In this document: positions 1 to 64,000 of the stretch, one piece after another | Numbering within the stretch: the first letter of the stretch is position 1 | Layout: each line of letters begins with the position of its first letter | Origin: a virus | IMG/VR virus record: IMGVR_UViG_3300037882_002024 | Coordinates: 7,245-71,244 of that record | Strand: one strand, 5' to 3' | Length of the DNA stretch: 64,000 nt | Notes under the pieces: generated by a model | What the model was told of the DNA's origin: nothing | Databases searched by the model: none | The model's input: the letters and a program-made list of their open reading frames with translations, nothing else | Translations under genes and position numbers: made by a program

Positions 1-297
1 ACGCCGCAGCGCTTTCAAATCGACGCGGGCCGCGTCATCGGCCACGAGCTAGGACACGCGTTCGGCATGCCGCATATCGACGCGGGTAATTGGCTGCAGC
101 CTTTCTACGACGTGAATATCAACGGCCCCAAGGCAGGTGATATTCAGTGGATGCAAGCCAACTACGGCCCGCCCAAGCCGACCGCCAAGCCAAAAGACGA
201 AGTGCTGATGCTCGTTGTTTCGGTCAGCCCCGACGACGTGGCGAAGTATCTCGCGAAGGGATATAAAGTCGTTCGCACGCTCGTCGAGCGCGTCTAA
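1..297 (+). CDS. matrixin/M10-like zinc metalloprotease, C-terminal part (5' truncated by window edge)
   Basis: Frame 1 is open from base 1 and reads ...VIGHELGHAFGMPHIDAGNWLQPFYD...DIQWMQANYG, the metzincin HExxHxxGxxH zinc motif followed by a matrixin-like tail. Confidence 0.8.
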   Translation, partial: TPQRFQIDAGRVIGHELGHAFGMPHIDAGNWLQPFYDVNINGPKAGDIQWMQANYGPPKPTAKPKDEVLMLVVSVSPDDVAKYLAKGYKVVRTLVERV

Positions 298-321
298 AAA
301 ACTCCAGCAAGGGGAACTCAA

Positions 322-2322
322 TTGCGATTCGTTTTACTGTTCATGGCAGCGATGCTGGGGCTGGCGCAACCCGCCCTAGCGCAGTCTGTGGCCATTCGTC
401 CTGCGCCCAAAGATGGCTGGAAATACGCCAAGCCCGAAGGCTTCGCGGTGGCCGAAAACAACGCGCGCGCAGCCAACAACTTTCTGATCGAGCAGAGCAA
501 GCGCGACGAAGCGGCGCTCGCCAAAATCAAGGCCATTGAGCTTACAGCGCTCGACGAAACAACGCGCAAGAATGCAGCTAAGCTCCTGCGCGAGTTCGAG
601 CCACTTGCGCCCTTCATTCGGTTCGCCACATTCTACAACGCGCCCGTGGACCTGTTGGCGGAATGGCGCTCTGACTTTGTTTTTTCTCTCAACCATTTGC
701 ATCGCAAGCAGTCGCTGGTATTGCCCGTGGATGTGCCGGGCACCGAAGGCCGCTTGGTGTGGTGGGATATTCGCGACGCCGGATGGTCGATTGCCGCTGT
801 GCAGGCCGCCTTCGAGCGCGAGCCATTTTGCTTGGCGCCTCACCTACTTGGGGAAACCGCCGCGCGGATGAATCTGCTGCTGGGACTAAAGAATTTTAGT
901 CAAACGCGGCTGCATTGCCTTGGCATGGTGCGCGCCGATTGGCTCATTCGTGAGACAGGCGAGACGCTGCGCAGCACAACCTATTACGACCTGTTCTTTG
1001 CGCCGGAGCGCTTCCCTGAGCTTCCGGGCGCCAAAGGTGGCGATCCGTTTACCGTGGCGCAGGCGCTCGTGCCGGGCCTCAAGCGCCCCAAGGTCAAGCG
1101 CCTTGTGCAAGTCGAGGCCATCGAGAAAGAAACCAAGTGGGAGCCTTACAAGCACACTGGTGGCAAGCTACCGGGCTTCGGCGACAAGGAATACCCGCCC
1201 GGCATGTACGAGCTACCGCGCGAGGTTGAAAAGAAAGTTGTCAAAACGGAAGTGCGCGAGGTTGACGATACTTCACCATCCACGGTCATTGTCCCAAATG
1301 TGCCGCGCGTCTTGAAGGGACTGGGGAGTGCCAACGCCAAGGGGCAGGCTGTCGTAGACTTTCCTCAGAACGAAGGCGAATGGGAGAAGGCCTTCGGCGT
1401 CGATAAGGTCAAGGAGCTACAGAAGGCGCAGGCGCTTGACCTTGAGAACGGCGCCGTCGTGGATGGCTTCGAGGCAGGCGGAAGCATTGTTGCGCGCCAA
1501 AATCGGCTGCTGCTGCGCCTGCCTGCGGTCACAGGAAAAAAATCCAGCTATTACTGGAAGACGTTCGATGCCGACAAGACGCTCGCCGAGCAGAACTATT
1601 TTCAAACGCTTGTCTTCGACTTCAAGTTTAAGGCGGGCGAAGTCATCGCCTCGACGCCTTGTGGCGCACAGGCCTACGGACTGTTCAACAACAAAGGCGA
1701 GCGCGCCGAGTTCGTGCCCGAAGAGCTTGCTATTGATCGCACCGACAAGTACGACCATCGCGTGCGCAACCCCGGCTCGTGCATTGTGTGCCACACGTCA
1801 GGCATCAATGCGCCCGATGACCTTGTCAACAAGTTTTTCAAGCAGGGCGGCATATTCAGCGCCCTGTCGAAAGAAAAGCAAGACAAGGTGAAGACCTACT
1901 TTGTGAAGTGGGAAACGAAGCTACGCGCCGACCAAGAATCGTATGCGGAGTTCGTGAAAGACACCACGAAGCGCACGCCTGCACAGAATGCCTCGTCGTA
2001 TGCGTCGATGCGTGAGTATTACGACGATCCAGTGACGTTGGTGAAAGCGGCCGTGGAGCTAGGAACAACCACGCGCGTCGTGCGTATCTTAGCGCGCAAG
2101 AGCGCCGAAGCGCGCGTTGTGTCCCAAGCCCTCTTGCGACCGTTCCCGGTTCCTCGTACAACATGGGACGGGGAAGTTTTTCCCGTGATGATTCTTCTGA
2201 TGGATGCCTTCCGGTCGGCAGAGATACCGCCCGAAGCGCTCAACGATGAAGAAAGGCTCGCAGAGCTTATCGAGAAAGCGCTGCAAAAACTTAGTAAGCC
2301 GCAAGGCAAGGAAGAAAAATGA
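322..2322 (+). CDS. exported 666-aa protein with a single CxxCH heme c motif (uncharacterised planctomycete-type family)
   Basis: TTG start after AAGGGG RBS; Sec signal peptide ending ALA-Q; GEVIASTPCGAQAYGLFNNKGER...VRNPGSCIVCHTSG. Confidence 0.7.
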   Translation: MRFVLLFMAAMLGLAQPALAQSVAIRPAPKDGWKYAKPEGFAVAENNARAANNFLIEQSKRDEAALAKIKAIELTALDETTRKNAAKLLREFEPLAPFIRFATFYNAPVDLLAEWRSDFVFSLNHLHRKQSLVLPVDVPGTEGRLVWWDIRDAGWSIAAVQAAFEREPFCLAPHLLGETAARMNLLLGLKNFSQTRLHCLGMVRADWLIRETGETLRSTTYYDLFFAPERFPELPGAKGGDPFTVAQALVPGLKRPKVKRLVQVEAIEKETKWEPYKHTGGKLPGFGDKEYPPGMYELPREVEKKVVKTEVREVDDTSPSTVIVPNVPRVLKGLGSANAKGQAVVDFPQNEGEWEKAFGVDKVKELQKAQALDLENGAVVDGFEAGGSIVARQNRLLLRLPAVTGKKSSYYWKTFDADKTLAEQNYFQTLVFDFKFKAGEVIASTPCGAQAYGLFNNKGERAEFVPEELAIDRTDKYDHRVRNPGSCIVCHTSGINAPDDLVNKFFKQGGIFSALSKEKQDKVKTYFVKWETKLRADQESYAEFVKDTTKRTPAQNASSYASMREYYDDPVTLVKAAVELGTTTRVVRILARKSAEARVVSQALLRPFPVPRTTWDGEVFPVMILLMDAFRSAEIPPEALNDEERLAELIEKALQKLSKPQGKEEK

Positions 2323-3008
2323 TTCGAGCCAAGCTGTTTTGTTTTGTGTCCTGCGCACTGGCGTTCGGGGCATTCATGTTGCCCGGCGACGCGTTGGCGC
2401 AGAATTGCGCTTGTGGCCAGCGTGTTGTTGTGCAGCCGTCGTATAGCGCGCCCGTGACCTATGTGGCACCGGTGGTGCAGCACGCGCCCTATGTGCCGCA
2501 GCAGGCGTTACGTGAAGTCTTTTACATTCCGACGCCGCAGTTAGTGCAAGCGCGTACCGATTATTCCTTCACGGTGCGCGACGAGGATTATGAGAAAAAT
2601 CGTGACGCGCTCTTGGTCGATGCCATCGTGGGTCGTATCATGCAGCTACAGCAAAAGCAAGCGGTGCCGTTGCAGCAAAATCCGCCCGCGCCTTCTGCAA
2701 GTATCCCTTCGGGAAGCGTTCCATTGGTGGCGGCACCACAGGCGAGCAAAAAGGGCGCGCCTGTTGGCCATGTCCCATCCGCAGCCGTGACGAAAATTTT
2801 CGCCGACCGCTGCAATCGTTGCCACGGCGACAACGGCATTGTTCGCGCAGGCCTGAACCTCACGAACCCGGCGAGCCTCACTTTGGAAGATTGGGCCGCA
2901 TGTCATTCGACCTGCGCCGCTCAAGACATGCCGAAGGACGACCGCCCGCTTTCGTCTGAGGAGCTAACGGCGTTGTTCGCCGAGTACAAGGCTGCGAAGA
3001 AAAAATGA
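2319..3008 (+). CDS. exported protein with C-terminal planctomycete-type cytochrome c domain
   Basis: Signal peptide (ALA-Q); KIFADRCNRCHGDNG..AGLNL and distal DMPK Met-ligand-like motif; ATGA overlap with upstream gene. Confidence 0.75.
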   Translation: MIRAKLFCFVSCALAFGAFMLPGDALAQNCACGQRVVVQPSYSAPVTYVAPVVQHAPYVPQQALREVFYIPTPQLVQARTDYSFTVRDEDYEKNRDALLVDAIVGRIMQLQQKQAVPLQQNPPAPSASIPSGSVPLVAAPQASKKGAPVGHVPSAAVTKIFADRCNRCHGDNGIVRAGLNLTNPASLTLEDWAACHSTCAAQDMPKDDRPLSSEELTALFAEYKAAKKK

Positions 3009-3046
3009 GCCGCAAGGTGTGGCTCAAAGGTAGTTGAGGGAATAGC

Positions 3047-3619
3047 ATGAAACACGTTCTTTTGGCGCTCATGGTTACCGCGCTGGCGGTCATGGGCAGC
3101 AGCAAAGCCCATGCGGGGGACTGCGCCACGGGTGCGCTGGTGGCTCCGCAGATTCAGTACCAGCCGATCCAGACGATCCAGTTGCAGCAAGTGCAGCCGG
3201 TCGTTCATCACGTGCAGACTGTCCAGCCCGTGATCGTGCAACAACAAGTGTCGCCGCAGCAATACTTCCGCGCGCGCACCTACGCACCGGCCCAGCCGGT
3301 TATCTTGCAGCAACAAGCGCCCGTCGTCCACCAGCGGCAGTTCGCGCAAGTGCAGCAACAACAATTTTACCAACAAGCGCAACCGATCTATGCGCAACCT
3401 CAGCGCCAAGTTTTCGGCCAACGCCAAGCCTTCCGGCAGCCGCAGCGCCAAGCGTTGGGGGCAGGCAATAACGTGCTAGGTGGCTTGCTCAGCCCCCAAG
3501 GCATCTTGACTATCGGCGGCGCCGCTCTTGGCGCGTCTCTGTCTGGCGGCTTGGGAGCGCCCGCAGGGGCAGCGATTGGCGCGGGCCTTGGCCAGATCAT
3601 CGGCGGCTTGGGCCGGTAA
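3047..3619 (+). CDS. exported Gln-rich low-complexity protein with C-terminal glycine-zipper-like segment
   Basis: GAGGG RBS; signal peptide (AHA-G); Q/V/P-rich core; GGAALGASLSGGLGAPAGAAIGAGLG tail. Confidence 0.65.
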   Translation: MKHVLLALMVTALAVMGSSKAHAGDCATGALVAPQIQYQPIQTIQLQQVQPVVHHVQTVQPVIVQQQVSPQQYFRARTYAPAQPVILQQQAPVVHQRQFAQVQQQQFYQQAQPIYAQPQRQVFGQRQAFRQPQRQALGAGNNVLGGLLSPQGILTIGGAALGASLSGGLGAPAGAAIGAGLGQIIGGLGR

Positions 3620-3648
3620 ACGGGGCTGTTGAACAGAGAGAAGCGTGG

Positions 3649-3677
3649 GCGCAGGTCGAAAGGCCTGCGCTTTTTTT
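3649..3677 (+). terminator. intrinsic terminator
   Basis: GCGCAGGTC-GAAA-GGCCTGCGC stem-loop followed by T7. Confidence 0.85.
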
Positions 3678-3691
3678 GACCAATTCTAAAA

Positions 3692-3729
3692 AAAAAATAG
3701 TTGACAGGGCATGGGAGTGCGTGTAGAAT
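3692..3729 (+). promoter_or_regulatory. sigma70-type cassette promoter
   Basis: A-tract-TAG-TTGACA(3701)-17 bp-TAGAAT; box at 3761; ACCGAGGCAGG RBS at 3779. Confidence 0.9.
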
Positions 3730-3791
3730 ACCCTCACAAGGCAAGCACAACGCAAGCCAACTAAAAAGTTTTAGTCACACCGAGGCAGGCC

Positions 3792-5069
3792 ATGAAATTA
3801 GCACGACCAGCAAATTGCAATCGTTGCGGGAAGCGAATGGTAGCAGGCAGCAATGTGATCGCCGACGCGTTGGGCGGCTGGTGTCATGCAGGCTACTGTT
3901 CGGCATCCCGCAGCCCCGTTGACGAGCTTGATGGCCTGATTGATGACACGCTCCCAGCTTCGACAGGTGACGCTGCGGATGTTGCTGCAATGGTCGTCAC
4001 CGCGAGCGCAGGCGCTTCGGTAGCCAGCGTGAAGCAGGAAGTATCATTTCAACTTGCAGGCATCAAGAAAGACCTTGAGGGGCAAGTGCATCGCCGCCTC
4101 GAAACAACTTTCAACGAGCAGATTCCCGTTGTGGTGGCCGACATCAAGCGCAGCGTGCAAAGCGGCGTGTCGCCTGTGTTGCAAGAGATGCTGGGGCAGG
4201 CTATCACCGACATGAAGGTGGAGCAACGCCGCCAGATTGCACAGTTCCTCAATCAGGGCATCGTTCGCCAAGAAATTATCATCATCGACGGGCTTACCAA
4301 GCGCGAGATGAAGGGCGAAGTATTTCACGCACGCTTCGAGTGGGTCTTAAAGCTGGCCCGCGCAGGCAAACCGATCTTCATTCCGGGGCCGACGGGGGCA
4401 GGCAAGACGCACTTAGCCGAGCAGGTAGCACGCGCGCTGGGGCTGCAGTTCGGTATGATTAGCTGCTCGCCGGGGATGACCGAAAGCAAGCTCACCGGGC
4501 GCTCGATCCCTAACATTTCCACGGGCGAGGAAGTCTTTCGGACAACAGAGTTCATTAAATGCTACGAAGACGGCGGCGTGTTCCTCTTCGATGAAATGGA
4601 CGCCGCCGACCCTACCGTGCTGCTTGTCATCAATGCAGCCCTTGCGAACGGCATGCTACCGTTGCCCGAACGCAAGGATAAGCCCATCGCGAAGCGCCAT
4701 AAAAACTTTGTGTGTATCGCTGCAGCAAACACGTGGGGCACCGGGGCCGACCGGCAGTATGTAGGCCGCAACCGTCTCGACGAAGCAACGCTCGACCGCT
4801 TCCGCATTGGTATTGTGCCTGTCGATTACTCGCCTGCGGTCGAGCGCCACCTGTGCCCGGACGGCGACCTGTACGACCTGCTGCTCAAGTGGCGTGAAGG
4901 CATCCGCGCGAACCGCTTGGAGCGCGTGCTATCGACGCGCTTCATTCGAGACGCTCACGACATGCTCCAGATCGGGGCCTCGTATGCCGAGATTGCTCAC
5001 GCGTTCTTCTCTGGCTGGCCTGCAGAGCAAGTGCGTAAGGTTTACGGCGGTGACCTGCCTGCGCTCTAG
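3792..5069 (+). CDS. MoxR/CbbQ/CobS-like AAA+ ATPase
   Basis: Walker A GPTGAGKT, Walker B FLFDEMD, AANTWGTGADRQYVGRNRLDEATLDRF sensor/Arg-finger region. Confidence 0.88.
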   Translation: MKLARPANCNRCGKRMVAGSNVIADALGGWCHAGYCSASRSPVDELDGLIDDTLPASTGDAADVAAMVVTASAGASVASVKQEVSFQLAGIKKDLEGQVHRRLETTFNEQIPVVVADIKRSVQSGVSPVLQEMLGQAITDMKVEQRRQIAQFLNQGIVRQEIIIIDGLTKREMKGEVFHARFEWVLKLARAGKPIFIPGPTGAGKTHLAEQVARALGLQFGMISCSPGMTESKLTGRSIPNISTGEEVFRTTEFIKCYEDGGVFLFDEMDAADPTVLLVINAALANGMLPLPERKDKPIAKRHKNFVCIAAANTWGTGADRQYVGRNRLDEATLDRFRIGIVPVDYSPAVERHLCPDGDLYDLLLKWREGIRANRLERVLSTRFIRDAHDMLQIGASYAEIAHAFFSGWPAEQVRKVYGGDLPAL

Positions 5070-5090
5070 CAGGCCTTGCCCGGCGGGGAA

Positions 5091-5128
5091 AAAAAATAGT
5101 TGACATTTCCCGCCGGGCCTGCTAGATT
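5091..5128 (+). promoter_or_regulatory. sigma70-type cassette promoter inside an inverted repeat
   Basis: AAAAAATAG-TTGACA(5100)-17-TAGATT; ACCGAGGCAAG at 5147; arms 5067-5091 and 5106-5124 are complementary. Confidence 0.88.
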
Positions 5129-5159
5129 ACTTCTGCCCCACAAACTACCGAGGCAAGAC

Positions 5160-6035
5160 ATGAACATTGAAGCGATTGACGGCGCGGCCTTTGGCAAGCG
5201 CGGCATATTCTGCAAAATGGCCTTTGACGGCATCGAAGACCAAACAGTAACAGCCGTTGCGTCCTACAGCAAATACCGCACGAACTACGAGTCGGACATC
5301 CGCTACGACGACGCGGCGTTTGTCGGCAGGGATTTTGCAAGTTGGAAGGCCGTCTACGACGCGGTTGTTAGTCCGTGGGAAGAGGGGCTTGGCATCGTTG
5401 ATTCGATCCTTGCAGAGCTTGAGGGCAGCCTGCCCAAGCCGAAAGAGATTCGGCGGCGCGGGCGTTGGTCTGAGGAAGGCGGCGAAGAAGTGAGCGTGGA
5501 TCGCTACCGTGCAGGCGAGCCTTTCTTTTACGAGATTGCTCCGCGCCCTGTGTCAGGGCCGCGCCTTGTCACGCTGGTAGTGCAGATCGGTGGCAACTGC
5601 CACTTGGCAAGCCGCGACCTGTTGATGCGAGGGGCCGTGGCGGTGGCATTGTCCCGCATCCTTGAGGACGCAGGCTATCGCACAGAAATTGTGGGCGTGT
5701 CGGCGGCGTTGCGTGCCTACCAAAATGGCGACGGCCTCATCTGCGTGACGAGCATCAAGAAGGCCTCAGACCCGCTCGACGTTGTGGCGTTGACCAACGC
5801 GTTTTCGGGCTGGTATTTCCGCACTGTTTACTTTGCAACCATGCACGCCAATGGCCTGCGTATCGGCTGGGGCCGAGGCTCGTCGTTTAACATTGATCAG
5901 AAAGTAGCCGAGTACGTGGCCACCGGGGCTGCGCGGCCGTGGTTAGTGAGTGGCTTCTACAGCATCGAAGGCGCTGTGGCTGTAGCCAAGGCGCTCTTGG
6001 AGCAATTAGAGAAAGGCTTGGATGATGTGTGTTAA
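5160..6035 (+). CDS. VWA-like partner of the MoxR-type ATPase
   Basis: ATG right after ACCGAGGCAAG; RLVTLVVQIGGNC...RGAVAVALSRILEDAGYRTEI beta-alpha pattern; directly follows the AAA+ gene. Confidence 0.6.
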   Translation: MNIEAIDGAAFGKRGIFCKMAFDGIEDQTVTAVASYSKYRTNYESDIRYDDAAFVGRDFASWKAVYDAVVSPWEEGLGIVDSILAELEGSLPKPKEIRRRGRWSEEGGEEVSVDRYRAGEPFFYEIAPRPVSGPRLVTLVVQIGGNCHLASRDLLMRGAVAVALSRILEDAGYRTEIVGVSAALRAYQNGDGLICVTSIKKASDPLDVVALTNAFSGWYFRTVYFATMHANGLRIGWGRGSSFNIDQKVAEYVATGAARPWLVSGFYSIEGAVAVAKALLEQLEKGLDDVC

Positions 6036-6474
6036 GTGTGAGCAGAACAGCCGCATGAAGCGGCAGTCGCATGTGGAGTATTACCAATGCGAACGTGAAG
6101 GCGTCCTGATGTCGTTCAATGTCTCGGCGGCGCGGGCGCTGCTGGCCGCAAAGCCACGCGCCCAGCGGCGGGTAGCCGTGGCCCCGTTGCACGAGGCTAC
6201 AACGGAAGGCGCTGCTATCCACGAAGGGCATCTGGCGCACGTGGACATGAGCGACCCTGTGTTCCTTGCGCTGGTACACGACCAAGAGCTAGGCGACGAC
6301 GTGGCGTACCTTATCGACGGCTTGCATCGCGTCGAGCGTGCGCAGCGCGAAGGGCGCGACTACATCGAGGCTTTCTTCTTTGAGGCGATCGAGTCTTCGC
6401 AGTTGCTTATTCCGCCCGAAGTCGCTAGTATGCTTGCAGCGCTCGACGCGCCCAACGGAATGCAAAGTCTGTGA
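6022..6474 (+). CDS. ParB/Srx-like domain protein
   Basis: YLIDGLHRVERA matches the ParB/Srx IDGxHR motif. Confidence 0.55.
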   Translation: MMCVKCEQNSRMKRQSHVEYYQCEREGVLMSFNVSAARALLAAKPRAQRRVAVAPLHEATTEGAAIHEGHLAHVDMSDPVFLALVHDQELGDDVAYLIDGLHRVERAQREGRDYIEAFFFEAIESSQLLIPPEVASMLAALDAPNGMQSL

Positions 6475-6498
6475 CTAAAAAATTTTAGCGAGAGGATT

Positions 6499-7131
6499 AT
6501 GGCCAAGAAAAAGAAAGCCGAAAATGCAGCGCCCGTAGACGCTGTGCAGCCGCCCGCCTTGCCTGCGCTGAACGACCCAAAGTTGGCGCATATCATTGCG
6601 CCCCTGCGTCAATTCGCGGTGCGCGCCGACTCGCTCGTGCATGATCCCACGAACGCGCGCGTTCATGGCGAGCGCAACCTGCAAGCAATCTGCGACTCAC
6701 TGAAGCGCTTCGGGCAGGACCAGCCGCTCGTTGTGCAGCGTCAAGGGATGATTGTTCGCAAGGGGAACGGGCGCCTTGAGGCTGCGCGCGCAATGGGCTG
6801 GGAGTACGTCGCCGCCGTGGTAGTCGAAGAGAGTGATTGGGAAGCTGTGGCGCGCGCGCTGGCCGACAACAGATCGGCAGAGCTAGCGCAATGGGATACC
6901 ACTGTTCTCGGCACCCTGTTCGAGAATCTCAAGCAGCGTGGCGTCAAGCATACCGATCTTGGATGGCAGCCAGAAGAGATTGATATGATTTCCTTCGGAG
7001 CAGGTGGCGCAGAAGGCGATTCGGTTGTACGTGATGCTTCGCCGCCTGACTCGTTCCCCGAAGTTGACGAGAATATCAGGACGGATCATGAGTGCCCGAA
7101 ATGCGGCTACAGGTACTCAGGGGGGATATAG
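6499..7131 (+). CDS. ParB N-terminal-domain protein with C-terminal Zn-ribbon
   Basis: DPTNARVH...SLKRFGQDQPLVV...GNGRLEAARAMGW...ADNRSAELAQWD; ends HECPKCGYRYSG. Confidence 0.8.
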   Translation: MAKKKKAENAAPVDAVQPPALPALNDPKLAHIIAPLRQFAVRADSLVHDPTNARVHGERNLQAICDSLKRFGQDQPLVVQRQGMIVRKGNGRLEAARAMGWEYVAAVVVEESDWEAVARALADNRSAELAQWDTTVLGTLFENLKQRGVKHTDLGWQPEEIDMISFGAGGAEGDSVVRDASPPDSFPEVDENIRTDHECPKCGYRYSGGI

Positions 7132-7133
7132 CT

Positions 7134-8285
7134 ATGAAGCCGCCTTATTCTATTCCGTCTATGAGCGAAATTAAAGCCATTCCGTGGAATGGCTTTAATG
7201 TTGCCTCTACATTTAGCGGCTGTGGTGGATCGTGCCTTGGGTATCGCATGGCTGGCTTTAGGGTTGTGTGGGCAAATGAGTTCGTTCCTATCGCTCAGGA
7301 GTCGTACAGGGCTAATTCCACAACAGATTGTTTTTTGGATTGCCGAGATATTAAGCTAGTAAGGCCAGATGATATTTTGCGCCAGACAGGAATTAAAGTC
7401 GGAGAGCTTGATTTGTTTGATGGATCGCCGCCATGTCAAGCGTTCAGCAACGCTGGAGCGCGCGAGAAAGGGTGGGGCAGGAAGAAGAAGTACGAGCATG
7501 GCGCCCAGCAGTGTAACGAGCAGCTTTTTGACGAATATATCCGCTTGCTTCGCGGCTTGCAGCCGAAAGTTTTTGTTGCAGAAAATGTTGCAGGTCTTGT
7601 GCGCGGGACAGCGAAAGGGTTTTTTCTTGACATCCTCAAGAAGCTGAAAGATTCTGGCTATGTAGTATCTTGCAAAGTTCTTGATGCGCAGTGGTTAGGG
7701 GTTCCGCAAACTCGCCAGCGAGTTATTTTTGTTGGTGTCCGTTGCGACTTGGGTCTTTCGCCAAAGCACCCAGCTCCATTATCGTATCAGTACACAATTC
7801 GCGACGCATTGCCGTGGATTGTTAAATCTACATATGACACCAAGGGAATCTTTAGGGTCAAAGAGACCGCAAATAGTCCACACCCGTGTATTACGTGCTC
7901 TAATATGTATCATTTTGAAATAGAGGCAGAAACAGACATTTCCCGCTTTGCAATTGGCAAGGAGTGGGATAAAATTAAAGCTGGCGAGGCGAGCGAAAAA
8001 TACTTCTCTCTCATAAAGGCGCATCCAGATCGTCCGTCGCCGTGTATTTTGGCAAGCCACGGACAGCCCGGAATTGCCAGTGTCGTTCATCCGACAGAGA
8101 AGAGAAAGTTTACCATTGCCGAAGTAAAGCAAATATGTTCTTTCCCTCAAGACTTTAAGTTAGCTGGTAGTTATGCGCAGCAATGGGAGCGCCTCGGAAA
8201 TAGTGTTCCGCCATTGATGGCGTTTCGAGTTGCGGAAGTTGTCCGCGATGAGATACTGGCAAAGGCAGGAAAGCATGCCAATTAA
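7134..8285 (+). CDS. DNA (cytosine-5)-methyltransferase
   Basis: Motif I FSGCGG, IV DGSPPCQAFS, VI AENV, VIII QTRQRVIFVG, X LGNSVPP. Confidence 0.95.
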   Translation: MKPPYSIPSMSEIKAIPWNGFNVASTFSGCGGSCLGYRMAGFRVVWANEFVPIAQESYRANSTTDCFLDCRDIKLVRPDDILRQTGIKVGELDLFDGSPPCQAFSNAGAREKGWGRKKKYEHGAQQCNEQLFDEYIRLLRGLQPKVFVAENVAGLVRGTAKGFFLDILKKLKDSGYVVSCKVLDAQWLGVPQTRQRVIFVGVRCDLGLSPKHPAPLSYQYTIRDALPWIVKSTYDTKGIFRVKETANSPHPCITCSNMYHFEIEAETDISRFAIGKEWDKIKAGEASEKYFSLIKAHPDRPSPCILASHGQPGIASVVHPTEKRKFTIAEVKQICSFPQDFKLAGSYAQQWERLGNSVPPLMAFRVAEVVRDEILAKAGKHAN

Positions 8286-8889
8286 CAACATTCACGCGAG
8301 CTTCCGTCAGTTCGTGTTGCCTATCGAGAGGCTGCGCCCTAACCCGGAGAACGTGCGCCAGCACGACGAGCGCAATGTCCAGATCATTGCCGATGCGCTA
8401 GAGCGCTTCGGGCAGGACCAGCCGCTCGTGGCGACCAATAACTACCTGCTCGTCAAGGGACACGGGCGCCTGCTCGCCGCCAAAAAATTAGGCTGGACGG
8501 AAATAGCCTGCGTGTTAGTGCCTGACGGCAAGGCTACCGCTACAGCGCGCGCCATCGCCGATCAGCGCGCGTCGGATACTTCCACGTGGGATTTTGCCGC
8601 GCTGGCGCAGGCGGCGCTAGCGTTGCACGCCGACGGGCAGGATATTCACGACTGCGGTTGGGCACCCGGCGAGCTTGCTTTCATCCTTCCCGACACGAAG
8701 CCGAAGACAGCGCAGGCGCCTGCGGTACGCACCACAGCGCCGCGCATGGAAGGCCTGCGCCTTACGCCAGAGCAGCGCCAAGCGTTCGAGGATGCCTACA
8801 AGGTGATCCGCAAAATGGTTGGCGGCGAAGTGAGTGAGGGGCGCGCGCTCGAACTCATCTGTGCCGAGTTCATGTCGGGGGTGCGCTAA
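8275..8889 (+). CDS. ParB N-terminal-domain protein
   Basis: LRPNPENVRQH...ALERFGQDQPLV...GHGRLLAAKKLGW; paralogous to 6499..7131. Confidence 0.8.
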   Translation: MPINNIHASFRQFVLPIERLRPNPENVRQHDERNVQIIADALERFGQDQPLVATNNYLLVKGHGRLLAAKKLGWTEIACVLVPDGKATATARAIADQRASDTSTWDFAALAQAALALHADGQDIHDCGWAPGELAFILPDTKPKTAQAPAVRTTAPRMEGLRLTPEQRQAFEDAYKVIRKMVGGEVSEGRALELICAEFMSGVR

Positions 8890-9341
8890 TGGCTCTGGAC
8901 TGGATGCCGATGGGGGCGCCGCTTGTCGATGCGGCCCCGTTGCCTAATCGGCTGCGCCTGCTGCGTGGCTGGAATCCCGACGAAGATGGGCCGTACCTTG
9001 CAGACGAATACGTCGTTGAGTATTACCAGCCTAATACCAAGTATTACCAAGCGCTCGCGGCGCAACTGCGCACGCAGGCCTTGGCGAATCTCGGCGTGTG
9101 GTTCGTGATCCAGTATTGGGATGACGCGCCCCATGTGCAGTCGTGGCGCACGCACGGTGCGTTTCGGTATTGCTTCGAGGCCCCAGCAGAGTTTGACGAG
9201 CGCGGCCTCGTGCAAGGCGTGAAGGCTGTCGTCGCGATTGTGGGCCGCAAGGACCGCGAAGCCGCCGCCAAGAAGGGGCGCAAGCCCAAGAGCAAGACAC
9301 AGCACGCGCCCAGCCCGCGCAGCGAATGGGAAAAATTCTAA
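8889..9341 (+). CDS. hypothetical protein
   Basis: TAATG coupling to upstream gene; stop lies in the next promoter repeat. Confidence 0.6.
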   Translation: MALDWMPMGAPLVDAAPLPNRLRLLRGWNPDEDGPYLADEYVVEYYQPNTKYYQALAAQLRTQALANLGVWFVIQYWDDAPHVQSWRTHGAFRYCFEAPAEFDERGLVQGVKAVVAIVGRKDREAAAKKGRKPKSKTQHAPSPRSEWEKF

Positions 9342-9376
9342 AAAATAGTTGACATTGTGGCCGCAGATGGTATATT
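9340..9376 (+). promoter_or_regulatory. sigma70-type cassette promoter
   Basis: AAAAAATAG-TTGACA(9349)-16-TATATT with TG extended -10. Confidence 0.85.
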
Positions 9377-9446
9377 GTCTTCACGCAGATGCGAGCGCGC
9401 CCCAGCGCTTAACCGAACCCCTAAGTGGGTTGTCCGCAATCAGTAG

Positions 9447-9857
9447 GTGTTGCGACTTATGGCCGATGACAGATTGCTCCTGATATGCCTCAGCACGCCC
9501 GGCGCGCAGGCCTACTACGATGGCGCAGCCACCTACGCGCAATGGCGCGCTGAGGCCGAATTGCATCACCAAGAACTACTTCTCGTCGTGCGCGAGGCTG
9601 TGAGCTTTTCGCGCACGCGCCTTGAGCCGCCAGAGTTTTTGCAGCACAGGCTTGGAGAGTTTCGGCCGTCCTGCGTGCTGCACTTCGGCGACGGCAAGGC
9701 TGTGCGGTGGGTGTCAGCCTACATACCCGTGGTGGCCGTGAGTGATCCCGGCAATATGCGGCTCGTGCAGGCTGCGACGGAAATAGCCGACATCGCCAAG
9801 GCGGGGTATACGTCTGTGGAAGAGTGCGATGGGTGCGTGACCCTTCGCCGACGCTAA
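9447..9857 (+). CDS. hypothetical protein
   Basis: ORF downstream of promoter; TAA stop supplied by box 9854. Confidence 0.55.
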   Translation: MLRLMADDRLLLICLSTPGAQAYYDGAATYAQWRAEAELHHQELLLVVREAVSFSRTRLEPPEFLQHRLGEFRPSCVLHFGDGKAVRWVSAYIPVVAVSDPGNMRLVQAATEIADIAKAGYTSVEECDGCVTLRRR

Positions 9858-9877
9858 AATTTTTTAGTGAGCATGCC

Positions 9878-10096
9878 GTGAAAGATGAATTTTTGAAGCT
9901 GGCCGAAGAGACGCTTAGCAAGATCGAAGACGATGTGCCGCCCGAGGCAGTAGACAAAGCGCTAGACTTTTTCGAGTCGGTTTCGGAGAAGATCAGCGAC
10001 ATGGTGGAGCGCGTCGAAGCGGGCGCCCCTGTCACTGAGGGCATGATGCAAGCGCTCCAAAACATGAGCGCAGGAGTTGATAAGTGGATACCGTAG
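9878..10096 (+). CDS. small acidic hypothetical protein
   Basis: GTG start after box and GAG; helical acidic sequence. Confidence 0.55.
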   Translation: MKDEFLKLAEETLSKIEDDVPPEAVDKALDFFESVSEKISDMVERVEAGAPVTEGMMQALQNMSAGVDKWIP

Positions 10097-10659
10097 TCGC
10101 TTTTTTGCCGCCTCAATGCTCAACGGTGTGGGCAGGCCTGTATTGGCCGCGTGAGGATTGGCTATGCGACTTTTGGCGCTCCGAGACAGGCAGCTACTTG
10201 ACAGTGTTGCGCAAGGGCATGCAAGCAGCGCGTCGCGACGTGACGCTTATTCCTGCGCCGGTTTCGCTTACGGTGCTGGCGCACTACAGTGACCCGCGCC
10301 CCGTAGAGCCGACCGCGATGTGGAGCGCGTTTGCGCAGCACGAGCCGAAGGCCTTGGTGTTTTGCGGCCTTGTGGCTTACGGGCGTTGGCTAGACTTCTA
10401 TGAGCGCGCTGATGTGGCGCGCCAAAGGATCGTTGAGAGAATCCCGGCCGTTGTTCTGCCGCACCCATTGTCAAGTGCGGCAAGACGGCCTTATTACGAG
10501 GACGCAGGGCGAACCGTGGCAACGGCGACACTATTCCCATTCCACGGAATCCGGCGACTCAAAGTTATCCGAGGTAAGCATGATTGGGAAGAAACGAATT
10601 ACGGCCGCGAGCGTGAACTATGTCGCGATGGCCGTGAAGGCGGGCACGCTGCAAGTTAA
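10084..10659 (+). CDS. hypothetical protein, weak uracil-DNA-glycosylase-fold-like motifs
   Basis: ALVFCGLVAY and VVLPHPLS resemble UDG-superfamily motifs; N-terminal catalytic motif not recognised. Confidence 0.3.
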   Translation: MDTVVAFLPPQCSTVWAGLYWPREDWLCDFWRSETGSYLTVLRKGMQAARRDVTLIPAPVSLTVLAHYSDPRPVEPTAMWSAFAQHEPKALVFCGLVAYGRWLDFYERADVARQRIVERIPAVVLPHPLSSAARRPYYEDAGRTVATATLFPFHGIRRLKVIRGKHDWEETNYGRERELCRDGREGGHAAS

Positions 10660-10975
10660 TTTCAACGCTGTGCCGTGGCTGCGGGACGCCGAAGTGGCCG
10701 AGTTGAAAGAGATTATGGATGGCCAGCGCGGCCACTACCCGCTCTGCCACGCAGCCGAGTACGCCGCCAAGGCCATTGGGGAGCGCCCCGCCATTGGCAA
10801 GCGCTTGGCGTTCTTCTTTGCGGGCCTGCGCAACAAAGCGCGCTATCGCCTGTCGTCAGACTTCGAGGCCACCATCGACCGCGAGGCCATGTTGTGCTGG
10901 CTGCGCGAACACAACAAGGCCGCATGGCTGCGCTTGATGAGCCATCTCAAGGCGCCCGAAGGGGCGCCCGCGTGA
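10580..10975 (+). CDS. hypothetical protein
   Basis: GAGG RBS then ATG 10580. Confidence 0.55.
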   Translation: MIGKKRITAASVNYVAMAVKAGTLQVNFNAVPWLRDAEVAELKEIMDGQRGHYPLCHAAEYAAKAIGERPAIGKRLAFFFAGLRNKARYRLSSDFEATIDREAMLCWLREHNKAAWLRLMSHLKAPEGAPA

Positions 10976-11226
10976 AGGTAGCTATCGACGTAAGTGGCTT
11001 CTCGCCGATGGAAGCTACTTACGTGGCAAGGCTCACCGCAGATGTGCCGACGCTGCAATGGACGGACGCCTGCGTGGCGGATCATAACGAGGCCTCGTGG
11101 ACAGCGCATGAGGCCGAAGTGCTTGGGGCCGTGATGTTGGCGATAGGCTACTTTATCGGCGTCGGCCTGCCGGTCGAAGAAGCCGAGATGCTGGCTAAGA
11201 AAATTGCGAGGCAGTGGTGTGATTAA
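10972..11226 (+). CDS. hypothetical protein
   Basis: GTGA overlap with upstream stop. Confidence 0.5.
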   Translation: MKVAIDVSGFSPMEATYVARLTADVPTLQWTDACVADHNEASWTAHEAEVLGAVMLAIGYFIGVGLPVEEAEMLAKKIARQWCD

Positions 11227-11400
11227 GCGCAGCGGCGATTGGTTGTTCGATAGCAGGCCGGGCGGATGGCTGCTGTGTATTCTTGCGGGGCTGTTGTGCG
11301 CAGCCCTTGCGCTTGGCAGCCTCGTAATCGTGGTGCAGAACGCTGACCTGATTGCGGTGTTCTTCGAGGCGTTGCGAGAGAATCTGTAACCGAGGGAAGC

Positions 11401-11706
11401 ATGAAAGAGATTGAGTACGTGGTGCGCCTGCGCGGCGACCCCAAGAAGCCGTGGAACTATTTGACGAAGGTGCCGACGCCATTCGAGAACGACACCATGC
11501 TGGACGGCAAAGGCAAGATTGCCGAACGCCATGTCTCGCGACCGAACGCAGGCCTTGCGATGCGCATGAGCAAAGAAGACGCCGACGATTGGGTGCGTAA
11601 GGTGTGTTTCTCGCATCCGTGGATCGAAGTCGAGCGCGCCCCGGTGACCGACTTCAAGGCTGCCGAGCTTGTCGATGACCCGTTGGAAGAATTGGCTGCA
11701 GGCTAA
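11401..11706 (+). CDS. hypothetical protein
   Basis: ACCGAGGGAAG RBS variant; TAA stop in box 11703. Confidence 0.65.
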   Translation: MKEIEYVVRLRGDPKKPWNYLTKVPTPFENDTMLDGKGKIAERHVSRPNAGLAMRMSKEDADDWVRKVCFSHPWIEVERAPVTDFKAAELVDDPLEELAAG

Positions 11707-11727
11707 AATAATTTAGTGAGGTTCCCG

Positions 11728-12150
11728 ATGAGATGGCTTCGTTGGTTGTGGCGCTCGCCAGCGCCCCGCGATGCGCGGTTAGAGTTTATGCGCGCGTATG
11801 TGTCCGTGTGGCTGTGCAGTCCCGGTGCAGGTCTTTTCGCCAGCGCAGTGGCCGCAGCGCATGGCCGGTCGAATCCGTGTGCGTCTTGCGCAGGGGCTGC
11901 AAGTGTGCTGGCACGCAAGGCCATCAAGCGCGGCTTGTTCGGGTTGAGCGACAACGAGTTCCTGTTTCTGGTTGCGTCGCCTAGCGACCTGCTTACAGTG
12001 GCTTGCGGCGTGCATTTGCATGGCGGGCCTGCATGGGAAAAGCCAATTGAGAAAGCGCTTACGCTCGCTACGAACAGGCACGTCAGCGAAATTGATTCCA
12101 TGATTGATGAAGGTGCTGCGGCACTGCTCATGAAAACGAGGGCATCATGA
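11728..12150 (+). CDS. hypothetical protein
   Basis: GAGG RBS directly after box 11703. Confidence 0.55.
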   Translation: MRWLRWLWRSPAPRDARLEFMRAYVSVWLCSPGAGLFASAVAAAHGRSNPCASCAGAASVLARKAIKRGLFGLSDNEFLFLVASPSDLLTVACGVHLHGGPAWEKPIEKALTLATNRHVSEIDSMIDEGAAALLMKTRAS

Positions 12151-12476
12151 ATGGCTCACGTATCGTAGGCAAGCGCGAGCCGATGGCCGACCAATACGGT
12201 TGGGCGTGTGTAATTATCATTAGTCCACGAGGCCAGATTTGCGTGCAGTTTACAGCGGGCAAAGACGAGCTTCATATCCGCTGCTCACAACGCGACCCAA
12301 ACCAAGTTCAGGTTGTGTCCGTGGTGGGCAAGGGAATTGCACTTGATGAGATAGCGGCTATTCTAGGTCTGGCTTGCGCTATTCAGGATTGCGTTCAAGA
12401 TAGCGACATCGAGACGTTGCGGCGCATACTCAAGCGCCCGCGCTTAACCCCGCGTCAGATTGTCGAGCGCGGTTAA
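12147..12476 (+). CDS. hypothetical protein
   Basis: ATGA overlap; TAA stop in box 12473. Confidence 0.6.
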   Translation: MNGSRIVGKREPMADQYGWACVIIISPRGQICVQFTAGKDELHIRCSQRDPNQVQVVSVVGKGIALDEIAAILGLACAIQDCVQDSDIETLRRILKRPRLTPRQIVERG

Positions 12477-12496
12477 AAATTTTTAGTGGAGAGAAT

Positions 12497-13183
12497 ATGC
12501 GAAGAGTTAATTTAGCAATCGTGGCCGTTGCAGTGGCGCTGCTGTGCGGCTGCTGCTACTGCGCGCACTGGTACTACGAAGACGCCGAGCGCGAGCGCAA
12601 GCAGTGTGAATGGGCGCCGCACTCTAAAGAGTATCGCGGCGACGCAGGGGAAAGCGCTGAGCCGCCAGTGGCTAAACTGCAGCCGCCAGTGGCTAAACTG
12701 CAGCCGCCTGTCGTGCTGCAGGTGGCGCCCGTCGAGCGCCTGCTGATGCCGGACGACTACAAGCCGAACGAGCGCGCGCAAAAGATTATCGCGCTGCTGC
12801 AAAGCTCCATCGACGTGGAGAAGAACTACGCCGAAGGCTCGATGGACTACGTTGGCTCTGGCCTTCGTATCGTCGGGCTAGGTAAATCGTATCCGCGTGT
12901 TATGACGGCGCGACATACAGTGGTGAGCCGCAAGAATGAAGGCGCGCCAAATGTGTCTATTACGATTATTCATCCAGACTCGATTAACAAGTCGCGAACG
13001 CTGCGCGAGCAAGAGGCCATCATAATTGAGTTGGACAGCACTGACATCACAGATGTTTTTTCGCAAGACGACCTCGGCCACTTTTTCGATCTGGCAGCCG
13101 AGCGCCTGCCGAAGCTCCAGCGGGCCGTAGAAGAGCGCACCCACAAAAAGAAGCTCAAATTGCTTGATGAGGTAAAGCCATGA
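12497..13183 (+). CDS. putative membrane-anchored/lipoprotein-like hypothetical protein
   Basis: GGAG RBS after box; hydrophobic N-terminus ending LLCGC; internal PPVAKLQ duplication. Confidence 0.6.
   Translation: MRRVNLAIVAVAVALLCGCCYCAHWYYEDAERERKQCEWAPHSKEYRGDAGESAEPPVAKLQPPVAKLQPPVVLQVAPVERLLMPDDYKPNERAQKIIALLQSSIDVEKNYAEGSMDYVGSGLRIVGLGKSYPRVMTARHTVVSRKNEGAPNVSITIIHPDSINKSRTLREQEAIIIELDSTDITDVFSQDDLGHFFDLAAERLPKLQRAVEERTHKKKLKLLDEVKP
12661..12708 (+). repeat. 21-bp in-frame tandem duplication
   Basis: GCCGCCAGTGGCTAAACTGCA x2 plus partial third copy. Confidence 0.9.
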
Positions 13184-14061
13184 ACATTCTCGCGCAATGT
13201 GAATTGACTAGCGCCGAAGTCTCCGAGTGGATGGTTCGCCATGCGCCTGCTCACGACGGCGTTACGGTCACGTGGATTGTGATTCTGCTGATGGCGTTGC
13301 TCTGCCTTGTGGGTCGTCTTCGCGATGAGATGGCGCGCGTGCGCCGCTATCGTCAGAGTTTAGACGAGGCTTTCAAGCAAAAGGCGAAGGCCGAAGCGCA
13401 GGCCATTGAAGTCGAAGTGCAGGTGAGCAGCTACAAGGAAAAGCTGACCGCGATGAGCGGCAAGCACAAAGGCATGTGCGACAGGTACGATGCGTTTGTA
13501 GGCGAGGCCGAAGGCTTCGAGCGACAAGCGAAAGCCACCGAAGCTGAGCTACGATTAGAGCTAGCGGGCACGCACCGCGCTATTGATGAGGCCAGCAGTC
13601 GCTACTTGCGCTTGAGCGATGCGATGAAGAGCGCCAACGAAGCCAATGCTGGGGCCAGCGAGGTTATCGAGAAGCTTAAGCGCGAAAACGAAGAGCTTGC
13701 AGGCCGCGCAAACGACTACGCTCAGCAGGTTGCAGAGTTGCACCGTGAAGTAGATCGGCTCATTGAGGCGCGCAGGAAGGATCAGGAAGAGCGCCAGCAA
13801 AGCGAAAGCGACGCCGCCGACGAACGCGAAAAGCTGGCTTCTCGAAGCAGTGTTTTGCGAGCGCAGCTTGACCAGCTTTGCTTCAAGGCCGGACTGTGTT
13901 CGGGGCAGGCGCGCACGATGCAAGCACGATTGCGTACCCTCAAGGATTCCGTAGCGGCCGACTTGAGGTATTGCGAAGACCTGCTAGCGGCTGTTGTGAA
14001 TGTATGTCCACCAGAAGAAGGCGAATCGCCTAGCGCGCAGGATGGCAGCCACGGTAGATAG
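13180..14061 (+). CDS. membrane-anchored coiled-coil protein
   Basis: TM segment VTVTWIVILLMALLCLVG then long heptad-rich E/K/A/R region. Confidence 0.65.
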   Translation: MNILAQCELTSAEVSEWMVRHAPAHDGVTVTWIVILLMALLCLVGRLRDEMARVRRYRQSLDEAFKQKAKAEAQAIEVEVQVSSYKEKLTAMSGKHKGMCDRYDAFVGEAEGFERQAKATEAELRLELAGTHRAIDEASSRYLRLSDAMKSANEANAGASEVIEKLKRENEELAGRANDYAQQVAELHREVDRLIEARRKDQEERQQSESDAADEREKLASRSSVLRAQLDQLCFKAGLCSGQARTMQARLRTLKDSVAADLRYCEDLLAAVVNVCPPEEGESPSAQDGSHGR

Positions 14062-14145
14062 GGTTGGCTTTTTGTTGCCGAGAGAACGAAAGCTCGGCAA
14101 ACGAAGCCGTAGCGCTTGCAAACGGCATCCGCAAGGGAGTCATGT

Positions 14146-14346
14146 ATGGAAAGTGCCGATATTAAGGGCAACGGCTGGGGATGGCCGAGCAGGCTGCGCC
14201 GCGACCATTTCTTTGTGAATGGGCGTTCACTATGCAAAAGGCATGTGTTTTACGGCACTTGCCGAGTTGATCTGATGAGCGACCCAAAGCGGTGCGTCGT
14301 GTGCCAAAGAAGGCGCGAGCGTCAGATTGGTAAAAAATTAGACTAA
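14146..14346 (+). CDS. small Cys/His-rich hypothetical protein
   Basis: GGGAG RBS; HFF...SLCKRH...CVVC; TAA stop in box 14343. Confidence 0.55.
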   Translation: MESADIKGNGWGWPSRLRRDHFFVNGRSLCKRHVFYGTCRVDLMSDPKRCVVCQRRRERQIGKKLD

Positions 14347-14366
14347 AATGTTTTAGTGAGAAAAAG

Positions 14367-14717
14367 ATGACGACGGCGTTTTTGATGGTTTTGCTTTTGG
14401 CGTTCCCGCCGAAGCCCGATTTGGCGTTTCGCTTCAAGGACACCAATGCCACGAAGCTCATCAGCGCGGCAAGGCTTGTCGGCGTGAAGCTCGATGGCCT
14501 GACCATCCTTGGGAAGCCTCTGGCCATCGAGGCAAAGATTCTCAAGGCCGACATCGAGTTGCGTGGCCAGATTGTGACCGCGAAGCTCGAAGGGTTTGCG
14601 GTCCAAGGTGACTGGCTGCGTGCGATCTACGCAGCCTACAACAGGCGCACGGGCGCGTTCTATATCAAGGCTTATGCCTTCGATGGGGTTGTTGAACTCG
14701 AAGGCATCTACAAGTGA
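14367..14717 (+). CDS. exported hypothetical protein
   Basis: Hydrophobic N-terminal signal-like segment; starts just after box. Confidence 0.6.
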   Translation: MTTAFLMVLLLAFPPKPDLAFRFKDTNATKLISAARLVGVKLDGLTILGKPLAIEAKILKADIELRGQIVTAKLEGFAVQGDWLRAIYAAYNRRTGAFYIKAYAFDGVVELEGIYK

Positions 14718-14724
14718 GGGCGCA

Positions 14725-15009
14725 ATGACTGAGGAAGAGGAAGCGCGCGAGTATGTTATTGGCGTCTCGATTATAGTGGCCATTTCAACGGCCGTCCTGT
14801 GGGCGTTCAAGATTTCGAGCGTTGACGATATTATGCCTTGGTGGATGGCCTCTATTATTGCTATCTTGTGGCTGGCCTGCGTGGGGATTTTCTGGCTGCA
14901 AGAGATTGGCCCAAAGATTTTTTTGTGCTGCGTGCGCTGTGCCGTGGCTTGCTCTGGCGAACAGGTTGCTCGGGCACTCGTTTCGATGGTTCGATCAAGG
15001 AGAGACTAA
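14725..15009 (+). CDS. small membrane protein
   Basis: GAGGG RBS; two predicted TM segments. Confidence 0.5.
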   Translation: MTEEEEAREYVIGVSIIVAISTAVLWAFKISSVDDIMPWWMASIIAILWLACVGIFWLQEIGPKIFLCCVRCAVACSGEQVARALVSMVRSRRD

Positions 15010-15173
15010 TGACCTTGGCGCAAACGGATAACTCTGGATGGTCGTGCGCTGCTGCTGTGATAGTGCTTATCGTCTGTTGTGCGGCGTATTCTATTTACAA
15101 TCGCCGATGCGAGATGAAAGAGCGCACATGGGAAGCCAACGAGAAGCGGCGCAAAGATCGCGGGGCAAAGTAA
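15009..15173 (+). CDS. small single-TM protein
   Basis: TAATG coupling; TM then basic tail. Confidence 0.45.
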   Translation: MTLAQTDNSGWSCAAAVIVLIVCCAAYSIYNRRCEMKERTWEANEKRRKDRGAK

Positions 15174-15179
15174 GTTTAG

Positions 15180-15308
15180 CCCAGAGGCGACGGGGATGGC
15201 GACCCGTTACGATGCCAAGCAGAGATGCACTACGCGATCAGGCGGGCGCTGCAAGTCTGTGCGTTAGCGGGTAAAGGTGCAAGCCGGTTCGATTCCGGCC
15301 CTTTGGGA
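15180..15308 (+). ncRNA. tRNA-like RNA with 8-bp acceptor stem and enlarged central domain
   Basis: CCCAGAGG(15180)/CCTTTGGG(15300) acceptor; D-like arm GACGGG/CCCGTT; canonical T-arm GCCGG-TTCGATT-CCGGC; about 74 nt replace the anticodon/variable arms; intergenic. Confidence 0.6.
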
Positions 15309-15379
15309 TGCCGCAATGACGCGGCGACAGCGCGCAAGCGCTGCAAGCAATATGCGCGCAAGCGCAGAAAGGTTATGCG

Positions 15380-15838
15380 ATGAAGAGTTTTCTGATGGCG
15401 ACGGCAATGCTGCTGTTGGCAGGTTATGCCACGGCACAAGAGAAGCCAGAGCCGAAGTTGGTGCCGATGTTGCCCGCGACGAATCCCGACAAGGTTGAGC
15501 CGAAGGCGCTCGATGTCGTGGGCGTGCAAGTTGTCAATGGCGTGTGTTTGATTTTCGATCCCGCCGACAATGGCGTGTTCCGCGTTCCGGCCACGGACCA
15601 CAAAGGCATCGAAAGCGTGCGCGCGCATATCGCCAAGAAGAAGGCCACGGGCGAAGTGACGGTGTACGTGGAGCAACAAGCGGCCTGCGCGGGCGGCGTC
15701 TGTGCAGTCCAAAGCCAGACCACCTGCGTCGGCGGGCAATGCGGCCAAGTGACGCAGCCTCTCGGTAACATCGTCACGCAGCCGTTGCGTGTGATTCAGC
15801 AAGCATGCCCGAATGGCCGGTGCCCTAACCCGCGCTAA
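15380..15838 (+). CDS. exported protein with Cys-pair-rich C-terminus
   Basis: Signal peptide (ATA-Q); CAGGVC...CVGGQC...CPNGRCP. Confidence 0.65.
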   Translation: MKSFLMATAMLLLAGYATAQEKPEPKLVPMLPATNPDKVEPKALDVVGVQVVNGVCLIFDPADNGVFRVPATDHKGIESVRAHIAKKKATGEVTVYVEQQAACAGGVCAVQSQTTCVGGQCGQVTQPLGNIVTQPLRVIQQACPNGRCPNPR

Positions 15839-15844
15839 GCGTCG

Positions 15845-16282
15845 GTGTGGCTAAAAGTTTTTAGTGACATGGCAAGCGCTCTTCGGGGCGCTTGCTCTTT
15901 TTGGAGAGCTACTGTGAGAGAGAATTTTAGCATTCAGATCGAGGGCACCACGCTGAGCATTGTGCCCAACCCTGTGGGGCAGGGCATCGGCTTGGTGGTG
16001 ACGCGTGGGACATCGGCCGCATTCCATCGGCAGATGCTCACGGCGCATATGCGCGGCGCGGTGACGCGCGCCGCCGTCGAGCTTCACTTGCTCACCTACG
16101 AGAGCATCTATCGCGCGCAGTACGACGCTTTCGCTGATTTCGCGGCCTGCTTTGTCAATACGGCGTTTGCAGCCACGTACAACGAGCAGTCGGAAGTGGT
16201 CAAAGAAGACATCGCGGCGCTGATGCTAACGAACATGGCGCGCTCGATTGCGGGGCATTGCGACACGATCCTAAACGCCTAG
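15845..16282 (+). CDS. hypothetical protein
   Basis: ORF between neighbours; real start probably ATG 15869 after box 15851. Confidence 0.5.
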   Translation: MWLKVFSDMASALRGACSFWRATVRENFSIQIEGTTLSIVPNPVGQGIGLVVTRGTSAAFHRQMLTAHMRGAVTRAAVELHLLTYESIYRAQYDAFADFAACFVNTAFAATYNEQSEVVKEDIAALMLTNMARSIAGHCDTILNA

Positions 16283-16295
16283 TCGAGGGGCTGCT

Positions 16296-17408
16296 GTGGT
16301 CATTGATGATTGCGACGCGCAGGGGCTGCTACGGGCCATCAAAGACGATCCGGATGACGACGCGCCCCGTCTGATTTTGGCCGACCGCTACGACGAGCTT
16401 GACTATGGCGCGTCGGCCAATTTCATCCGTGAGTCCGTGGCCGCAGGGCAGGCTAGCCGCGATTGCGCACAGCGATTTGGAGTGTGCGTCTGCGAGACGA
16501 GTGATAGTTGCGCGGCCTGCTCACACTCCACGGCCTTCGTGAAGTTGTGGGGCGATAAGCAACGATGCTTTCACACAGGAGTATGGAACGGCGTCTTCTC
16601 TCCCAACGATACGGTTGCTAGTGAAGGCTCAGCGCAGTGGCTCAGAGACACAATCGGGTGGCGCTTCGACGTGCATGGCAAGACTGCTAATCGGGAGTAT
16701 TGCCACATGAGAGCGCAGGAGATGGCCTACACCGCAGGCAATGCGCCCTATATGCGCGAGAACCTTTCCAATGGCGTGTTGTGCGCCACGGAGCATGACG
16801 CGGACAATACGGTGCTGCACTTGCGTCGAGGCCTGCCTGAGTATCTGGAAGTTAGCCTCAGCCGACTCTATATGCCACCCATCAAAAGGGCGCTGTCGTT
16901 GTTCCCAATCAGGCAAGTGCTGATTGCCGATGCGCGTCCCGTGGTCGTGGGTCGAGCGCGTCGCAGCCGCACCAACGCGGTTAGTGCCGAAGGGTATGCG
17001 CAGAGCGTGATGGCCAGCATGATGGGCGGGCGCTTCGTAACGCGGGAACCGCGAAACTATCCGCCTTCACAGAGGCCACCGGATGCAGTGCATATAGGCG
17101 TTGACGGCGATGTTTACGTGGTGCCCTACGGATGCACTCTGCATCAGCCTTGGCATGCGATTGGCGAAACACCGCAGTATCGTTGGTATCGAGACGACTA
17201 CGCGCTGCTCGGCTCGGGCATGGATGTTGGCGTCACCGCCCGTATCAAACGAGACATCTTCGATGGTCTGCAAGGCGGGCGCAAGATGGATATTCAAGTC
17301 GGGCGTCACATGATTCAGGTGTGCGACTACGGAACGCCATTCGTGGCATATGCAGCCCTGTGCGACGCGGTTTTCTCTATCTGTCAAATGCCCGCTGGAA
17401 CGTCGTAG
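16296..17408 (+). CDS. TIGR02996-like (Gemmata repeat-companion) domain protein
   Basis: N-terminus GLLRAIKDDPDDDAPRLILADRYDE matches the LRAI..xPDDDxPRLxxADWLxE pattern. Confidence 0.8.
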   Translation: MVIDDCDAQGLLRAIKDDPDDDAPRLILADRYDELDYGASANFIRESVAAGQASRDCAQRFGVCVCETSDSCAACSHSTAFVKLWGDKQRCFHTGVWNGVFSPNDTVASEGSAQWLRDTIGWRFDVHGKTANREYCHMRAQEMAYTAGNAPYMRENLSNGVLCATEHDADNTVLHLRRGLPEYLEVSLSRLYMPPIKRALSLFPIRQVLIADARPVVVGRARRSRTNAVSAEGYAQSVMASMMGGRFVTREPRNYPPSQRPPDAVHIGVDGDVYVVPYGCTLHQPWHAIGETPQYRWYRDDYALLGSGMDVGVTARIKRDIFDGLQGGRKMDIQVGRHMIQVCDYGTPFVAYAALCDAVFSICQMPAGTS

Positions 17409-17457
17409 GGTTGTCGTGTATAAAGACTGCGTCGCTCGTCAATTTCAAAGGTGGTAT

Positions 17458-18603
17458 ATGTTCGCATTGGTGGTTAATGACTTCGCGGCGGTGTTGTTCC
17501 TCGTCTGCTGTGCAGGCCTTGCGTACTTGGCCATTATTGGCGCAGGTGCCAGCAAGGGCGTTCTGGAGCGCTGCGACGCGCACAATGCGTCGTACCAGCA
17601 GTTCCATGATCGGTCCCATAAGGCGCTGCAAGACATCGACAAGCAACTAAAATTTCTTAGTGGCCAAGTGGACCAGTGGCCCGAAGGGGTTTTGGTCGGC
17701 GTTGGCTTACTAGGGCTGCAAGCTGACCTTAGCCGTTGGAGCCAACAGACGTTCGGGACGGACGCCCAGCGCGGCCCCATTGGTGCGCTCAAGCACTTGG
17801 CCAAAGAAGCATTGGAAGCTCTGCAGGCCTACGAGCAAGGCCTCGCAGACAGCGAAGCGCTTGGCGCTGTACACATCGACGAGCAGGGGCGCAAGATACT
17901 CGCAGAAATTGCGCTTGGCAAGTTGTCGTTTGAGCTTGCCGACTGCCTTATCATCTGGCTGGACGCCGTGCGGCGCTGTGGCCTTGACGTGTATCGCATC
18001 TTATCTTTTGCCGAAGAAAAGATGGTAATCAACAAGCAGCGCGAGTGGCCCAAGCCTACTTCACCGACGGAGCCTGTGGAGCATGTGCGCACCGAGGCGG
18101 CGCCTGTCGCGGAACAAGGATACCCAAACTATCCGCCAGCGATGGGCGAGTACCTACGCAGCGTTGGCGGCCTGATAATGAAAAGCATGCGCTGCACGCG
18201 TTGCGGGAAAACTTACGGGTGGTGTCGTCGCATTTACCAGCGCAGCAATGTTAGTCGTGACGGCGACCGTGATGGTTTTGTGCGCCACAAGGCCACCGAA
18301 GTGCAGACGACATGGGTTTTCGATAGTTGCCAAGGGGCGCAATGCACGCTGGCCCCGTATGAGTTCAATTACACATACAAGACGGGCGCCTTGCAAGCCG
18401 CGAGCGACGCAGGCCTTTGTACCATCGACGACATCATGGAAGCGTACCCTGCCCATCGGCCTGTCAGCGAGGCCGAAGACAGAATGCTAAGCGGCCTTGA
18501 CCTTGGCCAAGGTTCGCTCCTGCGAGCGCTCTGGCTGGAGCAAAAACAAGGGACACAAGAGGCCAAGCCACTAAAAGAATTTAGTGAAGAGGCTGCCGCA
18601 TGA
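17458..18603 (+). CDS. TM-anchored protein with DUF550-like (dATP/dGTP pyrophosphohydrolase, MazG-like) domain
   Basis: WSQQTFG...GPIGALKHLAKEALEA...ELADCLIIWLDAVRR...KMVINKQREWP. Confidence 0.7.
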   Translation: MFALVVNDFAAVLFLVCCAGLAYLAIIGAGASKGVLERCDAHNASYQQFHDRSHKALQDIDKQLKFLSGQVDQWPEGVLVGVGLLGLQADLSRWSQQTFGTDAQRGPIGALKHLAKEALEALQAYEQGLADSEALGAVHIDEQGRKILAEIALGKLSFELADCLIIWLDAVRRCGLDVYRILSFAEEKMVINKQREWPKPTSPTEPVEHVRTEAAPVAEQGYPNYPPAMGEYLRSVGGLIMKSMRCTRCGKTYGWCRRIYQRSNVSRDGDRDGFVRHKATEVQTTWVFDSCQGAQCTLAPYEFNYTYKTGALQAASDAGLCTIDDIMEAYPAHRPVSEAEDRMLSGLDLGQGSLLRALWLEQKQGTQEAKPLKEFSEEAAA

Positions 18604-18908
18604 ATGCTGTCGAACGCGCGATCATACTGCTTGGCGAAGGCTTGGGCGCCTTGCCGCTGCGGGCGCGCTGTTATCTGGAGCGGTGCATGCGTCATCATCT
18701 AATGGACGTGTTTAGGCAAGACCTGCCTGCTGACTTGTTTGATGTAGAAGACGAGACGCTGCTAGCTGTGACGCACTATGTGGTCATCGTTGAAGGCTTG
18801 TGGCTGCCGCCGCACCTGCACTATTACGCGCCTGATGTGCAGGCGCTGGATTGGTTTGATTCTTCGTGGAGCTACGACGCGTCGCGTGGTTTAATTTGGC
18901 CACCATGA
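18600..18908 (+). CDS. hypothetical protein
   Basis: ATGA overlap with upstream gene. Confidence 0.5.
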   Translation: MNAVERAIILLGEGLGALPLRARCYLERCMRHHLMDVFRQDLPADLFDVEDETLLAVTHYVVIVEGLWLPPHLHYYAPDVQALDWFDSSWSYDASRGLIWPP

Positions 18909-19168
18909 GAGGCGCGCCGTTCTCATACTCCACGGTCTTACGAGGCATCAACGTGAATAAACTGCATTACATGGTTGTCAAGGATTACCCCGGAAGGTTC
19001 GACCGTATCGTAGCCGCGCTTCTTGCTGACGGTTGGAAGTTACAAGGCGGGGTTAGCGCCGTCGGCGATAGTAACGGAAATGTGCAACAATACGCACAGG
19101 CCTTGGTGATGGAAGTCGCTATCGAGAGCGCTCTGCTGTCAGGAGAAGAGAAGGCACATGGCACGTAA
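18905..19168 (+). CDS. DUF1737-like small protein
   Basis: YMVV...IVAALLADGWKLQGGVS...YAQALV. Confidence 0.6.
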   Translation: MRGAPFSYSTVLRGINVNKLHYMVVKDYPGRFDRIVAALLADGWKLQGGVSAVGDSNGNVQQYAQALVMEVAIESALLSGEEKAHGT

Positions 19169-19436
19169 GAAGCTCAGCGAGTACGCCGTCGAGCATCTGC
19201 GTCAATCGAGCAACCCTGCCGTGATGACAGGGGACGATGGCCTGCTACACGAGATAGCTACCAAGGCAGGCCGCAAGTCGAATCCGGCGATCATGCCGTG
19301 GACCGAGGCAGACAGGATATTCGCAGCCCTCTGGCAGACGCCGGGTGAGCTAGTGCGCGGGTGCACAGTCAACGGTCGCAACCAGCGGGTCAGGATATTA
19401 CGCCTGCCCGAAACCCAAGTGAAGAAAAGGAAGTGA
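19158..19436 (+). CDS. hypothetical protein
   Basis: AGGAG/GAAGG RBS; coupled to neighbours. Confidence 0.55.
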   Translation: MARKKLSEYAVEHLRQSSNPAVMTGDDGLLHEIATKAGRKSNPAIMPWTEADRIFAALWQTPGELVRGCTVNGRNQRVRILRLPETQVKKRK

Positions 19437-19441
19437 GAGTT

Positions 19442-20110
19442 ATGGCACACACAAAAGAGCAGGCCATCGAGTGGCTGACGCAGGCCGTGAAGAGCTTGCG
19501 CGCACAACTGCAGGCATTAGAGCCAGAGGCCATCGAAGAGCGCCAGCCTAAGCGCGGCGACATTGCGCTAGACACGCCAGCGTTCCTGTGCAAGGTGCAA
19601 CTGGTGTTCGTGGAGCGCTTGCGCTTTTTGCTTGAGCAAGGCCACAACATCTTCGGGGCCGAGTACGGGGCTGTGGAGTATGCGGAGAAGTTCATCGAGT
19701 ACGCCATCGGGGACACAGGGCGACTCTACTACGGCATGGCGCCGATGGACTATTCAGCTATCGTGATGAACGAGCTAGGCTACGAGCGCGGCGATGCGAA
19801 GGCTGACAATCACAAGGCGCTGTCGCGGGCGCTTGAGGCTGCGTGTCCTGACATTGTGCCCGGCACAGGCTTTGTGGTGTCGCCAGCACTGTGCGTGATG
19901 AACTCGAAAAGCGGCTGGGTGTTGTGTGCGCGCATCTATCAGGATCGCGACGACGGCGAGCTTGCTCCAGCATCGGCACCGTATGCCGAAGAGGCGCAGC
20001 CCATCGTCTTGGCGCCACTGCCGAGCCTGACGGCGTGGCGCCACATACAGGCCTTCGTGAAGGAAGCCAGCGAAGCCGAAGCGACCCAAGAGAAAGGCGC
20101 AGGCACATGA
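19442..20110 (+). CDS. hypothetical protein
   Basis: AGGAAG RBS; ATG 19442. Confidence 0.6.
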   Translation: MAHTKEQAIEWLTQAVKSLRAQLQALEPEAIEERQPKRGDIALDTPAFLCKVQLVFVERLRFLLEQGHNIFGAEYGAVEYAEKFIEYAIGDTGRLYYGMAPMDYSAIVMNELGYERGDAKADNHKALSRALEAACPDIVPGTGFVVSPALCVMNSKSGWVLCARIYQDRDDGELAPASAPYAEEAQPIVLAPLPSLTAWRHIQAFVKEASEAEATQEKGAGT

Positions 20111-20424
20111 AGCGGCGCGCGCATCATGTCGGGCGGCTGCGCATCCGTGCGGCCGCGATCCTCAACAAGCTCATGCCCGAATGGTATGTGTTGCCGGAAG
20201 ACATTAGGCCCGCCACAGGCCGATGGCGAACGGACTGGACGTTCGATGTGTACCGCTGGGAATTGTATTGTGTACGGCGCAAGCCCGACGGAACGCCGAA
20301 CCACAATTTGCCTGTAGCGGTTGGGTGCTGGAACACGTTGACTCAATTTGTGCGTGAGGCCCCGAGGCTAGGCATGCACGTTGAACACGATGTCATTTAC
20401 TTGGGGAGAACAGGAAATGGATAA
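20107..20424 (+). CDS. hypothetical protein
   Basis: ATGA overlap; Trp-rich. Confidence 0.5.
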   Translation: MKRRAHHVGRLRIRAAAILNKLMPEWYVLPEDIRPATGRWRTDWTFDVYRWELYCVRRKPDGTPNHNLPVAVGCWNTLTQFVREAPRLGMHVEHDVIYLGRTGNG

Positions 20425-20635
20425 CGGGCAACAGGATGTTATTTATGCGGCCTTGTTAGTGGCGGGGTTCGCAGCGCTGGTTTTTTTGGTGTGTGCTTTC
20501 TTGGTCATAGGCAGGGCGATTGACAATATCGACCGAGTGCTTGCTGACCTGTCTAGTGTGCGCAGTAAGCTCGACAATATGGAAGACGCGATACAGGCTA
20601 TTCGCAAGCAGGCTAGCGGCCCGAAATTCCGCTAA
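20417..20635 (+). CDS. small TM plus coiled-coil protein (paralogue A)
   Basis: GGGAG RBS; single TM; ends GPKFR at box 20632. Confidence 0.6.
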   Translation: MDNGQQDVIYAALLVAGFAALVFLVCAFLVIGRAIDNIDRVLADLSSVRSKLDNMEDAIQAIRKQASGPKFR

Positions 20636-20765
20636 AATAATTTAGCGCGACAGACCTTCGTGAAGGAAGCGGAAAATTCTTAGCAAGGAAGATTCATGGG
20701 CTAAGGCGAAAAGCGCGCGCGTTAGCATATTCGCGAATAGCATCAAGAGGGCGCTAGAACCAGAG

Positions 20766-20861
20766 ATGGCCATTACTTGCCAGAAATGCAGCTCCAATGA
20801 TACGTGCGAGTTCGCTTTCGACGACTATAATACAGACGGCGATTGTCTCGCAATTAAGTAG
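20766..20861 (+). CDS. 31-aa Cys-rich peptide
   Basis: MAITCQKCSSNDTCEFAFDDYNTDGDCLAIK, below the ORF-track length cutoff. Confidence 0.35.
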   Translation: MAITCQKCSSNDTCEFAFDDYNTDGDCLAIK

Positions 20862-20879
20862 CCTATGGGAGAGCAAAGG

Positions 20880-21122
20880 ATGGACAGCACAAAGGCCTAC
20901 GAGCAGATTCGGCTTGTGACGATTATGCTGGCGGTGAGTTACGCAGCGCTTGGCGTTGGTGTTGTGTCGATCGTGTTAGCAGGTCGCTACGCACTTGGGC
21001 AGTTGCGCTACATGATCGGTGAATTGCGCCAAGACCTGTGTCATGCGCGAAACCAAATCTGCAAACTGGAAGGCGAGATACAGTTATTCCGCTCGCTGAC
21101 GAACGGCCCGAAATTCCACTAA
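20880..21122 (+). CDS. small TM plus coiled-coil protein (paralogue B)
   Basis: GGGAG RBS; single TM; ends GPKFH at box 21119. Confidence 0.6.
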   Translation: MDSTKAYEQIRLVTIMLAVSYAALGVGVVSIVLAGRYALGQLRYMIGELRQDLCHARNQICKLEGEIQLFRSLTNGPKFH

Positions 21123-21201
21123 AATAATTTAGCGCGACAGCCCCGTGATTGACGCCGCAACGCCAAGCGGCTAGAATCCATGTCGCGCTAAATTATTTTA
21201 C
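21119..21201 (+). promoter_or_regulatory. terminase promoter bracketed by a 20-bp perfect inverted repeat containing two boxes
   Basis: TTGACG(21149)-17-TAGAAT(21172); 21120-21139 is the exact reverse complement of 21181-21200. Confidence 0.85.
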
Positions 21202-21214
21202 TCAGGGAGTACCT

Positions 21215-22063
21215 ATGGCAGCCCACGATATTTTGGACGCGCCCGATGTCGAGAAGGAAGTGCCGGAAGGCATCATCGACGACGGCGTATGCAACGAGTA
21301 TCACGAGAACGGCAAGCGTTGTCGGCGGCGTTGCATGCGTGGGGAGTTCTACTGTAAGACTCATTCTAATGTGCCGCGCAGGCAGCAAAAAACGTATATG
21401 TACTCGAAGCACTTGCCGACGCACTTGCGTAACGCGTACAAGCGCATTGCGGAGTCGGGCGACCTGCTAACGCATCAGCACGATATTGCACTGATGCAAG
21501 TGCGCTGCAATGAGCTAGCAGGGCGCTTGGCCAGTGGGGAGAGTAACGACCGCTGGCACAGTCTGCGCGAACAGTTCGAGCGCTTCCGCAATGCGAATCG
21601 GATGATGGGTTCCCCGGACGAGGCCACGCGCCAGCAGGCAGCGGTAGAGCAGCGTGAGGCTCTGCAGGCCGTTGACCAAATTATTTCGTCAGGCGTCGCT
21701 GATGAAGCTAATTGGGATGACCTGCAAAACGCGATTAGCTTCAAGAGTGAATTGCAAGCCAAGGAGTGGAAGCGCCTGCGTGAGATGCAAGCCGTGGCCA
21801 CTGCTGAGCAGGTGCGCACCCTCGTGTTCGCTATCACCACCAGCGTGCTGCGCAACGTCCCCGACGCGAATCAGCGACGCGCTATCGTGACCGATATTAT
21901 GACGCTGCGCGTGTTCGACGTGTCGATTGCGTCACCGTTTCCCGAAGGCATGACTAACGATGGCCGACAAGGTAAGCCGCCAGCGGACAATCAACGAGAT
22001 TCTCAACCCATCGGAGACGCCCGACCCGCTGGGCAGCCCGATGATGGCGCAGCTACTCAATGA
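21215..22063 (+). CDS. putative terminase small subunit
   Basis: GGGAG RBS; N-terminal Cys/His cluster (C...CRRRC...YCKTH) then helical body; immediately upstream of and overlapping TerL. Confidence 0.55.
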   Translation: MAAHDILDAPDVEKEVPEGIIDDGVCNEYHENGKRCRRRCMRGEFYCKTHSNVPRRQQKTYMYSKHLPTHLRNAYKRIAESGDLLTHQHDIALMQVRCNELAGRLASGESNDRWHSLREQFERFRNANRMMGSPDEATRQQAAVEQREALQAVDQIISSGVADEANWDDLQNAISFKSELQAKEWKRLREMQAVATAEQVRTLVFAITTSVLRNVPDANQRRAIVTDIMTLRVFDVSIASPFPEGMTNDGRQGKPPADNQRDSQPIGDARPAGQPDDGAATQ

Positions 22064-24968
22064 ATTTTGCTCGATGATCGAGCCGCCCAGCGAAGAGCTT
22101 CTGACGCTGCAGAACAAGTACGAGAACAGTTTCTACGAATTTACCAAGGCCATGTGGCCGATCATCGAGCCTGCGGCCCCGTGGGTCGATGGCTATATCG
22201 TGCAGTGCGAGTGTGAGCATTGGGAAGCCGTCCTACGCGGCGACATCAAGAAGCTCATCATCAATCAACCTCCACGGCATGGGAAGCCCGTGGACGAACG
22301 GGCACTCGTCCTGATGGCCAGCGGCCAAAGGAAGATGCTACGAGATGTTGTTGTTGGCGATGCCGTTATCACTCACAAGGGGCGCGCCAAGAAAGTAACA
22401 GCAGTCTATGAGCAAGGTCTGCTGCCTGTGCTGCGCATCATGACGAACGCCGGGCGGGTAGTGCGCGCTGCATATGACCACCCTTTCCTAACGGCAGATG
22501 GATGGAAGCGCGCCGATCAGCTTCGACTTGGTGATTCTCTGGCCGTGGTGTCGATGTACGGCGGCTTTGATAAGTCATCGGACTATATGACCGATTACGA
22601 GTTCCGCTTGGCTGGCTATTTCATCGGCGACGGTGCCACTAAAATATATAAGTCATCGAGCGCTTGTAGCATCACATGCAAAGACGCTGTCGAAGGCGCT
22701 GACCTTATGGCCTGCGCAGCGGCAATGGGCTTTGCGGTCAACCACACGCCGCGCAACTATCGCTATAACTTTTCAGACGGCGCGCGTAGTTGGTTGCATG
22801 CTGTAGGGATTGCTGGCCACGGCTCGTACACCAAGCGCGTTCCCGAATTTGTTTTCCGTGGCAGCAATGACCAAGTAGCGCAGTTTGTTGGGGCCTACTT
22901 TGCGTGTGATGGTTATGTAAGCGCCAAGGGGCGCGGCCGCGAAAAGAGGATGCGAGAGGATTTAGAGTTTAGCTTTTCGAGTGTCAGTCGTGCGCTTCTT
23001 GAGGACGTGCAGCACTTGCTTGCGCGTCTTGGGATCATGATGCGGCTGCGTGCTAAGCGCCAAAAGATGGCCGATGGATCGAGCTACGACAGTTTTTTGT
23101 TGGTTGCCACCAGCCAAGAAGAGGTTGCTAAATTCGCTGATCGTATTCCCGTTCGGCACACAAAAGCTACGCGGCTTGCCAAAGAGAGGTTTCAGCGACA
23201 GCGCTTTAATGAGGCCTTGCACGCAGACAGCATCGTAGTAATTGAGCCGGACGGCGAAGCCGTTTGTCGGTGCCTGTCAGTGGACGACGATCAAACGTTT
23301 ACGGCAAGCGACCTCGTTGTTCACAACAGCATACGCGCAGCGGTAGCGTTCTGCACGTGGACATGGACGCAGAAGCCGCACTACCGCTTCATTTACGCAA
23401 GCTACTCGGACATGCTGGTAAAGCGGGACAGCATCCGCAGCCGCGACGTTATCCTGCATGAGTGGTATCGCAATTTTTGGGGCAACAAATTCCGGCTGAA
23501 ATACGACCGCAACACGCAGCACGTATTCGAGAATACGCAACGAGGCTTCCGCTTTGCCACCACGCCCGGCGGCGTGGCGACAGGGGAAGGCGCCGAGATT
23601 ATCATTGGCGATGACCTTGTGAGCGCCGAGGGGGCACGCAGCAAAGCCGAGAACGAACTCGTGTACCGCTTCTGGACACAGACGCTCGGTAGCCGCGTGA
23701 ACGATCCATCGAACGTGGCGCGCGTGCTTACCATGCAGCGCTTTAACCGTGCTGACATCGCGGGGCGCATGATCGCCGAGGAGCATGGCTACGAAACGCT
23801 CGTGCTTCCCTTCGAGTGCGAGCGTAAGCGCTACTTCCTGCCGACCAAAGAGAATGCTGTTGACAGGCCCCGTGATGCCATCGTGCCGACGAAGTTGCAG
23901 CTAGCCGACCCGGCCTTGATGGATAACCGCAAGGAAGGCGAGCTATTGTGGCCTGAGCGATTTTCGCCTACGGCGGCGAAAGAGTTCAAGCTGAGTATTG
24001 GGGCAGGCGTTCCGGGACAGCTACAGCAGCGTCCTAGCGCTGAAGGCGGCTCGATTGTGCGCTCGGAGCGCTTCCAGCTATGCTACGAGACGTGGATCGA
24101 CGGTGCGCTGCACTTCGTTCTAGGCGAGGCCACCGAAGACACGCGCCCGCGCGTCGTGAAGGCGTCCGATTGCTTTTGGTTTCAGTGCGCTGATACTGCG
24201 CAGACAGCTACGACGAGTAATGACCCGACTGCTATCGGCACGTTCTGCCGCACGCCGTCCGGGGAGTTGATTGTTTACCACATCTTCTGCGAGCATCTGG
24301 AGTATCCGGACCAATGGCCCGCGATGTGTGAGCTACGCGTGGGACGCGCTGCATGGGACCGCTACAACCAGCGCTGGGCAGTGCGCGGGGCTGCGTTCCC
24401 GTGGCCGTGTCCTTTATCGTGGCAGGGCGTCGAGCCGAAGTCTACCGGGGAAAGCCTTATCCAGACAGCCCGGCGCGTCGGGATTGCCTTGCACCGCTTG
24501 AATGTGTACGCAGGCGACAAGCAGCAGCGTGGCGCGCCATTGGTGATGATGTATGAGCAAGGCATGGTATACCACTTGGCGTCCGGCCCGTGGCGCGTGG
24601 ACATGGAAGAACAGATAAGCGAGTTCCCCAATGCAGCCCACGACGACATCTTCGACATCGTGAGCTACGCGGCGATGGAGTGCCAAACGATGGCGCTTAC
24701 CATCTACAAAGGCGACTTGATTTACAACGCTAGCGTTGGCGAAACAATGGCACGCAATGCCGAAGCGAGCGTACCGGACGTGTTTCGCGACCGTGGAAAT
24801 GAGAGGCGTGATCGGTTGGCCGAGCCGGTCAAAGAGGCTGTGGGCGAAGTCGATGAGATTGCAGCTACACTTGCGGCGCTCGAAGCAGGCTACCAGCGTC
24901 AGCAAGTACAGGCCAACGAGCAGACATCGCCGCTTGACGACATCTTGCGTAGGCTGAATGGTGGCTAA
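21960..24968 (+). CDS. terL: terminase large subunit, intein-containing
   Basis: Walker A NQPPRHGK|S split by intein; YASYS, Walker B IIIGDD, VLTMQR, QQRP, nuclease CADTA and FPNAAHDDIFD; start may be ATG 22041. Confidence 0.95.
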   Translation: MADKVSRQRTINEILNPSETPDPLGSPMMAQLLNEFCSMIEPPSEELLTLQNKYENSFYEFTKAMWPIIEPAAPWVDGYIVQCECEHWEAVLRGDIKKLIINQPPRHGKPVDERALVLMASGQRKMLRDVVVGDAVITHKGRAKKVTAVYEQGLLPVLRIMTNAGRVVRAAYDHPFLTADGWKRADQLRLGDSLAVVSMYGGFDKSSDYMTDYEFRLAGYFIGDGATKIYKSSSACSITCKDAVEGADLMACAAAMGFAVNHTPRNYRYNFSDGARSWLHAVGIAGHGSYTKRVPEFVFRGSNDQVAQFVGAYFACDGYVSAKGRGREKRMREDLEFSFSSVSRALLEDVQHLLARLGIMMRLRAKRQKMADGSSYDSFLLVATSQEEVAKFADRIPVRHTKATRLAKERFQRQRFNEALHADSIVVIEPDGEAVCRCLSVDDDQTFTASDLVVHNSIRAAVAFCTWTWTQKPHYRFIYASYSDMLVKRDSIRSRDVILHEWYRNFWGNKFRLKYDRNTQHVFENTQRGFRFATTPGGVATGEGAEIIIGDDLVSAEGARSKAENELVYRFWTQTLGSRVNDPSNVARVLTMQRFNRADIAGRMIAEEHGYETLVLPFECERKRYFLPTKENAVDRPRDAIVPTKLQLADPALMDNRKEGELLWPERFSPTAAKEFKLSIGAGVPGQLQQRPSAEGGSIVRSERFQLCYETWIDGALHFVLGEATEDTRPRVVKASDCFWFQCADTAQTATTSNDPTAIGTFCRTPSGELIVYHIFCEHLEYPDQWPAMCELRVGRAAWDRYNQRWAVRGAAFPWPCPLSWQGVEPKSTGESLIQTARRVGIALHRLNVYAGDKQQRGAPLVMMYEQGMVYHLASGPWRVDMEEQISEFPNAAHDDIFDIVSYAAMECQTMALTIYKGDLIYNASVGETMARNAEASVPDVFRDRGNERRDRLAEPVKEAVGEVDEIAATLAALEAGYQRQQVQANEQTSPLDDILRRLNGG
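22287..23327 (+). mobile_element. 347-aa intein with LAGLIDADG homing endonuclease (class-3-like, Pro start)
   Basis: Begins PVDERALV right after the Walker A Lys; block B AAYDHPF; LAGYFIGDG and FVGAYFACDG; block F CRCLSV; ends VVHN followed by Ser. Confidence 0.92.
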
Positions 24969-24991
24969 AATAATTTAGTAACGAGGGCACT

Positions 24992-25411
24992 ATGACAGAG
25001 CGCATCATCACACAGTACGCGCGTGACGTTTGGATGCAGAACTACGGAAACGAAGCGTCGCTCGCGCTGCTAGAGCAGATTTTTACAAGTGCAGTGCTTG
25101 CGCCGAGCGATGTGCGCAATGTGCTTGAAAGGCCGTATCATATTAGAGGGGCCAGCGTGGTAGTGATGGTCAGCGATGGCTTGCCCGGAATTGCGTTGCT
25201 CGCGCACAAGAGCCGCAAGGGGCGCAGGTTGTTGCTGATGAATATGTTCGACATCGCAGGCGTGCTTGCAACCATCGAACGCGAACGGCAAGATGTGCCG
25301 CGCGAAGGGCATTACAGTAACTACGAGCGTGAATTACGAAGGGCATTCCGTGGAACTAAGAAACGACGAAACGACCACGCGCGTCGCGCTGTGCGACTTG
25401 TGCCAGATTAA
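24992..25411 (+). CDS. hypothetical protein
   Basis: GAGGG RBS after box 24965. Confidence 0.6.
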   Translation: MTERIITQYARDVWMQNYGNEASLALLEQIFTSAVLAPSDVRNVLERPYHIRGASVVVMVSDGLPGIALLAHKSRKGRRLLLMNMFDIAGVLATIERERQDVPREGHYSNYERELRRAFRGTKKRRNDHARRAVRLVPD

Positions 25412-25583
25412 CGCGGCTGCGTTCTACTACAGTCCCAAGAAAATTAACCTTTGCCAGTCGTGCATCAAGCGGCGCGAGCGCAACCCCAAAACAGTGGTCA
25501 ACGTGGGGCGCAGCCGGGGCCGCAACGGGCCGTGCCACTGCGGGAGTGGCAAGAAGTTTAAGCATTGTTGCAAGGGGAAGTAA
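25266..25583 (+). CDS. SEC-C motif protein
   Basis: GRSRGRNGPCHCGSGKKFKHCC plus upstream CDLC/CQSC; real start probably GTG near 25329-25350. Confidence 0.75.
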   Translation: MQPSNANGKMCRAKGITVTTSVNYEGHSVELRNDETTTRVALCDLCQINAAAFYYSPKKINLCQSCIKRRERNPKTVVNVGRSRGRNGPCHCGSGKKFKHCCKGK

Positions 25584-25798
25584 TGACGATGCCGCATCTG
25601 GCCAACTGCGCGCACCAAGGTGATGGATGGTGCCTCGATTGTGTGCGCCCCCTGTATGAGGCACGTTGCGATAGCATCAGCAAAGTGTTGAGCGCCGCGA
25701 CGCTGCTTGCCTTGGTAAATGGTTTCACTCGCGAGCAGGTTGAGCGGCTTACGGTGGCGCAAATTCAAGAGCTACTAACTGAGAGAGGGTTAGCATGA
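25583..25798 (+). CDS. hypothetical protein
   Basis: TAATG coupling; CxH...CxxC. Confidence 0.55.
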   Translation: MTMPHLANCAHQGDGWCLDCVRPLYEARCDSISKVLSAATLLALVNGFTREQVERLTVAQIQELLTERGLA

Positions 25799-26202
25799 AG
25801 AGTGTTCAAGACTTTTGCGCTGCGATGGAGCGCTATCGCGTTAAAGGCGTGGATGGTGAAGACGGCAAAGGCGCGCGCAATGGGTTGTTTCATATCCCGA
25901 TGCAGCTAGGCAAAGACCGCTACAACCTTGTCGTGGTGTGCAGCGACGCAATGCGCTGGATGGAAGACGGCTTGCAAGGCCAGTCTTTCGACCACGTGTC
26001 GATCAGCTTACAGAACAGTCCGCGTTGGCCAACGCACGCCGAGATAAAGATTGCGCGCGACCTTGTGTTTGGCCCCAACGAAGTCGTTGTGCAGTTCCAT
26101 CCGACCAAGGGGCGCACGCCAAGCGCCAAGCTGGTGATTCATTTGTGGTGTGCTTTGAATCCTGACGCTGTTGCCGTTCCTGACCCCAAGGCCGTGAACT
26201 AA
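25795..26202 (+). CDS. conserved phage hypothetical protein (DUF7694-like)
   Basis: FDHVSIS...RWPTHAEI...DLVFGPNEVVVQFHP...HLW pattern. Confidence 0.6.
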   Translation: MKSVQDFCAAMERYRVKGVDGEDGKGARNGLFHIPMQLGKDRYNLVVVCSDAMRWMEDGLQGQSFDHVSISLQNSPRWPTHAEIKIARDLVFGPNEVVVQFHPTKGRTPSAKLVIHLWCALNPDAVAVPDPKAVN

Positions 26203-26233
26203 CACGCGGCTAAAATCTTTTAGTGAGCAGTCG

Positions 26234-26947
26234 ATGCAGAGCCGCGAAGTAGCCGCAAGTGAGCGCCCGATTATTTTGTGTGGGGCCTGTGGCAGCCAGC
26301 AAGTGATATTCTCTTCTGCGCAAGTGGTGTGCGCCAACTGTGCCGTCTCGCTGGCGGTGCTAGGGGAAGCGGGGCGCATGACCCTTAACGAGAAGGCCAT
26401 CAACTTGCGTCCGCTGATTGATTGCGGGCGCATTACTTATGCGCGTAGCGGCCAACGCGTCATGTATATTTGGAATAACCAGCCACGTCGCATTGCCGCG
26501 CATGACAGCGAGCCACTTGAGGCTACTGCTGTTGAGTTAGAGACAATTGAGGACGCAGGTGCGTTGCTCACTAGCCACAAAATTCAGATTGCAGCATTCT
26601 TTTCTGCTTGCCAACAGCGCGCCGAGCATGTAGCAGAGCTAGGCGGGCGCATCACTATCGTGACATCGCCACCGGAATCGAGCAAGGGCTGCGGCGATGT
26701 GCGCATGATTGTTGAGGCGCACACGCATGAACCAACAGACGACCGCAACAGCGGCGTGGTGTTCCGCACATTCCGGGGGTGCCCGCGCTGCGGTGAGGCG
26801 CACCAGATGGTAGCGTTTTGGCGTTATGCACGGCCAACAGTTGTTGATGGGAGAGCCAAGGTGTCGCACTTCGCGAGTTGCCCTAGCACTGGCGAGCCGA
26901 TAAACCTAATCACTAACGGGAGAAGCAAAGGTGAAAAAATCGCATGA
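26234..26947 (+). CDS. hypothetical protein with Zn-ribbon motifs
   Basis: CGAC...CANC and CPRCG...CPSTG; starts after box 26210. Confidence 0.55.
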   Translation: MQSREVAASERPIILCGACGSQQVIFSSAQVVCANCAVSLAVLGEAGRMTLNEKAINLRPLIDCGRITYARSGQRVMYIWNNQPRRIAAHDSEPLEATAVELETIEDAGALLTSHKIQIAAFFSACQQRAEHVAELGGRITIVTSPPESSKGCGDVRMIVEAHTHEPTDDRNSGVVFRTFRGCPRCGEAHQMVAFWRYARPTVVDGRAKVSHFASCPSTGEPINLITNGRSKGEKIA

Positions 26948-27173
26948 GGACAGCAGCGACAGAAGCGACGGCAGCGACGGCAGCACGCGCTTGGATGCAA
27001 TTGGGTCGATGCCTAACTTGGCCCTCAGAGGTTACGTCGTCTGCGGCATCGGTGAGAGCCAAGCCTACACTGAGGGGCGCCAAGCAAAAGTTGCTGGCCA
27101 GCTACCTAGCGCTTGCCCTTACAGAAATGGAGCGCCCGACTATGCGCAATGGTACAGGGGATACAGTGAGTAA
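26931..27173 (+). CDS. ribosome modulation factor (Rmf/CrpP)-like protein
   Basis: AYTEGRQAKVAGQLPSACPY...AQWYRGYSE parallels Rmf A..RGYQAG..G.....CPY.......WLGGW.E. Confidence 0.55.
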   Translation: MKKSHEDSSDRSDGSDGSTRLDAIGSMPNLALRGYVVCGIGESQAYTEGRQAKVAGQLPSACPYRNGAPDYAQWYRGYSE

Positions 27174-27576
27174 CGAGAGCAGCGCCTACGATTGGGCCGA
27201 CAACGCGTTAGCTGAGAAGGCGTCCGCGCACCGCAAGGGGCGCATCAAGCTGGGCCTGTGGAAGCGCTGCAAGGCGCATCTAGCAGGCTGGCTGGCAGGG
27301 CGCCGCGACGCTGCAAGGGTGGAGCTAGCGGTCGAGGCCGTAGCCTATTCATACTCCACGGCCCTGATGCGCGTAGCCGATCTTGAGGCCGAGCTAAGCC
27401 GCAAGACTAACGAGGCGCTTGGCCTCAAAGCAGAACTCGAAGCCTGTGAGAGCAGTCTGAAAATCTCACAGTTGGAAGTAACCTTGTTAGCCGAAGCGAA
27501 CAACCGGAACATTGAGCGCATCCGAGCGGAGCGCGCCGTTGTTGCAGAGCTAACCAACGGAGCGAAAGTGCAATGA
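27166..27576 (+). CDS. coiled-coil hypothetical protein
   Basis: GTG 27166 after AGGGG, overlapping upstream stop. Confidence 0.55.
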   Translation: MSNESSAYDWADNALAEKASAHRKGRIKLGLWKRCKAHLAGWLAGRRDAARVELAVEAVAYSYSTALMRVADLEAELSRKTNEALGLKAELEACESSLKISQLEVTLLAEANNRNIERIRAERAVVAELTNGAKVQ

Positions 27577-28079
27577 CGAAGGTAAAATTTTTTAGTGGCA
27601 TGCTGCTAGGCGTCATGCTAGCAACCGCCGCGATGGTATCCGTAGACTTGCGCGCTCAGCCGAAGGGCAAAGAGCCAGAGCTTAAGGTGGTGGTGCCGGT
27701 TGACTTGCCGAAGTCGCCGCCCGCCGGACCGAAGGATGACGCGCTCTATGTGTGGCAACAGCCAGAGCGTGGCTATCAGTCCGTCATCATCTTGAAGGCT
27801 ACGGCACCAGATCGGCTAGAATGCGGCCTGCTCGTGCCGATTACGCTGCGACTCAAAGACATCGAGGCCGTGCCGGGGAGAGAGCAAGACATTATGAAGG
27901 CGCTTGGTGACGAGGCCGTAGGGCGCCTGATGACTGCAGCGCTGGCAGGGCGCGTGGAAGACGGCTCAACCTACGCTGATTTTTGGGCAGGCAAGGAACG
28001 CGGCTGGCTGTCCGATTCGATGCTTAAGAGCGGCCTGTATCGCAAGAAGCAAGTCGTCATTCCGCCAGCGAAAAAATAG
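27573..28079 (+). CDS. exported hypothetical protein
   Basis: Signal peptide (LRA-Q); contains box 27582 in-frame. Confidence 0.6.
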   Translation: MTKVKFFSGMLLGVMLATAAMVSVDLRAQPKGKEPELKVVVPVDLPKSPPAGPKDDALYVWQQPERGYQSVIILKATAPDRLECGLLVPITLRLKDIEAVPGREQDIMKALGDEAVGRLMTAALAGRVEDGSTYADFWAGKERGWLSDSMLKSGLYRKKQVVIPPAKK

Positions 28080-28104
28080 CGCAGGGCAGGCAACAAGGTA
28101 ATCG

Positions 28105-28135
28105 AGAAGCGGCCACATGGCCGCTTCTTTTTTTT
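28105..28135 (+). terminator. intrinsic terminator
   Basis: AGAAGCGGCC-ACAT-GGCCGCTTCT followed by T-run. Confidence 0.85.
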
Positions 28136-28145
28136 GGAGTTCATA

Positions 28146-28937
28146 ATGATTCGTTGGCTACTGCGCGTCACAGGCCTTGCCTTCCTGATTCGGCGCACCG
28201 AGTTTAACCGTCCGCGCTTGAGCTTGCAGCTAATCAAGTTTGGCAACGATAGCGAACTCACAGGCCGTTGGACGCTGTGCGTGCTTAACCAGTTCGTGCG
28301 CCTGTGGGATTCACGCACGCCTTTGGTCGATCCTGATGGCATGCTCGACGGCTATGGCGTGTATTACTGCAGCGATTTGAAGACGCTCGTATTATGCTGG
28401 GGTTCCATACGCTCGCGTGGCTCAAGGCATTGGCGTATTCCGATGCCGTGGCAACGACGACGCCTGACGCACGAGGCCTTGCTGAAAGACGGTACGTGGC
28501 GCAAGCTCGCGTGGATTGAGGGCTGGTTGTCATGGCGCGGGCTGCGTTACGCGCAGAGTCCGTGGAAACCAGAAGAGCTTGCAGCCCTTGCAGGCCAGCA
28601 GCCGGACCCGCCTTACCCCGATGTGGTGCCTCAGTGGGTAAACGTGAGGCCGTTCTTTTATCGCTTGCGCAGTGGAGCGCATCAAGATACAGTAGCCACC
28701 ATCACCTGTGACCGATCGAAGTATACTTGGGCGCTATTCTGTTGGTTGCGTTTGCCTATCGTGACGAGGTGCCATCGTGCGCTGTGGTTCAGCTTAGCTG
28801 ACGAGATTGGCGCAGGCGTTGGGAGTTATAAGGGCGGCACCGTTGGCGCAGGCGATTATCTTAAGCGCGGCGAGTTGCCTTTGCTGGGCGCGCTGCGCAT
28901 CGAGATTGAATGGTCGAAGCGCCATCGTTTCGGGTAA
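28146..28937 (+). CDS. Trp-rich hypothetical protein
   Basis: GGAG RBS; 263 codons. Confidence 0.6.
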   Translation: MIRWLLRVTGLAFLIRRTEFNRPRLSLQLIKFGNDSELTGRWTLCVLNQFVRLWDSRTPLVDPDGMLDGYGVYYCSDLKTLVLCWGSIRSRGSRHWRIPMPWQRRRLTHEALLKDGTWRKLAWIEGWLSWRGLRYAQSPWKPEELAALAGQQPDPPYPDVVPQWVNVRPFFYRLRSGAHQDTVATITCDRSKYTWALFCWLRLPIVTRCHRALWFSLADEIGAGVGSYKGGTVGAGDYLKRGELPLLGALRIEIEWSKRHRFG

Positions 28938-29103
28938 AGTCGTGACAAACATGCAGCGCGACCATTATTGCTGTCGTTGGCGTGGTGTGGCAGACGTTGA
29001 ATCGGCAGCCGTCTTGTGTAGCATCATCGAGAGCAGTCACGACGCAGCCGTGCGAGCGCCATGACGCCTTGGCTAAAATTTTTTAGTAAATTGGGGACAG
29101 CTA

Positions 29104-30150
29104 ATGGCAATGCAGATTGGTCTTTTGAAGTCGTACACCGACGTCATTGCGCGCATGTATCAAGAAATGAGCCGCGTGTTAGGCGTCACGGGCGGGAGCT
29201 ATGCCGGGGGCAGTATGCTGGAGCTTGCCAACAGGCTGCTCAATCTCACAGTGGTCACCAGCGATGACTATGACGTTGAGGAAGATTTTAACAAGCTGAG
29301 CTACGACCTGCGCACCAACGTCACCGCCGACAAGGTTTGGCTGCGCAACTTTTGGGACAGCATTCAACAGCTAGACGACCACTATCAAGAGCATGGACCC
29401 ACAGGCATCAACAGCGCGGTGGTGTCGCTGCAAACCATGCTAGAGTATTGCAACACGCCCGGCGGCGGGGAGAAGTTTATGCACATGCTTAGCCCGTATT
29501 TCAGCGACTTGGTCTATATGATGACAGGCACGCGGCCTGCTGAGCCGTGGTACTATCACGGCAAAGGCATCGAGTTTAACTTGACCAGTGGCAGCATGGC
29601 CTCGCGTGCCGTGGGCGGCGCGTTCACGCATAACGAAGACTATGACCCGAACTACGCCGAGCTAGTCCCGCTGGTCGAAGTCATCACAGCGTTTAGTGGC
29701 GGGAGCGCGCCGCCCACGGTAACGATTGCAGGAACCGACGACGAAGGCGAAACCACAACGACGTGGACCTGCACACTGACAGGCAACAACCCCACAGGCC
29801 CCACATCCACAACGCTGAGCGCCGACCTTGCCACTGAAGGCTTTGTACGCGTCACGGTGGGGCTTGGTTCGATAACGGGCGTGGTCCGTGGAAGCGTGTT
29901 GGTGATCGCCTACGGCACCACCAAGCAAGAGACAGTCGTGGTGGAGAGCGTCAGCGGCAGCGACATAACCGCCGTGTTCCGCTACGATCATTCGTCGGGG
30001 GACAACGTGGATGTGATCCCGACTCACGAGACAACGCCGAGCGTGGCGAACCGCCGCATTCGCAGCGTGTCGAACATCACCATCGGCACCACAGGGCACG
30101 TTGCGGGCACCGTCCTTGTGGCCGGGCGCTGTGATCGTGTGGCTGCATAA
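29104..30150 (+). CDS. hypothetical protein, possibly virion-associated
   Basis: GGGGA RBS after box 29073; Thr/Gly/Val-rich beta-type C-terminal half. Confidence 0.6.
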   Translation: MAMQIGLLKSYTDVIARMYQEMSRVLGVTGGSYAGGSMLELANRLLNLTVVTSDDYDVEEDFNKLSYDLRTNVTADKVWLRNFWDSIQQLDDHYQEHGPTGINSAVVSLQTMLEYCNTPGGGEKFMHMLSPYFSDLVYMMTGTRPAEPWYYHGKGIEFNLTSGSMASRAVGGAFTHNEDYDPNYAELVPLVEVITAFSGGSAPPTVTIAGTDDEGETTTTWTCTLTGNNPTGPTSTTLSADLATEGFVRVTVGLGSITGVVRGSVLVIAYGTTKQETVVVESVSGSDITAVFRYDHSSGDNVDVIPTHETTPSVANRRIRSVSNITIGTTGHVAGTVLVAGRCDRVAA

Positions 30151-30160
30151 GGGGCCTCGT

Positions 30161-30427
30161 ATGTATTTTGTTGTTGTCACGGGCGCAATTGCGTGGGCCT
30201 TGACGATGTTGTGGATGATCCTGTGCATTCACCGACTTCGGCTTGCGCGCGAGCGCCAAGAACGCTATGACGCAGAGCGCATCAAAGCGCCTTGGTTAGG
30301 TGGCCCGCCGAACCCCAGCGCGAAGCCGTGCAAGCCTTGTCGCGGCTCTGGCGGAAATCATTACAGTGCTGACGGCAGTTGCCTTGACTGCCTCGGCACA
30401 GGAGTTGAAAAATGCAAGATACACTAA
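30161..30427 (+). CDS. single-TM protein with DnaJ-type CxxCxGxG zinc-finger repeats
   Basis: TM then CKPCRGSGG and CLDCLGTG. Confidence 0.55.
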   Translation: MYFVVVTGAIAWALTMLWMILCIHRLRLARERQERYDAERIKAPWLGGPPNPSAKPCKPCRGSGGNHYSADGSCLDCLGTGVEKCKIH

Positions 30428-30518
30428 TCGGCCTCGCGCTCGTCGCGGGCCTTGTCATTGCAGGCGTCATCATGCTAGGGCTGGTGATGCCTGCGCTCAT
30501 TTCGAGGAGTCGCAGGCG

Positions 30519-30818
30519 ATGATTCTCAAACCGGTTGGCGAAAAAATTTTAGTCCGTCTCGACGACGGCGAGCGCACTATCGGCCAGATTGTCTTGCCGG
30601 ACAGCGCCGTGCAGTTCCCGAATCGTGGCGTTGTCGCGGCGTTAGGGGATGGCCGCAACGAAGGCGATGGCCTTCTCCCCTACATGGTCATGGTCGGCGA
30701 CCGCATCCTCTTCGACCGCTATGCAGGCATCGAGGTCACCGGGGCCGATGATGGCAAGCGCTACAAGATGATGCGCGAGCAAGACATCGTTGCCATCGAC
30801 ACAGGAGCAAGAGAGTGA
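30519..30818 (+). CDS. groES: co-chaperonin GroES
   Basis: MILKPVGEKILV...IVLPDSA...GVVAALGDG...VGDRILFDRYAGIEV...MREQDIVA; GAGGAG RBS. Confidence 0.93.
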   Translation: MILKPVGEKILVRLDDGERTIGQIVLPDSAVQFPNRGVVAALGDGRNEGDGLLPYMVMVGDRILFDRYAGIEVTGADDGKRYKMMREQDIVAIDTGARE

Positions 30819-31087
30819 AGAGTATCTTAGATAGCGCGTGCGCTGCGGTGTACGAGTGGAGCGACGGCTCGCAGGTGCGCAAGGTGGGAGAGTTCTGGCT
30901 AGCCATCAAGGTGGACGGCGCCTATCTCACACTCCACGGGTCAACGATGGCTGGGCAGACGCCCGAAAGCCTTCACAATGCGTGTCGCTTTGAAACGGCA
31001 TCACTTGCCGCTGCTGAGTTGCGCCGCAGAGGCCTTGGGCCTGCACGCGAAGAGATGACCACAGAGCCAGCAAGCGCGGGGGCGTGA
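30815..31087 (+). CDS. hypothetical protein
   Basis: GTGA overlap with groES stop. Confidence 0.5.
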   Translation: MKSILDSACAAVYEWSDGSQVRKVGEFWLAIKVDGAYLTLHGSTMAGQTPESLHNACRFETASLAAAELRRRGLGPAREEMTTEPASAGA

Positions 31088-31159
31088 GGCTGGGAGAGCG
31101 CAGCCTCGCTACGCTCTGCCACATGGCGCCGGGGCAAAGTTTTTACAATGCTCCGGCGC

Positions 31160-31201
31160 TTAAAAATAATTAGTTGACATCTGCCGAAGTGATGCTAGGA
31201 T
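31160..31201 (+). promoter_or_regulatory. sigma70 promoter of the ncRNA/tRNA locus with box abutting the -35
   Basis: TTAAAAATAATTAG(31160)-TTGACA(31174)-16-TAGGAT with TG extension. Confidence 0.8.
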
Positions 31202-31207
31202 ACTTAC

Positions 31208-31921
31208 ATCAAAGACGCAAGGCCGATGCAAATGTGCTGACAGCTTTGCCGATGAGATGCTCAGGAGTCAGAGTATAACTGACCACGATCTGAGCCGTGC
31301 GTTATTACGGCCCGCCGAGGAACAGGGGCGCACCTTGTCCGCTCTGGAGTCCGAGGGTAAATGACCGCGCGGGAAGGCGTTTAACGAGCGGCGTTGGGAG
31401 TGTTGCTTCGGCAGCACAGCGCCTAAAAAGCATCCGGTGGTGGGAGACCTTAGCGAGAGCTACGAGGCACCTGAAAAACATCCGGCGCGAGAGCGCCTAA
31501 AATATCGGTTGCGTTCTTCTGGTGAACAGGCCAGACCTGTGCATTCCTGCTGCACGAACGCATTTGCGGGCCGTCTTAGCGCTTGTTGGAAACCTGCGCT
31601 ATGGCATTCCTTGGCCCGCACCCCTAAACTGGCTTGGTGTTTTGTTGTAAGGGCGCCAAGTCAGGGGCTGCAAGGAATGGTCATCTTGCAGCCCATTTGA
31701 ACGCTAGCGCGCGAAAGCTCTTGATTGGGCAACGGGAGCAAGTAGCGCGCTAGCTACCTAATACCCTTAAATGGGTAAGGCGAAGGCTTCGGCCTAGCCA
31801 TCACTAGGCCTGTGCGCCGCTCAGACATGACGCACAGACAATCCTAGGCCACCGCAGCAGTCCCTCCGTTTGCTGCGGTGCAAGGTGAAAGGCCTGCTGA
31901 AAGGCTGAGTAACCTTCTTCA
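31208..31921 (+). ncRNA. large, highly structured ncRNA candidate (GOLLD/ROOL-like size and context)
   Basis: No RBS-led ORF; many helices: GTGTTGC-TTCG-GCAGCAC, AGC-GAGA-GCT, GGCGC-GAGA-GCGCC, TGCGGGCC/GGCCCGCA, 12-bp 31630-31663, GGGCTGCAAG/CTTGCAGCCC, GCTAGCGCGC/GCGCGCTAGC with GAA/AGTA internal loop, ACCGCAGCA/TGCTGCGGT; directly upstream of tRNAs. Confidence 0.7.
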
Positions 31922-31995
31922 GTGGCACTTGTGTAAGGGAAACATACCGGCTCGTTAGGCCGGCGATGGGAGTTCGATTCTCTCGTGCCACACCA
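31922..31995 (+). tRNA. tRNA-Asn(GTT) with encoded CCA and atypical C33
   Basis: GTGGCAC/GTGCCAC acceptor, GTGT/ACAT D-stem, CCGGC-TCGTTAG-GCCGG, GGGAG-TTCGATT-CTCTC, ACCA 3' end. Confidence 0.85.
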
Positions 31996-32060
31996 CACAC
32001 GCCGCAGTCGCGGCTCACGATGCTCTGTAAAGGGCGCTCCGCAAGGGGTTGACAACGATG

Positions 32061-32102
32061 CCCGGCTGGTCGGTTTTCGAGGCCAAGGCCAGCCGGGTTT
32101 TT
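32061..32102 (+). terminator. terminator-like hairpin
   Basis: CCCGGCTGGTC...GGCCAGCCGGG followed by T5. Confidence 0.6.
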
Positions 32103-32175
32103 GATGCGATAGCTTAAACGGTAAAGCAACCGCCCTCTAAGCGGCACTACTGAGGTTCGACCCCTCTTCGCATCC
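32103..32175 (+). tRNA. tRNA-Arg(TCT)-like with atypical C33
   Basis: GATGCGA/TCGCATC acceptor, GCTT/AAGC D-stem, CCGC-CCTCTAA-GCGG, GAGG-TTCGACC-CCTC. Confidence 0.75.
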
Positions 32176-32176
32176 T

Positions 32177-32283
32177 ATCCACGAAGCCGGAAACGCGGAC
32201 GCGCGACGTTAGGCACGTTCTGGCCGCAATGCTGGCAGCGGGTTTACGGAACCAATTCGCAGGTGCAACGCCTGCCGTGGATA
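32177..32283 (+). tRNA. tRNA-like RNA (GTT loop) with ~41-nt branched variable region
   Basis: ATCCACG/CGTGGAT acceptor, CCG/CGG D-stem, CGCGC..ACGTTAG..GCACG anticodon-like arm, T-arm GCAGG-TGCAACG-CCTGC. Confidence 0.55.
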
Positions 32284-32285
32284 CT

Positions 32286-32358
32286 GCGCTCTGTGGGCAA
32301 CCGGAGAAGCCGCCCCGCTTAGGTGGGGAGAATGCTGGTTCAATTCCAGCCGGGCGCA
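32286..32358 (+). tRNA. degenerate tRNA-like RNA, anticodon ambiguous (CTTAGG loop)
   Basis: GCGCTC/GGGCGC acceptor with bulge, GGC/GCC D-stem, CCCCG/TGGGG stem with 6-nt loop, GCTGG-TTCAATT-CCAGC. Confidence 0.6.
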
Positions 32359-32366
32359 TTGCAAGT

Positions 32367-32469
32367 AGGGTCGTGCCCGAGTTGTCTAAGGGTGACCGGA
32401 TGCAAGACGCAACCTCTGGCGCACCGGGCCGATAGAGGGTGCGCCACAGGTGCGAATCCTGTCGCCCTG
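32367..32469 (+). tRNA. class-II-like tRNA-like RNA with poorly paired anticodon arm (GCA loop) and long variable stem
   Basis: AGGG/CCCT acceptor extended by GCAAGT/GCTTGC; D-arm TGCCCGAGTTGTCTAAGGG; variable stem TGGCGCACC/GGTGCGCCA; T-arm ACAGG-TGCGAAT-CCTGT. Confidence 0.55.
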
Positions 32470-32488
32470 CTTGCTTTTTAGGTGCATC

Positions 32489-32725
32489 ATGAAGGCCATC
32501 TTTTTGCTCGTAACACTTCTCGGCGCAGGCTGCGCGCAATCCAACCTCGAAGACGCTCAGCGGCGCTGGCAGCCCCAGCATGGTCGCGAGCAAGAGCGCA
32601 AGACGTACACAGTAAAGCGTCGCACGCCATCAGGCGTCATCATCACCTACACCGTGACGCCTAACTACAAGCCGGAAGACTTCAAGCATGCGCGCACCTA
32701 CAAGGTGCCTGTGCGCGCTGACTAA
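32489..32725 (+). CDS. small predicted lipoprotein
   Basis: MKAIFLLVTLLGAGC lipobox; TAA stop in box 32722. Confidence 0.6.
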   Translation: MKAIFLLVTLLGAGCAQSNLEDAQRRWQPQHGREQERKTYTVKRRTPSGVIITYTVTPNYKPEDFKHARTYKVPVRAD

Positions 32726-32783
32726 ATTATTTTAGCCACTTCTCAGAAAAATAGTTGACAGAGCGCAAGGGGGCGGCTATAGT
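32722..32783 (+). promoter_or_regulatory. box plus cassette promoter
   Basis: Box 32722, AAAAATAG-TTGACA(32755)-17-TATAGT; leader hairpin CAAGGCCA/TGGCCTTG; AGAGGCAAG RBS. Confidence 0.9.
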
Positions 32784-32832
32784 ATCTTCACAAGGCCAAC
32801 AACTGGCCTTGAACCAAACCAAGAGGCAAGCC

Positions 32833-33270
32833 ATGCAAGAGTTCATCAGCCAAATCGAAGCCAGCCAAGAAGTTTTCGCCCGCAACACTGCCGACCAAAT
32901 CAAGAAGCTGCAAGACGCCGAAGCCAAGCGCAACCTGCTGGTGGAAATGCTGAAAGCGCGTCTGGTAACGCTGGTGCCTGCGCTGGAGAAGCGAGGCCTC
33001 AATCTGACCGACCTGCGCTTCTACCTGAACGACAACGGCAGCCTTGTGGTTTCAGCCAAAGGCGTCCCTTACGCCGGAAGCAAATTCAGGTTCATCAAGT
33101 TTGCAGGCTACGACGCTCAAGGGCGCGGCCGCAACCGCAAAACGCTGGACGCCAAGAAAGACAAGCTCGAAGAGGCGCTGGGCGTGTTCGTGAACGAGTT
33201 TAGCTTGGAAGCCAAGGACGTGGACGCCAACAACCGCGTCCTGCTCTGCTGGAACGAAGTGGTGACGTAA
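32833..33270 (+). CDS. hypothetical protein (first gene of cassette)
   Basis: ATG after GAGGCAAGCC. Confidence 0.7.
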   Translation: MQEFISQIEASQEVFARNTADQIKKLQDAEAKRNLLVEMLKARLVTLVPALEKRGLNLTDLRFYLNDNGSLVVSAKGVPYAGSKFRFIKFAGYDAQGRGRNRKTLDAKKDKLEEALGVFVNEFSLEAKDVDANNRVLLCWNEVVT

Positions 33271-33334
33271 GCAGAGCAGGACAGCCTGCCCGTCGCCCTT
33301 CACTAAAATTTTTTACTCTGCTTTGGGGACTGCA

Positions 33335-33535
33335 ATGAGCAACGTGTTTACCTCTTTGACCGACCTGCGCATTTGGGTTAATGACCAAACGAGCGGCCGG
33401 GATGGATGGGGCAGCATTGAGCGCGAGGAAGTAGTGCGAGCGATCCGCAGGATGCGGGCGCGGCCTAACTGGAACGAAGACTGGCGCGAGTTCCTTGACA
33501 GCCTACCCGACCTCGGCGAATTGGCCGGCCTGTAA
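33335..33535 (+). CDS. hypothetical protein
   Basis: GGGGA RBS after box 33303. Confidence 0.55.
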   Translation: MSNVFTSLTDLRIWVNDQTSGRDGWGSIEREEVVRAIRRMRARPNWNEDWREFLDSLPDLGELAGL

Positions 33536-33610
33536 GCAGCACGCGTGCGGCACTTGTGATGGGGCTGCACGCCTTCCAACATCCACGGTCATTATTACTC
33601 TGAGGCTCCT

Positions 33611-33787
33611 ATGTTGAATTTTGCAAGACTGCGCTTGGTGCTGATGAAAGACGGGCGCTTAGTACGCACGCAGGTCTACACGCATCAAGGCGCCTGCCTT
33701 GTTGGTGACCCAACGGCCTACATCATGTTGGGCGGCGAGCTTGTGTGGGTGCGCCCCGGTGAGTCTGTGTCGTTCATTGAGGCCTAA
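33611..33787 (+). CDS. small hypothetical protein (58 aa)
   Basis: GAGG RBS; MLNFARLRLV...SFIEA, below ORF-track cutoff. Confidence 0.45.
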   Translation: MLNFARLRLVLMKDGRLVRTQVYTHQGACLVGDPTAYIMLGGELVWVRPGESVSFIEA

Positions 33788-33807
33788 AACTAACCAAGGG
33801 GAAAGCC

Positions 33808-34359
33808 ATGTTCACGGACATCGAAAAGCAAGCGATCTACGAGCAGGTGCGCGCCAACGTGTTGGCCAAGTGCGGCCGTGGTCAAGGGCAGTGTCTCGAA
33901 TTTGCTATGCAGACGCTCCGGGCCATACAGGACGCACGGGGCCGCGCGGTGCGTGCCATCTTGCAGGCAGGCACTGCAGGCTGGCCATACATCGCCGACG
34001 AGGATGATGATGGCGTGATGCCGACGCACTTCACGTATATGTGGGACGACGCGTGTAACGCGATGGAGCGCCTGCGCGCAGGCATGCTAAACGGCTTCGT
34101 GCGTGACGGCAAGATTCTAGCAGCCCTGCCAGAGATTCACATTTGGGTTGCGCTGCCGCAGACCGGTGAGATAATCGACATGGCCACAGGGTTTTGGCCA
34201 GAGGCTGCTAAAGAGGCAATGGGAGTCGAGTGGCAGTGCGAACGACCGCCTGCCTTCCTGTGGGCCACGGCTGCACAGATGCCCGCGCGGGCGCGCTACG
34301 AGCCGAGTATGAGCGCCATTCAATTTGTCTTGACGCTGCTGCGCCAGATCACTGCATAA
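33808..34359 (+). CDS. hypothetical protein
   Basis: AGGGGA RBS; contains HIWVALP...IIDMAT. Confidence 0.65.
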   Translation: MFTDIEKQAIYEQVRANVLAKCGRGQGQCLEFAMQTLRAIQDARGRAVRAILQAGTAGWPYIADEDDDGVMPTHFTYMWDDACNAMERLRAGMLNGFVRDGKILAALPEIHIWVALPQTGEIIDMATGFWPEAAKEAMGVEWQCERPPAFLWATAAQMPARARYEPSMSAIQFVLTLLRQITA

Positions 34360-34372
34360 CAGGAGCGGGACC

Positions 34373-34663
34373 GTGGAACAGCTTACCCGTGAATCCATCC
34401 TCGCCACGAGGCCTCTGGATCGCCCGAAGGTGCTGGTGCGCTATAGCGCCATTAAGCGCTACGAGGATGGCCCCGACATCGCCGAGCACAGGCAGACGAC
34501 CGCGCGCATTGACATCGACGAAGGCGAGCCGTGGGCCTGCTTCGGCGCAGGCGGCGCATCCTACGCGTTTAGCTGCACGTGGGACGCTCTGCTGGAAAGC
34601 CTCAACGCCTGCTACGCGTGCCCTTTGATCTACACCGGCGCGCCGGTGGTCTACGAGTGCTAA
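34373..34663 (+). CDS. hypothetical protein
   Basis: AGGAG RBS; TAA stop in box 34660. Confidence 0.6.
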   Translation: MEQLTRESILATRPLDRPKVLVRYSAIKRYEDGPDIAEHRQTTARIDIDEGEPWACFGAGGASYAFSCTWDALLESLNACYACPLIYTGAPVVYEC

Positions 34664-34721
34664 ATTATTTTAGCCACTTCCAAGAAAAATAGTTGACATC
34701 AGCATGGCAGGTGGCTATATT
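34660..34721 (+). promoter_or_regulatory. box plus cassette promoter
   Basis: Box 34660, AAAAATAG-TTGACA(34693)-17-TATATT; leader hairpin ACAGGCGCA/TGCGCCTGT; ACCGAGGCAAG 34754. Confidence 0.9.
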
Positions 34722-34768
34722 GATCTTACAGGCGCAGTTGTTGCGCCTGTCCAACCGAGGCAAGGCAA

Positions 34769-35053
34769 ATGAACGCTAACCAACTATTCACGATCATTGA
34801 CCGCCAACAAGCCGCGATCATTCAAGACGTTTGCAATGCGACCAGCGCCGCAGAAATGCAAGCGGCTGTGAGCAAGATGGCTCTGGTGACCGACCTGTGG
34901 CGCGAAGCAGGGCGCGAAGTGGCTGTCGGATGTGTAGCGCGAGCCATCATCAATATGTGCGACTTTCGCGCTAAGAACGCCGGGACAACGAAGGAAGAGC
35001 GAGTAGCCTTCTGCCTTATCCCAGCCATGCTGAAAGAGGCTAAAATTTATTAG
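34769..35053 (+). CDS. hypothetical protein
   Basis: ATG after RBS repeat; TAG stop in box 35040. Confidence 0.7.
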   Translation: MNANQLFTIIDRQQAAIIQDVCNATSAAEMQAAVSKMALVTDLWREAGREVAVGCVARAIINMCDFRAKNAGTTKEERVAFCLIPAMLKEAKIY

Positions 35054-35077
35054 TCATTCTCAGAAAAATAGTTGACA
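35040..35077 (+). promoter_or_regulatory. truncated cassette promoter (box, A-tract and -35 only)
   Basis: Box 35040, AAAAATAG-TTGACA(35072); no -10-like hexamer at 17 bp and no leader/RBS repeat. Confidence 0.7.
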
Positions 35078-35314
35078 ACTGCCCGCGAAGCCGTCAAGCA
35101 GGACGATGCAGACAGCGCCCTCGTTCGTTTGGCGCGGTGCCTGCTCGTTAAGGCCAAGCCAGCAGGCCTTAACGCGCTGCTTGATGACTACGAACCGATC
35201 TTTATCGACGCCGTCGAGCCTCACGTTGACAGCGTCGCTATCTACGCACACGGCCTCAAGATCATCGTCAAGGCGGCGCTGGTCAGCGAGGCCCCACAGG
35301 AGAAGGCAGTATGA
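35072..35314 (+). CDS. hypothetical protein, start uncertain
   Basis: Open frame beginning at the TTG of the truncated promoter; ends in ATGA overlap with the kinase gene. Confidence 0.4.
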   Translation: MTTAREAVKQDDADSALVRLARCLLVKAKPAGLNALLDDYEPIFIDAVEPHVDSVAIYAHGLKIIVKAALVSEAPQEKAV

Positions 35315-35949
35315 AGCTGATGATCGTAATGCAGGGCGCGCCCGGTAGCGGAAAGTCCACCGAGGCCAAGCGCCTGCAAGCAGAGTTCGGGATCGACGCC
35401 ATCGTGAGCGCTGACGACTACCACACAGGCGCTGACGGAGTTTACCGCTTCGACTATCGGCGTGTCGGGGAGTGCCACGAGAGGGCGCAGAACGCCGCGC
35501 GGCTTCTGATGATGGAGAGCAAGTCGCTCATCGTCGACAACACGAACATATGGGCGTGGGAAGCCAAGCCGTATGTTGTGCCTGCTGTACTCCACGGGTA
35601 TCTTATCGCCTTTGTCCGGTGCCATGAGAATCGACCGAACATTCATGGCGTGCCCGAGGACAAGGTGCGTCAGATGCGAGACAGCATGGAGCCGCTAACT
35701 GTTCAGCACTGCCTTTCGGCGCTGCGGCCAAACTCGGCAGCGTCGGCAATGAAAGCCGCTCGCGAAGGAAGCTACAGCCTTTGCAAGGCTGCTGGCGCTG
35801 CGCTTGGTTCAGGGCCTATTCCGATGCTAAGCGCTCCGGCTGCTGTCATCGGCGAGCCGAGTCCGTACAACTACTCTGCGGCCAAGCTGGCCGAGCAAAG
35901 CTACGCAGGGGGCAAGAGTGAAAATCAGAATGTACCTGATGACGTGTGA
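35311..35949 (+). CDS. P-loop kinase (AAA_33 / polynucleotide kinase-like)
   Basis: MQGAPGSGKST, IVSADDY, SLIVDNTN, NIHGVP. Confidence 0.8.
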   Translation: MKLMIVMQGAPGSGKSTEAKRLQAEFGIDAIVSADDYHTGADGVYRFDYRRVGECHERAQNAARLLMMESKSLIVDNTNIWAWEAKPYVVPAVLHGYLIAFVRCHENRPNIHGVPEDKVRQMRDSMEPLTVQHCLSALRPNSAASAMKAAREGSYSLCKAAGAALGSGPIPMLSAPAAVIGEPSPYNYSAAKLAEQSYAGGKSENQNVPDDV

Positions 35950-36547
35950 CGGGCGTGAAGACGCGCTGAGCGAGACGCTGTGCAGCCTCGCGGAGTCGGA
36001 TTGGCCAGAGATGGCCGTGGTGGTCCGCGACGTGCATCGCCTGCCCGACCGCAAGGCCTCGCAGACTGCTACGGCGCTGCGCATCTTCGAGATGGCGCAA
36101 GGCCCCGAGTGCGACTACGTAGCCTTCTGCGAGGACGACATCCTGTTCAACAAGTCGATCTACGAGAATCTGTGCAACTGGAAGCCTCTGCAAGACGGCG
36201 CGCTGGTGGCGTCGGCGTACCATGATAAGGCTGTAGAGAAGGCGCCCGGTAACACGATTCTCGTGCCCTACGACCGCGTGGCAGGCTCGCAATTTTTGCT
36301 TGTGAAGAAAAGCTGGCTACCCGAATTGCTTGCGTGGTGGCCTTGCGTCGGCGACGACCTGATGCAAGACCTGCGCGTGTACCGGGCGCTTGGCATGCAA
36401 CACTCGCATGTCTACTTGCACGCGCCGACACTCGTGCAGCATCAGAGCAGGCCTTCGACGTGGGGCGGCGGGGCGCACCGTAGTCCTGTGTGGAATCCTT
36501 TCTGGCGGCACGACGAAAAGATTTTAGTCCATTCTGAAAAAAAATAG
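35918..36547 (+). CDS. glycosyltransferase-like protein (GT-A fold)
   Basis: MYLMTCDGRE, YVAFCEDDILF (xED/DxD-like), PTLVQH. Confidence 0.6.
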   Translation: MKIRMYLMTCDGREDALSETLCSLAESDWPEMAVVVRDVHRLPDRKASQTATALRIFEMAQGPECDYVAFCEDDILFNKSIYENLCNWKPLQDGALVASAYHDKAVEKAPGNTILVPYDRVAGSQFLLVKKSWLPELLAWWPCVGDDLMQDLRVYRALGMQHSHVYLHAPTLVQHQSRPSTWGGGAHRSPVWNPFWRHDEKILVHSEKK

Positions 36548-36575
36548 TTGACAAGAGCGCCCCGGCTGCTAAGAT
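36514..36575 (+). promoter_or_regulatory. box plus cassette promoter
   Basis: Box 36514, A-tract-TAG-TTGACA(36548)-16-TAAGAT; ACCGAGGCAAG 36596. Confidence 0.88.
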
Positions 36576-36608
36576 ACTTACATCGCCCAACCCAAACCGA
36601 GGCAAGCC

Positions 36609-36824
36609 ATGAGCAAGATCAAAGTAAGCGACTACTGTGCAATTGACGGCAAGCCGGGCCAAATCCGCTACATCAAAGAAGACGGTCCCTACACGTGGTA
36701 TGGCGTGAGCCTGCTTAACGAAGGCGAACGCGTTGATGAGTGGCAGGCCTGCCAAATCCAAGTGCTGACGCCAAGTGAAGGCGGACGGCTTGCAGCTAAA
36801 TGGATGGCTGAAAACAAAAAGTAG
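36609..36824 (+). CDS. hypothetical protein
   Basis: ATG after RBS repeat. Confidence 0.7.
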   Translation: MSKIKVSDYCAIDGKPGQIRYIKEDGPYTWYGVSLLNEGERVDEWQACQIQVLTPSEGGRLAAKWMAENKK

Positions 36825-36875
36825 CACAGTGCAAGGCGGACTAAAAATTTTTAGTCCGTTTTCTTTCTTGACCTT

Positions 36876-37235
36876 GTGACCGTGGAGCGTGCAATGGGCA
36901 TCCAACTTCAAAAAGATAAGCAGCGCATTTACTTTATCGGCGACACGGAAGGCCTGCGCGACAAGATTCGCGTACTCGGCGGGCGCTATGACTTCAAGCG
37001 CAACCAGTGGTGGGTAAGCGCTGTGATGCAAAGCGAGGCGGTGGCCATGCTCATCGAGGCGCAGAGTGACAAGGCGCCTGCCTGCGCGGCGAGCTTGCAG
37101 GTAGTCGGCGAAGTGCAGCGCAACGGGATCACGTACTATGTGGTGAGCTTTGCCGATCATGGCAAGCGCGTGCGCTTTGTCTCGGCCCCGGACGCCGAAG
37201 GGCGCTTTCGCGACTTCTACGCCATGCCTTGGTAG
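36876..37235 (+). CDS. hypothetical protein (LGGRYD...WWV motif)
   Basis: ORF after box 36841; start uncertain. Confidence 0.5.
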   Translation: MTVERAMGIQLQKDKQRIYFIGDTEGLRDKIRVLGGRYDFKRNQWWVSAVMQSEAVAMLIEAQSDKAPACAASLQVVGEVQRNGITYYVVSFADHGKRVRFVSAPDAEGRFRDFYAMPW

Positions 37236-37331
37236 AGTTCAAGGTTCACGGCAAAATTTTCGTGAAGGCATCCGAACTCACGCAAGGCTGGAACTAAGCG
37301 ACTTACAGGAAGCAATTGTTCGCCCGCACAC

Positions 37332-37763
37332 ATGACAGAGGAAGGCATGACTGAGAAAGAGCTAAACGATCTAGCCGATGTGTACGACGGCTGCGAGCTT
37401 CGGCTGATTGACCCGCAGCAGCCTTGGCTAGGCTACAAAGTCGGGGACACAGGCGCGGTAATTTACCGCGACGGCGTTGGTGGCTTGATGCGTCTAATGC
37501 GCATCAAGAAGGTCGGCAGGCGCCGTTTTATCGCGACGCGCGCGGAAGTTGTGCAAAGCCTCATAGCCAATGGAGAAGGCGCAGCAGCCGAACGCGCTCG
37601 CAAAGCAGACGAGGCGCTGGCGTATTGGGAGCGGCGTTTTTGCGACGCCTTCGGTGTGGACCCGCAGGCGCTCCAGTTCAAGCGGATCGCCGTGCGCGAG
37701 ACAATGCGCGACCTGCAAGCGTGGGCAGGGTGCCACGGCTGGGAAGACGGAGCGCCAGAGTAA
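37332..37763 (+). CDS. hypothetical protein
   Basis: GAGGAAGG RBS favours ATG 37347. Confidence 0.55.
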   Translation: MTEEGMTEKELNDLADVYDGCELRLIDPQQPWLGYKVGDTGAVIYRDGVGGLMRLMRIKKVGRRRFIATRAEVVQSLIANGEGAAAERARKADEALAYWERRFCDAFGVDPQALQFKRIAVRETMRDLQAWAGCHGWEDGAPE

Positions 37764-37784
37764 TTACAACGTCCAGCGCCCCGG

Positions 37785-37845
37785 CTAAAAATTGTTGACG
37801 CTGCAGGGCTGCACTGAGATAATGACAGTCACTAAAAATTTTTAG
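37785..37845 (+). promoter_or_regulatory. cassette-type promoter with box at the transcription start
   Basis: AAAAATTG-TTGACG(37795)-17-GATAAT; box 37832. Confidence 0.7.
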
Positions 37846-37858
37846 CCGGGAGCTTGCA

Positions 37859-38350
37859 ATGGACCGAGACGCAGTGGTAGCAACAGCTAAGACGTGGGGC
37901 GCACGCTTCGAGTTCTTCGATACGCGCAGCGTGTCCTTTTTGATGCCGAGTGAAGCAGCGGCCATAGAATGCTTCAAGCTCGTGCCGTGGCAAAGCACGA
38001 AGCCTGTGTGCTACCCTACAGGCTGGGCGGTCACGGTGTATCTTGACAGGCCCCGCATCGACAGTGTGCCGAGCGACGTGTTACCTGCACCCCTGCTTCT
38101 CTCCACGGGCCGGAGCGTTGTGTTTCATTGGAGTCAAGACGCAGGCGGGCCGCTCGCGTGGTTTATCTCGCCGCGCGGCCATGTAAGGCCCGACGAGCAA
38201 GCGCAGGCTGCAATGGTGCTACGCGTGTGGATGAAGCAAACGAATCGTATCGTAGAAGGAATTGACGATGGACCAATTTTACCGAACGGAAGTCTACCCG
38301 ACGCGCGCGCATTTGGCGAGCAACGAGGGTTTGATTGCAGTGGTCTATGA
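37859..38350 (+). CDS. hypothetical protein
   Basis: GGGAG RBS after box. Confidence 0.6.
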   Translation: MDRDAVVATAKTWGARFEFFDTRSVSFLMPSEAAAIECFKLVPWQSTKPVCYPTGWAVTVYLDRPRIDSVPSDVLPAPLLLSTGRSVVFHWSQDAGGPLAWFISPRGHVRPDEQAQAAMVLRVWMKQTNRIVEGIDDGPILPNGSLPDARAFGEQRGFDCSGL

Positions 38351-38540
38351 GGGGCGCTCGTTCGACGTGGCAATTGCTACGGCACACGAGCAGGCAGACG
38401 CTTACGGTGGCGTTGCGGACGTCAAGATGTCGTGCCCCACGAAGGTGACGACTTACGCGCATGCTAAGCGTGAGCCGGACACGCTCTACGACATGGTGCG
38501 CGGCGAGCAGGACTGCGACGAAGGCGACGCCGGAGCATAA
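38262..38540 (+). CDS. hypothetical protein
   Basis: AAGGA RBS; overlaps upstream ORF. Confidence 0.45.
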   Translation: MTMDQFYRTEVYPTRAHLASNEGLIAVVYEGRSFDVAIATAHEQADAYGGVADVKMSCPTKVTTYAHAKREPDTLYDMVRGEQDCDEGDAGA

Positions 38541-38571
38541 CAACCTATCGCCCGAACGAAAGGAAATAACG

Positions 38572-39069
38572 ATGGCTAAGGAGCCGAAGCAAGACAAGAA
38601 GAAAGACGCGCACGAGCTTGCGCTAGAGAGCGCAGCCAACAAAGTGGCCGACGAGTGCGCAGGCCTCGTGCTGGTGTGGGCCGATTGGGCCTTTGCGTAT
38701 CGTCTGCGCCTGCAGGATGAAAGCAGCGCCGCCACAAAGCCTCTCGGCTTTGCGACCAAGCCGATTGGTGACAAAATCATCATGATGGGGCGCGTGTTCG
38801 ATCATGGCGACGGGCTGCTCGTTATCTGCCCGGTGGCTTACCGGGAAGAGCACGAAGCGCGGCGGGCACGTGAGGCGCGCGCCAATCGGCTGCGCTGGTA
38901 TGAATTTTGGGACGGGGAGTTCAGTAAGGCAGGCAACGCGCCCGATGCCGACTACGCCACCGAGCGCGCAGCGGTGTACGACCTGCTGATCGAGTGGTCC
39001 AGAGATAGCAAGTTCGACGCACCTTGCCCTGCGAGCAGCACAGCGCCGCCGATGGAGAACAGCGTATGA
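38572..39069 (+). CDS. hypothetical protein
   Basis: AAAGGA RBS; ATG 38572. Confidence 0.6.
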   Translation: MAKEPKQDKKKDAHELALESAANKVADECAGLVLVWADWAFAYRLRLQDESSAATKPLGFATKPIGDKIIMMGRVFDHGDGLLVICPVAYREEHEARRAREARANRLRWYEFWDGEFSKAGNAPDADYATERAAVYDLLIEWSRDSKFDAPCPASSTAPPMENSV

Positions 39070-39440
39070 GTAGCCATAGTCAAGAGCCTTGGCAGCCGGA
39101 TGATCGTATTTGCGAAGGCGTTTCTTATTCTGTGATGCTGAGACCGGATGGAAAGATTCTGTTTACTTCGGATAACTCCGAGGTAAGCGAGATTCACGAA
39201 GACTTTGACGAAGAAGGTTTTCGTACTCAGTGGGACCAACAGGCCCGCGATGACTTTCAGCGTGCGTCTGTGTGCGTCAACGCCTGCACTGGCTTTGCGG
39301 CCCCTGAGTTCGTGCCCGCTGTAGTTGCTGCAGCGCAATCGCTATCAAAAGCGATCGTTTTGAAAGATGCGCAAAAAGAGCTTGACGCCAAAAAAGATTT
39401 AGCCAAAGCAATGGCTGCGTTACGAGGCGCCCCATTATGA
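39066..39440 (+). CDS. hypothetical protein
   Basis: ATGA overlap. Confidence 0.55.
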   Translation: MSSHSQEPWQPDDRICEGVSYSVMLRPDGKILFTSDNSEVSEIHEDFDEEGFRTQWDQQARDDFQRASVCVNACTGFAAPEFVPAVVAAAQSLSKAIVLKDAQKELDAKKDLAKAMAALRGAPL

Positions 39441-39760
39441 GCAGCCCTCAAGCAATTGCGCAGGCCTTCGCCGAAACGAACTGGCTTAATTTTACGGGCG
39501 ACGCAAGCTCCGGAGCTGTCTTCGACCGCGAGCGCGTGTTTCGCTACATGCTCTACCGTGTGAAAAAATGCTTAACTTGTACCAATCCATCCGACAAGCC
39601 GTTTTGCCGCCAAGCCGCTGACGGCAAGGTCAACGAAGCCTGCATTGATCGTTGTCATGGCAACCACCTAGGCATCCTGAGCGCTGAGTACGTGGCGTGG
39701 TACAATCGCCCGGAAGCCGAAGGCCTGCGACGCTCAATGGAAAAATTCCTCAAAAAATAG
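39437..39760 (+). CDS. hypothetical protein
   Basis: ATGA overlap; TAG stop in a relic promoter repeat. Confidence 0.55.
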   Translation: MSSPQAIAQAFAETNWLNFTGDASSGAVFDRERVFRYMLYRVKKCLTCTNPSDKPFCRQAADGKVNEACIDRCHGNHLGILSAEYVAWYNRPEAEGLRRSMEKFLKK

Positions 39761-39792
39761 TCCAGACACCTGCCCAGCACTACGGAGATGCA

Positions 39793-40173
39793 ATGCAACC
39801 ACTCACCTGCGATGAATGCTCCGGGGCCTGCTGTCAGTTTGTCAGCACGCCACCGGGCTTGTTCCCGATCTTCGCCTCACCGAAGTGGGACGGCCTCTAC
39901 ATGGCCGACACCGAAGACTATATTCATTGGGCCAGCATGCCTGCCGCGCTCCAAGACGAGCTACGCGCTGTGTACGCCGAGCGCCGCGAGGATGGACAGG
40001 CCTGCGTGTGGCTGCACGAAGGGCGCTGCAAGCACTACGTCCACAGGCCGGAAGCGTGCCGCAATGCTGTGACGGTAGGCGACGCAGCCTGTCTTGAGGC
40101 CCGCGACCAAGTGATCCAGCTTAACCTCGAACGGTTGCAATTATCTTTGCCAAAATTGAAGAAAAATAGTTGA
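39793..40173 (+). CDS. YkgJ-family Cys-cluster (Zn/Fe-chelating) protein
   Basis: CDECSGACC ... CVWLHEGRCKHYVHRPEACR. Confidence 0.75.
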   Translation: MQPLTCDECSGACCQFVSTPPGLFPIFASPKWDGLYMADTEDYIHWASMPAALQDELRAVYAERREDGQACVWLHEGRCKHYVHRPEACRNAVTVGDAACLEARDQVIQLNLERLQLSLPKLKKNS

Positions 40174-40198
40174 CAGTAGGGCAGGAAGCGGCTAAGCT
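40161..40198 (+). promoter_or_regulatory. cassette promoter
   Basis: AAAAATAG-TTGACA(40170)-17-TAAGCT; leader hairpin; ACCGAGGCAAG 40233. Confidence 0.88.
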
Positions 40199-40246
40199 AT
40201 TTTCACAGGCGCAACAACTGAGCCTAGCACTAACCGAGGCAAGACA

Positions 40247-40576
40247 ATGGCCACCATGATGACGTTCGCCGAAGCCTGTGAAAAACAACACCTGTACCAC
40301 TCGTACTACACCGTCTGGATCGTGAAGCCTGACGGCACGCGTATCTATCTGACGCATACCGCGCGCAAGTCAGGCAGTGGGCTGCTGGCGCTCTTCACCG
40401 GCGATTATGACGGCTACCGTGAGGCCTTACGCAAGGCCTTGCGCGAGGCTGGCGTGAACCCGGAAACCTGTCCGCTCGTCAAGAAGACGAAGAACGCATT
40501 GATCCTTGGCGACCTGTGGAAGGTCGAGTTTGGTGGCACCATCCGCCAAGAAGCTGCGGCTAGCAATAGCCGATAA
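40247..40576 (+). CDS. hypothetical protein
   Basis: ATG after RBS repeat. Confidence 0.7.
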   Translation: MATMMTFAEACEKQHLYHSYYTVWIVKPDGTRIYLTHTARKSGSGLLALFTGDYDGYREALRKALREAGVNPETCPLVKKTKNALILGDLWKVEFGGTIRQEAAASNSR

Positions 40577-40650
40577 CCTAAGTCGGGCAATTCGCCTTAG
40601 ACTTTAATTCCGCGCAGGCCTGCAAGCCTGCGCTATTTTAGGAGCGATCT

Positions 40651-41625
40651 ATGGGAACAATGGAACGGCGCTACGGAAGCAAGCGGCCCGCTGTAATTGC
40701 GAGCTTTCGCCTGCTAGGGCTAGCGCCAACGTATGCGGCTGGTGAACTAGAGCAACTGCCGTTTGGCAAGCCAAAGCACGTGTGGCTTTCCGCAACCAAG
40801 CGACTGGAGCGACACACTTTTCGTGGCGTTCCCGGCAACGGAATTACGATCCTTTTACCCGGCGCAGAACAGGATTCTCTGAGCGCCTTGCCAGCAGGAT
40901 GCGCTTGGGTTTGGCGTGTCTGCAAGAGGATCGGAAGCCGTGACCGCAAGGACGGCATTGAGATTGTAGTAACGCATTGGCGCGCGACAGACTGCGCGCA
41001 ATGGGAAGAAGCCTATCTAGGCGTTGATATGGGCAGCGATGTCATGACGATTATCGCTCGAACAGAGGACGGCCAGCACTTGTGGCAACAAGACTTTCGG
41101 CGCCTGCCGACCAGCTTGGAGAATTACGAGCTACGACGAATCTTTGAGTGGCAGCGGAACAAATTTTACGCTCACTTAACCTACCGCGAAACCGAGGAGA
41201 TTGCGCTAGCATTCTTAGGCTCCGTTGATCCAAGCTGGACCCTTAATGCTGCAAACCGCCTTGCTTCGCGCCTGCTGTACGGTTATGCGCGCGATACGGG
41301 ATGGCGCAAGCTAGCACTGCACGAGCAAGAGCGCTATGGCGTTACTGGCCAGTGGCACAAACAAGCGCAGCTTGATCTAATCAAGGGTGAGGCTGCAATC
41401 AGGGACTCAACAGGGGTCGGGGGATACACCAAGCAGGCAGCCAGCGGCCAAGTTCCCATCTACGGCGATTCTGCGCTTGTGGCTGTTGCTGAAGACTATG
41501 CCGACCGTCATGGCCTGCCTGCCGAAGTGCGCGCGCACATGCCAGCCAAAGCCTTTGCAATCTGGCTTCGCACGCAAGGTTGTGAAGAGCTAGCCAAAGC
41601 AGTCGAGGCTTGTGCGCCGTTTTAG
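40651..41625 (+). CDS. hypothetical protein (324 aa)
   Basis: AGGAG RBS; long ORF, no motif recognised. Confidence 0.65.
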   Translation: MGTMERRYGSKRPAVIASFRLLGLAPTYAAGELEQLPFGKPKHVWLSATKRLERHTFRGVPGNGITILLPGAEQDSLSALPAGCAWVWRVCKRIGSRDRKDGIEIVVTHWRATDCAQWEEAYLGVDMGSDVMTIIARTEDGQHLWQQDFRRLPTSLENYELRRIFEWQRNKFYAHLTYRETEEIALAFLGSVDPSWTLNAANRLASRLLYGYARDTGWRKLALHEQERYGVTGQWHKQAQLDLIKGEAAIRDSTGVGGYTKQAASGQVPIYGDSALVAVAEDYADRHGLPAEVRAHMPAKAFAIWLRTQGCEELAKAVEACAPF

Positions 41626-41640
41626 GAAACAGACAGGCGA

Positions 41641-41703
41641 CTAAATTATTTTAGTCGCTTTCAAAAAAAAATAGTTGACAGAGCAACCAGTCTCGGCTAT
41701 AGT
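41641..41703 (+). promoter_or_regulatory. box plus cassette promoter
   Basis: Box 41641, A-tract-TAG-TTGACA(41675)-17-TATAGT; ACCGAGGCAAG 41745. Confidence 0.9.
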
Positions 41704-41758
41704 ATTAGCACAGGGGCAGAAGTTGCCCTTAAACCTTAAACCAAACCGAGGCAAGACA

Positions 41759-42016
41759 ATGGAACGCATCGCAATTACAACCCTTCCCCGTGGCTCGTGG
41801 AAATATCAAGACGCCTTCGGTATCGCGCACTATGTCGCGGTCAAGGCCAAGGCTGGCTTCTACTACTGGAAGCGTGTGGCCTGCTCCAAGAAATACAGCG
41901 CCCCGCAGTTGCGGCGAATGGGATACGACGCCAGCAATGCCGGGGGCATCAACAAGCAACGCCTGACCCGCGCCGAAGTGGCCTTTGCAGTCTTCGCGCA
42001 AGCGCAAATGGTGTAA
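41759..42016 (+). CDS. small basic hypothetical protein
   Basis: ATG after RBS repeat. Confidence 0.7.
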   Translation: MERIAITTLPRGSWKYQDAFGIAHYVAVKAKAGFYYWKRVACSKKYSAPQLRRMGYDASNAGGINKQRLTRAEVAFAVFAQAQMV

Positions 42017-42075
42017 CGTAAACAAGCCAACAAGGCCACTAAAAAATTTTAGTGGCCTTTACTCAGGAGCAAGAA

Positions 42076-42324
42076 ATGAACGAAGCCTCATTGCCGAAGT
42101 GGGCGCAAGAACGCTTAGAGCGCTTTCGCAGCGACTTGCAGAAAGCACGCGAGCCGCTGCTCAAAGAGCTAGGAGTGCTGCGCCCCAAGGTTGAGTTGCT
42201 AGAAGCGCGCAACGCCGCGCTAGTGGAATTGCTACAGGCTGCCGCTAGGGGCGGGCACCTTGCCGCCGCCGACATCGTGCGGACACTCGAAGGCTACGAG
42301 CTACAACTCGTCAAGGCCGACTAA
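42076..42324 (+). CDS. coiled-coil hypothetical protein
   Basis: AGGAG RBS after extended palindrome 42032-42059. Confidence 0.6.
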   Translation: MNEASLPKWAQERLERFRSDLQKAREPLLKELGVLRPKVELLEARNAALVELLQAAARGGHLAAADIVRTLEGYELQLVKAD

Positions 42325-42336
42325 CCCGGAGCTAGG

Positions 42337-42798
42337 ATGTTTACGCGTTACTGCCTGTCGATCATCGACGGCGTGCTTTGTGTGCGCTGCACGCTGGCCA
42401 ACTACAGCCAGCCGATTGTTGCGCATCTGCACTGGCCAGCCCGCGAGAAGGCTGCGGACGTTGCGAGAACGCTCGGCCTTCCTGATTCCACGGGCCTCGT
42501 GACCGTGGACGTGACAGGCGGACATGACGGCTGCTATACGGCCTACAGCCAGCCAGACCAATTCGGGAGCCGCTACATGGCGCTGATCCACACCGTAGAC
42601 GGGGCACGCACGCAGCCGATTCTAACCGAAGAGCACCGCATCGTCGTGAAGTCTACGCGGCGCAACCCTGTCACCTACCGCAACGGCTTCTTCTTCAAGG
42701 CCATGGCGGCAGGCGAGACGCGCTTGCCGTGGACCGAGTTCGTGGACAGCTACGGGAGCCTGTTGCCATGGCCATGGTTCAAATTTCTGAAAAAATAG
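42337..42798 (+). CDS. hypothetical protein
   Basis: GGAG/AGG RBS; TAG stop in next promoter repeat. Confidence 0.6.
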   Translation: MFTRYCLSIIDGVLCVRCTLANYSQPIVAHLHWPAREKAADVARTLGLPDSTGLVTVDVTGGHDGCYTAYSQPDQFGSRYMALIHTVDGARTQPILTEEHRIVVKSTRRNPVTYRNGFFFKAMAAGETRLPWTEFVDSYGSLLPWPWFKFLKK

Positions 42799-42827
42799 TT
42801 GACAGCAGGAGCTAAGTCGGCTAAGCT
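42790..42827 (+). promoter_or_regulatory. cassette promoter
   Basis: AAAAAATAG-TTGACA(42799)-17-TAAGCT; GTCGCCCAA leader; ACCGAGGCAAG 42847. Confidence 0.88.
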
Positions 42828-42858
42828 ATTCTTGTCGCCCAACCAAACCGAGGCAAGT

Positions 42859-43119
42859 ATGAAGACTCTGCAAACGGCTGCTAACAACAACGCGATCAAC
42901 AACGTCAAGCTGGTGTTCAAAAAGTCCACCGTCAAGAAGTTTGCCTATCTGATTAACGAGGGCAAAGACGAGGCTGTGCTGGAGTTCCTGCGCTCCTGTG
43001 TGGCCGTGGCTCACTGCAAGGATTCCTTTGCAGCCGTCTTGGTACATTCGGGCCAGCGCTACACGAGCACGGGCCAGATTCACAACGCGCTGCGCGCATA
43101 CTACCAAGCCAAAGAATAG
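42859..43119 (+). CDS. hypothetical protein
   Basis: ATG after RBS repeat. Confidence 0.7.
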   Translation: MKTLQTAANNNAINNVKLVFKKSTVKKFAYLINEGKDEAVLEFLRSCVAVAHCKDSFAAVLVHSGQRYTSTGQIHNALRAYYQAKE

Positions 43120-43166
43120 CCTAAAATCTTGTAGTCGCCCTTCCTCAATGAACCGGAGCCAGTGCA

Positions 43167-43685
43167 ATGCCTTTTCACTTTGACGAATCGGAGCAAGACA
43201 CGCGCGGCGGGCGTGGCAAGACAACGCGCCGCAAGGGCACCAAAACCAATCGCGGGCCATACGGCCTGTGGCTCGCGCAGTGCAAAGAAGAGGACGCGCC
43301 CCGCTTGGCTGCCGAGAAGGCCGCGCGGCTGGAGCAAGAGCGCTTGGCCAAGATCGAGCGCGAGCGCGTGACGGACGAGTGCCTTGCGCTGGAGCCTTTT
43401 ATCCGTTACGGCGTCTACGAGACGCATACGCGAGCCACGAACGTAGCCGGTTACGCGCTTCGCGGAGACGTGTTCACGATGACAGTACGAACGGGGCTGT
43501 ACGAGGCAGAGGCCGAAGCAATCGGCATGGTTGAATTGGCCTTGCGGTACAAAGAGCAAGGCAAGTGGCCTCGTGACGGATCGACCTACGAAGTGCGTGC
43601 TGTGCTGTGCAAGTGGCGCGTTCATGCCGTGACGAAAAAAGGCGAGCGCCACATCAGCATCAAGCCCGTCGATGAGCAAAACTAA
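43167..43685 (+). CDS. hypothetical protein
   Basis: GGAG RBS; TAA stop in box 43682. Confidence 0.6.
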   Translation: MPFHFDESEQDTRGGRGKTTRRKGTKTNRGPYGLWLAQCKEEDAPRLAAEKAARLEQERLAKIERERVTDECLALEPFIRYGVYETHTRATNVAGYALRGDVFTMTVRTGLYEAEAEAIGMVELALRYKEQGKWPRDGSTYEVRAVLCKWRVHAVTKKGERHISIKPVDEQN

Positions 43686-43713
43686 AATAATTTAGTCGCC
43701 CGGAGCAACTGCG

Positions 43714-43893
43714 ATGAAGAGGAAAAAGAAGCAAGTGACCTTCGAGTGCCTTGGCGCTCTTGCGCAAGAGCGCGCGCTCGTTGATTACATCAATTTTTGG
43801 GCGCAGGAAGGGCAGGCTATCACCGAAGAGCAAGCGCGTGACCTGCTGCAAGGCGAGTCGTTTGCCGAAGACGGGACCAAGGTGGAACAATGA
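43714..43893 (+). CDS. small hypothetical protein (59 aa)
   Basis: GGAG RBS after box; MKRKKKQ...TKVEQ; ATGA overlap with next gene. Confidence 0.5.
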   Translation: MKRKKKQVTFECLGALAQERALVDYINFWAQEGQAITEEQARDLLQGESFAEDGTKVEQ

Positions 43894-44435
43894 AACCTCT
43901 CGAACGCACAACGCTGCCGGGGCTGTGGCGCTTCTGGCTCTGCATGGTAGACGATACGCTGTGCGTCGGGACGCTCAGCGCCCACAGCACGCAGCCGCGC
44001 TTTGCAATTGCCTGCATGCCGACCGTCGATCAAGGCGTCTTTGGCCTTACGCAGATGGCTTACCGCTTTCACGCCGGAGGCCTGCGAGACAAATTTTTGC
44101 GGCTAGCGCAGGTAGCTTACGTTATGCCGCAGACGGTAGCCGTGGAGTGTGAGCAAATGCGCGCAGGGTACACGGACTATGTGTCGTATGCCTGCCCGTA
44201 CAAGGTGCCGCCCATCTACCGCGCTTACCTCGACGCGCCGAGGCCTGCGCGCGTGCGCAAGGCCTCAGAGGTATGGTGGGACAACGGGCACTGGCACAAA
44301 CGGACAAACGCCAGCGCGCAGGCCGAGCGCATCGAGTGGGCGGCAGCGCTTCCCAAGCTACCTACTGAGTGCATGCACTACTACGAGCGCAAGCGCACCA
44401 CCGATGAAATTCTCGACGATCTGATGGGAGAGTAG
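43890..44435 (+). CDS. hypothetical protein
   Basis: ATGA overlap. Confidence 0.6.
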   Translation: MKPLERTTLPGLWRFWLCMVDDTLCVGTLSAHSTQPRFAIACMPTVDQGVFGLTQMAYRFHAGGLRDKFLRLAQVAYVMPQTVAVECEQMRAGYTDYVSYACPYKVPPIYRAYLDAPRPARVRKASEVWWDNGHWHKRTNASAQAERIEWAAALPKLPTECMHYYERKRTTDEILDDLMGE

Positions 44436-44585
44436 CATGTGGAGAGTAGAAGTAACATCGTCGCGCTACGATCATGCCGTGCTAGGCATTTTCTGGCACC
44501 GAGACGAAGAGCAGGCGCGCAGCCACGCAGCCGAGTTCGAGCATCACGGCTTCGGGGCAAAGGTTGTGGCGCCAGAATAATTCTG

Positions 44586-44623
44586 GAAAAATAGTTGACA
44601 GATGCCCGAGCGCCCGCTATATT
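44586..44623 (+). promoter_or_regulatory. cassette promoter
   Basis: AAAAATAG-TTGACA(44595)-17-TATATT; GTCGCCAA leader. Confidence 0.88.
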
Positions 44624-44671
44624 GTTCTTACAGTCGCCAACACTTAACCAATGCAAGACGGAGTCAAGACC

Positions 44672-45046
44672 ATGTCCGAGAACAAGTCCGAACCTATGTG
44701 CATCCTCATCACCTACTCGCTGTGCAAGGCCACGCTGCGGGGCCTCACGGTAGCCAACTCGGAGCGCGACCTACGCAACAAAATGGGCATGCGAATCGAG
44801 AACGAGTGCTGGGGCACGCTCTGCCCGGTTTCCGCGCACGTCGAACTGGATTTTAACCGCGACGAAGACAAGATCACGGTAGACATCACGGACGTGGACA
44901 GCGTCGCGTTGGCGCGGTGGCTGACGGCCGATGAATGCAATCTGAGCTACCTGAAAGACCTAACCAAATCCGCGCAAGTGGCCATGCTGGAGTTCATCGC
45001 GGAACAACTTGGAGAGCTACGCGTAGACGACAACGCAGACGACTAA
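44672..45046 (+). CDS. acidic hypothetical protein
   Basis: GGAG RBS; TAA stop in box 45043. Confidence 0.65.
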   Translation: MSENKSEPMCILITYSLCKATLRGLTVANSERDLRNKMGMRIENECWGTLCPVSAHVELDFNRDEDKITVDITDVDSVALARWLTADECNLSYLKDLTKSAQVAMLEFIAEQLGELRVDDNADD

Positions 45047-45104
45047 ATTATTTTAGCCGCTTGTCAGAAAAGAAGTTGACAAGCGGCCGTCCGCCCGCTA
45101 TATT
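45043..45104 (+). promoter_or_regulatory. box plus cassette promoter
   Basis: Box 45043, AAAAGAAG-TTGACA(45076)-17-TATATT; GTCGCCCAA leader; ACCGAGGCAAG 45128. Confidence 0.9.
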
Positions 45105-45143
45105 GATTTTGCAGTCGCCCAAAACCAACCGAGGCAAGTCATC

Positions 45144-45326
45144 ATGAAGCTCATTCGCGTTATGGAAGGTCTTTATCGCTCCGAGTGCGGCGGCATTCGT
45201 GTGGCCAAAGAAGCATGGAATAAAGACCTGCCTTGGGTTGTTTGCTGGACCGACTTCCTTTCTGCGCGGCATGAAAACAGATTCAAGACCCTCGCTGAGT
45301 GCCGCGCTTACTTGGCAGGCAAATAG
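45144..45326 (+). CDS. small hypothetical protein
   Basis: ATG after RBS repeat. Confidence 0.65.
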   Translation: MKLIRVMEGLYRSECGGIRVAKEAWNKDLPWVVCWTDFLSARHENRFKTLAECRAYLAGK

Positions 45327-45337
45327 GAATCAAAAAA

Positions 45338-45544
45338 ATGAACGCGATTTTCAATGAACAAGTGGTGGCCGAGCTTCTTGAGACGGCCTATGAGCTTGAC
45401 GGCCAAGGCCTCTTGCTGACGCACAGCGCGCAAGACAACGCCAGCATCGAAGAGCTATATCAACAGGGGCACCTTCGCTACGAAGGCGGGGCCTATCACA
45501 TTACGCGCAGTGGCCGGGCGCTGCTGCGCGACCTGAAACGGTGA
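45338..45544 (+). CDS. small hypothetical protein, winged-helix-like tail
   Basis: ELYQQGHLRYEGGAYHITRSGRALL resembles a wHTH wing; weak. Confidence 0.45.
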   Translation: MNAIFNEQVVAELLETAYELDGQGLLLTHSAQDNASIEELYQQGHLRYEGGAYHITRSGRALLRDLKR

Positions 45545-45547
45545 GAC

Positions 45548-45868
45548 ATGGCTAAGAAGAAAAAACAGAACATATTTCAGATCGTGCGCGCCGCTCGCCA
45601 AAAGTACGACGGCGCGTGCATCTTCGTTGCCGCCGAAGCCAACGACGGCTACTTTGTAGAAGGCCCCGACGCTGACCTTGTGGGCACCGTCGTGAAGCGT
45701 GAGCCTGTGGTGGAGATGCGCGCAGGCAAAGAAGTGTCGCGCCTACTCTTCATTCCACGGGAAACGCTTTACGCGCCCACCGGCATGGTGATGGGCTTTC
45801 AGCAGGTTGTGCAGGAGCTTTCTAAGCAGCGCCACCGCGTCATCAAGATCGACTACACGGAAAGCTAG
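45548..45868 (+). CDS. stand-alone MutS domain-I-like protein
   Basis: KYDGACIF...YFVEGPDA..V...FIP......VQELSKQRHRV resembles the MutS mismatch-recognition domain. Confidence 0.4.
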   Translation: MAKKKKQNIFQIVRAARQKYDGACIFVAAEANDGYFVEGPDADLVGTVVKREPVVEMRAGKEVSRLLFIPRETLYAPTGMVMGFQQVVQELSKQRHRVIKIDYTES

Positions 45869-45884
45869 GGCAAAAGATTCTGGA

Positions 45885-45929
45885 AAAAAATAGTTGACGA
45901 CGTCCGCGCAGCAGGCTAAAGTATTTTAG
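45885..45929 (+). promoter_or_regulatory. cassette promoter with box overlapping the -10
   Basis: AAAAAAATAG-TTGACG(45894)-17-TAAAGT; -10 lies inside box 45916; ACCGAGGCAAG 45948. Confidence 0.85.
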
Positions 45930-45960
45930 TCGCCCAACAACTAACCTACCGAGGCAAGCC

Positions 45961-46371
45961 ATGAACCGTTCTTTCATCACCGCAGGCAAGGCAATCTTCA
46001 CCATCAGCAACCCCAGCGGCGAGCGCTACACGTTCCGCGTCACTCACAAACCTGCAAGCAACGGCTACGCAGAGGCTTTCTTTGTGTCGCTGCTAACAGG
46101 CAGCGACAACGAGAACGACTACACTTATTTGGGCATGATGAACCGAGTCACAGGCACCGTGGCCTTGACGAAGAAGAGCGCCTACAAAGACGATAGCAAG
46201 CCGGTGCGTGTGATCCGTTGGGCGCTCGGCCTCATCTGGAGTGGCAAGGCCTTTCCAGAAGGCTACAGCGCTTGCCATGAGGGTAAGTGCGGGCGCTGCG
46301 CGCGGCTGCTCACGGTGCCCGAGTCTGTGCAATCGGGCTTTGGGCCAGAGTGCATTAAGCTGGTGTTTTGA
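45961..46371 (+). CDS. DUF6011-like Zn-finger protein
   Basis: C-terminal HEGKCGRCARLLTVPESVQSGFGPEC. Confidence 0.7.
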   Translation: MNRSFITAGKAIFTISNPSGERYTFRVTHKPASNGYAEAFFVSLLTGSDNENDYTYLGMMNRVTGTVALTKKSAYKDDSKPVRVIRWALGLIWSGKAFPEGYSACHEGKCGRCARLLTVPESVQSGFGPECIKLVF

Positions 46372-46378
46372 TTATACC

Positions 46379-46415
46379 CCTAGGGGCTTGATGGTGTAGC
46401 CATCAAGCCCCTAGG
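46379..46415. repeat. 16-bp perfect hairpin without T-tail
   Basis: CCTAGGGGCTTGATGG-TGTAG-CCATCAAGCCCCTAGG. Confidence 0.85.
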
Positions 46416-46430
46416 AAACCAAGGAAAGCC

Positions 46431-46640
46431 ATGAACGAACGATACGAAGAGATGTTGCGCAGCTTCCCGCACTGCGTCGATAACTTGCAGATGCCGACCG
46501 ACGAGCGCGGGCTGATTAAAACAGCCCGCGCACTTCTTAGCAAGCTACGCGCCAACAAAAGCAACCCGCGTCGCAACCACATCAGCGCGCTAGAGCGCTG
46601 GCTAAAAATTTTTAGTGAGTCAAGCCGTGCCTGCATCTAG
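46431..46640 (+). CDS. hypothetical protein
   Basis: AAGGA RBS; contains box 46602 in-frame. Confidence 0.55.
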   Translation: MNERYEEMLRSFPHCVDNLQMPTDERGLIKTARALLSKLRANKSNPRRNHISALERWLKIFSESSRACI

Positions 46641-46911
46641 CGCCATTCTGTGCAGCCTCGGTGGCAAAGACTTCGAGTGTATCGCACAGGTCACCGAGAT
46701 TTTCGGCATGGGCAATCGCTTTTATGCGTTGTTCGATGCCGACAATTCACTAGGCGCCAACCGCGTCGATGTGCTGTGCCAACAAGGCATGTGTACCATG
46801 CGGCTGTATGGCGTGCATGGCAAAGCCTTTGGCCTGCTTCACCAATCGAGCGTCGCGCTCGATGACTTGAGGCAGGCCTTTTGCAACGCAACCGGAATTG
46901 AGATACCATGA
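46615..46911 (+). CDS. hypothetical protein
   Basis: GTG start after box; overlapped chain. Confidence 0.45.
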   Translation: MSQAVPASSAILCSLGGKDFECIAQVTEIFGMGNRFYALFDADNSLGANRVDVLCQQGMCTMRLYGVHGKAFGLLHQSSVALDDLRQAFCNATGIEIP

Positions 46912-47228
46912 TCGACCTTGCAGCCTTTCAGCATGCGCACCCATTTGATGTCGCGTCCTACGAGCGGCTTATCGCTCGCGTGGAGTTGTTGCCTTTGCAG
47001 CGCGACGCTGGCGGGGCTGCAGTGATTTTGCACGAGGGCGCCTACACGCCACAGAGGAATAGGCAGACAAAAGCAGTCCGAATGAGGCTGCACAGACTGC
47101 GAGTAACAATCGTCGTGGGCTGCAATGTCTCCGTGGGATCGATCTTGGGCGCCAAGCCGCATACTGATTACAACCCATTGCCGAGATACCTCGATGAAGA
47201 AAAAAGCACAGGCCCCGCAGCAACTTGA
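46908..47228 (+). CDS. hypothetical protein
   Basis: ATGA overlap. Confidence 0.5.
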   Translation: MIDLAAFQHAHPFDVASYERLIARVELLPLQRDAGGAAVILHEGAYTPQRNRQTKAVRMRLHRLRVTIVVGCNVSVGSILGAKPHTDYNPLPRYLDEEKSTGPAAT

Positions 47229-47985
47229 CGCGCTCGCTTACGTGGCGCAGAACGGCGACGTCCCCAAGCTCAGTGATGGCAAGGGGCCGAAGCCGTGGCA
47301 CTATCGCGGCTGGCTCGTGCCTTACATCTCGCAGATTGATGATCGGTTTTGGGGGCGCTACCGTTACCACAAAGACACGATTGAGGCCGGACGCCTGCTA
47401 GATGCCCCGATCCCGCGAATTGCGTTTAGCCGTCGTGCCACCGATGTTACCAAGCATCTTAACGAGTGCTGTCGGCTGATCGGCTACGACAACGGCGGCT
47501 GGGGCGACTTTACGCGCCTGCTCGAATGGCTGTGCTTTGCGGTGCGCGCATCCTCTGACTATCCACGGCATATCGACGAAAAGGCGCAAGAGGCCTTATA
47601 TCGCAAGCTCAACGTCGGGCCGATGATTCAGCAGCCCTACGACTATCTTGGCGATTGGGTTGCAGAGCGCATCGGAAGCGGCTCGTGGAACCCCAACGCG
47701 TTCTTCCCGACGCCGCACGAGGTGGTCGAATTGATGGTGCAAATGCAGATGGGGCAAGGGGAAGACCTGCGCGCGAAGACAGTGTGCGACCCCTGCACAG
47801 GCTCGGGCCGCATGCTCATGCACGCGAGCAATTACTCGCTGCGGCTGTACGGCATTGATATTGACCCGATTGCGGTGGCAATGTGTAAAATAAATGCGGC
47901 GCTTTACGTTCCGTGGCTGGCCTTCCCGATTCCTGATGCTTTCTTTGTGCAGCGCTATCGAGAGTCGTGCAGTATCTTTTGGTGA
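47194..47985 (+). CDS. N6-methylase-like protein retaining only the SAM-binding half
   Basis: FFPTPHEVVELM, VCDPCTGSGRML, LYGIDID..AVAMCKIN; ends before any NPP(Y/F) catalytic motif. Confidence 0.7.
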   Translation: MKKKAQAPQQLDALAYVAQNGDVPKLSDGKGPKPWHYRGWLVPYISQIDDRFWGRYRYHKDTIEAGRLLDAPIPRIAFSRRATDVTKHLNECCRLIGYDNGGWGDFTRLLEWLCFAVRASSDYPRHIDEKAQEALYRKLNVGPMIQQPYDYLGDWVAERIGSGSWNPNAFFPTPHEVVELMVQMQMGQGEDLRAKTVCDPCTGSGRMLMHASNYSLRLYGIDIDPIAVAMCKINAALYVPWLAFPIPDAFFVQRYRESCSIFW

Positions 47986-48392
47986 GCAGCGTGTACTATT
48001 TCGGATGTTTTGGCGAGAGCGGGCACTATCTATGGCGTGTCGGCATGCAATGGATCATGAAGAGCGAGCGTGAGGCGTTGCCGTTTCGGGAGAGCCTTCT
48101 CGACGGGCCTTTGATTCCCAAACAGGCCGACGCGAATCAAGTGCAGGGGCACGCGTACCGCAGCGAAGTCAATGGCCACACGATCATCACTTTTTGGGAC
48201 CGCACCGGCGATAGTCGCCCCGGAAGCAAAAGCGTGTTCGTCGTGGAAGGAAACCTTAGCATGCGCGAGGTAATCGAGCGCGCGCGCCTCGCGTTCCCTG
48301 CAGTGTTTCGCCGCTTCACGTTTTCGATTGTGTCGCAAGAGCAGCTAGCCATTCCGGGCGACGAGTGGCGCTTGATATGGGAGCCTAACTAG
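47967..48392 (+). CDS. hypothetical protein
   Basis: Overlapped chain; YYFGC...GHYLW...FWDRTGDSRPGS. Confidence 0.55.
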   Translation: MQYLLVSSVYYFGCFGESGHYLWRVGMQWIMKSEREALPFRESLLDGPLIPKQADANQVQGHAYRSEVNGHTIITFWDRTGDSRPGSKSVFVVEGNLSMREVIERARLAFPAVFRRFTFSIVSQEQLAIPGDEWRLIWEPN

Positions 48393-48401
48393 CGAGGAAT
48401 C

Positions 48402-48632
48402 ATGAAGAACATTTTTGAGCAAAGTCACGATGAGCTTATGATGACAGTGCGCAGGTTGCGGCGCATGTTGCACCACATCGGCGAGCTTGTTGAGCCTGTG
48501 GAGAGCTTCGAGCGCGCCAGTGGCGCCGCGCTCTGCCCGAACTGCGGCCTTGAGTTGCGCGACCACCCGGAGCAGCGTGGCGCTACTGGCGTTACGGTTA
48601 TCTCTTGCGACGGCAGACGCTGGAAGTTGTAA
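48402..48632 (+). CDS. small Zn-ribbon hypothetical protein
   Basis: GAGG RBS; CPNCG ... SCDG. Confidence 0.55.
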   Translation: MKNIFEQSHDELMMTVRRLRRMLHHIGELVEPVESFERASGAALCPNCGLELRDHPEQRGATGVTVISCDGRRWKL

Positions 48633-48639
48633 GGCCGCG

Positions 48640-48704
48640 TAGACAGCGCGCAGGCCCCCCGCTAAAATCAAGTCGTCGCACCGGCAGCGACTAAAATAAT
48701 TTAG
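48640..48704 (+). promoter_or_regulatory. portal-operon promoter with downstream box
   Basis: TAGACA(48640)-17-TAAAAT(48663); box 48691 just before the RBS. Confidence 0.65.
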
Positions 48705-48714
48705 TGGGGAAGCG

Positions 48715-51700
48715 ATGAGCAACGCATTGAAGCAGGCGCTAGGCGCCAAATCATTTGGGCTGCGGGCGCCTGACATCGGCTCGACGCCGATGCTGTTCGG
48801 CAGCGCCCGAGGCGCCGGGCTGGGACTGGGGACAAGCCCCAGCAATACGCTGACGCATCACAACGAACAGTATCGGCACTATGCGGGCTGGGTATACGCT
48901 TCGATTCGGCCTATTGCGCAGTCGGTGGCACGGCAGGCGGTGCGCGTCGCCCGTGTGCCCAAACGCCGAAATGCACGCACCGCGCCCATGACAGCCAAGA
49001 GCCACATTTTTACCTCGCAGGGGCCAGTATCCAAAGATCGCGCAGCGCAAGAATTGTGGCTGCGGCGCACCTTGCCGGGGGCGCTCAAGTCGCACGCCGA
49101 GACAGCCGAGATTCTCGAATGGCACCCGATCCTCGACATCATCAACAAGCCTAACCCCATCATGGCGCGCTGGGCATTGTTCCTCACCACCGTGGCCAGC
49201 ATCGACCTTACAGGCAAGGCCTACTGGTGGATAAAGCAAGGTGACGAAGACGGCGAGCCTCTGCAAATCTGGCCGATGCCAAGCCATTGGGTTGCGCCAG
49301 TTCACACGAAGCAAAAGCTCTTCGAGTCGTGGGATATTCGGCCCGATGGCGCCAGCAAGCCCATCAACGTTCCACGGAAACAAGTCGTGTGCTTCTACAC
49401 GCCCGACCCTGCAAACCCGTTCAACGCTTATGCCACGCTGCAAGCGCAGGCCCGCGCCGTCATCAGCGACGAGGCGATTGCCGAGGCGCAGCGCCAATCA
49501 TTTCAGCGCGGCATCTTCCCCGGCTTGGCTGTGGTGATGGGCAGGCTTCCCGATGCGATGGGCAACGCAGGCGCAGGTGAGCGCCCCTTGCTCACCAACG
49601 ATCAGCGCCAGCAAATTACCATCGGCATCAAGCAGATGTTTCAGGGCGTGTACAACTACGACGAGCCGTTGATTTTGGATCAGTTGATCCAAGACATCAA
49701 GCGCATCACGCAGTCGCCGCGCGAGATGGACTTCATGCAAAGCGGCCTTGCCACCAAAGAAAAAATCACACAGGCCTTTGGCACCAACCCCATCGTGATG
49801 GGGCAAGTAGAGAACGCATCGCGTAACAGCGCTGCGACGGCTCAGCAAATCTTTTACGACCTAGCGGTAAACCCGAAGATCGCGTTGATGAGCGAGTTCC
49901 TGTCGATGTGGTTCAGCCCGGAGTTTAGCACGCCTGACGAGGAATTGCTGCTTTACATCGAAGAGGCGCGTTCAAGCGATCCCGATTCCGACCGGGAAGA
50001 CTATCGGCTACTGAAAGACCACTTCGCCATTGATCGCAACGAAATGCGCGCAGGCCTGCGCGGCTTGCCGCCAATTGACAGCGGCGAAATGATCGCGGTG
50101 CCTGCGGGCCTGACATGGATGGATATTGCGGATGTGCAAGACACCAACATGGCGCCGATGCTGCTTGACGCTGAGGCTGCGCCTGTGGCTAGCGAAGACC
50201 CAAAGCCGACCGACGAAGAAAAGCCCAAAGAGAATCAGCAGCAGGACGAGCAGGTGCCCGACGCAGGCGCGGCGGCGCTCAACGGCGCGCAAATTGCTAG
50301 CCTGCTTTTGGTCATCAAAAAGATCACGTCCGGCGAGCTTACGCGCGAAGTGGCGATGGCCATTCTTGGGGCCTCGTTCCCAACAATGGACGAGGCTGTT
50401 TTAGCCAAGATCATCGAAGGCGTTGTTGTCAAGCCGCCTGCGCCCACTGTCGATGAAGTGCGCAGCGTCGTTGCGCAGGCTCTACAGGCCCGCGAAGACG
50501 AAGAGCTAACAGACCGCATTGGCACCAAGGCCCCGGTGCCGAACATCGCGCAAAACGAAGCGTATGATTGCGGCGCTGCTGCAGCGCGTGCCGTGGCTGA
50601 GCATTACGAAATGGTCCACGAATGGACGTCACAGGATTTTGTGATGGCACTCAACACTTCGGACGAGGCAGGCACCGAGCCGCGCCACATCGTTGACCTT
50701 TTCAAGCACAACGGTTGCGACGTGCAGTACGGCAAGCATTGGACGCTAGGCAGGCTCTTCGACAGCCTGCGGCGCGGTGTTCCGGTGGTGTGCTGCATTC
50801 AAGGCCTGACCTTTGGCGACGACGACGACCGCGCCAAACAGCAGAACGGCCATTGGGTTGTTGTCGATGGGGCTGCGGACAATCGCATCTTCTACATGGA
50901 CCCGTCCACAGGGGCGCATGAGCAAGCCGATTGGCAAACATGGAAAGACAATTGGAAGGATCGAGGCGTTGACGGGACGCCTTACGAGCGATACGGGATC
51001 GCCGTCGGCCCGCCGCCCAAACCCGTTGTTGACGAGCAGAGCAACACGATGAACGCGCGCGCTTGCGTGCTGCGCCTCAAGTCGCATGGCTACTATTGCC
51101 GCGCCAAGTCGCTGGGCCTCGCAGACAGGATCGCCGAAATCAAGGGATTCTTCAAGGCGCAACATCAAACCATTTACACAGCGCTAATGACGTACTATCG
51201 ACGCCAGCGCGCCGCCATCGAAGCGAAGCTCGATGACTGGTCGAAGAGCGTCAGTTTTGATGGCATTGCGCCGATGACTGGCGACCTGCTAGCCACGTGG
51301 CCTTACGACGGCCAGAAGGCCACCGACCAAGAAGATAGCGCCATGCAGCTAGTAGACAGCCTGCTCCCGTTGCATGCGACGACAGCGCGGCTCGTTGGAG
51401 CGGTGCGCGACGCTATCTTGCAGGTGGCACTCAATGCGGCAGGCAAGGAATACAGCGACCTTGAGCCGATGGCCGACGAGGAAAAAGCCAAGCGCAAGCC
51501 AAAGGTGGACCGCACGCCTTTGCCAAAACCGATTCGAGAAGTATGCCACGATTATCTCGGCCGCGTAGTCGCCGAACCGTATTGGGAAGACATGACGTAT
51601 CGGGTGCGCCTGCAGATGGCTCGTTCGATCCGACGAGGCCTCGCGCATGGTGAAGATCGCGCCGCCATTGCGCTGCGCGTGCTGGCGGTCGTGAGCGAAG

Positions 51701-51999
51701 GAAACGACGCCGTGCGTGCCGACCTCATCGCCACCACTGAGGCCAACGGCGCGTACAACCTTGGGCAACACGCCACACGGGCGCACCTGATTGCGCAGGG
51801 CGCCAACATCACTAAGCTATGGCAGGTTGTCGAAGATGGCCGCGAGCGGGCCAGCCATGACGAAGCGAACGGGCAGGAAGTGAAGCACAAAAACAAATTC
51901 CGCGTCGGCAAAGAATGGTGCTTGTATCCGGGGGCGCAGAATCTTTCGCCGGGAGAGCGCTGTCGGTGCCGCTGCACAGCGATCAGCATTCCGCACTAA
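48715..51999 (+). CDS. portal protein fused to a C39-like cysteine peptidase and a MuF (SPP1 gp7-like) head morphogenesis domain
   Basis: HK97-type portal (WVYASIRPIAQSVA, HPILDIINKPNP, GKAYWW, AFGTNPIV); peptidase Q..YDC619..GH713W..MD729P; MuF IATTEAN..KLW..DGRER.SH..YPG..CRCRC. Confidence 0.88.
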   Translation: MSNALKQALGAKSFGLRAPDIGSTPMLFGSARGAGLGLGTSPSNTLTHHNEQYRHYAGWVYASIRPIAQSVARQAVRVARVPKRRNARTAPMTAKSHIFTSQGPVSKDRAAQELWLRRTLPGALKSHAETAEILEWHPILDIINKPNPIMARWALFLTTVASIDLTGKAYWWIKQGDEDGEPLQIWPMPSHWVAPVHTKQKLFESWDIRPDGASKPINVPRKQVVCFYTPDPANPFNAYATLQAQARAVISDEAIAEAQRQSFQRGIFPGLAVVMGRLPDAMGNAGAGERPLLTNDQRQQITIGIKQMFQGVYNYDEPLILDQLIQDIKRITQSPREMDFMQSGLATKEKITQAFGTNPIVMGQVENASRNSAATAQQIFYDLAVNPKIALMSEFLSMWFSPEFSTPDEELLLYIEEARSSDPDSDREDYRLLKDHFAIDRNEMRAGLRGLPPIDSGEMIAVPAGLTWMDIADVQDTNMAPMLLDAEAAPVASEDPKPTDEEKPKENQQQDEQVPDAGAAALNGAQIASLLLVIKKITSGELTREVAMAILGASFPTMDEAVLAKIIEGVVVKPPAPTVDEVRSVVAQALQAREDEELTDRIGTKAPVPNIAQNEAYDCGAAAARAVAEHYEMVHEWTSQDFVMALNTSDEAGTEPRHIVDLFKHNGCDVQYGKHWTLGRLFDSLRRGVPVVCCIQGLTFGDDDDRAKQQNGHWVVVDGAADNRIFYMDPSTGAHEQADWQTWKDNWKDRGVDGTPYERYGIAVGPPPKPVVDEQSNTMNARACVLRLKSHGYYCRAKSLGLADRIAEIKGFFKAQHQTIYTALMTYYRRQRAAIEAKLDDWSKSVSFDGIAPMTGDLLATWPYDGQKATDQEDSAMQLVDSLLPLHATTARLVGAVRDAILQVALNAAGKEYSDLEPMADEEKAKRKPKVDRTPLPKPIREVCHDYLGRVVAEPYWEDMTYRVRLQMARSIRRGLAHGEDRAAIALRVLAVVSEGNDAVRADLIATTEANGAYNLGQHATRAHLIAQGANITKLWQVVEDGRERASHDEANGQEVKHKNKFRVGKEWCLYPGAQNLSPGERCRCRCTAISIPH

Positions 52000-52122
52000 G
52001 GGGCCTCATGGACATCATGCTATTTTTTTTGGTAATGAACAATCTGCACTGGATCGTAGCCGCCATCTTTGTGGCGGCTGCCGCCTACATCCTGCGCGTC
52101 TGGCTGTGGCTACGGAGTAACA

Positions 52123-52365
52123 ATGGGCGATGTTAGCCGGTTTGAAACGAACCGTAAGGGCACGATGGCCGTGGAGTGGCTGCAGTTGCACCTAGCCGAA
52201 AAGCAGGGCACAGACTTCACGGGGCGTATCGTGGTAGAACTCATTTACCACGATGGCTACCCAACGAAAGCGCGCTTCGTTGATGAAACCACCGTCTGCG
52301 ATATGAGCGACGAGGAGCGCACAGCGTACATCGAAAAAAACAAAAAAATACCGCCCGCCACTTGA
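52123..52365 (+). CDS. hypothetical protein
   Basis: GGAG RBS; ATG 52123. Confidence 0.55.
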   Translation: MGDVSRFETNRKGTMAVEWLQLHLAEKQGTDFTGRIVVELIYHDGYPTKARFVDETTVCDMSDEERTAYIEKNKKIPPAT

Positions 52366-52412
52366 CACGGAGCAAAACGCCGTGTAGGGTGAAGCTAGCT
52401 AAAATTTTTTAG
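52362..52412 (+). promoter_or_regulatory. prohead-protease promoter with box at the start site
   Basis: TTGACA(52362)-17-TAGGGT; box 52399. Confidence 0.75.
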
Positions 52413-52460
52413 TCGGCTAACGGATAACCACCTACAAGCCGACGCACCTGCTCGAAACGA

Positions 52461-54509
52461 GTGGGCGCGTCGGCTTTCTGCATTTATGGAGCGCTGCGCG
52501 TGGACGAAATTCTCGCATTGGTCAACAAGCGCGGCATGGTCCGCAATTCCATCTCCACGGCCTTACCCTACCTTCGCACCGTAGACTCGGCCATCAGTGG
52601 GGCACGTGCAGGCACGTTGACGCCGCGCGACCTGTCGTTATACTCCGGGGCCTCGTGGCAGGCGGCGATGAAGCACGCCGCCGAAACGCTGGTCTATCGC
52701 AACGAAGGCATGCGCTATCTCAAAGCCGCATCCAACGAAGCTGATGCTAAGAGCGGCCTGACGCCTGTGGCCACGTTCGAGGCGGTCATCACGTCGATCA
52801 AGCAAGATCGCGATAACGATGTCTTGCACCCGGAAGGCGCCGAGGTCGATCCCTACGCACCGCTGCTGTGGCAGCACAACCCGCTGGAGCCTATCGGCAA
52901 GCTCACCAAGGTGCTGAGCAAGAGCAAGGACAATGTTACGGCAGCGCTGGCCATCGCCGACATCCCGCTCGGTCGTGATGCCGCTTATTTGGTGGAGTTC
53001 GGATCGCTGCGCATTTCGCATGGCTTCCGCGCGCACGAGTTCAAGCCGATCAAATCTGGCAGCGACGTCGTTGGCTTCGAGGTCTTGAAGTACGACGTGA
53101 TGGAAGTGTCGCTGGTATCGGTGCCCAGCAATACCGACGCTGTCATCACGGCGTTCGCGCGTGGCAAGCTCACCAGCCCGGTGTGCAAAAGCTGGGGGCG
53201 CAGCCTGTATGCGTCGCGACCGATTGTCGTGCGTGGCGGCTTCGGTGGCTTCAAGAAGGCTGCAGCGAACATGGCCAAGGTGAAGGCCAAGCCGAAGACA
53301 GGGCGCAAGCTGGACACGAAGGCCAGCGACGACTTTGAGGAGCAACTAGCCGCCGCCGCATCGACCATCGTACACAGCAATGACTACGGCTATTGCTTCT
53401 ACGCGCAGCCCGATTCGGCGAAGGAAGAATACCAAGTCTTCTGGACTGCTGCTGACTCGGACGGCGATGGCCAAACGGCTGACGGGACGCCGTTCACCAC
53501 GATGGACGATGTCAAGTCGATCCTGAGCAACGTCCCCGGTGTCGCCAGCGTGACCATCGAATCCGAAGCAACGCCGCCCAAGGGCGAAGGCTGGCGCATG
53601 GTCTACCCGGAGATGCGGGATTGGGCCGAAGACAGCGCCGACGACGAGCAAGGCAACGAGGACAGCGAAGGCAGTGATGAAAGCGCCGAGGGGCAAGAAA
53701 GCGAAGAGGGTAAAGGCAAGAAGCCAAAGTCGAAACACGCGCTCGCGGGCGGCAAAGACAGCCCCGTGCAAGGCTCGTTCGAGGCCATCGCATCAGCGCT
53801 GTCGCGCATGGTGTTCGAGTACCTGAATGCCAACGGCGTGCCCGTGGACGAGAAGAAAAATTGGGTGTACGTGGCGGCGACCTACGCGGATAGCGTCGTG
53901 GTGGCGGTCGGCGAAAACGGCACAGGCCGAATGACGTATTACCAGATCGCCTACACGATGAACGGCGACGACCCGGTGTTGAGCGGCAAGCCCATCGCGG
54001 TCGAACTCAACACGGTGCTGCAGCGCGTCGAAGACGAAGCCAACGAAGAGCAGCCACAAGAGGCTAGCGGCGAAACGGACCCGGCGCAAGCGCACGCGCA
54101 CCCGCGCCTCAAGATGAGTTGGACGATTGCCAAAAATCCTGCGCGCCAAGGACTCAAGGGCAAGTTGACGCGCAAGGATTCGAGCAAGCTCAAAGAAGCT
54201 CAAGAGCATCTCGAAGAGGCCATCGGATCGGGCAAGATGCCGAGTACCATCAAGACGCTGGTGCAGCGCGGCGCCGACCTTGTGGCCGATGTCATGAAGT
54301 CGGATGGCTCGGAAGCCACCGATGAAGATACAGGCTCGATGGAAGGCCTTAGCGGCGAGTCGCGCGCCATCATGGCGCAGGCTCGCAAGGCAGCCGCCGA
54401 GAAAGCGCCCTACGCGCTGGCCCTCGCACTGGAAGCGCTCGCGGCGCAAATCTGCAAAGAGGCCAAAGAAGCCGACGAAAGCCAGTTGGTTCAGTTGCTG
54501 ACTGCGTAA
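52461..54509 (+). CDS. HK97-family prohead protease with long acidic C-terminal extension
   Basis: DRDNDVL, PLLWQHN..PIGK, ISHGF, EVSLVSVPSN; start may be ATG 52537. Confidence 0.85.
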   Translation: MGASAFCIYGALRVDEILALVNKRGMVRNSISTALPYLRTVDSAISGARAGTLTPRDLSLYSGASWQAAMKHAAETLVYRNEGMRYLKAASNEADAKSGLTPVATFEAVITSIKQDRDNDVLHPEGAEVDPYAPLLWQHNPLEPIGKLTKVLSKSKDNVTAALAIADIPLGRDAAYLVEFGSLRISHGFRAHEFKPIKSGSDVVGFEVLKYDVMEVSLVSVPSNTDAVITAFARGKLTSPVCKSWGRSLYASRPIVVRGGFGGFKKAAANMAKVKAKPKTGRKLDTKASDDFEEQLAAAASTIVHSNDYGYCFYAQPDSAKEEYQVFWTAADSDGDGQTADGTPFTTMDDVKSILSNVPGVASVTIESEATPPKGEGWRMVYPEMRDWAEDSADDEQGNEDSEGSDESAEGQESEEGKGKKPKSKHALAGGKDSPVQGSFEAIASALSRMVFEYLNANGVPVDEKKNWVYVAATYADSVVVAVGENGTGRMTYYQIAYTMNGDDPVLSGKPIAVELNTVLQRVEDEANEEQPQEASGETDPAQAHAHPRLKMSWTIAKNPARQGLKGKLTRKDSSKLKEAQEHLEEAIGSGKMPSTIKTLVQRGADLVADVMKSDGSEATDEDTGSMEGLSGESRAIMAQARKAAAEKAPYALALALEALAAQICKEAKEADESQLVQLLTA

Positions 54510-54561
54510 TGTCAGTGAGTTGTTGACTAAACTTTTTTAGTTGTTTTGAAAAGGGTATGCA

Positions 54562-56130
54562 ATGAAGATCACGATTGCGCTCAAGGCGTTCTTGCTCGGC
54601 AAGGGGCTGGTCAGCGCGAATGCACCGGAAACCGATGTTCGCAGCGCGGCGCTCAAGGCGCTCAGCGATGGCAAGATGACCACGGCGGAGCTTAACGACC
54701 TGTGTCGCGAAGAAAACGGCGCAGGCACACTCGACGCGCTGGTAGCCAAGGCGCTCAACGAGAAGCTGGCGGCGCTCAATCTCGCGCCAGCAGAGACGAA
54801 GAACGCCACCGAGAAAGCCTTCGACGCCGCCATGTCGGGCTTCAAGACCAAAGACAGCACGACAGCGTCGGCCTTCGGCGGCGTGGCCTTCGGGATCAAT
54901 CCCGAAGTGAAGAGCATCGGCGATATGTACTCGAAGAGTCGCTCCGAGTTGTTCTTGCCGGAGCGCACGCGCAGCGGCATGAAGCGCGTCGATGCGGGGC
55001 GCCCGGCCATGTTCAACGGCGAGCGCCTGTACGGCACGTCGCAGATGGGCAAGGCGGTTGCGCAGGCCTACTTCAAATGGCAGATCGCTTGCACGAGCCA
55101 GCCGAATGATATTCCGCGCGGCCTGCGCATGACCGATCACGACAAAGAAATTTTGAAGTTTGCGCTGCACGAGTGCGAATGGACAGGCCTCATCAATCCG
55201 CACCCCGAAGACGGCGGCGGGATTGCGGTCAAGCGGCGCAAGCTCCAAGAATTTGAAGTGAAGGCGCTGCTCGACGATGCCACCAGCGGCGGTATCGAAA
55301 TCGCACCCATCGAGTTCGACGACGTGTTGGTGACGACGCCGGTGTTGTTTGGCGAACTCTTCCCGTTGGTCAACGTAGTGGACGTGGCGCGGGGGCGGCG
55401 CATGAAGGGCGGCACCGTGGGCAACCCCACCTTCGGGGCTACGGGCGAAGGCACGGGCATCACCGCCTTCGATACGACAGCCTTCGTCGCGTCGTTCGAC
55501 ACGACGATTTACGTGGCCAGCGCGTCGATGGAAATCGGGATGGATTTTGAGGAAGATTCGCCCACGAATATCGGCGGCATCATCATCGACAAGTTCGGCG
55601 AAAAGGCAATGGAGTGGTACGACCGCGTCATCGCCGTTGGCAACGGGACCACGGAGCCGCAAGGTATCTCACTGGCTACGGGTACGACCGTTGTGCCCTC
55701 AGACTTTTCCACAAGTGGCCCGCCAACCGTTAGCGACTACGAAGGCTTGATGTTCGGCGTCAACAAAGCGTACCGCAATACCAAGGGCAGCCGCAACGTG
55801 TACATTGCCAACGAAGTGTCGTACCGCAACGCGCGCGCCATTCCGGTCGGCCCCGCCGACGAGCGCCGCGTCTTCGGCATGACGCATGGCGACTACCAGA
55901 TTCTAGACACGCCGTACAAAGTCCAGAATGACATCACGAACAGCACGATCATGTACGCCAACCTTGGTTACTACCGGCTATACCGACGCCTCGGTGTCAC
56001 GGTGCGCAACGAGACGGGCGGCAACTACTTGGCCAGCCGCAACCAGCGCCTCATCGTGGTGCGCCTGCGCACTGGTGGCAAGTTGGAGCAAGGCGGGGCG
56101 GCAGCCATCATGACCGACGCCAAGTCGTAA
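54562..56130 (+). CDS. major capsid protein (HK97 fold) with N-terminal scaffold/delta domain
   Basis: SGGIEIAPIEF, P-domain region, AVGNGTTEPQGI, GDYQILDTPY, YANLGYYRLYRR; follows portal and protease. Confidence 0.88.
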   Translation: MKITIALKAFLLGKGLVSANAPETDVRSAALKALSDGKMTTAELNDLCREENGAGTLDALVAKALNEKLAALNLAPAETKNATEKAFDAAMSGFKTKDSTTASAFGGVAFGINPEVKSIGDMYSKSRSELFLPERTRSGMKRVDAGRPAMFNGERLYGTSQMGKAVAQAYFKWQIACTSQPNDIPRGLRMTDHDKEILKFALHECEWTGLINPHPEDGGGIAVKRRKLQEFEVKALLDDATSGGIEIAPIEFDDVLVTTPVLFGELFPLVNVVDVARGRRMKGGTVGNPTFGATGEGTGITAFDTTAFVASFDTTIYVASASMEIGMDFEEDSPTNIGGIIIDKFGEKAMEWYDRVIAVGNGTTEPQGISLATGTTVVPSDFSTSGPPTVSDYEGLMFGVNKAYRNTKGSRNVYIANEVSYRNARAIPVGPADERRVFGMTHGDYQILDTPYKVQNDITNSTIMYANLGYYRLYRRLGVTVRNETGGNYLASRNQRLIVVRLRTGGKLEQGGAAAIMTDAKS

Positions 56131-56147
56131 GAGCAGCAGAAAACAAA

Positions 56148-56171
56148 GGTGGCTAAAATGTTTTAGCCACC
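56148..56171. terminator. box embedded in an 11-bp hairpin after the capsid gene
   Basis: GGTGGCTAAAA-TG-TTTTAGCCACC followed by ACTTTG. Confidence 0.5.
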
Positions 56172-56237
56172 ACTTTGCTTGCAATATGCAAGCCGTATCG
56201 GGCGACGAGCGCCCTGTTTTTCAAAAAGGATTCCATT

Positions 56238-56846
56238 ATGTTCCTGTATATTACCGGCGGTGGCCGTGGGAAACTGACGCAGACAGCCGGGACGCGCATT
56301 CAAGCGCTGATTGGTGGTGTTGGCAAATTCTTCACGTGTGTCACCAATTTTCGCGTGACCACGGCGGGCACAGCGCACACAGTAACGCTGATGCGTGGCG
56401 CCTCGCGAACATCGGTAGCTACTGAGCTTGCCGCCGCCGGGACTGCGTTAGTTGTTGCTGCGGCGCTTACGGATGGCGCTGGCGCTGCCATCGCAGCCAA
56501 CGACCTTGTTGGGGTTCGCCTTGATGATGGCTCGTGGCATTTGTCGGTCGTTTCCGCGTGGACTTCGGGGACATTGACAATCACGCTTGCCACGGCAATC
56601 CCGACCGGGCGCACTGCCAAAAAAGGCGCGCTCGTTGTGAATTATGGCGTTGCTGGTGACGCTTTCCATTCAGCGCATCAGCACAACAGTGGCGCGGGCG
56701 CGACCAACAACTTCCCGGCTGTTGCTGTTGATGCGGCCCCGCTGGTTCACGGCACAGGCGCCGGTGAGCCGATTCTGCTCGACATTGACAACGCTACGGC
56801 GGCTAGCACCTTGGAGCAATGTAGCTTTGGCTGCATGAAGTATTAA
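56238..56846 (+). CDS. putative virion (head decoration-like) protein
   Basis: AAGGA RBS; Ala/Gly/Thr-rich; directly after MCP. Confidence 0.55.
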   Translation: MFLYITGGGRGKLTQTAGTRIQALIGGVGKFFTCVTNFRVTTAGTAHTVTLMRGASRTSVATELAAAGTALVVAAALTDGAGAAIAANDLVGVRLDDGSWHLSVVSAWTSGTLTITLATAIPTGRTAKKGALVVNYGVAGDAFHSAHQHNSGAGATNNFPAVAVDAAPLVHGTGAGEPILLDIDNATAASTLEQCSFGCMKY

Positions 56847-56850
56847 CAAA

Positions 56851-56886
56851 GCCGTGTCGATGGAGCCTAGGCTCCATCGACACGGC
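56851..56886. repeat. 36-bp perfect palindrome
   Basis: GCCGTGTCGATGGAGCCT|AGGCTCCATCGACACGGC, intergenic. Confidence 0.92.
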
Positions 56887-56906
56887 AATTGCACAGGTCA
56901 ATCCAA

Positions 56907-59435
56907 ATGCGCTGTATCGCGCTAATCAACTACGATCCGGCAACAGCGGCAACCGCATCTACGGCTACGCTGCTGGCAATGACCGCTATCGACACGACTA
57001 ATCTGCGGCACACGTTCACGGTACCAGCTTCGGGCAAGGTGCGCGTCGTCCTTGAGTGCACTATTCACGGTGGCTCAGCCCATCCGCAAATTCTGATTGG
57101 CGTGCTCCAAAGCTCAACTGTTATTTGTCGCGTGCCGCCGCGCTATAACACTTTCAGCGCAACATCAACAGCCTTGAATCGAGCACGCGCCGAGTTCACG
57201 ATTACTGGCCTCACGCCCGGCGCATCGCTCACGTGGGACGCAGCCTACAGCGTTGAGACAATCGTAGCCGCAACCGCCATCAAGTGGGGCGGGCCGAACA
57301 ACGCAACCGCCAATGACGCGTTTGGCGCGTTCTCGTTCGAGTTGTGGGACGCCGACCCGTACCCCGCGAATTTCTCGGCGCAGAGCATTGACAGCAACGG
57401 GCGCGTAGACACCATCAAGATTGCAGGCACGACGCAGACAGCGCGTGACATCGGCGAGAGCGTTCTTGTGTCTGCTGGTACGGGGGCCGGTCAACTGGAC
57501 TTTACGAGTGGACGCCTAAACGTGAACACCACTCACGCTGCTGGGACTGCATGGAACTCAGGGGCATTAACCGGGGCTACGATTGGCTCGGGGTATGTCA
57601 GCGCAATTACGAACGGCCTAGCGACGTCGAGCGAAGTGCTGCCGATGGCAATGGAGGTGTCATCTATATTCACCGACACTGGAACTAGCATCCCAGCAAC
57701 GTTGGTTACAATTGCGGGCTATCTCGACACAGAAATTGCAGACATCAAAGCAGTTACAAACAAACTCGACACCACAATAGAGCTTGACGGCTCTGTGTAT
57801 CGCTACACGACCAACGCACTTGAACAAGCCCCTTCCGGCGGTGGCGGTGGAACAGACTGGACTACTGACGAGAAAGCAGCAATCCGCTCAATCCTCGGTA
57901 TCCCAGCAAGCGGTACGACGCCCGACGATCCGACGGTCGGCATCCTTGACACGATCCGCGACGCCGTCGGCGCGGTAGACGGCGTGGTTGATGCGATTCT
58001 TGTGGATACAGCCGAGATTGGCGCCGCCGGTGCGGGGCTGACATCGCTCCCGTGGAACACGGCGTGGGACGCCGAAGTGCAAAGCGAATGCGCTGATGCA
58101 CTCGCGGCATATGGTGCCTCAACCTATGGCGGCGCTGACACAAGCGGAATAACAACGCTACTTGACCGACTTACTAGCGCTCGCGCATCGTATTTTGACA
58201 AGCTAAACATCACGGGCAGCGTTGCTAGCAGCGGTGAAGTGACCGCAATTCAAAACAACACGAGAATCGCATTCATCGTACCTGAGCAGGTGATTCGGCC
58301 CGCATCAGGGACGACGACAGTTTACGTGCGGGTGTATCTGTACGACGCGACTGGCAACATGGAAGCGCCGGACAGCGCGCCGACAATCGAGCTACGCAAT
58401 GCGGTTGGGGCTGATCTGACTGCACGCCTCGCGTCGCCGACAGGAACGCTCGAATCGACGGGCGTCTACCGGTGGGCATACACGAGTAGTGCGGCGGATA
58501 ATTTAGAACAGATTCTTTGGTCGCTCACTATTGTTGAAGGTGGGGCGACGCGGTCCAACGGCCGCGCGTCGTGGATCGCGGACACGTATACCACAGATTT
58601 TACGTCGAGTGACCGAACAACACTCAATGCCATTGCTGGTTTTGTCGATTCGATGCCAGCCGATGTACGCACGGAATTGGCGGCAGAATTGGCCCGCATT
58701 GACGTAGCGACAAGCACACGCCTTGCCACTGCTGGCTACACCACGCCGCCGACGGTGGGCCAAATCGACACGCAGCTAAGCAGCGCTCATGGGGCTGGCT
58801 CGTGGGCTACGGCAGTAGGCTTTGCTGTTGCTGGCGATGAAATGGCGATCACAACCAGCAGCGCTAACGCATTAGTTAGCGCAACAGCGGGCGCCGCTGC
58901 TACTGCAATTACAATTGACCACGGCAGCGGTAGCTACGTTCGTAACACTGAGCCGCCGACGGTGGGCCAAATCGACACGCAGCTAAGTGGCACTCACGGC
59001 GCTGGCCAGTGGATTACAGCGGTGGGGTTTTCGACACATTCAGCGTCAGACGTATGGTTGTCTGGGACGCGAACGCTCTCCGCATTCGGCTTCGCGGTGG
59101 ACACCAACGCCAACGCGACCGAAGTCGCGATCAAAGCGAAGACCGACAACCTGCCTGCAAGCCCCGCCGCTGTCGGCTCCGCCATGACGCTGACGAGCGG
59201 CGAACGCGATGCGGCGGCTACGGCGCTACTTGACCTAACGAACGGCGTTGAGGCGTCTATCACGGTGCGCGGAGCACTACGGGCAATTGCCTCAGCGCTC
59301 GCGGGCGTACTTTCTGGAGCGGGCGGGAGCGGCAACGCGACCGTTACCGTGCGGGCCGTTGGCAACGCCGGGACGACGCGGCTCACGGTCGAGACGGACG
59401 AGGACGGCAATCGCACGAGTGTCACGCTGGGGTAA
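56907..59435 (+). CDS. large Thr/Ala/Gly/Ser-rich virion protein (head or neck fibre-like)
   Basis: Composition, Ig-like segment (VYVRVYLYD..TGVYRWAYT), internal repeat, position in structural cluster. Confidence 0.65.
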   Translation: MRCIALINYDPATAATASTATLLAMTAIDTTNLRHTFTVPASGKVRVVLECTIHGGSAHPQILIGVLQSSTVICRVPPRYNTFSATSTALNRARAEFTITGLTPGASLTWDAAYSVETIVAATAIKWGGPNNATANDAFGAFSFELWDADPYPANFSAQSIDSNGRVDTIKIAGTTQTARDIGESVLVSAGTGAGQLDFTSGRLNVNTTHAAGTAWNSGALTGATIGSGYVSAITNGLATSSEVLPMAMEVSSIFTDTGTSIPATLVTIAGYLDTEIADIKAVTNKLDTTIELDGSVYRYTTNALEQAPSGGGGGTDWTTDEKAAIRSILGIPASGTTPDDPTVGILDTIRDAVGAVDGVVDAILVDTAEIGAAGAGLTSLPWNTAWDAEVQSECADALAAYGASTYGGADTSGITTLLDRLTSARASYFDKLNITGSVASSGEVTAIQNNTRIAFIVPEQVIRPASGTTTVYVRVYLYDATGNMEAPDSAPTIELRNAVGADLTARLASPTGTLESTGVYRWAYTSSAADNLEQILWSLTIVEGGATRSNGRASWIADTYTTDFTSSDRTTLNAIAGFVDSMPADVRTELAAELARIDVATSTRLATAGYTTPPTVGQIDTQLSSAHGAGSWATAVGFAVAGDEMAITTSSANALVSATAGAAATAITIDHGSGSYVRNTEPPTVGQIDTQLSGTHGAGQWITAVGFSTHSASDVWLSGTRTLSAFGFAVDTNANATEVAIKAKTDNLPASPAAVGSAMTLTSGERDAAATALLDLTNGVEASITVRGALRAIASALAGVLSGAGGSGNATVTVRAVGNAGTTRLTVETDEDGNRTSVTLG
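58745..58987 (+). repeat. 36-bp identical intragenic direct repeat
   Basis: GCCGCCGACGGTGGGCCAAATCGACACGCAGCTAAG at 58745-58780 and 58952-58987 (PPTVGQIDTQLS..HGAG.W). Confidence 0.9.
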
Positions 59436-59438
59436 GTG

Positions 59439-59669
59439 ATGTTCCCGACCAGACTATTTCCGTTGCGGCTGTTTGGGTGGCGCTTGTTTGGAAGAGTGGC
59501 GCCTGCTTTGGCGCCACACGTAGTTATTGACGGCCCGGTATTTGGCCGTGTGTTTGACGGCAGTTGCGATTCGCGTGTATTTGATAGCCAAGAGCCAAGC
59601 CGTGTCATTGGCGGTGCTGTTGAAAGCAGGATTTTTGACGGCAGCATAGCGCAACGAATCATCAATTAG
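59439..59669 (+). CDS. small virion-associated hypothetical protein
   Basis: F.xR.F repeats at N-terminus; between fibre-like and adaptor-like genes. Confidence 0.5.
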   Translation: MFPTRLFPLRLFGWRLFGRVAPALAPHVVIDGPVFGRVFDGSCDSRVFDSQEPSRVIGGAVESRIFDGSIAQRIIN

Positions 59670-59676
59670 GGGCAAC

Positions 59677-60030
59677 ATGGAAAGGCCGCAAATAGCCATA
59701 ACACTGCCAAAAATTGTCAGCGAAGAAATTTTTTTCGTTTTTGACTTTCAGCAGTTCCCGGAAGTCGTAGCAGGAGAAACAATCTCGGACCCTGTCGTAT
59801 CAACAGTAGAGGCCAACCCCTCTACTGTGCTGACAGGAACACTGACAATTGGCGCTCATGCGGTAACGAGCGAAGATATTATTGATGGGGAGAAAACAGT
59901 TCCAGCCGGAAAGGGCGTTTCTTGCCTGATTAAAAATGGAACAAGAAGCGCCATCTATACTGTTGATTGCATAGTGTCGCTTTCGGGCGGCGGTAAGAGA
60001 ACTCGCCGTGGATACATCAAGGTCATGTGA
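59677..60030 (+). CDS. phage fibre-tail adaptor-like protein
   Basis: K..SEEIFFVFDF...GETIS...G....YTVDC....GG..R pattern. Confidence 0.55.
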   Translation: MERPQIAITLPKIVSEEIFFVFDFQQFPEVVAGETISDPVVSTVEANPSTVLTGTLTIGAHAVTSEDIIDGEKTVPAGKGVSCLIKNGTRSAIYTVDCIVSLSGGGKRTRRGYIKVM

Positions 60031-60048
60031 CTTACTTGCAAGGCAGCA

Positions 60049-60657
60049 ATGGACAAGGAAACGATTATCGTTGGACTTCTTTCCGCAGTTACAGCAGTCG
60101 CGATTGCTGTACTTGCTGGTACCAAAAAAGTGATCGACGAGTACGCTTCGATGCTCATTGCGAGGATCAGAAAAAGGCGTTATTCGCGAGGGTTGTTTGG
60201 ACTCGCTGAATTTATGTTTGCCTTTGAGTCGTTGTGCGACCTTGCATGTATTGAGAGATACATGCTGATGGAAGGCAAGGACAGCGGCGGTTTGCCGGAA
60301 GCCGGAAAGCCTTACACGGCACGATGTCTTTATGGCGGAACAAAAATAAAAGAAAGACAAGACCCGTCAAAAATCTATGGCTTCGACCTTGAGATCGACG
60401 GTGCATATGTAAGTATGCTGAATGTGATTGTAAATCAAGGTTATGTGCGACTCGTCTGCCAGACAATGGAGCCGTGTTTGCTTAAGCGCTACTACACCGC
60501 CGAGGGTGTAGCAGAGGTCGTGGTAGGGCTTGTTGGGATTGTTGACAATAGGCTTCTTTACGTGTCACTCGGAAAATATACAGGGAGTTTCGCTGATACG
60601 GAAATAACCGCTATTGGGCTAGGCTTACAGCGCTTGCGAGCGCAGTTGAATAAGTAG
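60049..60657 (+). CDS. single N-terminal TM protein
   Basis: IIVGLLSAVTAVAIAVLAG then soluble domain; function unknown. Confidence 0.55.
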   Translation: MDKETIIVGLLSAVTAVAIAVLAGTKKVIDEYASMLIARIRKRRYSRGLFGLAEFMFAFESLCDLACIERYMLMEGKDSGGLPEAGKPYTARCLYGGTKIKERQDPSKIYGFDLEIDGAYVSMLNVIVNQGYVRLVCQTMEPCLLKRYYTAEGVAEVVVGLVGIVDNRLLYVSLGKYTGSFADTEITAIGLGLQRLRAQLNK

Positions 60658-60835
60658 GCTGTCAGCCTATGATGGCTAAGCGATAAGGATTATCGCTTGG
60701 CGCGGGTGGGAAAAAACCGTAAGATACGGTACGCTTAGAAGCGCGCGTTGTACGAAGCAACTTGATAAATCAGCATTGACGTTGACAGCTTGCGCCTTAT
60801 TCCCGCTAAAATTTTTTAGTCATTTGGAGTCTGAT

Positions 60836-61417
60836 ATGGCCGATGAGAAGAAGGGCGATAAAAAGGACGAGCCGCGTAGCTCGTTCGTGCCGCTGTTATT
60901 CGAGATTGAGATCGGCAACGACAAAAATCGCGCCGTGTTGTTTCAGCCAACACAAGAGCGGCTGCGAGGCGCATGGAAGCGCTCCAATCTCAACAGCGAT
61001 GAATTGACCGAAGTGACGCAGCGATTGCCAGATATTCCCGGCTTGCGCATCATGCTCGATGCCAAATCCGGGCGCGCTGTCATTTACGATCCGCTGGGGA
61101 TGCCGGAAAACGAGGCCGTCTTACAGCAGGCTGCGGCGCTAGCCAAAGAAGTGTTTGGCACCAATTGCGGGCCGGTTAAAGAGCGGCAGTACACAGAAAT
61201 GAAGCCTGACGACATTAAGACTTGGGCGCATTGGATGAGGCGCCTTATCCAAGGCTCCAATGCACGCCTTACCAAAGGCGTGGCGCCAAGCGAAAACGAA
61301 GTCAAGAGCATGGAAGGCAAGGCAGGCGCAGGGCGCTTCGACTCGTCGTCGAGGGCGTTCAAATTTACTGAGGATGCGGAGGATTATTTTAATCGCATTC
61401 TCAACAGCGCACGCTAG
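60836..61417 (+). CDS. hypothetical protein
   Basis: GGAG RBS after TTGACA(60782) and box 60806. Confidence 0.65.
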   Translation: MADEKKGDKKDEPRSSFVPLLFEIEIGNDKNRAVLFQPTQERLRGAWKRSNLNSDELTEVTQRLPDIPGLRIMLDAKSGRAVIYDPLGMPENEAVLQQAAALAKEVFGTNCGPVKERQYTEMKPDDIKTWAHWMRRLIQGSNARLTKGVAPSENEVKSMEGKAGAGRFDSSSRAFKFTEDAEDYFNRILNSAR

Positions 61418-61441
61418 GCCTCTTGCCGGGGGAGGCCGGGC

Positions 61442-61663
61442 GTGCGCTGGCATTACAGTAATGTCGGCGGCGCCCGGTTCGTATTTGCGGAGATGGTCAT
61501 GGTCGGCACAGCAGCAAACAAAGCAATGAACAGCGACAGGCCTTGCCAGTTCTGCAAAGGAACCAAGATTGTCGAGTCTAAAGACGCCAGCGGGCGAACA
61601 CAAGCCTCTCCATGTCCACGGTGCGGTGGCACCGGAACTGCCAAGGCACTCACACAAAAGTAA
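61442..61663 (+). CDS. small DnaJ-type zinc-finger protein
   Basis: CQFCKGTK...CPRCGGTG; real start probably later in frame. Confidence 0.55.
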   Translation: MRWHYSNVGGARFVFAEMVMVGTAANKAMNSDRPCQFCKGTKIVESKDASGRTQASPCPRCGGTGTAKALTQK

Positions 61664-61672
61664 GGGGATGCG

Positions 61673-62449
61673 ATGGCTATCGAAACCTTAGCGACCCTCG
61701 ACGAGCTTAGAGAGTTCCTTGGGATTACCACGCCTACGGCCCAGCAGACGATGGTTTTGGATGTGGTGCGCAGGGGAGCGCAAAAAACGATCGACAACTT
61801 CCTTGGCGCTTCGCTGATTCAAGCAACTCACACCGAATACTATCCGCAGCGAGCGCATCTCAGCCCGCACTCCGAGTTAATTGACTCTTTCGAGCGCAGC
61901 GGCAACAAAGTTGTTCCGTTGCAGCGCTACGTTAGTAATCGGCGCATACTCCAATTGGCGAAGCTCCCGGTGCGCTCTATCGTGAGCGTCTATGAGAACG
62001 CAGATGCGTGGAGCACCGAAGGCGGCGATTGGCCTGTGGCTAACTTGCTCGATGGCGATAGCTACTTCATCGACGCGCTGGAAAACGGCATTTCGTGGAG
62101 TGGTTTTCTCATTAACAATACGGGGCCGTGGAGTGCGGTTGAGCGCTCGATTAAGGTGCAATACGTGGCAGGCTTCACCGCCGAAGAAATCAACAACGAT
62201 TACCCCGACCTGCGCTATGCCTATTTCTCACTTTGCCAAGTGGACTACAACCAAGCGATGATGCAGATGATGGGCCGAAGCGTCGTCGGGTCGGGAGTCG
62301 GACTGATTACAGCCGAGCATATTGACACATGGGGCGTACAATACGACGCGACCACGAACGCGCAACTGTATGGGTTCACGGGTCGAATGCCTCTGATGGT
62401 GGCGCGCACACTTGAGCCTTACGTTAATTTTACGAGGTTCATCGGATGA
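61673..62449 (+). CDS. head-tail connector/adaptor (gp6/gp15-like)
   Basis: LATLDELREFLGI...IDNFLG..LI, LQLAKLPVRSIVSV, IKVQYVAGF, L.PYV. Confidence 0.75.
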   Translation: MAIETLATLDELREFLGITTPTAQQTMVLDVVRRGAQKTIDNFLGASLIQATHTEYYPQRAHLSPHSELIDSFERSGNKVVPLQRYVSNRRILQLAKLPVRSIVSVYENADAWSTEGGDWPVANLLDGDSYFIDALENGISWSGFLINNTGPWSAVERSIKVQYVAGFTAEEINNDYPDLRYAYFSLCQVDYNQAMMQMMGRSVVGSGVGLITAEHIDTWGVQYDATTNAQLYGFTGRMPLMVARTLEPYVNFTRFIG

Positions 62450-62805
62450 GCTTGCAGAGCGTCACCAGCATTCACGAAGTATGGGTTTTGGAGCCAAGCC
62501 GCCAGCGCGACGCCAACGGCGGCATCTTGCTGACTTACATGCGCACGCGGTCATATCCGGCGCGTGTCTGCCCGGTTGACGCAAAAACGGCGGCTGACCT
62601 TTTTATCCGCTCTGTCATCGTCTCGCACAAAATATACCTTTCGGTCGATCCCGGCAACATCAGCGAGAATATGCGTTTGGAATACAACGGGACCGTTCTT
62701 AATGTGACTGGCCCCGTCATCAATGTCAATGGCTTAGATCGACTATGGATCGTGTACGCCGATGCGCGCGGGCGCTACAATCCCAGCACGGAGCTAATTG
62801 AATGA
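62446..62805 (+). CDS. head closure protein (SPP1 gp16-like)
   Basis: RDANGG.......YPARV...NMRLEYNG..LNV pattern and synteny. Confidence 0.65.
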   Translation: MSLQSVTSIHEVWVLEPSRQRDANGGILLTYMRTRSYPARVCPVDAKTAADLFIRSVIVSHKIYLSVDPGNISENMRLEYNGTVLNVTGPVINVNGLDRLWIVYADARGRYNPSTELIE

Positions 62806-63275
62806 AAGTTACGCGCATTGGCAGGGTCGGATACATCAACGTCTACCTTGACGAGTACACGGCTGATTTTGACAAGCAGCTTACCGAGCGGATGCGCGCC
62901 TGCGCGCGCGCGGCCTTTCAGCACATCCGTAGCAAGACATCGAAGCCGGGGCCGGGGAATAGCAGAGCCGGGGAGTACCCGCGTAAACAGTCTGGCGGCT
63001 TGAACCGTGGCTATAAAATCACTTTCATCAAAAATGGTCACGGCTTCAAGATGTACACAAAAACGCCGCAAGGCATCTTCATGGAAAAGGGCGTGAAGGG
63101 CGGTAAGATCATTAGGCCTAAGCGCGGCCGCTTTCTGCGCTTTGTTGGGCGCGACGGCAGAATCCGTTACGCCAAATTTGTGCGACAGGGACGCATTGAA
63201 GCGCGGGCGCCACTTCGCAGAACGCTCATTGAAAGCACTGCTAACTTTATTCGTATCCTTGGGGCGCCTTACTAA
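62802..63275 (+). CDS. neck/tail-completion protein (HK97 gp10-like)
   Basis: Basic; SRAGEYP..QSG.L...; FMEKG; AR.PLR; TAA stop in box 63272. Confidence 0.6.
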   Translation: MKVTRIGRVGYINVYLDEYTADFDKQLTERMRACARAAFQHIRSKTSKPGPGNSRAGEYPRKQSGGLNRGYKITFIKNGHGFKMYTKTPQGIFMEKGVKGGKIIRPKRGRFLRFVGRDGRIRYAKFVRQGRIEARAPLRRTLIESTANFIRILGAPY

Positions 63276-63289
63276 AAGATTTTAGTCAT

Positions 63290-63739
63290 ATGGAAGAGCT
63301 ATCATTTAGCGAAGAATTATTTACGGCGCTCAACACACGCCTTGCGGCTACTCCGTTTGGAGAAACGTGTACTGGCGGCTGGAGCCTTGGCGATGTTCCC
63401 GAAGAGAGGCCGACGCCACCGTATATGATTGTGCTGCCAGTAGAAGAGATAACCAAGCAGTACACTTCTAAGCGCATGGCGGTTGATGTTATTTTTGCGT
63501 GCCAAATTGTAACTCGGACATTTGCGAGCGGCCAGCAGGTTGTTCGCAAGTGCAAAAAGTATATCACGAATGCGCCGCTAGTGTTTGACAGCGTCGAGCA
63601 GGTGGCGCAGCAAATGAATTTATCAGCGATGCGAGTTATCAATATCGAGTACAACAGAGAGGAAGAGCTTGACGACTGGACAGCGACCATTTACTATAAG
63701 GGTGAGATGTCACAAAAGACAATTCACTCACCGGAATAG
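63290..63739 (+). CDS. tail terminator protein
   Basis: PPYMIV...Q; synteny between neck and tail tube genes. Confidence 0.6.
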   Translation: MEELSFSEELFTALNTRLAATPFGETCTGGWSLGDVPEERPTPPYMIVLPVEEITKQYTSKRMAVDVIFACQIVTRTFASGQQVVRKCKKYITNAPLVFDSVEQVAQQMNLSAMRVINIEYNREEELDDWTATIYYKGEMSQKTIHSPE

Positions 63740-63786
63740 CGGTTCTTTTTTATGCTCCGGCAAGAGGCTAAAAAAGGGATACTATC

Positions 63787-64000
63787 ATGGCTGGTGTTGG
63801 ATTTTCAGGAAAAGACGGGGACGTGAAAATTGGGTCAACAGCCATTTGCGAAATCAAAGGCTGGTCATTCAACCCCAAGGCGACCAATCCGCGCTATGCG
63901 TCGAACAAGACAGCAGGCTACAAGCGCACCGTCGCAGGCGTCAAAGAGGGCAGTGGCACCATGAGCGGTGTCTACGACCTCACGACGCCGCACCACGGCG
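63787..64000 (+). CDS. major tail tube protein (3' truncated by window edge)
   Basis: MAGVGFSGKDGDVKIGSTAICEIKGWSF...YKRTVAGVKEGSGTMSGVYD. Confidence 0.75.
   Translation, partial: MAGVGFSGKDGDVKIGSTAICEIKGWSFNPKATNPRYASNKTAGYKRTVAGVKEGSGTMSGVYDLTTPHHG

Follow-up and report, generated by a model that had tools for sequence, protein, structure and literature searches.

Our results indicated that positions 31208-31921 of this viral DNA are best described as a modular, non-coding region, which comprises a weakly folded 5' part, three tandem tetraloop hairpins with CCUAAAA-type linkers, and a 400-nt row of ten hairpins. A promoter precedes these 714 nt, a tRNA-Asn directly follows them, a coding signal is absent, and the local hairpins carry tetraloops that are specific to the + strand. 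On this basis we modestly favour the reading that the region gives rise to a real, structured hairpin-array RNA that would be co-transcribed with unusual phage tRNAs. Taken as a whole, the locus is best explained as a genuine non-coding transcription unit that belongs to an orphan tailed phage from freshwater. This supports the central proposal of an earlier note on this DNA, namely a structured + strand non-coding unit that runs from promoter to terminator and abuts tRNA-Asn in a tailed phage.

The window (the whole 64,000-nt stretch analysed here) comes from an IMG/VR virus record of 87.7 kb, and the sequencing runs that contain the stretch are freshwater metagenomes. Tailed-phage genes in the window include a portal fused to a C39 peptidase and MuF, a prohead protease, and an intein-bearing terminase. 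Almost all genes are encoded on the + strand. When genes were mapped by codon score, 100 genes were found with just eight gaps of at least 250 nt between them. The longest of these gaps (31088-32488; 1401 nt, with the next longest at 504 nt) encloses the 714-nt region. The 3' side of the RNA island is closed by a small lipoprotein gene (32489-32725; 78 aa) that has an AGGTG ribosome-binding site, a signal peptide ending in LLGAGC, and no Pfam or PHROG family match. We also note an Acb3-like (CBASS inhibitor) gene and a GroES-like gene (28134-28937 and 30519-30818, the latter a 99-aa form in the source annotation) that are located 1-3 kb upstream of the RNA region.

The promoter is of the sigma-70 type and lies on the + strand at 31174-31201 (TTGACA, a 16-nt spacer, TAGGAT, extended TG), with a predicted start near 31208. 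The consensus match that had been reported at 31174 was confirmed, and the site was additionally found to belong to the phage's own repeated promoter family. This family includes 12 exact copies of ATAGTTGACA in the window, all on the + strand; downstream of each copy lie, in turn, a -10 box, a leader of 40-60 nt, and a conserved CCGAGGCAAG ribosome-binding site. The copy at 31174 reads TTAGTTGACA; its -10/start region (TAGGATACTTACATC) is almost identical to TAAGATACTTACATC at 36544, and TA(G/A)GATACTTACATC is common to both promoters. Neither a ribosome-binding site nor a start codon was found downstream of the 31174 promoter.

Many sites in the window (~39; 77 strand-wise matches vs. 1.8 expected) carry a palindromic box, CTAAA-N4-TTTAG, e.g., those at 32722, 34660, 41641, 45043, and 21119/21188. 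The RNA unit had been placed under the control of the regulator of this box, a proposal that was not supported: no copy of the box occurs at the 31174 promoter within 3 mismatches, and the nearest ones are at 30539 and 32722. Judging from the sequence, this suggests that the RNA unit, unlike the neighbouring cassettes, is probably not under that regulator.

All structural modules of the region are read on the + strand. The 5' segment (31208-31388) is weakly structured, with two probable hairpins at 31217-31249 and 31259-31295. Three tandem hairpin units follow at 31389-31506; they are closed by GGYG/CRCC, tipped by UUCG, GAGA, and GAGA, and each is followed by an A-rich linker (CCUAAAAAGCAUC, CCUGAAAAACAUC, and CCUAAAAUAUC). 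Their general form is GGYG-hairpin-CRCC and then U(A/G)AAAA(N)(C)AUC. Units 1 and 2 have UGGGAG in common and are one compensatory pair apart (C-G to U-A), which is the sole covariation-like signal available and is anecdotal.

The row of hairpins begins with a three-way junction (31510-31562), in which a 7-bp closing stem and two hairpins (one of 6 bp with a loop of 6 nt, the other of 5 bp with a loop of 7 nt) were predicted with probabilities of 0.96-0.97. It is followed by the tiered hairpin H1 (31565-31620; 8+3+6+3 bp, a GGA loop, and a 7-nt 3' internal loop, AUUCCUU) with its CCCCUAAA linker, and by the abutting hairpins H2 (15 bp, including five G-U pairs) and H3 (11 bp, 8-nt loop) at 31629-31694. 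In hairpin H4 (31703-31754, then a UACCUAA linker), a 10-bp and a 7-bp helix surround the internal loop GAAA/AAGUA (31713-31744). The loop-E-type internal loop that had been described at these positions is present between two helices with a pairing probability of ~1.0, and is loop-E-like by sequence only. Hairpins H5-H9 (31762-31916) complete the row as a 5-bp hairpin, a C(UUCG)G hairpin, a 5+7 bp hairpin, an 11-bp hairpin with a 9-nt UCCCUCCGU loop, and a 5+5 bp hairpin, the last of which ends 5 nt upstream of tRNA-Asn. Stems of 7-15 bp were found in the region, in line with the 8-12 bp initially described.

Folding statistics located the structure mainly in this 3' row. The 714 nt as a whole gave a fold z of -4.7 on the + strand and -3.1 on the - strand. 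For 31622-31921, z was -6.69 on the + strand (0/200 shuffles as good) and -4.18 on the - strand, with folding energies of -141.7 and -125.5 kcal/mol, respectively; for the whole region and for this 3' part, the + fold exceeds the - fold in stability by 16-28 kcal/mol. When the window was scanned with 200-nt windows on both strands (638 windows), 31608-31807 on the + strand ranked second (z = -6.9), while 31808-32007 reached -3.0 and 31208-31607 ranged between +0.5 and -1.0. The description of the region as dense in helices is therefore borne out for ~31510-31916, to which the excess folding is limited and where ten local hairpins stand back to back, and fails for the first 300 nt (31208-31507; z = -0.91), which 34 of 200 shuffles equalled. 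In the partition function, the robust parts are the three-way junction and nine more hairpins at 31565-31916, separated by linkers of 0-8 nt, with pair probabilities of 0.9-1.0 for the local helices of 31510-31916.

Signals that depend on the strand were also detected. With a minimum stem of 4 bp, hairpins that end in a GNRA or C(UUCG)G tip numbered six on the + strand of 31208-32102 and zero on the - strand, against a background mean of 0.72 per 895 nt; six was reached solely by windows overlapping this locus. The UUCG loops seen earlier are present at 31407 and 31788, and the + strand of the 64-kb window has only three C(UUCG)G hairpins, two of them at this locus. With regard to the GNRA loops listed in the earlier note, those with GAGA stand (31455 and 31489), the GAAA loops proved to be internal or junction loops instead of hairpin tetraloops, and the GCAA hairpin exists (32041) but lies 3' of the tRNA, outside the 714 nt. 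The linker motif CCUAA occurs four times in the region (31422, 31496, 31623, and 31757), each time directly 3' of a helix. Its background is 0.25 per 714 nt, a value that is biased low in coding sequence because the motif contains a stop codon (~0.6 from base composition, by our estimate). As sequence features, these strand-specific signals support a putative + strand RNA, and together with the more stable + fold they are signs of selection on the RNA itself instead of on the DNA.

Relatives of the region were sought in several ways. No match was returned by blastn in 50,697 phage genomes or 72,556 plasmids, and scans of IMG/VR with four motif patterns returned only chance hits or unrelated tRNA arrays. 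A 19-mer scan of JGI metagenomes gave only two chance hits, and a 20-mer scan of GTDB genomes gave none. The spurious ORFs of the region, used as protein queries, were not on record and had no homologues. Among the flanking genes, no relatives were found for the GroES-like and downstream genes. Five homologues (38-46% identity) were found for the 348-aa gene, with no similar RNA at their loci; alignment of this gene against IMG/VR returned nothing. Capsid relatives were absent from bacterial genomes and numbered twelve in IMG/VR, all fragments, with no tRNA in the five largest records. The phage lineage is nearly unsampled. Overall, DNA search, motif scan, flanking-gene synteny, and translated search yielded no homologues of 31208-31921, and hence no covarying set. 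A related 117-kb phage contig (L006) has a 787-nt gene-free stretch at 8774-9560 (= L014:18354-19142; z = -5.8), directly upstream of its homologue of the 348-aa gene. This stretch has no sequence similarity to 31208-31921 and consists of long perfect hairpins flanked by A- and U-runs, like stacked bidirectional terminators.

It is possible, though we consider it unlikely, that the region is a functionless spacer, either left over where cassettes are prone to recombination or serving simply as a long leader for the tRNA operon, whose hairpins would be incidental, old terminators, or DNA palindromes. The phage is rich in promoter-driven cassettes and repeat-mediated rearrangements, no homologue was found that would show conservation, and the comparable stretch of the related phage resembles a terminator stack. 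Moreover, the - strand of 31622-31921 also folds well (z = -4.2), i.e., the folding signal is partly strand-symmetric, and DNA-level palindromes are a possible source of part of it. However, six GNRA/UUCG tips on one strand and zero on the other are not expected from DNA palindromes or decay, and the hairpins, as read from the sequence, have no U-tails. The region likewise contains no relics of a promoter, box, or leader and no trace of a paralogue pseudogene, and no other gene-free gap in this densely packed genome is as large.

It appears quite improbable to us that the region gives rise to one large ornate RNA of a new class, which would be functionally analogous to GOLLD or ROOL and have one tertiary fold, perhaps multimeric. 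The expected size of such an RNA (~0.7-0.9 kb) and its link to a tRNA would suit the locus, since size, phage origin, and tRNA adjacency fit the GOLLD/ROOL context (10.1101/2024.12.08.627333). The many tetraloops and the loop-E-like internal loop are also in its favour, as is the minimum free energy (MFE) structure, in which a large multibranch domain is closed by two 9-bp helices (31386-94/31814-22 and 31297-305/31827-35). Yet by our estimate chance would give several such 9-bp matches in a sequence of 714 nt, and these long-range helices change partners once the tRNA is added to the fold. The pseudoknot proposed in the earlier note (AGGAATG at 31672) fared no better: 31670-31678 and 31604-31612 share a 9-nt complementarity of a kind that chance would produce about once in 714 nt, and the pairing is in competition with an 11-bp stem whose probability is 0.97. 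Pairing of the leader with the tRNA-trailer did not exceed that of shuffled or natural 30-mer controls, and a leader-trailer clamp was rejected at this control level. Furthermore, the first 300 nt have no excess folding, and the region has neither homologues, and hence no covariation, nor Rfam similarity. With long-range pairs and pseudoknot at chance level, the folding models support a string of independent local hairpins, not one ornate fold.

A coding role for the region, with one or several small proteins, is very improbable. ORFs of 34-87 aa are present in 31208-31921 (35-87 aa on the + strand), but their codon log-odds are all negative (-0.07 to -0.43, vs. +0.14 to +0.64 for real genes), and no Shine-Dalgarno sites or GAGG-type ribosome-binding sites, the phage's usual form, could be read in the sequence for them. 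They had no match in Pfam or PHROGs, and none is called as a gene in a collection of 15 billion proteins; the 87-aa ORF had 0 phmmer hits among 1.8 billion representatives. Comparison with the phage's paralogues left no pseudogene trace, and the candidate of a decayed paralogue was dropped. The initial reading of about 710 nt without a credible ORF was upheld by these results.

A divergent member of a catalogued family (GOLLD, ROOL, RNase P, tmRNA, group I/II intron, or tRNA array) would match the phage setting, the tRNA neighbours, and the length, but can be regarded as effectively refuted at the level of sequence models, given that cmscan of 31000-32800 against all 4227 Rfam 15 families (gathering score, and permissive filters with E <= 10) returned three tRNAs plus noise, with no GOLLD, ROOL, RNase P, tmRNA, or group I/II intron, and that ARAGORN found no tmRNA and no extra tRNA. 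The kinship with GOLLD or ROOL that had been suggested for the region fell with this search, in which neither model had a hit even at E <= 10. Three further candidates were rejected. A hidden tRNA or tRNA-like array in 31208-31921 had no RF00005 hit at E <= 10 and none from ARAGORN, the UUCG tips are tetraloops, not 7-nt T-loops, and the sequence of the 714 nt shows no acceptor-like stem that ends in CCA. For a CsrB/RsmZ-type (CsrA) sponge, GGA occurred 9 times vs. a background of 8.9 per 714 nt, and ANGGA once vs. 2.2. A type III antitoxin (ToxI-like) repeat RNA would be expected to have tandem repeats of ~34-36 nt; the three units here are irregular (46, 48, and 24 nt) and had no Rfam hit.

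Sequencing runs provided some indications of expression. One metatranscriptomic freshwater library contained a single 135-nt insert (31221-31355) with Illumina adapters on both sides, and the rest of the 3 kb compared was uncovered in this run. A 31-mer index search retrieved 15 RNA or probable-RNA runs from nine studies, with 4-13% of the region's sampled 31-mers. The word counts were the same for the 714-nt region and for a 1251-nt query; therefore, all shared 31-mers are inside 31208-31921 and none are in the tRNA part. The RNA or probable-RNA libraries with a few exact 31-mers of the region come from several organisms and from unrelated samples. One fragment and these k-mer shares are weakly suggestive of an expressed, fairly abundant RNA, and need to be interpreted with caution because the runs were found by this very sequence and DNA carry-over is possible. 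In contigs from four runs, the identical phage alone was represented, at very low depth in freshwater DNA runs, and hence no sequence variants were available.

Downstream of the region, the tRNA-Asn(GUU) at 31922-31995 (+ strand) was confirmed; it has an encoded CCA and a C instead of U at position 33 (C33). A spacer at 31996-32059 with three small hairpins (tips AGUC, GUAA, and GCAA) leads to the terminator-like hairpin at 32060-32102, also found as previously described, which consists of a 12+5 bp hairpin at 32060-32098 and then U5 and ends directly before tRNA-Arg(UCU) (32103-32175; also C33). The fold z of 31996-32102 is -3.4. No promoter of its own was found for tRNA-Arg, and the latter therefore probably depends on read-through. 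The terminator-like hairpin before it is either leaky or a processing/stability element, and the extent of the unit is therefore uncertain. Three further elements follow on the + strand: a tRNA-like element at 32176-32283, an odd tRNA at 32286-32358 whose anticodon loop has 6 nt, and, at 32361-32474, a tRNA look-alike of class-II-like form with a disrupted anticodon arm (z = -3.6) that ends in U5. The first and the last of these have acceptor-like closing stems and T-arm-like hairpins and were missed by both Rfam and ARAGORN.

Phage tRNAs with C33 seem to be recurrent, as suggested by matching strings in other phage contigs. The Arg(UCU) anticodon-arm string CCCUCUAAGCGG was found in 19 IMG/VR contigs of large phages (L031-L049), one of which (L037:4034-4106) carries it in an otherwise canonical 68-bit tRNA with the loop CCUCUAA; the Asn loop string CUCGUUAG was found in two further phage tRNA arrays (L015:7648-7675 and L016:6933-6962). 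Elsewhere in the window, a tRNA-like element at 15170-15310 combines a perfect T arm (GCCGGUUCGAUUCCGGC) with an acceptor-like stem that encloses a long insert, matched nothing in Rfam beyond a sub-threshold tmRNA fragment hit, and is followed by two GCAA hairpins (15334 and 15358). A Pistol ribozyme hit (L046:1141-1201; 44.8 bits, gathering 34.5) was obtained within a tRNA array on a 126-kb IMG/VR contig from an unrelated phage.

Returning to the hairpin-array RNA, we propose that host RNA polymerase would start at the consensus-like promoter of the phage's family, in a copy without the palindromic regulatory box. The transcript would comprise the ~714-nt RNA, tRNA-Asn, and the short hairpin spacer up to the strong hairpin and U5 at 32102, and read-through would reach tRNA-Arg and the three tRNA-like elements. 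RNase P matures the 5' ends of tRNAs. A cut at the 5' end of tRNA-Asn (31921/31922) would probably free the upstream RNA by analogy with this mechanism, and since the array ends 5 nt before tRNA-Asn, cleavage would define the 3' end of that RNA. The hairpin modules may then persist as stable processed pieces that act as protective or processing elements, or as decoys that bind proteins or nucleases. They would be made alongside phage tRNAs with altered anticodon loops, for translation take-over or counter-defence.

The 1.3-kb island looks like an RNA module directed at translation or at tRNA-targeting defences. The locus is of interest for its promoter, which is strong and apparently unregulated, for a hairpin-array RNA of unusual length, and for two C33 tRNAs and three tRNA look-alikes; together these features point to an RNA-based module for take-over or counter-defence. 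A bolder proposal, which at present seems rather doubtful, is that the 31208-31921 RNA or its 400-nt core founds a new class of tRNA-linked phage RNAs that would be released by RNase P and would serve during infection as a stable assembly or decoy beside tRNAs with altered anticodon loops. Large structured RNAs by phage tRNA islands (e.g., GOLLD and ROOL) belong to the least understood RNAs of bacteria and phages, and each independent example informs the link to tRNAs; for the time being, the orphan status of this RNA limits its value.

Compared with known systems, the closest in setting is GOLLD (RF01998), a phage or prophage RNA of several hundred nt with many hairpins that is often found within tRNA islands or next to them and in some cases encloses a tRNA (10.1101/2024.12.08.627333). 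The locus described here is similar in that it lies on a phage contig, is of similar length, has many hairpins, and has a tRNA-Asn 5 nt downstream. It differs in having no covariance-model match at any threshold and in its supported structure, which is a row of local hairpins; GOLLD has a conserved 3' domain, pseudoknots, a tertiary fold, and a multimeric cage, whereas long-range pairs at our locus are at chance level. ROOL (RF03087) is a ~0.6-kb phage or prophage RNA near tRNA islands, without a known protein partner (10.1101/2024.12.08.627333). Our locus is also in a phage and near a tRNA island, but has no match to the ROOL model, and the multi-pseudoknot architecture of ROOL is unsupported here, with the proposed pseudoknot at chance level. 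Phage T4 provides another comparison. Its species 1 and 2 RNAs are stable, small, structured non-tRNA RNAs (single RNAs of ~120-140 nt) that are co-transcribed with the tRNA cluster and freed from the tRNA precursor by tRNA-processing enzymes. The region studied here is 714 nt long, with at least 13 hairpins, and its likeness to the T4 species would lie in being a structured RNA that is made together with phage tRNAs.

What the first reader, a model, noticed from the sequence alone, without database searches (positions are those of the whole stretch)
31922..32283. tRNAs that replace the near-invariant U33 with C
Seen: the anticodon loops read TC-GTT-AG (31952), CC-TCT-AA (32134) and AC-GTT-AG (32206). 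All have C at position 33 despite otherwise well-formed arms, and the first has an encoded CCA. Known: U33 forms the anticodon U-turn and is almost universal, and phage tRNAs with altered anticodon loops can escape host anticodon nucleases (PrrC/RloC, PARIS, colicin/VapC-type). Repeated C33 suggests selection: nuclease-resistant substitutes, decoys, or substrates for C-to-U editing.
Basis: partly seen in the sequence, partly recalled or inferred. Interest (0 to 1): 0.7.

Follow-up and report, generated by a model that had tools for sequence, protein, structure and literature searches.

The report
Phage tRNAs carrying C33
Two real transfer-RNA genes of an uncultured phage, whose host is probably a Planctomycete, carry C where almost all tRNAs have U33; the same swap is kept under selection in about 12% of spare tRNA genes in Planctomycete tRNA arrays, so it is probably a maintained variant and not decay, though its purpose is untested.

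Summary
Two of the three claimed C33 tRNAs are real. They are tRNA-Asn(GUU) at 31922-31995 (C33 at 31953) and tRNA-Arg(UCU) at 32103-32175 (C33 at 32135). The third (32206) is not a tRNA: its loop is a 5-nt hairpin inside a 110-nt branched element.

The window is part of an 87.7-kb phage whose capsid relatives lie in Planctomycetota genomes. Contigs from two freshwater runs match the Arg gene, C33 included, without a difference.

C33 is rare in general: 2 of 406 tRNAs in 120 unrelated viral contigs, and 0 of about 100 host-type Planctomycete tRNAs. In 18 dense Planctomycete tRNA arrays it occurs in 32 of 268 tRNAs (12%). Those tRNAs show no extra stem damage. Five tRNA-Tyr copies keep the loop CCGUAAC through 10 compensatory pair changes.

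C33 therefore looks maintained. Escape from a host enzyme that reads U33 is the best guess but is untested. Published data show that colicin E5 and gamma-toxin still cut C33 substrates. Both window tRNAs also lack textbook identity elements and sit next to degenerate tRNA-like elements, so decay or a decoy role remains possible.

This scan has noted C33 in phage and array tRNAs many times on other DNA.

The parts
31142..31201 (+). Two promoter-like sites upstream of the non-coding stretch that ends in the tRNA cluster
   Evidence: Consensus scan gives TTTACA-17-AATAAT and TTGACA-16-TAGGAT. One adapter-flanked metatranscriptome fragment maps at 31221-31355. This is a single record and is not proof of transcription.
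31922..31995 (+). tRNA-Asn(GUU) with loop UCGUUAG (C33 at 31953), encoded CCA, G1-C72 and A73
   Evidence: ARAGORN; Rfam 48.9 bits; cloverleaf minimum-energy fold, z -2.8. U33 is the only conserved position that deviates.
32061..32102 (+). Terminator-like hairpin: 9-bp G+C stem (CCCGGCTGG / CCAGCCGGG) with a 19-nt loop, then TTTTT, abutting the 5' end of tRNA-Arg
   Evidence: Read directly from the sequence. The scan tool did not list it because its loop limit is 8 nt.
32103..32175 (+). tRNA-Arg(UCU) with loop CCUCUAA (C33 at 32135), U20 instead of A20, C73 and no encoded CCA
   Evidence: ARAGORN; Rfam 49.5 bits; cloverleaf fold. Contigs of two runs are identical over it. Its anticodon arm equals that of a Planctomycete host tRNA-Arg except for G27A and U33C.
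32176..32285 (+). 110-nt branched element closed by an 8-bp stem.
   Evidence: No ARAGORN or Rfam match. The fold gives a 5-nt hairpin loop at 32205-32219 and shows no T-loop.
32286..32358 (+). tRNA-like gene with a 6-nt anticodon loop (CUUAGG) and a bulged acceptor stem
   Evidence: ARAGORN calls it 'tRNA-???'. Rfam gives 30.2 bits, just above the cut-off.
32365..32471 (+). Type-II-like tRNA remnant with D- and T-arm motifs and a 9-bp variable stem but no anticodon arm. An ORF starting at 32489 follows directly
   Evidence: Sequence and fold. ARAGORN calls it only with relaxed settings.

Best explanation
These are two genuine phage-borne tRNA genes, Asn-GUU and Arg-UCU, in the accessory region of a phage that probably infects a Planctomycete.

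Their C33 is an instance of a maintained variant that is common in the mobile or accessory tRNA pool of that phylum and absent from the host's housekeeping tRNAs sampled.

The most likely working is this. The tRNAs are transcribed with the surrounding leader, processed, and used to read AAY and the rare AGA codons. The U33-to-C change, together with the other loop changes (positions 32 and 38 in Asn, 27 in Arg), makes the anticodon loop a poor substrate for a host factor that reads U33. That factor would be an anticodon-loop nuclease or a modifying enzyme.

Shown here: the genes, C33, its rarity elsewhere, and its enrichment and conservation in Planctomycete arrays.

Inferred: that the two window genes share that selection, that they are charged and used, and which host factor is avoided.
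For: - Gene calls and folds support both tRNAs.
- Two runs reproduce the Arg gene with C33.
- A related read has a changed acceptor stem, CCATGCG/CGCATGG, that still pairs.
- Host link: capsid relatives lie in Planctomycetota bins and in a Bremerella genome. The Arg anticodon arm is ACCGC-CCUCUAA-GCGGC against host GCCGC-CUUCUAA-GCGGC.
- Baseline: 2 C33 in 406 viral tRNAs, and 120 of 120 seed Arg-UCU genes have U33.
- Host-type tRNAs: 0 of 61 and 0 of 46 lack U33.
- Planctomycete arrays: 32 C33 in 268 tRNAs, spread over 12 of 18 arrays, Fisher p 1e-11.
- C33 tRNAs carry 0.88 stem mismatches on average against 1.04 for U33 tRNAs. T-loop invariants are intact in the first 44 mobile-element tRNAs examined.
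- Five tRNA-Tyr copies from five genomes keep the loop CCGUAAC through 10 compensatory pair changes. One of them scores 42.6 bits as a tRNA.
- An array tRNA-Arg(UCU) has the same loop CCUCUAA and the same T-loop as the window gene and scores 50.8 bits.
- An Acb3-like CBASS-inhibitor gene lies 3 kb upstream, so this is an anti-defence neighbourhood.
Against: - No orthologue of either window tRNA was found, so conservation of C33 in these two genes is not shown.
- The Asn gene has A73 and G1-C72, where host tRNA-Asn has G73 and U1-A72. The Arg gene has U20 and C73.
- A20 and A/G73 (Arg), G73 (Asn), and U1-A72 for the amidotransferase are published identity elements (PMC9976931).
- The three elements downstream are clearly degenerate.
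- A terminator-like hairpin stands directly before tRNA-Arg.
- AGA makes up only 65 of 1928 Arg codons in the phage.
- C33 does not protect against colicin E5 or gamma-toxin (PMC1635277, PMC2275089).
- No expression data cover the tRNAs themselves.
Confidence: 0.45

Rival explanations
1. Decay. The cluster is the remnant of a once larger phage tRNA array. Asn and Arg are the least damaged members, and C33 is simply the mildest tolerated hit in genes under relaxed selection.
For: - The three adjacent elements have lost normal anticodon arms.
- The Arg gene has two stem mismatches, U20 and C73. The Asn gene has A73 and G1-C72.
- Rfam scores of about 49 bits compare with 65-81 bits for host tRNAs.
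- No orthologues are available to show constraint.
- A distant relative phage carries tRNA-like genes with odd loops.
Against: - The same base change at the same conserved position in both genes is unlikely under random decay. U33 is the only conserved position hit in either gene.
- C33 array tRNAs of the same phylum are demonstrably constrained and score in the same 47-60 bit range.
- The Asn gene has perfect stems and an encoded CCA.
Confidence: 0.25
2. Non-decoding tRNA-like RNAs. The whole cluster is kept for its tRNA shape, for example as decoys that occupy a host tRNA-directed defence protein or as processing signals. The anticodon loop is then free to vary or is tuned for binding.
For: - Standard identity elements are missing in both tRNAs (PMC9976931).
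- U32 and G38 can pair in tRNA-Asn, which shrinks the loop to 5 nt in the minimum-energy fold.
- The neighbours keep T or acceptor arms but have rebuilt anticodon regions.
- In a distant relative, three Glu-scaffold paralogues have perfect stems but the loops CGCAAUG, CUGCGAUG and GCGAGGA.
- PMC12409363 raises the possibility that some viral tRNAs do more than rescue translation.
Against: - Both window genes keep exact 7-nt loops with sense anticodons and A37.
- In the arrays, C33 tRNAs cover many ordinary isoacceptors within near-complete decoding sets. This fits use in translation.
Confidence: 0.17
3. C33 is edited to U after transcription, so the mature tRNAs are canonical.
For: C-to-U editing of tRNA anticodon loops exists in other systems (own knowledge). 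Nothing found here supports it.
Against: - The phage has no match to the one deaminase family searched, PF00383, even at E 0.1.
- Twelve of 18 arrays in many genomes would each need such an activity.
Confidence: 0.03
4. Sequencing or assembly error.
For: No laid record covers position 31953 in tRNA-Asn.
Against: The Arg gene is reproduced without difference in contigs of two runs, though one of them may be the source sample. The same change occurs in both genes and in many independent assemblies.
Confidence: 0.02

Closest known systems
Phage tRNAs with anticodon-loop substitutions proposed or shown to resist host tRNases: mycobacteriophage C1 tRNAs against VapC (van den Berg et al. 2023, PMC10264068), and T5 tRNA-Lys, Thr and Asn against PARIS AriB (PMC11464382, PMC12409363)
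   Same: These are phage-encoded tRNAs whose loops differ from the host's at non-anticodon positions. tRNA-Asn(GUU) is among the protective T5 tRNAs. The window genes also lie near an anti-defence gene.
   Different: Those papers do not mention position 33 (0 occurrences in PMC10264068). The AriB determinants lie at positions 36-41. No nuclease, cleavage site or resistance is known for this host.
Long tRNA arrays (L-arrays, or tRNA array units) of bacteria, e.g. the Anabaena trn operon (Santamaria-Gomez et al. 2021, PMC8421152; Tran et al. 2015, PMC4758250)
   Same: Both are an accessory, horizontally moving tRNA pool. The paper lists Planctomycetes among phyla with L-arrays. Here such arrays hold the same C33 variant, including an Arg-UCU with an identical loop.
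   Different: The window holds only two canonical tRNAs plus remnants, on a phage. PMC8421152 does not mention U33 (0 occurrences).
Eukaryotic cytoplasmic initiator tRNA-Met, the textbook natural C33 tRNA (own knowledge)
   Same: A functional tRNA with C33 shows that the U-turn position can be C in a working tRNA.
   Different: It is an initiator that binds the P site, and it is eukaryotic and unrelated. The genes here are elongator-type bacterial tRNAs.
tRNA pseudogenes and remnants in phage tRNA clusters
   Same: Degenerate neighbours, and Rfam scores lower than those of host tRNAs.
   Different: The two genes keep full cloverleafs, and the deviation is confined to the same single position.

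Membership tests
tRNA (Rfam RF00005) | Score above the curated cut-off with a full-length cloverleaf | tested here: met
   48.9 and 49.5 bits against a 29-bit cut-off, model positions 1-71. The minimum-energy fold is a cloverleaf.
tRNA (Rfam RF00005) | Conserved T-loop (G53 T54 T55 C56 R57 A58 C61) and D-loop (A14, G18 G19, A21) | tested here: met
   All are present in both genes.
tRNA (Rfam RF00005) | U33 before the anticodon | tested here: not met
   C at 31953 and at 32135.
   No ARAGORN or Rfam match at E<=10. The fold gives a 5-nt loop.
Bacterial tRNA-Asn | GUU anticodon | tested here: met
Bacterial tRNA-Asn | Discriminator G73, and U1-A72 for the amidotransferase route (PMC9976931) | tested here: not met
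   The phage gene has A73 and G1-C72. All host and array tRNA-Asn sampled have U1 or A1 at the 5' end with a pairing partner, and G73.
Bacterial tRNA-Arg | C35 and U36 or G36 | tested here: met
   The anticodon is UCU.
Bacterial tRNA-Arg | A20 and A/G73 (PMC9976931) | tested here: not met
   The D-loop AAACGGUA gives U20, and the discriminator is C. Host tRNA-Arg(UCU) has A20.
Nuclease-insensitive phage tRNAs | Loop differs from the host isoacceptor at non-anticodon positions | tested here: met
   Asn is UCGUUAG against host CUGUUAA. Arg is CCUCUAA against host CUUCUAA.
Nuclease-insensitive phage tRNAs | Resistance to a defined host tRNase, and rescue of infection | not testable with these tools
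   No host isolate or nuclease is known. Published data say C33 does not block colicin E5 or gamma-toxin.
Maintained C33 variant of accessory tRNAs | C33 conserved among diverged homologues with compensatory stem changes | tested here: inconclusive
   Met for array tRNA-Tyr, with 10 compensatory pairs in 5 sequences. For the two window genes no orthologue was found.

The most novel reading that the evidence does not exclude
C33 marks a distinct 'shadow' tRNA pool. Phages and mobile tRNA arrays, at about 12% of members in Planctomycetota and preferentially before G34, have repeatedly replaced the near-universal U33. The replacement lets their tRNAs escape a widespread but still unidentified host enzyme that reads U33. 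Escape would let translation continue when housekeeping tRNAs are attacked. The window's two tRNAs would be phage members of that pool.
Probability: 0.3. Interest if true: 0.75.

Novelty: new variant of a known kind. Interest (0 to 1): 0.5.

Why it matters
U33 is one of the most conserved nucleotides in biology. If mobile elements systematically and selectively replace it, that points to a host activity aimed at the U-turn nucleotide and to a simple sequence mark for counter-defence tRNAs.

It also matters for annotation, because such genes tend to be scored low or called pseudogenes.

The papers checked on phage tRNAs and tRNA arrays do not mention position 33. The enrichment and covariation measured here in Planctomycete arrays are directly testable leads.

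For this window alone the case is weaker: two genes, no orthologues and no expression data.

Tried and rejected
- The anticodon-arm pattern scan of viral contigs hit only terminator hairpins.
- Searches for orthologues of the two tRNAs or their flanks found nothing usable. These were blastn against phages, the GroES-like neighbour, the downstream 171-aa ORF, DNA against 401 Planctomycetota genomes, which gave only host tRNA-Arg at 77-80% identity, an Asn pattern in viral contigs, and an Arg pattern in metagenome contigs, which hit one unrelated AT-rich phage array with U33.
- Relatives found through the 348-aa protein and the capsid are distant (38-60% identity) and mostly lack tRNAs.
- Homologues of the G008 array were not found at E 1e-20.
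- The arrays with many C33 tRNAs are not in genomes that carry this phage's capsid type.
- 933W argN and argO were checked as a possible precedent. Both have U33.
- The phage has no match to the dCMP/cytidine deaminase, Rnl2-type RNA ligase or TGT families. A queuosine or repair link is therefore not supported, although a P-loop kinase of the AAA_33 / polynucleotide-kinase type is present.
- The element noted by another reader near 15180 gave no tRNA-like match.
- Coverage gaps in the laid runs, including position 31953, say nothing either way.

Full report
**What is there.** The window is bases 7245-71244 of a single 87,710-bp virus record with 57% G+C. It carries portal, prohead protease and HK97-type capsid genes.

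ARAGORN and Rfam agree on three tRNA-type genes, all on the + strand:
- tRNA-Asn(GUU), 31922-31995, 48.9 bits.
- tRNA-Arg(UCU), 32103-32175, 49.5 bits.
- A borderline tRNA-like gene, 32286-32358, 30.2 bits, with a 6-nt anticodon loop.

The Asn loop reads U32 C33 GUU A37 G38, and the Arg loop reads C32 C33 UCU A37 A38. Both genes fold into cloverleafs as their minimum-energy structure.

The letters ACGTTAG are at 32206-32212, but their flanks cannot pair as an anticodon stem. The local structure is a 5-bp hairpin with a 5-nt loop, inside a 110-nt branched element (32176-32285) that no tRNA model recognises. A fifth element, 32365-32471, looks like a long-armed tRNA that has lost its anticodon arm.

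The five elements lie nearly back to back. Promoter-like sites at 31142-31201 lie about 0.7 kb upstream of the first element, and an ORF starting at 32489 follows the last. A terminator-like hairpin with a T5 tail (32061-32102) abuts tRNA-Arg.

**Artefact?** Contigs of two freshwater-metagenome runs (32027-32177 and 32059-32209) match the Arg gene, C33 included, with no difference. One of these runs may be the source sample. No laid record covers the Asn position. A third run holds a roughly 90%-alike relative of the Arg gene whose acceptor stem has changed on both strands and still pairs, but its letters at position 33 were not shown.

**Host.** A capsid profile finds relatives in Pirellulales and Planctomycetaceae genome bins and in a cultured Bremerella genome. 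The Arg anticodon arm is ACCGC-CCUCUAA-GCGGC. That is the arm of tRNA-Arg(UCU) in two Planctomycetota genomes (GCCGC-CUUCUAA-GCGGC) plus two transitions, G27A and U33C. A Planctomycete host is therefore likely, and C33 is a derived change.

**Is C33 more than chance?** I built three comparison sets with ARAGORN.
- Unrelated viral contigs: 120 IMG/VR contigs seeded by an Arg-UCU pattern that allowed C or U at position 33. All 120 seeds had U33. Among the 406 unique tRNAs with 7-nt loops on these contigs, 401 had U33, 2 had C, 2 had G and 1 had A.
- Host-type Planctomycete tRNAs: 0 of 61 lacked U33, and 0 of 46 in small clusters.
- Dense Planctomycete tRNA arrays. I found these first by accident (a 29-gene array with 4 C33, and an 11-gene array with 1 C33 next to a primase-like gene in the Bremerella isolate). 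I then searched without bias for three closely spaced T-loops in 401 Planctomycetota genomes, and 65 genomes had such arrays.

In 18 arrays, 32 of 268 unique tRNAs carry C33 (11.9%). These are spread over 12 arrays, and the contrast with the viral baseline gives Fisher p 1e-11.

The enrichment is specific to position 33. T-loop invariants are intact in the first 44 mobile-element tRNAs examined. C33 tRNAs have no more stem mismatches than U33 ones in the arrays, 0.88 against 1.04.

C33 is more frequent before G34 (19 of 91 against 13 of 177, p 0.002). Homologous arrays make these counts non-independent.

**Is C33 maintained?** tRNA-Tyr(GUA) carries the loop CCGUAAC in five arrays from five genomes. 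In their alignment 10 of 25 base pairs show compensatory double changes while the loop stays invariant. One copy scores 42.6 bits as a tRNA. Other C33 array members score 47-60 bits, the same range as the window genes. Glu-UUC, Val-GAC, Leu-GAG, Ile-GAU and Ala-CGC also recur with C33. One array has an Arg-UCU with the same loop CCUCUAA and the same T-loop TTCGACC as the window gene, on a different scaffold. In this phylum, therefore, C33 is a selected state of working-looking tRNAs and not decay.

**How far does that carry over to the two window genes?** Only by analogy, because no orthologue was found in any collection.

There are also real doubts about ordinary function:
- The Asn gene has A73 and G1-C72. 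Host and array tRNA-Asn have G73 and U1-A72 or A1-U72.
- The Arg gene has U20 and C73, where host genes have A20.
- These are published identity elements for AsnRS, the amidotransferase and ArgRS (PMC9976931).
- AsnRS is present in three and missing above cut-off in two of five Planctomycete genomes checked, so the charging route depends on the unknown host.
- AGA is the rarest Arg codon of the phage, at 65 of 1928.
- The three neighbouring elements are degenerate.
- A distant relative phage carries three Glu-scaffold paralogues with perfect stems but non-canonical loops, one with G33, one with 8 nt and one with C33. That pattern fits either decay or a non-decoding use of the tRNA shape.

**Mechanism.** An Acb3-like CBASS inhibitor lies 3 kb upstream, so the neighbourhood is an anti-defence one.

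Where position 33 has been tested, however, C does not protect. Colicin E5 needs only a pyrimidine there, and gamma-toxin cuts U33C normally. CdiA-CT(EC536) cuts between positions 32 and 33, but no C33 data exist for it.

The phage has no match to the cytidine/dCMP deaminase, Rnl2-type ligase or TGT families. I therefore rate the readings as follows:
- A maintained variant that probably avoids a host enzyme reading U33: 0.45.
- Decay: 0.25.
- Decoy or other non-decoding use: 0.17.
- Editing: 0.03.
- Artefact: 0.02.

**Novelty.** The library holds no paper that links C33 with phage or array tRNAs. Earlier notes of this scan report C33 in phage and array tRNAs of many other genomes, so the phenomenon is not new to the project.

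This report adds three things: a Planctomycete phage case, a measured 12% rate against 0.5% and 0% in the comparison sets, and covariation evidence from Planctomycete arrays.

Noticed in passing
L261:8614-9979 (Logan contig of a distant relative phage): Three paralogous tRNA-like genes on a tRNA-Glu-type scaffold have perfect stems and T-loops but the anticodon loops CGCAAUG (G33), CUGCGAUG (8 nt) and GCGAGGA (C33). A tRNA with a UCA anticodon lies at 1344-1415.
   Followed up: partly
window 28134-28937: An ORF matches Pfam Acb3, a CBASS inhibitor (E 4e-18). It lies 3 kb upstream of the tRNA cluster.
   Followed up: no
window 35311-35949: A P-loop kinase of the AAA_33 / polynucleotide-kinase / KTI12 type (phrog_505, PF13671). 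No Rnl2-type RNA ligase was found in the genome.
   Followed up: partly
window 21960-24968: A 1002-aa ORF carries an intein splicing domain and a LAGLIDADG endonuclease domain.
   Followed up: no
window 31221-31355: One adapter-flanked 135-nt fragment from a freshwater metatranscriptome run maps just after the promoter-like site, in the non-coding stretch upstream of the tRNAs.
   Followed up: no
window 32117-32167 (run X2, record 5): A roughly 90%-alike tRNA-Arg relative is present in another freshwater run. Its acceptor stem, CCATGCG/CGCATGG, differs on both strands and still pairs. Its position 33 could not be read.
   Followed up: partly
L263-L292, L119, L255 (Planctomycetota genomes): Dense tRNA arrays occur in 65 of 401 sampled Planctomycetota genomes. 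C33 is about three times more frequent before G34 than before other wobble bases. The arrays also hold members with 6-nt and 8-nt loops (L284 CCCCGG, L283 CGUAUGAG) and one with U37 (L119 Ile-GAU).
   Followed up: partly
L255:100-1503 and 9987-11331 (Bremerella isolate genome): An 11-gene tRNA array sits at the junction between a DUF5906 primase-like gene and ordinary chromosomal genes, as at the end of an integrated element.
   Followed up: partly

Follow-up and report, generated by a model that had tools for sequence, protein, structure and literature searches.

Five small structured genes lie head to tail on the + strand of the genome of an uncultured phage, in the order tRNA-Asn, tRNA-Arg, and elements A, B, and C, and the question raised by this locus is what the last three of them are: tRNA genes in decay, tRNAs of an unorthodox kind, or RNAs that retain part of the tRNA fold for some other use. 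The source is an 87.7-kb IMG/VR virus record (IMGVR_UViG_3300037882_002024) from a tailed phage whose gene-dense genome encodes a terminase, a portal protein, and a capsid protein. All coordinates refer to the window, by which we mean the whole stretch of 64,000 nucleotides analyzed here (positions 7,245 to 71,244 of the record). An earlier note, written from the letters of the window, had proposed that the three elements and a fourth one near position 15180 (element D) combine an intact tRNA elbow with a remodeled decoding end. We find that this observation is largely right and that a non-random remodeling that spares the top half of the tRNA is modestly supported, and several of the particulars are revised below.

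The array and its genomic setting

The first two members of the array are true tRNA genes according to both ARAGORN and Rfam. tRNA-Asn(GUU) (31922..31995, + strand) is a canonical cloverleaf with an encoded CCA end and scores 48.9 bits, and tRNA-Arg(UCU) (32103..32175, + strand), which is also canonical, scores 49.5 bits. Both carry C33, at 31953 and 32135, respectively, and tRNA-Arg has in addition C73 at 32175; these odd bases are compatible with decay and with adaptation alike. The spacer between the two genes ends in a terminator-like hairpin, CCCGGCTGG/CCAGCCGGG (32061-32097), followed by a T5 tract. This feature (32061..32102, + strand), which abuts the 5' end of tRNA-Arg, was read from the sequence, having been missed by the promoter/terminator scan because the hairpin loop exceeds 8 nt. 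U-tracts are present 3' of the Asn-Arg spacer hairpin and 3' of element C. Packing is tight from tRNA-Arg onward, with gaps of only 0-1 nt between tRNA-Arg and A and between A and B.

The promoter scan places a sigma-70-like promoter (TTGACA, 16 nt, TAGGAT with TG) at 31174..31201 on the + strand, where it precedes a stretch of non-coding hairpins and then the array of tRNA genes. Another match covers 31142-31170, and beyond 31142-31201 the scan finds no promoter-like site until 32755. Directly 3' of element C is a small lipoprotein-like ORF of 78 aa (MKAIFLLVTLLGAGC..., 32489..32725, + strand), for which neither a promoter of its own nor, in the protein search, any homologue was found. Element D (15180..15308, + strand) is flanked by two small ORFs for membrane/secreted proteins (14838-15173 and 15371-15802).

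Other genes of this phage also bear on RNA metabolism or on host defense. A P-loop kinase of 212 aa (35311-35949), located 2.8 kb downstream of the array, is PNK-like (AAA_33, 1e-11; phrog_505, 1.4e-9), and it is all that was recognized in the phage genome in a search that included RNA ligase, RtcB, CCA-adding enzyme, and peptidyl-tRNA hydrolase. The large terminase gene (21960-24968, 1002 aa) holds an intein with a LAGLIDADG homing endonuclease at approximately residues 142-456. Moreover, one of 62 scanned ORFs matches the Acb3 CBASS-inhibitor domain (3.9e-18), and a C5 cytosine methylase (7092-8285) and an N6 methylase (47125-47985) are encoded, so that the phage carries counter-defense genes.

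Anatomy of elements A to D

Element A (32176..32284, + strand) is closed by a perfect 8-bp acceptor helix, in which TATCCACG (32176-83) pairs with CGTGGATA (32276-83), and has the T arm GCAGG-TGCAACG-CCTGC, with G at position 55; pairing probabilities for the acceptor and the T arm are about 1 in the folding ensemble. In the minimum-energy fold, the 75 nt between these two helices are taken up by two hairpins, a long irregular one (32186-32236) and a small one (32241-32253). When compared with shuffled sequences, folding of A is favored on the + strand (z = -2.35) and close to expectation on the - strand (z = -0.27). No convincing D arm was found in A, a 3-bp option lying 2.1 kcal/mol above the minimum-energy fold, and an anticodon arm with a 5-bp stem and a 7-nt loop does not occur among all of its hairpins listed. 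The octamer CGUUAGGC is common to A and tRNA-Asn at the same offset from the 5' end, which suggests that A was probably derived from an Asn-type tRNA.

Element B (32285..32359, + strand; tool-called span 32286-32358) is a near-canonical class I tRNA that narrowly passes the Rfam tRNA model (30.2 bits compared to a gathering score of 29 for RF00005). Its anticodon arm, CCCCG-CUUAGG-UGGGG, has a 6-nt loop, one base short, exactly as had been described, and both ARAGORN and Rfam agree on this point; the loop grows to 8 nt if the G.U pair is opened. A U.C mismatch adjoins the T stem, U(-1) can pair with A73, and ARAGORN draws the element as an 8/4 tRNA with the label 'Stop|Leu (ta)'.

Element C has its core at 32365-32471 and, with an outer extension, occupies 32361..32479 on the + strand. 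The acceptor is GTAGGGT/GCCCTGC, to which the flanks GCAA/TTGC add 4 bp, giving a closing helix of 11 bp that is followed by a T5 tract at 32475-32479. Its D arm, GCCC-GAGTTGTCTAA-GGGT, is of the Ser type (class II), and a T-arm-like hairpin, ACAGG-TGCGAAT-CCTGT, carries G55. The unpaired anticodon arm previously ascribed to C depends on the register chosen, as a 17-nt hairpin with a 5-nt loop, GGAUGC-AAGAC-GCAACC, occupies this place, while the variable stem, given earlier as 9 bp, is indeed found as a hairpin of 8-9 bp (32418-25/32439-46). Although C has the strongest departure from shuffled sequences (z = -4.15), its T arm has a probability of about 0 in the folding ensemble, where the strands favor a rod of about 23 bp together with the variable arm, and the cloverleaf is computed at -44.5 kcal/mol compared to -50.6 kcal/mol for the best predicted fold. 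Because the T arm is out-competed by the rod in these folding models, the elbow of C is uncertain. ARAGORN calls nothing on the isolated element; only at lowered thresholds (-i -ps) is C called, as Cys-GCA with a 17-nt intron, among 7 spurious calls.

Element D has an 8-bp acceptor (CCCAGAGG/CCTTTGGG) and a canonical T arm (GCCGG-TTCGATT-CCGGC), and so the proposal that the element at 15180 follows the same pattern is confirmed, with the folding probability of the T arm being only 0.38. A 6-bp D-like stem with an 8-nt loop and a central rod of about 55 nt make up the remainder. D folds better than shuffled sequences on the + strand only (z = -1.62), and its best match to the tRNA-Sec model is local and reaches 13.5 bits, compared to a gathering score of 47.

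An acceptor helix and a 5-bp T stem are common to all four elements, as is a T loop that keeps G53-C61, U54, C56, and A58. In addition, a pair between positions -1 and 73 is possible in A, B, C, and D (U-A, U-A, G-C, and C-G, respectively), giving eight acceptor layers plus five T-stem pairs; the 8-layer acceptor is perfect in A and D, and its innermost layer is a pyrimidine-pyrimidine mismatch in B and C. In neither tRNA-Asn nor tRNA-Arg can the -1:73 pair form. The presence of this pair in 4 of 4 irregular elements is suggestive of a common design, the chance of such a distribution being about 0.02 in a comparison of only six genes. We also scanned both strands of the 87.7-kb genome for a strict version of the motif, in which a 7-bp acceptor immediately follows a T stem of 5 bp whose loop reads U-N-C-R-A, in spans of 66-140 nt. 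The only matches are tRNA-Asn, A, and D, all on the + strand, compared with 0.49 +/- 0.67 in dinucleotide-shuffled genomes. The 7-bp acceptor and 5-bp T stem are thus strictly present in A and D, and B and C each have one pyrimidine-pyrimidine mismatch beside the T stem.

The decoding end presents a different picture. When stretches of about 120-190 nt containing A, C, and D were searched with Rfam, no match to the tRNA (RF00005) or tRNA-Sec (RF01852) model was obtained even at E <= 10, and when all hairpins in these three elements were listed, none was a credible anticodon arm with a 5-bp stem, a 7-nt loop, U33, and a purine at position 37. Elements A to D are tRNA-derived genes that cannot decode by normal rules, and the data support a pattern common to the four elements in which the acceptor/T stack is kept and a non-decoding body has been rebuilt. 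The more specific claim that acceptor, D, and T arms are all retained holds for the acceptor and T arms of A and D, but not for the D arm of A, which is unconvincing, or for the T arm of C, which is disfavored in folding; the "intact elbow" is accordingly uncertain in A, with no clear D arm, and in C, with its T arm out-competed in silico. It is also doubtful that the face recognized by EF-Tu and T-box RNAs is preserved, since A to D can form 8 + 5 layers, a geometry that is tied to EF-Tu rejection in tRNA-Sec. Finally, the T-GCA-AG motif that had been taken to link C and D means little, because TGCAAG is abundant in this genome: the hexamer occurs 82 times on the + strand compared to 46 +/- 7 expected (an excess of about 1.8-fold), whereas its complement CTTGCA shows no excess (41 vs 41), and the link is not significant.

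Several known kinds of element were considered and rejected. ARAGORN calls no tmRNA, for which the elements would in any case be too short, and a G3.U70 pair is absent; nor is there a match to YrlA/Y-RNA or to other Rfam families. Also rejected were a repeated insert and, outside the T arm, a paralogous relationship of A, C, and D to one another. A D-arm half transposed to a position after a normal anticodon arm does not describe B, C, and D, in which the D arms are in the normal place, or A, where a D stem would find no normal anticodon arm to surround. An attP remnant was rejected on the grounds that both acceptor strands are present and that no integrase was found in the genome.

Close relatives and the G55 T loop

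Public sequencing runs contain close relatives of this phage, from which we obtained two informative contigs. The contig from run X12 (269 nt, depth 5.4, about 95% identical) spans tRNA-Arg, A, and half of B. It lacks the block 31921-32101, position 31920 being joined to 32102 with a single C between them; the missing block, a precise indel, consists of tRNA-Asn and the 107-nt spacer ending in the terminator-like hairpin and T5. With the Asn block absent from one relative, the array is in flux. There are 10 differences in this contig, 8 of which are listed for tRNA-Arg and A, and none of these eight breaks a helix (0/8). The four listed for tRNA-Arg are at positions 33 (U), 57, 60, and 73 (A), all unpaired; the presence of U33 and A73 in the relative implies that C33 and C73 of tRNA-Arg are recent changes in the phage studied here. 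In element A, 32178 T>G is accompanied by 32281 A>C, so that the third acceptor pair changes from U-A to G-C, which is compensatory, and the other two changes are unpaired. When A is refolded with the single changes, energies of -41.2 or -40.4 kcal/mol are obtained and three acceptor pairs open in each case, compared to -44.7 kcal/mol for the sequence of the window; with both changes the fold is the same, at -46.1 kcal/mol.

The contig from run X7 (221 nt, depth 2.5) spans 32282-32480, which comprises B and C (199 nt), with 4 differences. Two of these are listed, both in C, one being located in a bulge and the other, 32439 G>A, weakening the loop end of the variable hairpin; among the differences listed, none falls within 32320-32358 of B. 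The contig diverges in the 10 nt before the ATG of the next gene. Runs X1 and X3 yield only identical 151-nt pieces, and one X7 piece (32040-32075) looks unrelated. The changes in these contigs would match the outcome expected of selection on structure, for which the evidence is thin, coming as it does from few events in very close relatives at low depth. An even spread of mutations over all arms, as in neutral pseudogenes, had been named as the outcome that would count against functional elements, and the limited data from relatives argue against it through the compensatory pair in A and the lack of broken helices (0 of 8), to the extent that two short contigs can do so. Because the relatives appear to keep the shape of the elements, these look like working RNAs rather than plain debris.

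Searches of larger collections add little to this comparison. A blastn search with the array against 50,697 GenBank phage records gave no match, and searches for related loci using the 348-aa neighbor and the terminase gave nothing useful in IMG/VR or in the genome collection. The capsid protein gave nothing useful in the genome collection, and its only matches in IMG/VR were three short contigs that lack tRNAs. DNA patterns for A, C, paired G55 T arms, the D arm of C, and tRNA-Arg retrieved no relatives from IMG/VR or JGI metagenomes, and the 15-mer of the C D loop matched in coding DNA only. The 348-aa neighbor has relatives of only 38-46% identity, in phages that have a different gene order and lack such elements.

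In A and C, a G replaces the near-universal U55 of the T loop. The exact T arm of C occurs in 61 IMG/VR stretches, which represent 28 distinct contexts, and ARAGORN calls a tRNA in 22 of the 28. At least five isotypes (Gly, Met/Ile-CAT, Leu, Pro, and Arg) are found among tRNAs with a G55 T arm, one example, with the loop UGCGAAU, being located in IMG/VR stretch L012:11675-11750. As G55 is common in called phage tRNAs, we take it as a working variant of the elbow and not as a sign of decay. Most of the phage tRNAs with this T arm have AG or UAG in the D loop instead of the usual GG, and lack the usual G18 (AGUAGUAG and similar); the D loop of C has UUG at the place of the Ser-type UGG. These sequences suggest that, in phage tRNAs, the G55 T loop and a D loop lacking G18 co-vary as an alternative form of the elbow. 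This G55 T arm is also present in IMG/VR stretch L032:3220-3300, which is ARAGORN-negative and has an acceptor, AGGCAGT/ATTGCCT, and a hairpin, AGGAG-CCAA-CTCCT; this element is possibly an anticodon-less mini-tRNA in another phage.

Possible roles and known counterparts

Taking the anatomy of the elements, their inability to decode by normal rules, their tight packing, and the structure-preserving change in a relative as the observations to be explained, we infer co-transcription, processing, stability, and any further role. The reading that we tentatively prefer, at slightly less than even odds, is that A to C are co-transcribed, matured like tRNAs, and function as stable non-decoding RNAs that double as processing punctuation. 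One operon would extend from the promoter near 31174 through the hairpin RNA, tRNA-Asn, tRNA-Arg, A, B, and C to the U-tract. RNase P and the CCA-adding enzyme need no more of a substrate than the acceptor/T stack, and in the packed dimeric tRNA precursors of T4 the RNase P cut at the 5' end of one element creates the 3' end of the previous one. RNase P cleavage at the 5' end of each element in the present array would likewise free the 3' end of its upstream neighbor, given that tRNA-Arg, A, and B abut (0-1 nt). The part that is kept would be the stack read by RNase P, RNase Z, and the CCA-adding enzyme, and the rebuilt part would be that read by the ribosome; it is this division that leads us to read A to C as tRNA-like non-decoding RNAs with a second role as punctuation. 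The elements would be excised like tRNAs and would persist as stable, tRNA-shaped RNAs that do not decode. The RNAs served by such punctuation would be tRNA-Arg, the mRNA 3' of C, and, in the case of D, which may also be processing punctuation between its two ORFs, the mRNAs on both sides. By analogy with tRNA-Sec, the 8 + 5 geometry would exclude the RNAs from A to D from translation. Counting against this preferred reading is the closing helix of C, which runs 4 bp into the leader and trailer and is not ideal for RNase P. Further points against it are the low folding probabilities of the T arms of C and D, the weakening of the C variable hairpin by 32439 G>A, the flux of the array, the odd bases of both true tRNAs, and the fact that, apart from the PNK-like kinase, no enzyme for tRNA processing or repair was recognized in the phage genome.

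It is quite possible, though in our view less likely, that A to C are neutral relics, dead tRNA genes that have so far escaped deletion: A as a former copy of tRNA-Asn, B as a tRNA that lost 1 nt from its loop, and C as a tRNA of the Ser type. Their conservation would then reflect no more than the close kinship of the phages sampled. Descent from tRNAs is clear (the octamer of A and tRNA-Asn, the Ser-type D arm of C, and the 30.2 bits of B), the array gains and loses units, as seen in the absence of the Asn block from X12, and C33 in tRNA-Arg and tRNA-Asn and C73 in tRNA-Arg contrast with U33 and A73 in the tRNA-Arg of the relative. In addition, no relatives diverged by more than about 5%, on which constraint could be assessed, were found in IMG/VR, JGI metagenomes, or the genome collection. 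Decay would not readily yield the compensatory pair in A, however, or leave all stems unbroken by the eight listed changes in tRNA-Arg and A, and the structured insertions of 35-40 nt in A and C, which fold better than shuffled sequences only or mainly on the + strand, are unusual for decaying genes. Retention in all four elements of G53-C61, U54, C56, A58, and the -1:73 pair also argues against relics, as do the compactness of phage genomes in general and the gene density of this one. We think it distinctly unlikely, though compatible with all of the observations, that the elements act as decoys or sponges for host defenses that target tRNAs, such as anticodon nucleases, or for other tRNA-binding proteins. 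Such RNAs would present a tRNA body without an anticodon loop that could be cleaved or decoded. The top half of the tRNA is kept with a rebuilt decoding end, the array promoter is of the same type as those of many small early orphan genes, and other counter-defense genes are present (the Acb3 domain and the DNA methylases). Yet the anticodon loop, the part that most known anticodon nucleases recognize, is missing from these elements, and no conserved motif marks a common partner, TGCAAG not being significant. C33 in both real tRNAs would fit a change of loop base directed against anticodon nucleases (PMC10264068), but this idea of nuclease evasion suits C33 better than it suits A, C, and D. 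A related reading to which we give an equally small likelihood is that 13-layer, tRNA-shaped RNAs, processed and tagged with CCA like tRNAs but kept off EF-Tu and the ribosome, serve as dedicated mimics, titrating or diverting factors of the host that bind tRNA (defense tRNases, for example, or modification or surveillance enzymes).

Finally, the elements might be working tRNAs of non-canonical form, B acting as an ochre suppressor (with UUA following C33) or causing frameshifts, and C or D a Ser/Sec-like tRNA or an intron-bearing Cys tRNA with a GCA anticodon. The 'Stop|Leu' label that ARAGORN gives to B, the score of B above the Rfam tRNA threshold, the Cys-GCA call with a 17-nt intron that ARAGORN makes for C when introns and lowered thresholds are allowed, and the existence of irregular 8/4 and 9/3 tRNAs in phages and bacteria (PMC5389517) all point in this direction. 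We nevertheless judge it highly improbable. TAA is the commonest stop codon (52 of 125) and the genes are intact in the standard code, for which reason suppression of TAA by B was rejected. An intron-bearing tRNA-Cys was also rejected for C: the call stands among 7 plainly spurious ones, removal of the intron destroys the strong 8-bp variable hairpin, bacteria have no splicing system for introns of this sort, and a group I intron would be far longer than the inserts. A, C, and D, moreover, match neither the tRNA nor the tRNA-Sec model, and they contain no hairpin with a 5-bp stem and a 7-nt loop bearing U33 and a purine at 37.

The locus is a clear case, in that four elements of one design are found beside two true tRNAs with unusual bases in the anticodon loop. 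If they are processed and under selection, the elements would be either cheap RNA-processing punctuation or effector RNAs acting against host tRNA-handling proteins. An effector role, if true, would add an RNA layer to phage counter-defense, and if the mimic reading is true, "non-decoding tRNA mimics" would be a general, unstudied class of phage effector RNAs.

Additional RNAs encoded in the tRNA cluster of T4 have been seen since the 1970s, and the species I and II RNAs of this phage (RNA C and D) have tRNA-like ends and are matured with the tRNAs, although we know of no function for them. The T4 cluster is transcribed into a precursor that yields eight tRNAs together with the species I and II RNAs, and the transcript ends past the species I gene (PMC2330249). 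The likeness to the present array lies in the presence of small non-tRNA RNAs in line with phage tRNAs, for which the layout alone (an upstream promoter and a U-tract after C) is compatible here. The blastn search with the array shows no sequence similarity to species I and II, however, and the elements described here are plainly derived from tRNAs: they have T loops and share an acceptor of 8 layers, and B and C each have a D arm. Mukai et al. 2016 reported irregular tRNA polycistrons and allo-tRNAs with longer acceptors, long variable arms, extra loops, and five-stem junctions; they noted that some irregular tRNAs are inactive in translation and proposed these to be regulatory RNAs, and that 8/4 tRNAs occur in phage tRNA clusters (PMC5389517). 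An allo-tRNA combines a branch of 12 bp, divided 8/4 or 9/3, with a D arm like that of tRNA-Sec, a long V arm, and a functional anticodon loop of the usual 7 nt (PMC5389517). Of these traits, the 8/4 drawing is seen only for B, the long V arm only in C, and the 7-nt loop in none of the elements; compared to allo-tRNA and SelC* tRNA-Cys, the branch has 13 layers (8 + 5), the inserts are much larger, and a normal anticodon arm is lacking.

With tRNA-Sec (RF01852), whose unusual structure goes with rejection by EF-Tu (reviewed in PMC7609411), the elements share the 13-layer 8/5 branch, and C in particular shares the long variable arm and D the 6-bp D stem. They differ from it in giving no model match, in having no UCA anticodon and no 6-bp anticodon stem, and in their lengths of 107-129 nt, and the D loop of element D is 8 nt rather than the tetraloop of the tRNA-Sec D stem. 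Among the points made by Forner et al. 2007 (PMC1920247) is that plant mitochondrial t-elements, tRNA-like structures beside mRNAs, are processing signals for RNase P and RNase Z. To that extent, the location of D between two ORFs and that of C directly before one are reminiscent of t-elements as portrayed there, although these belong to another domain of life with other machinery, and processing is inferred for the phage elements. van den Berg et al. 2023 describe phage tRNAs with altered anticodon-loop bases and propose that they escape anticodon nucleases (PMC10264068). Such loop changes on an intact body fit C33 of tRNA-Asn and tRNA-Arg, and perhaps B; those tRNAs still decode, however, whereas A, C, and D are without an anticodon loop. 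Extra tRNA-like RNAs in phage tRNA operons are a known kind of RNA, and within it A to D, which belong to no described family, are set apart by their unusual, anticodon-less 8 + 5 design.
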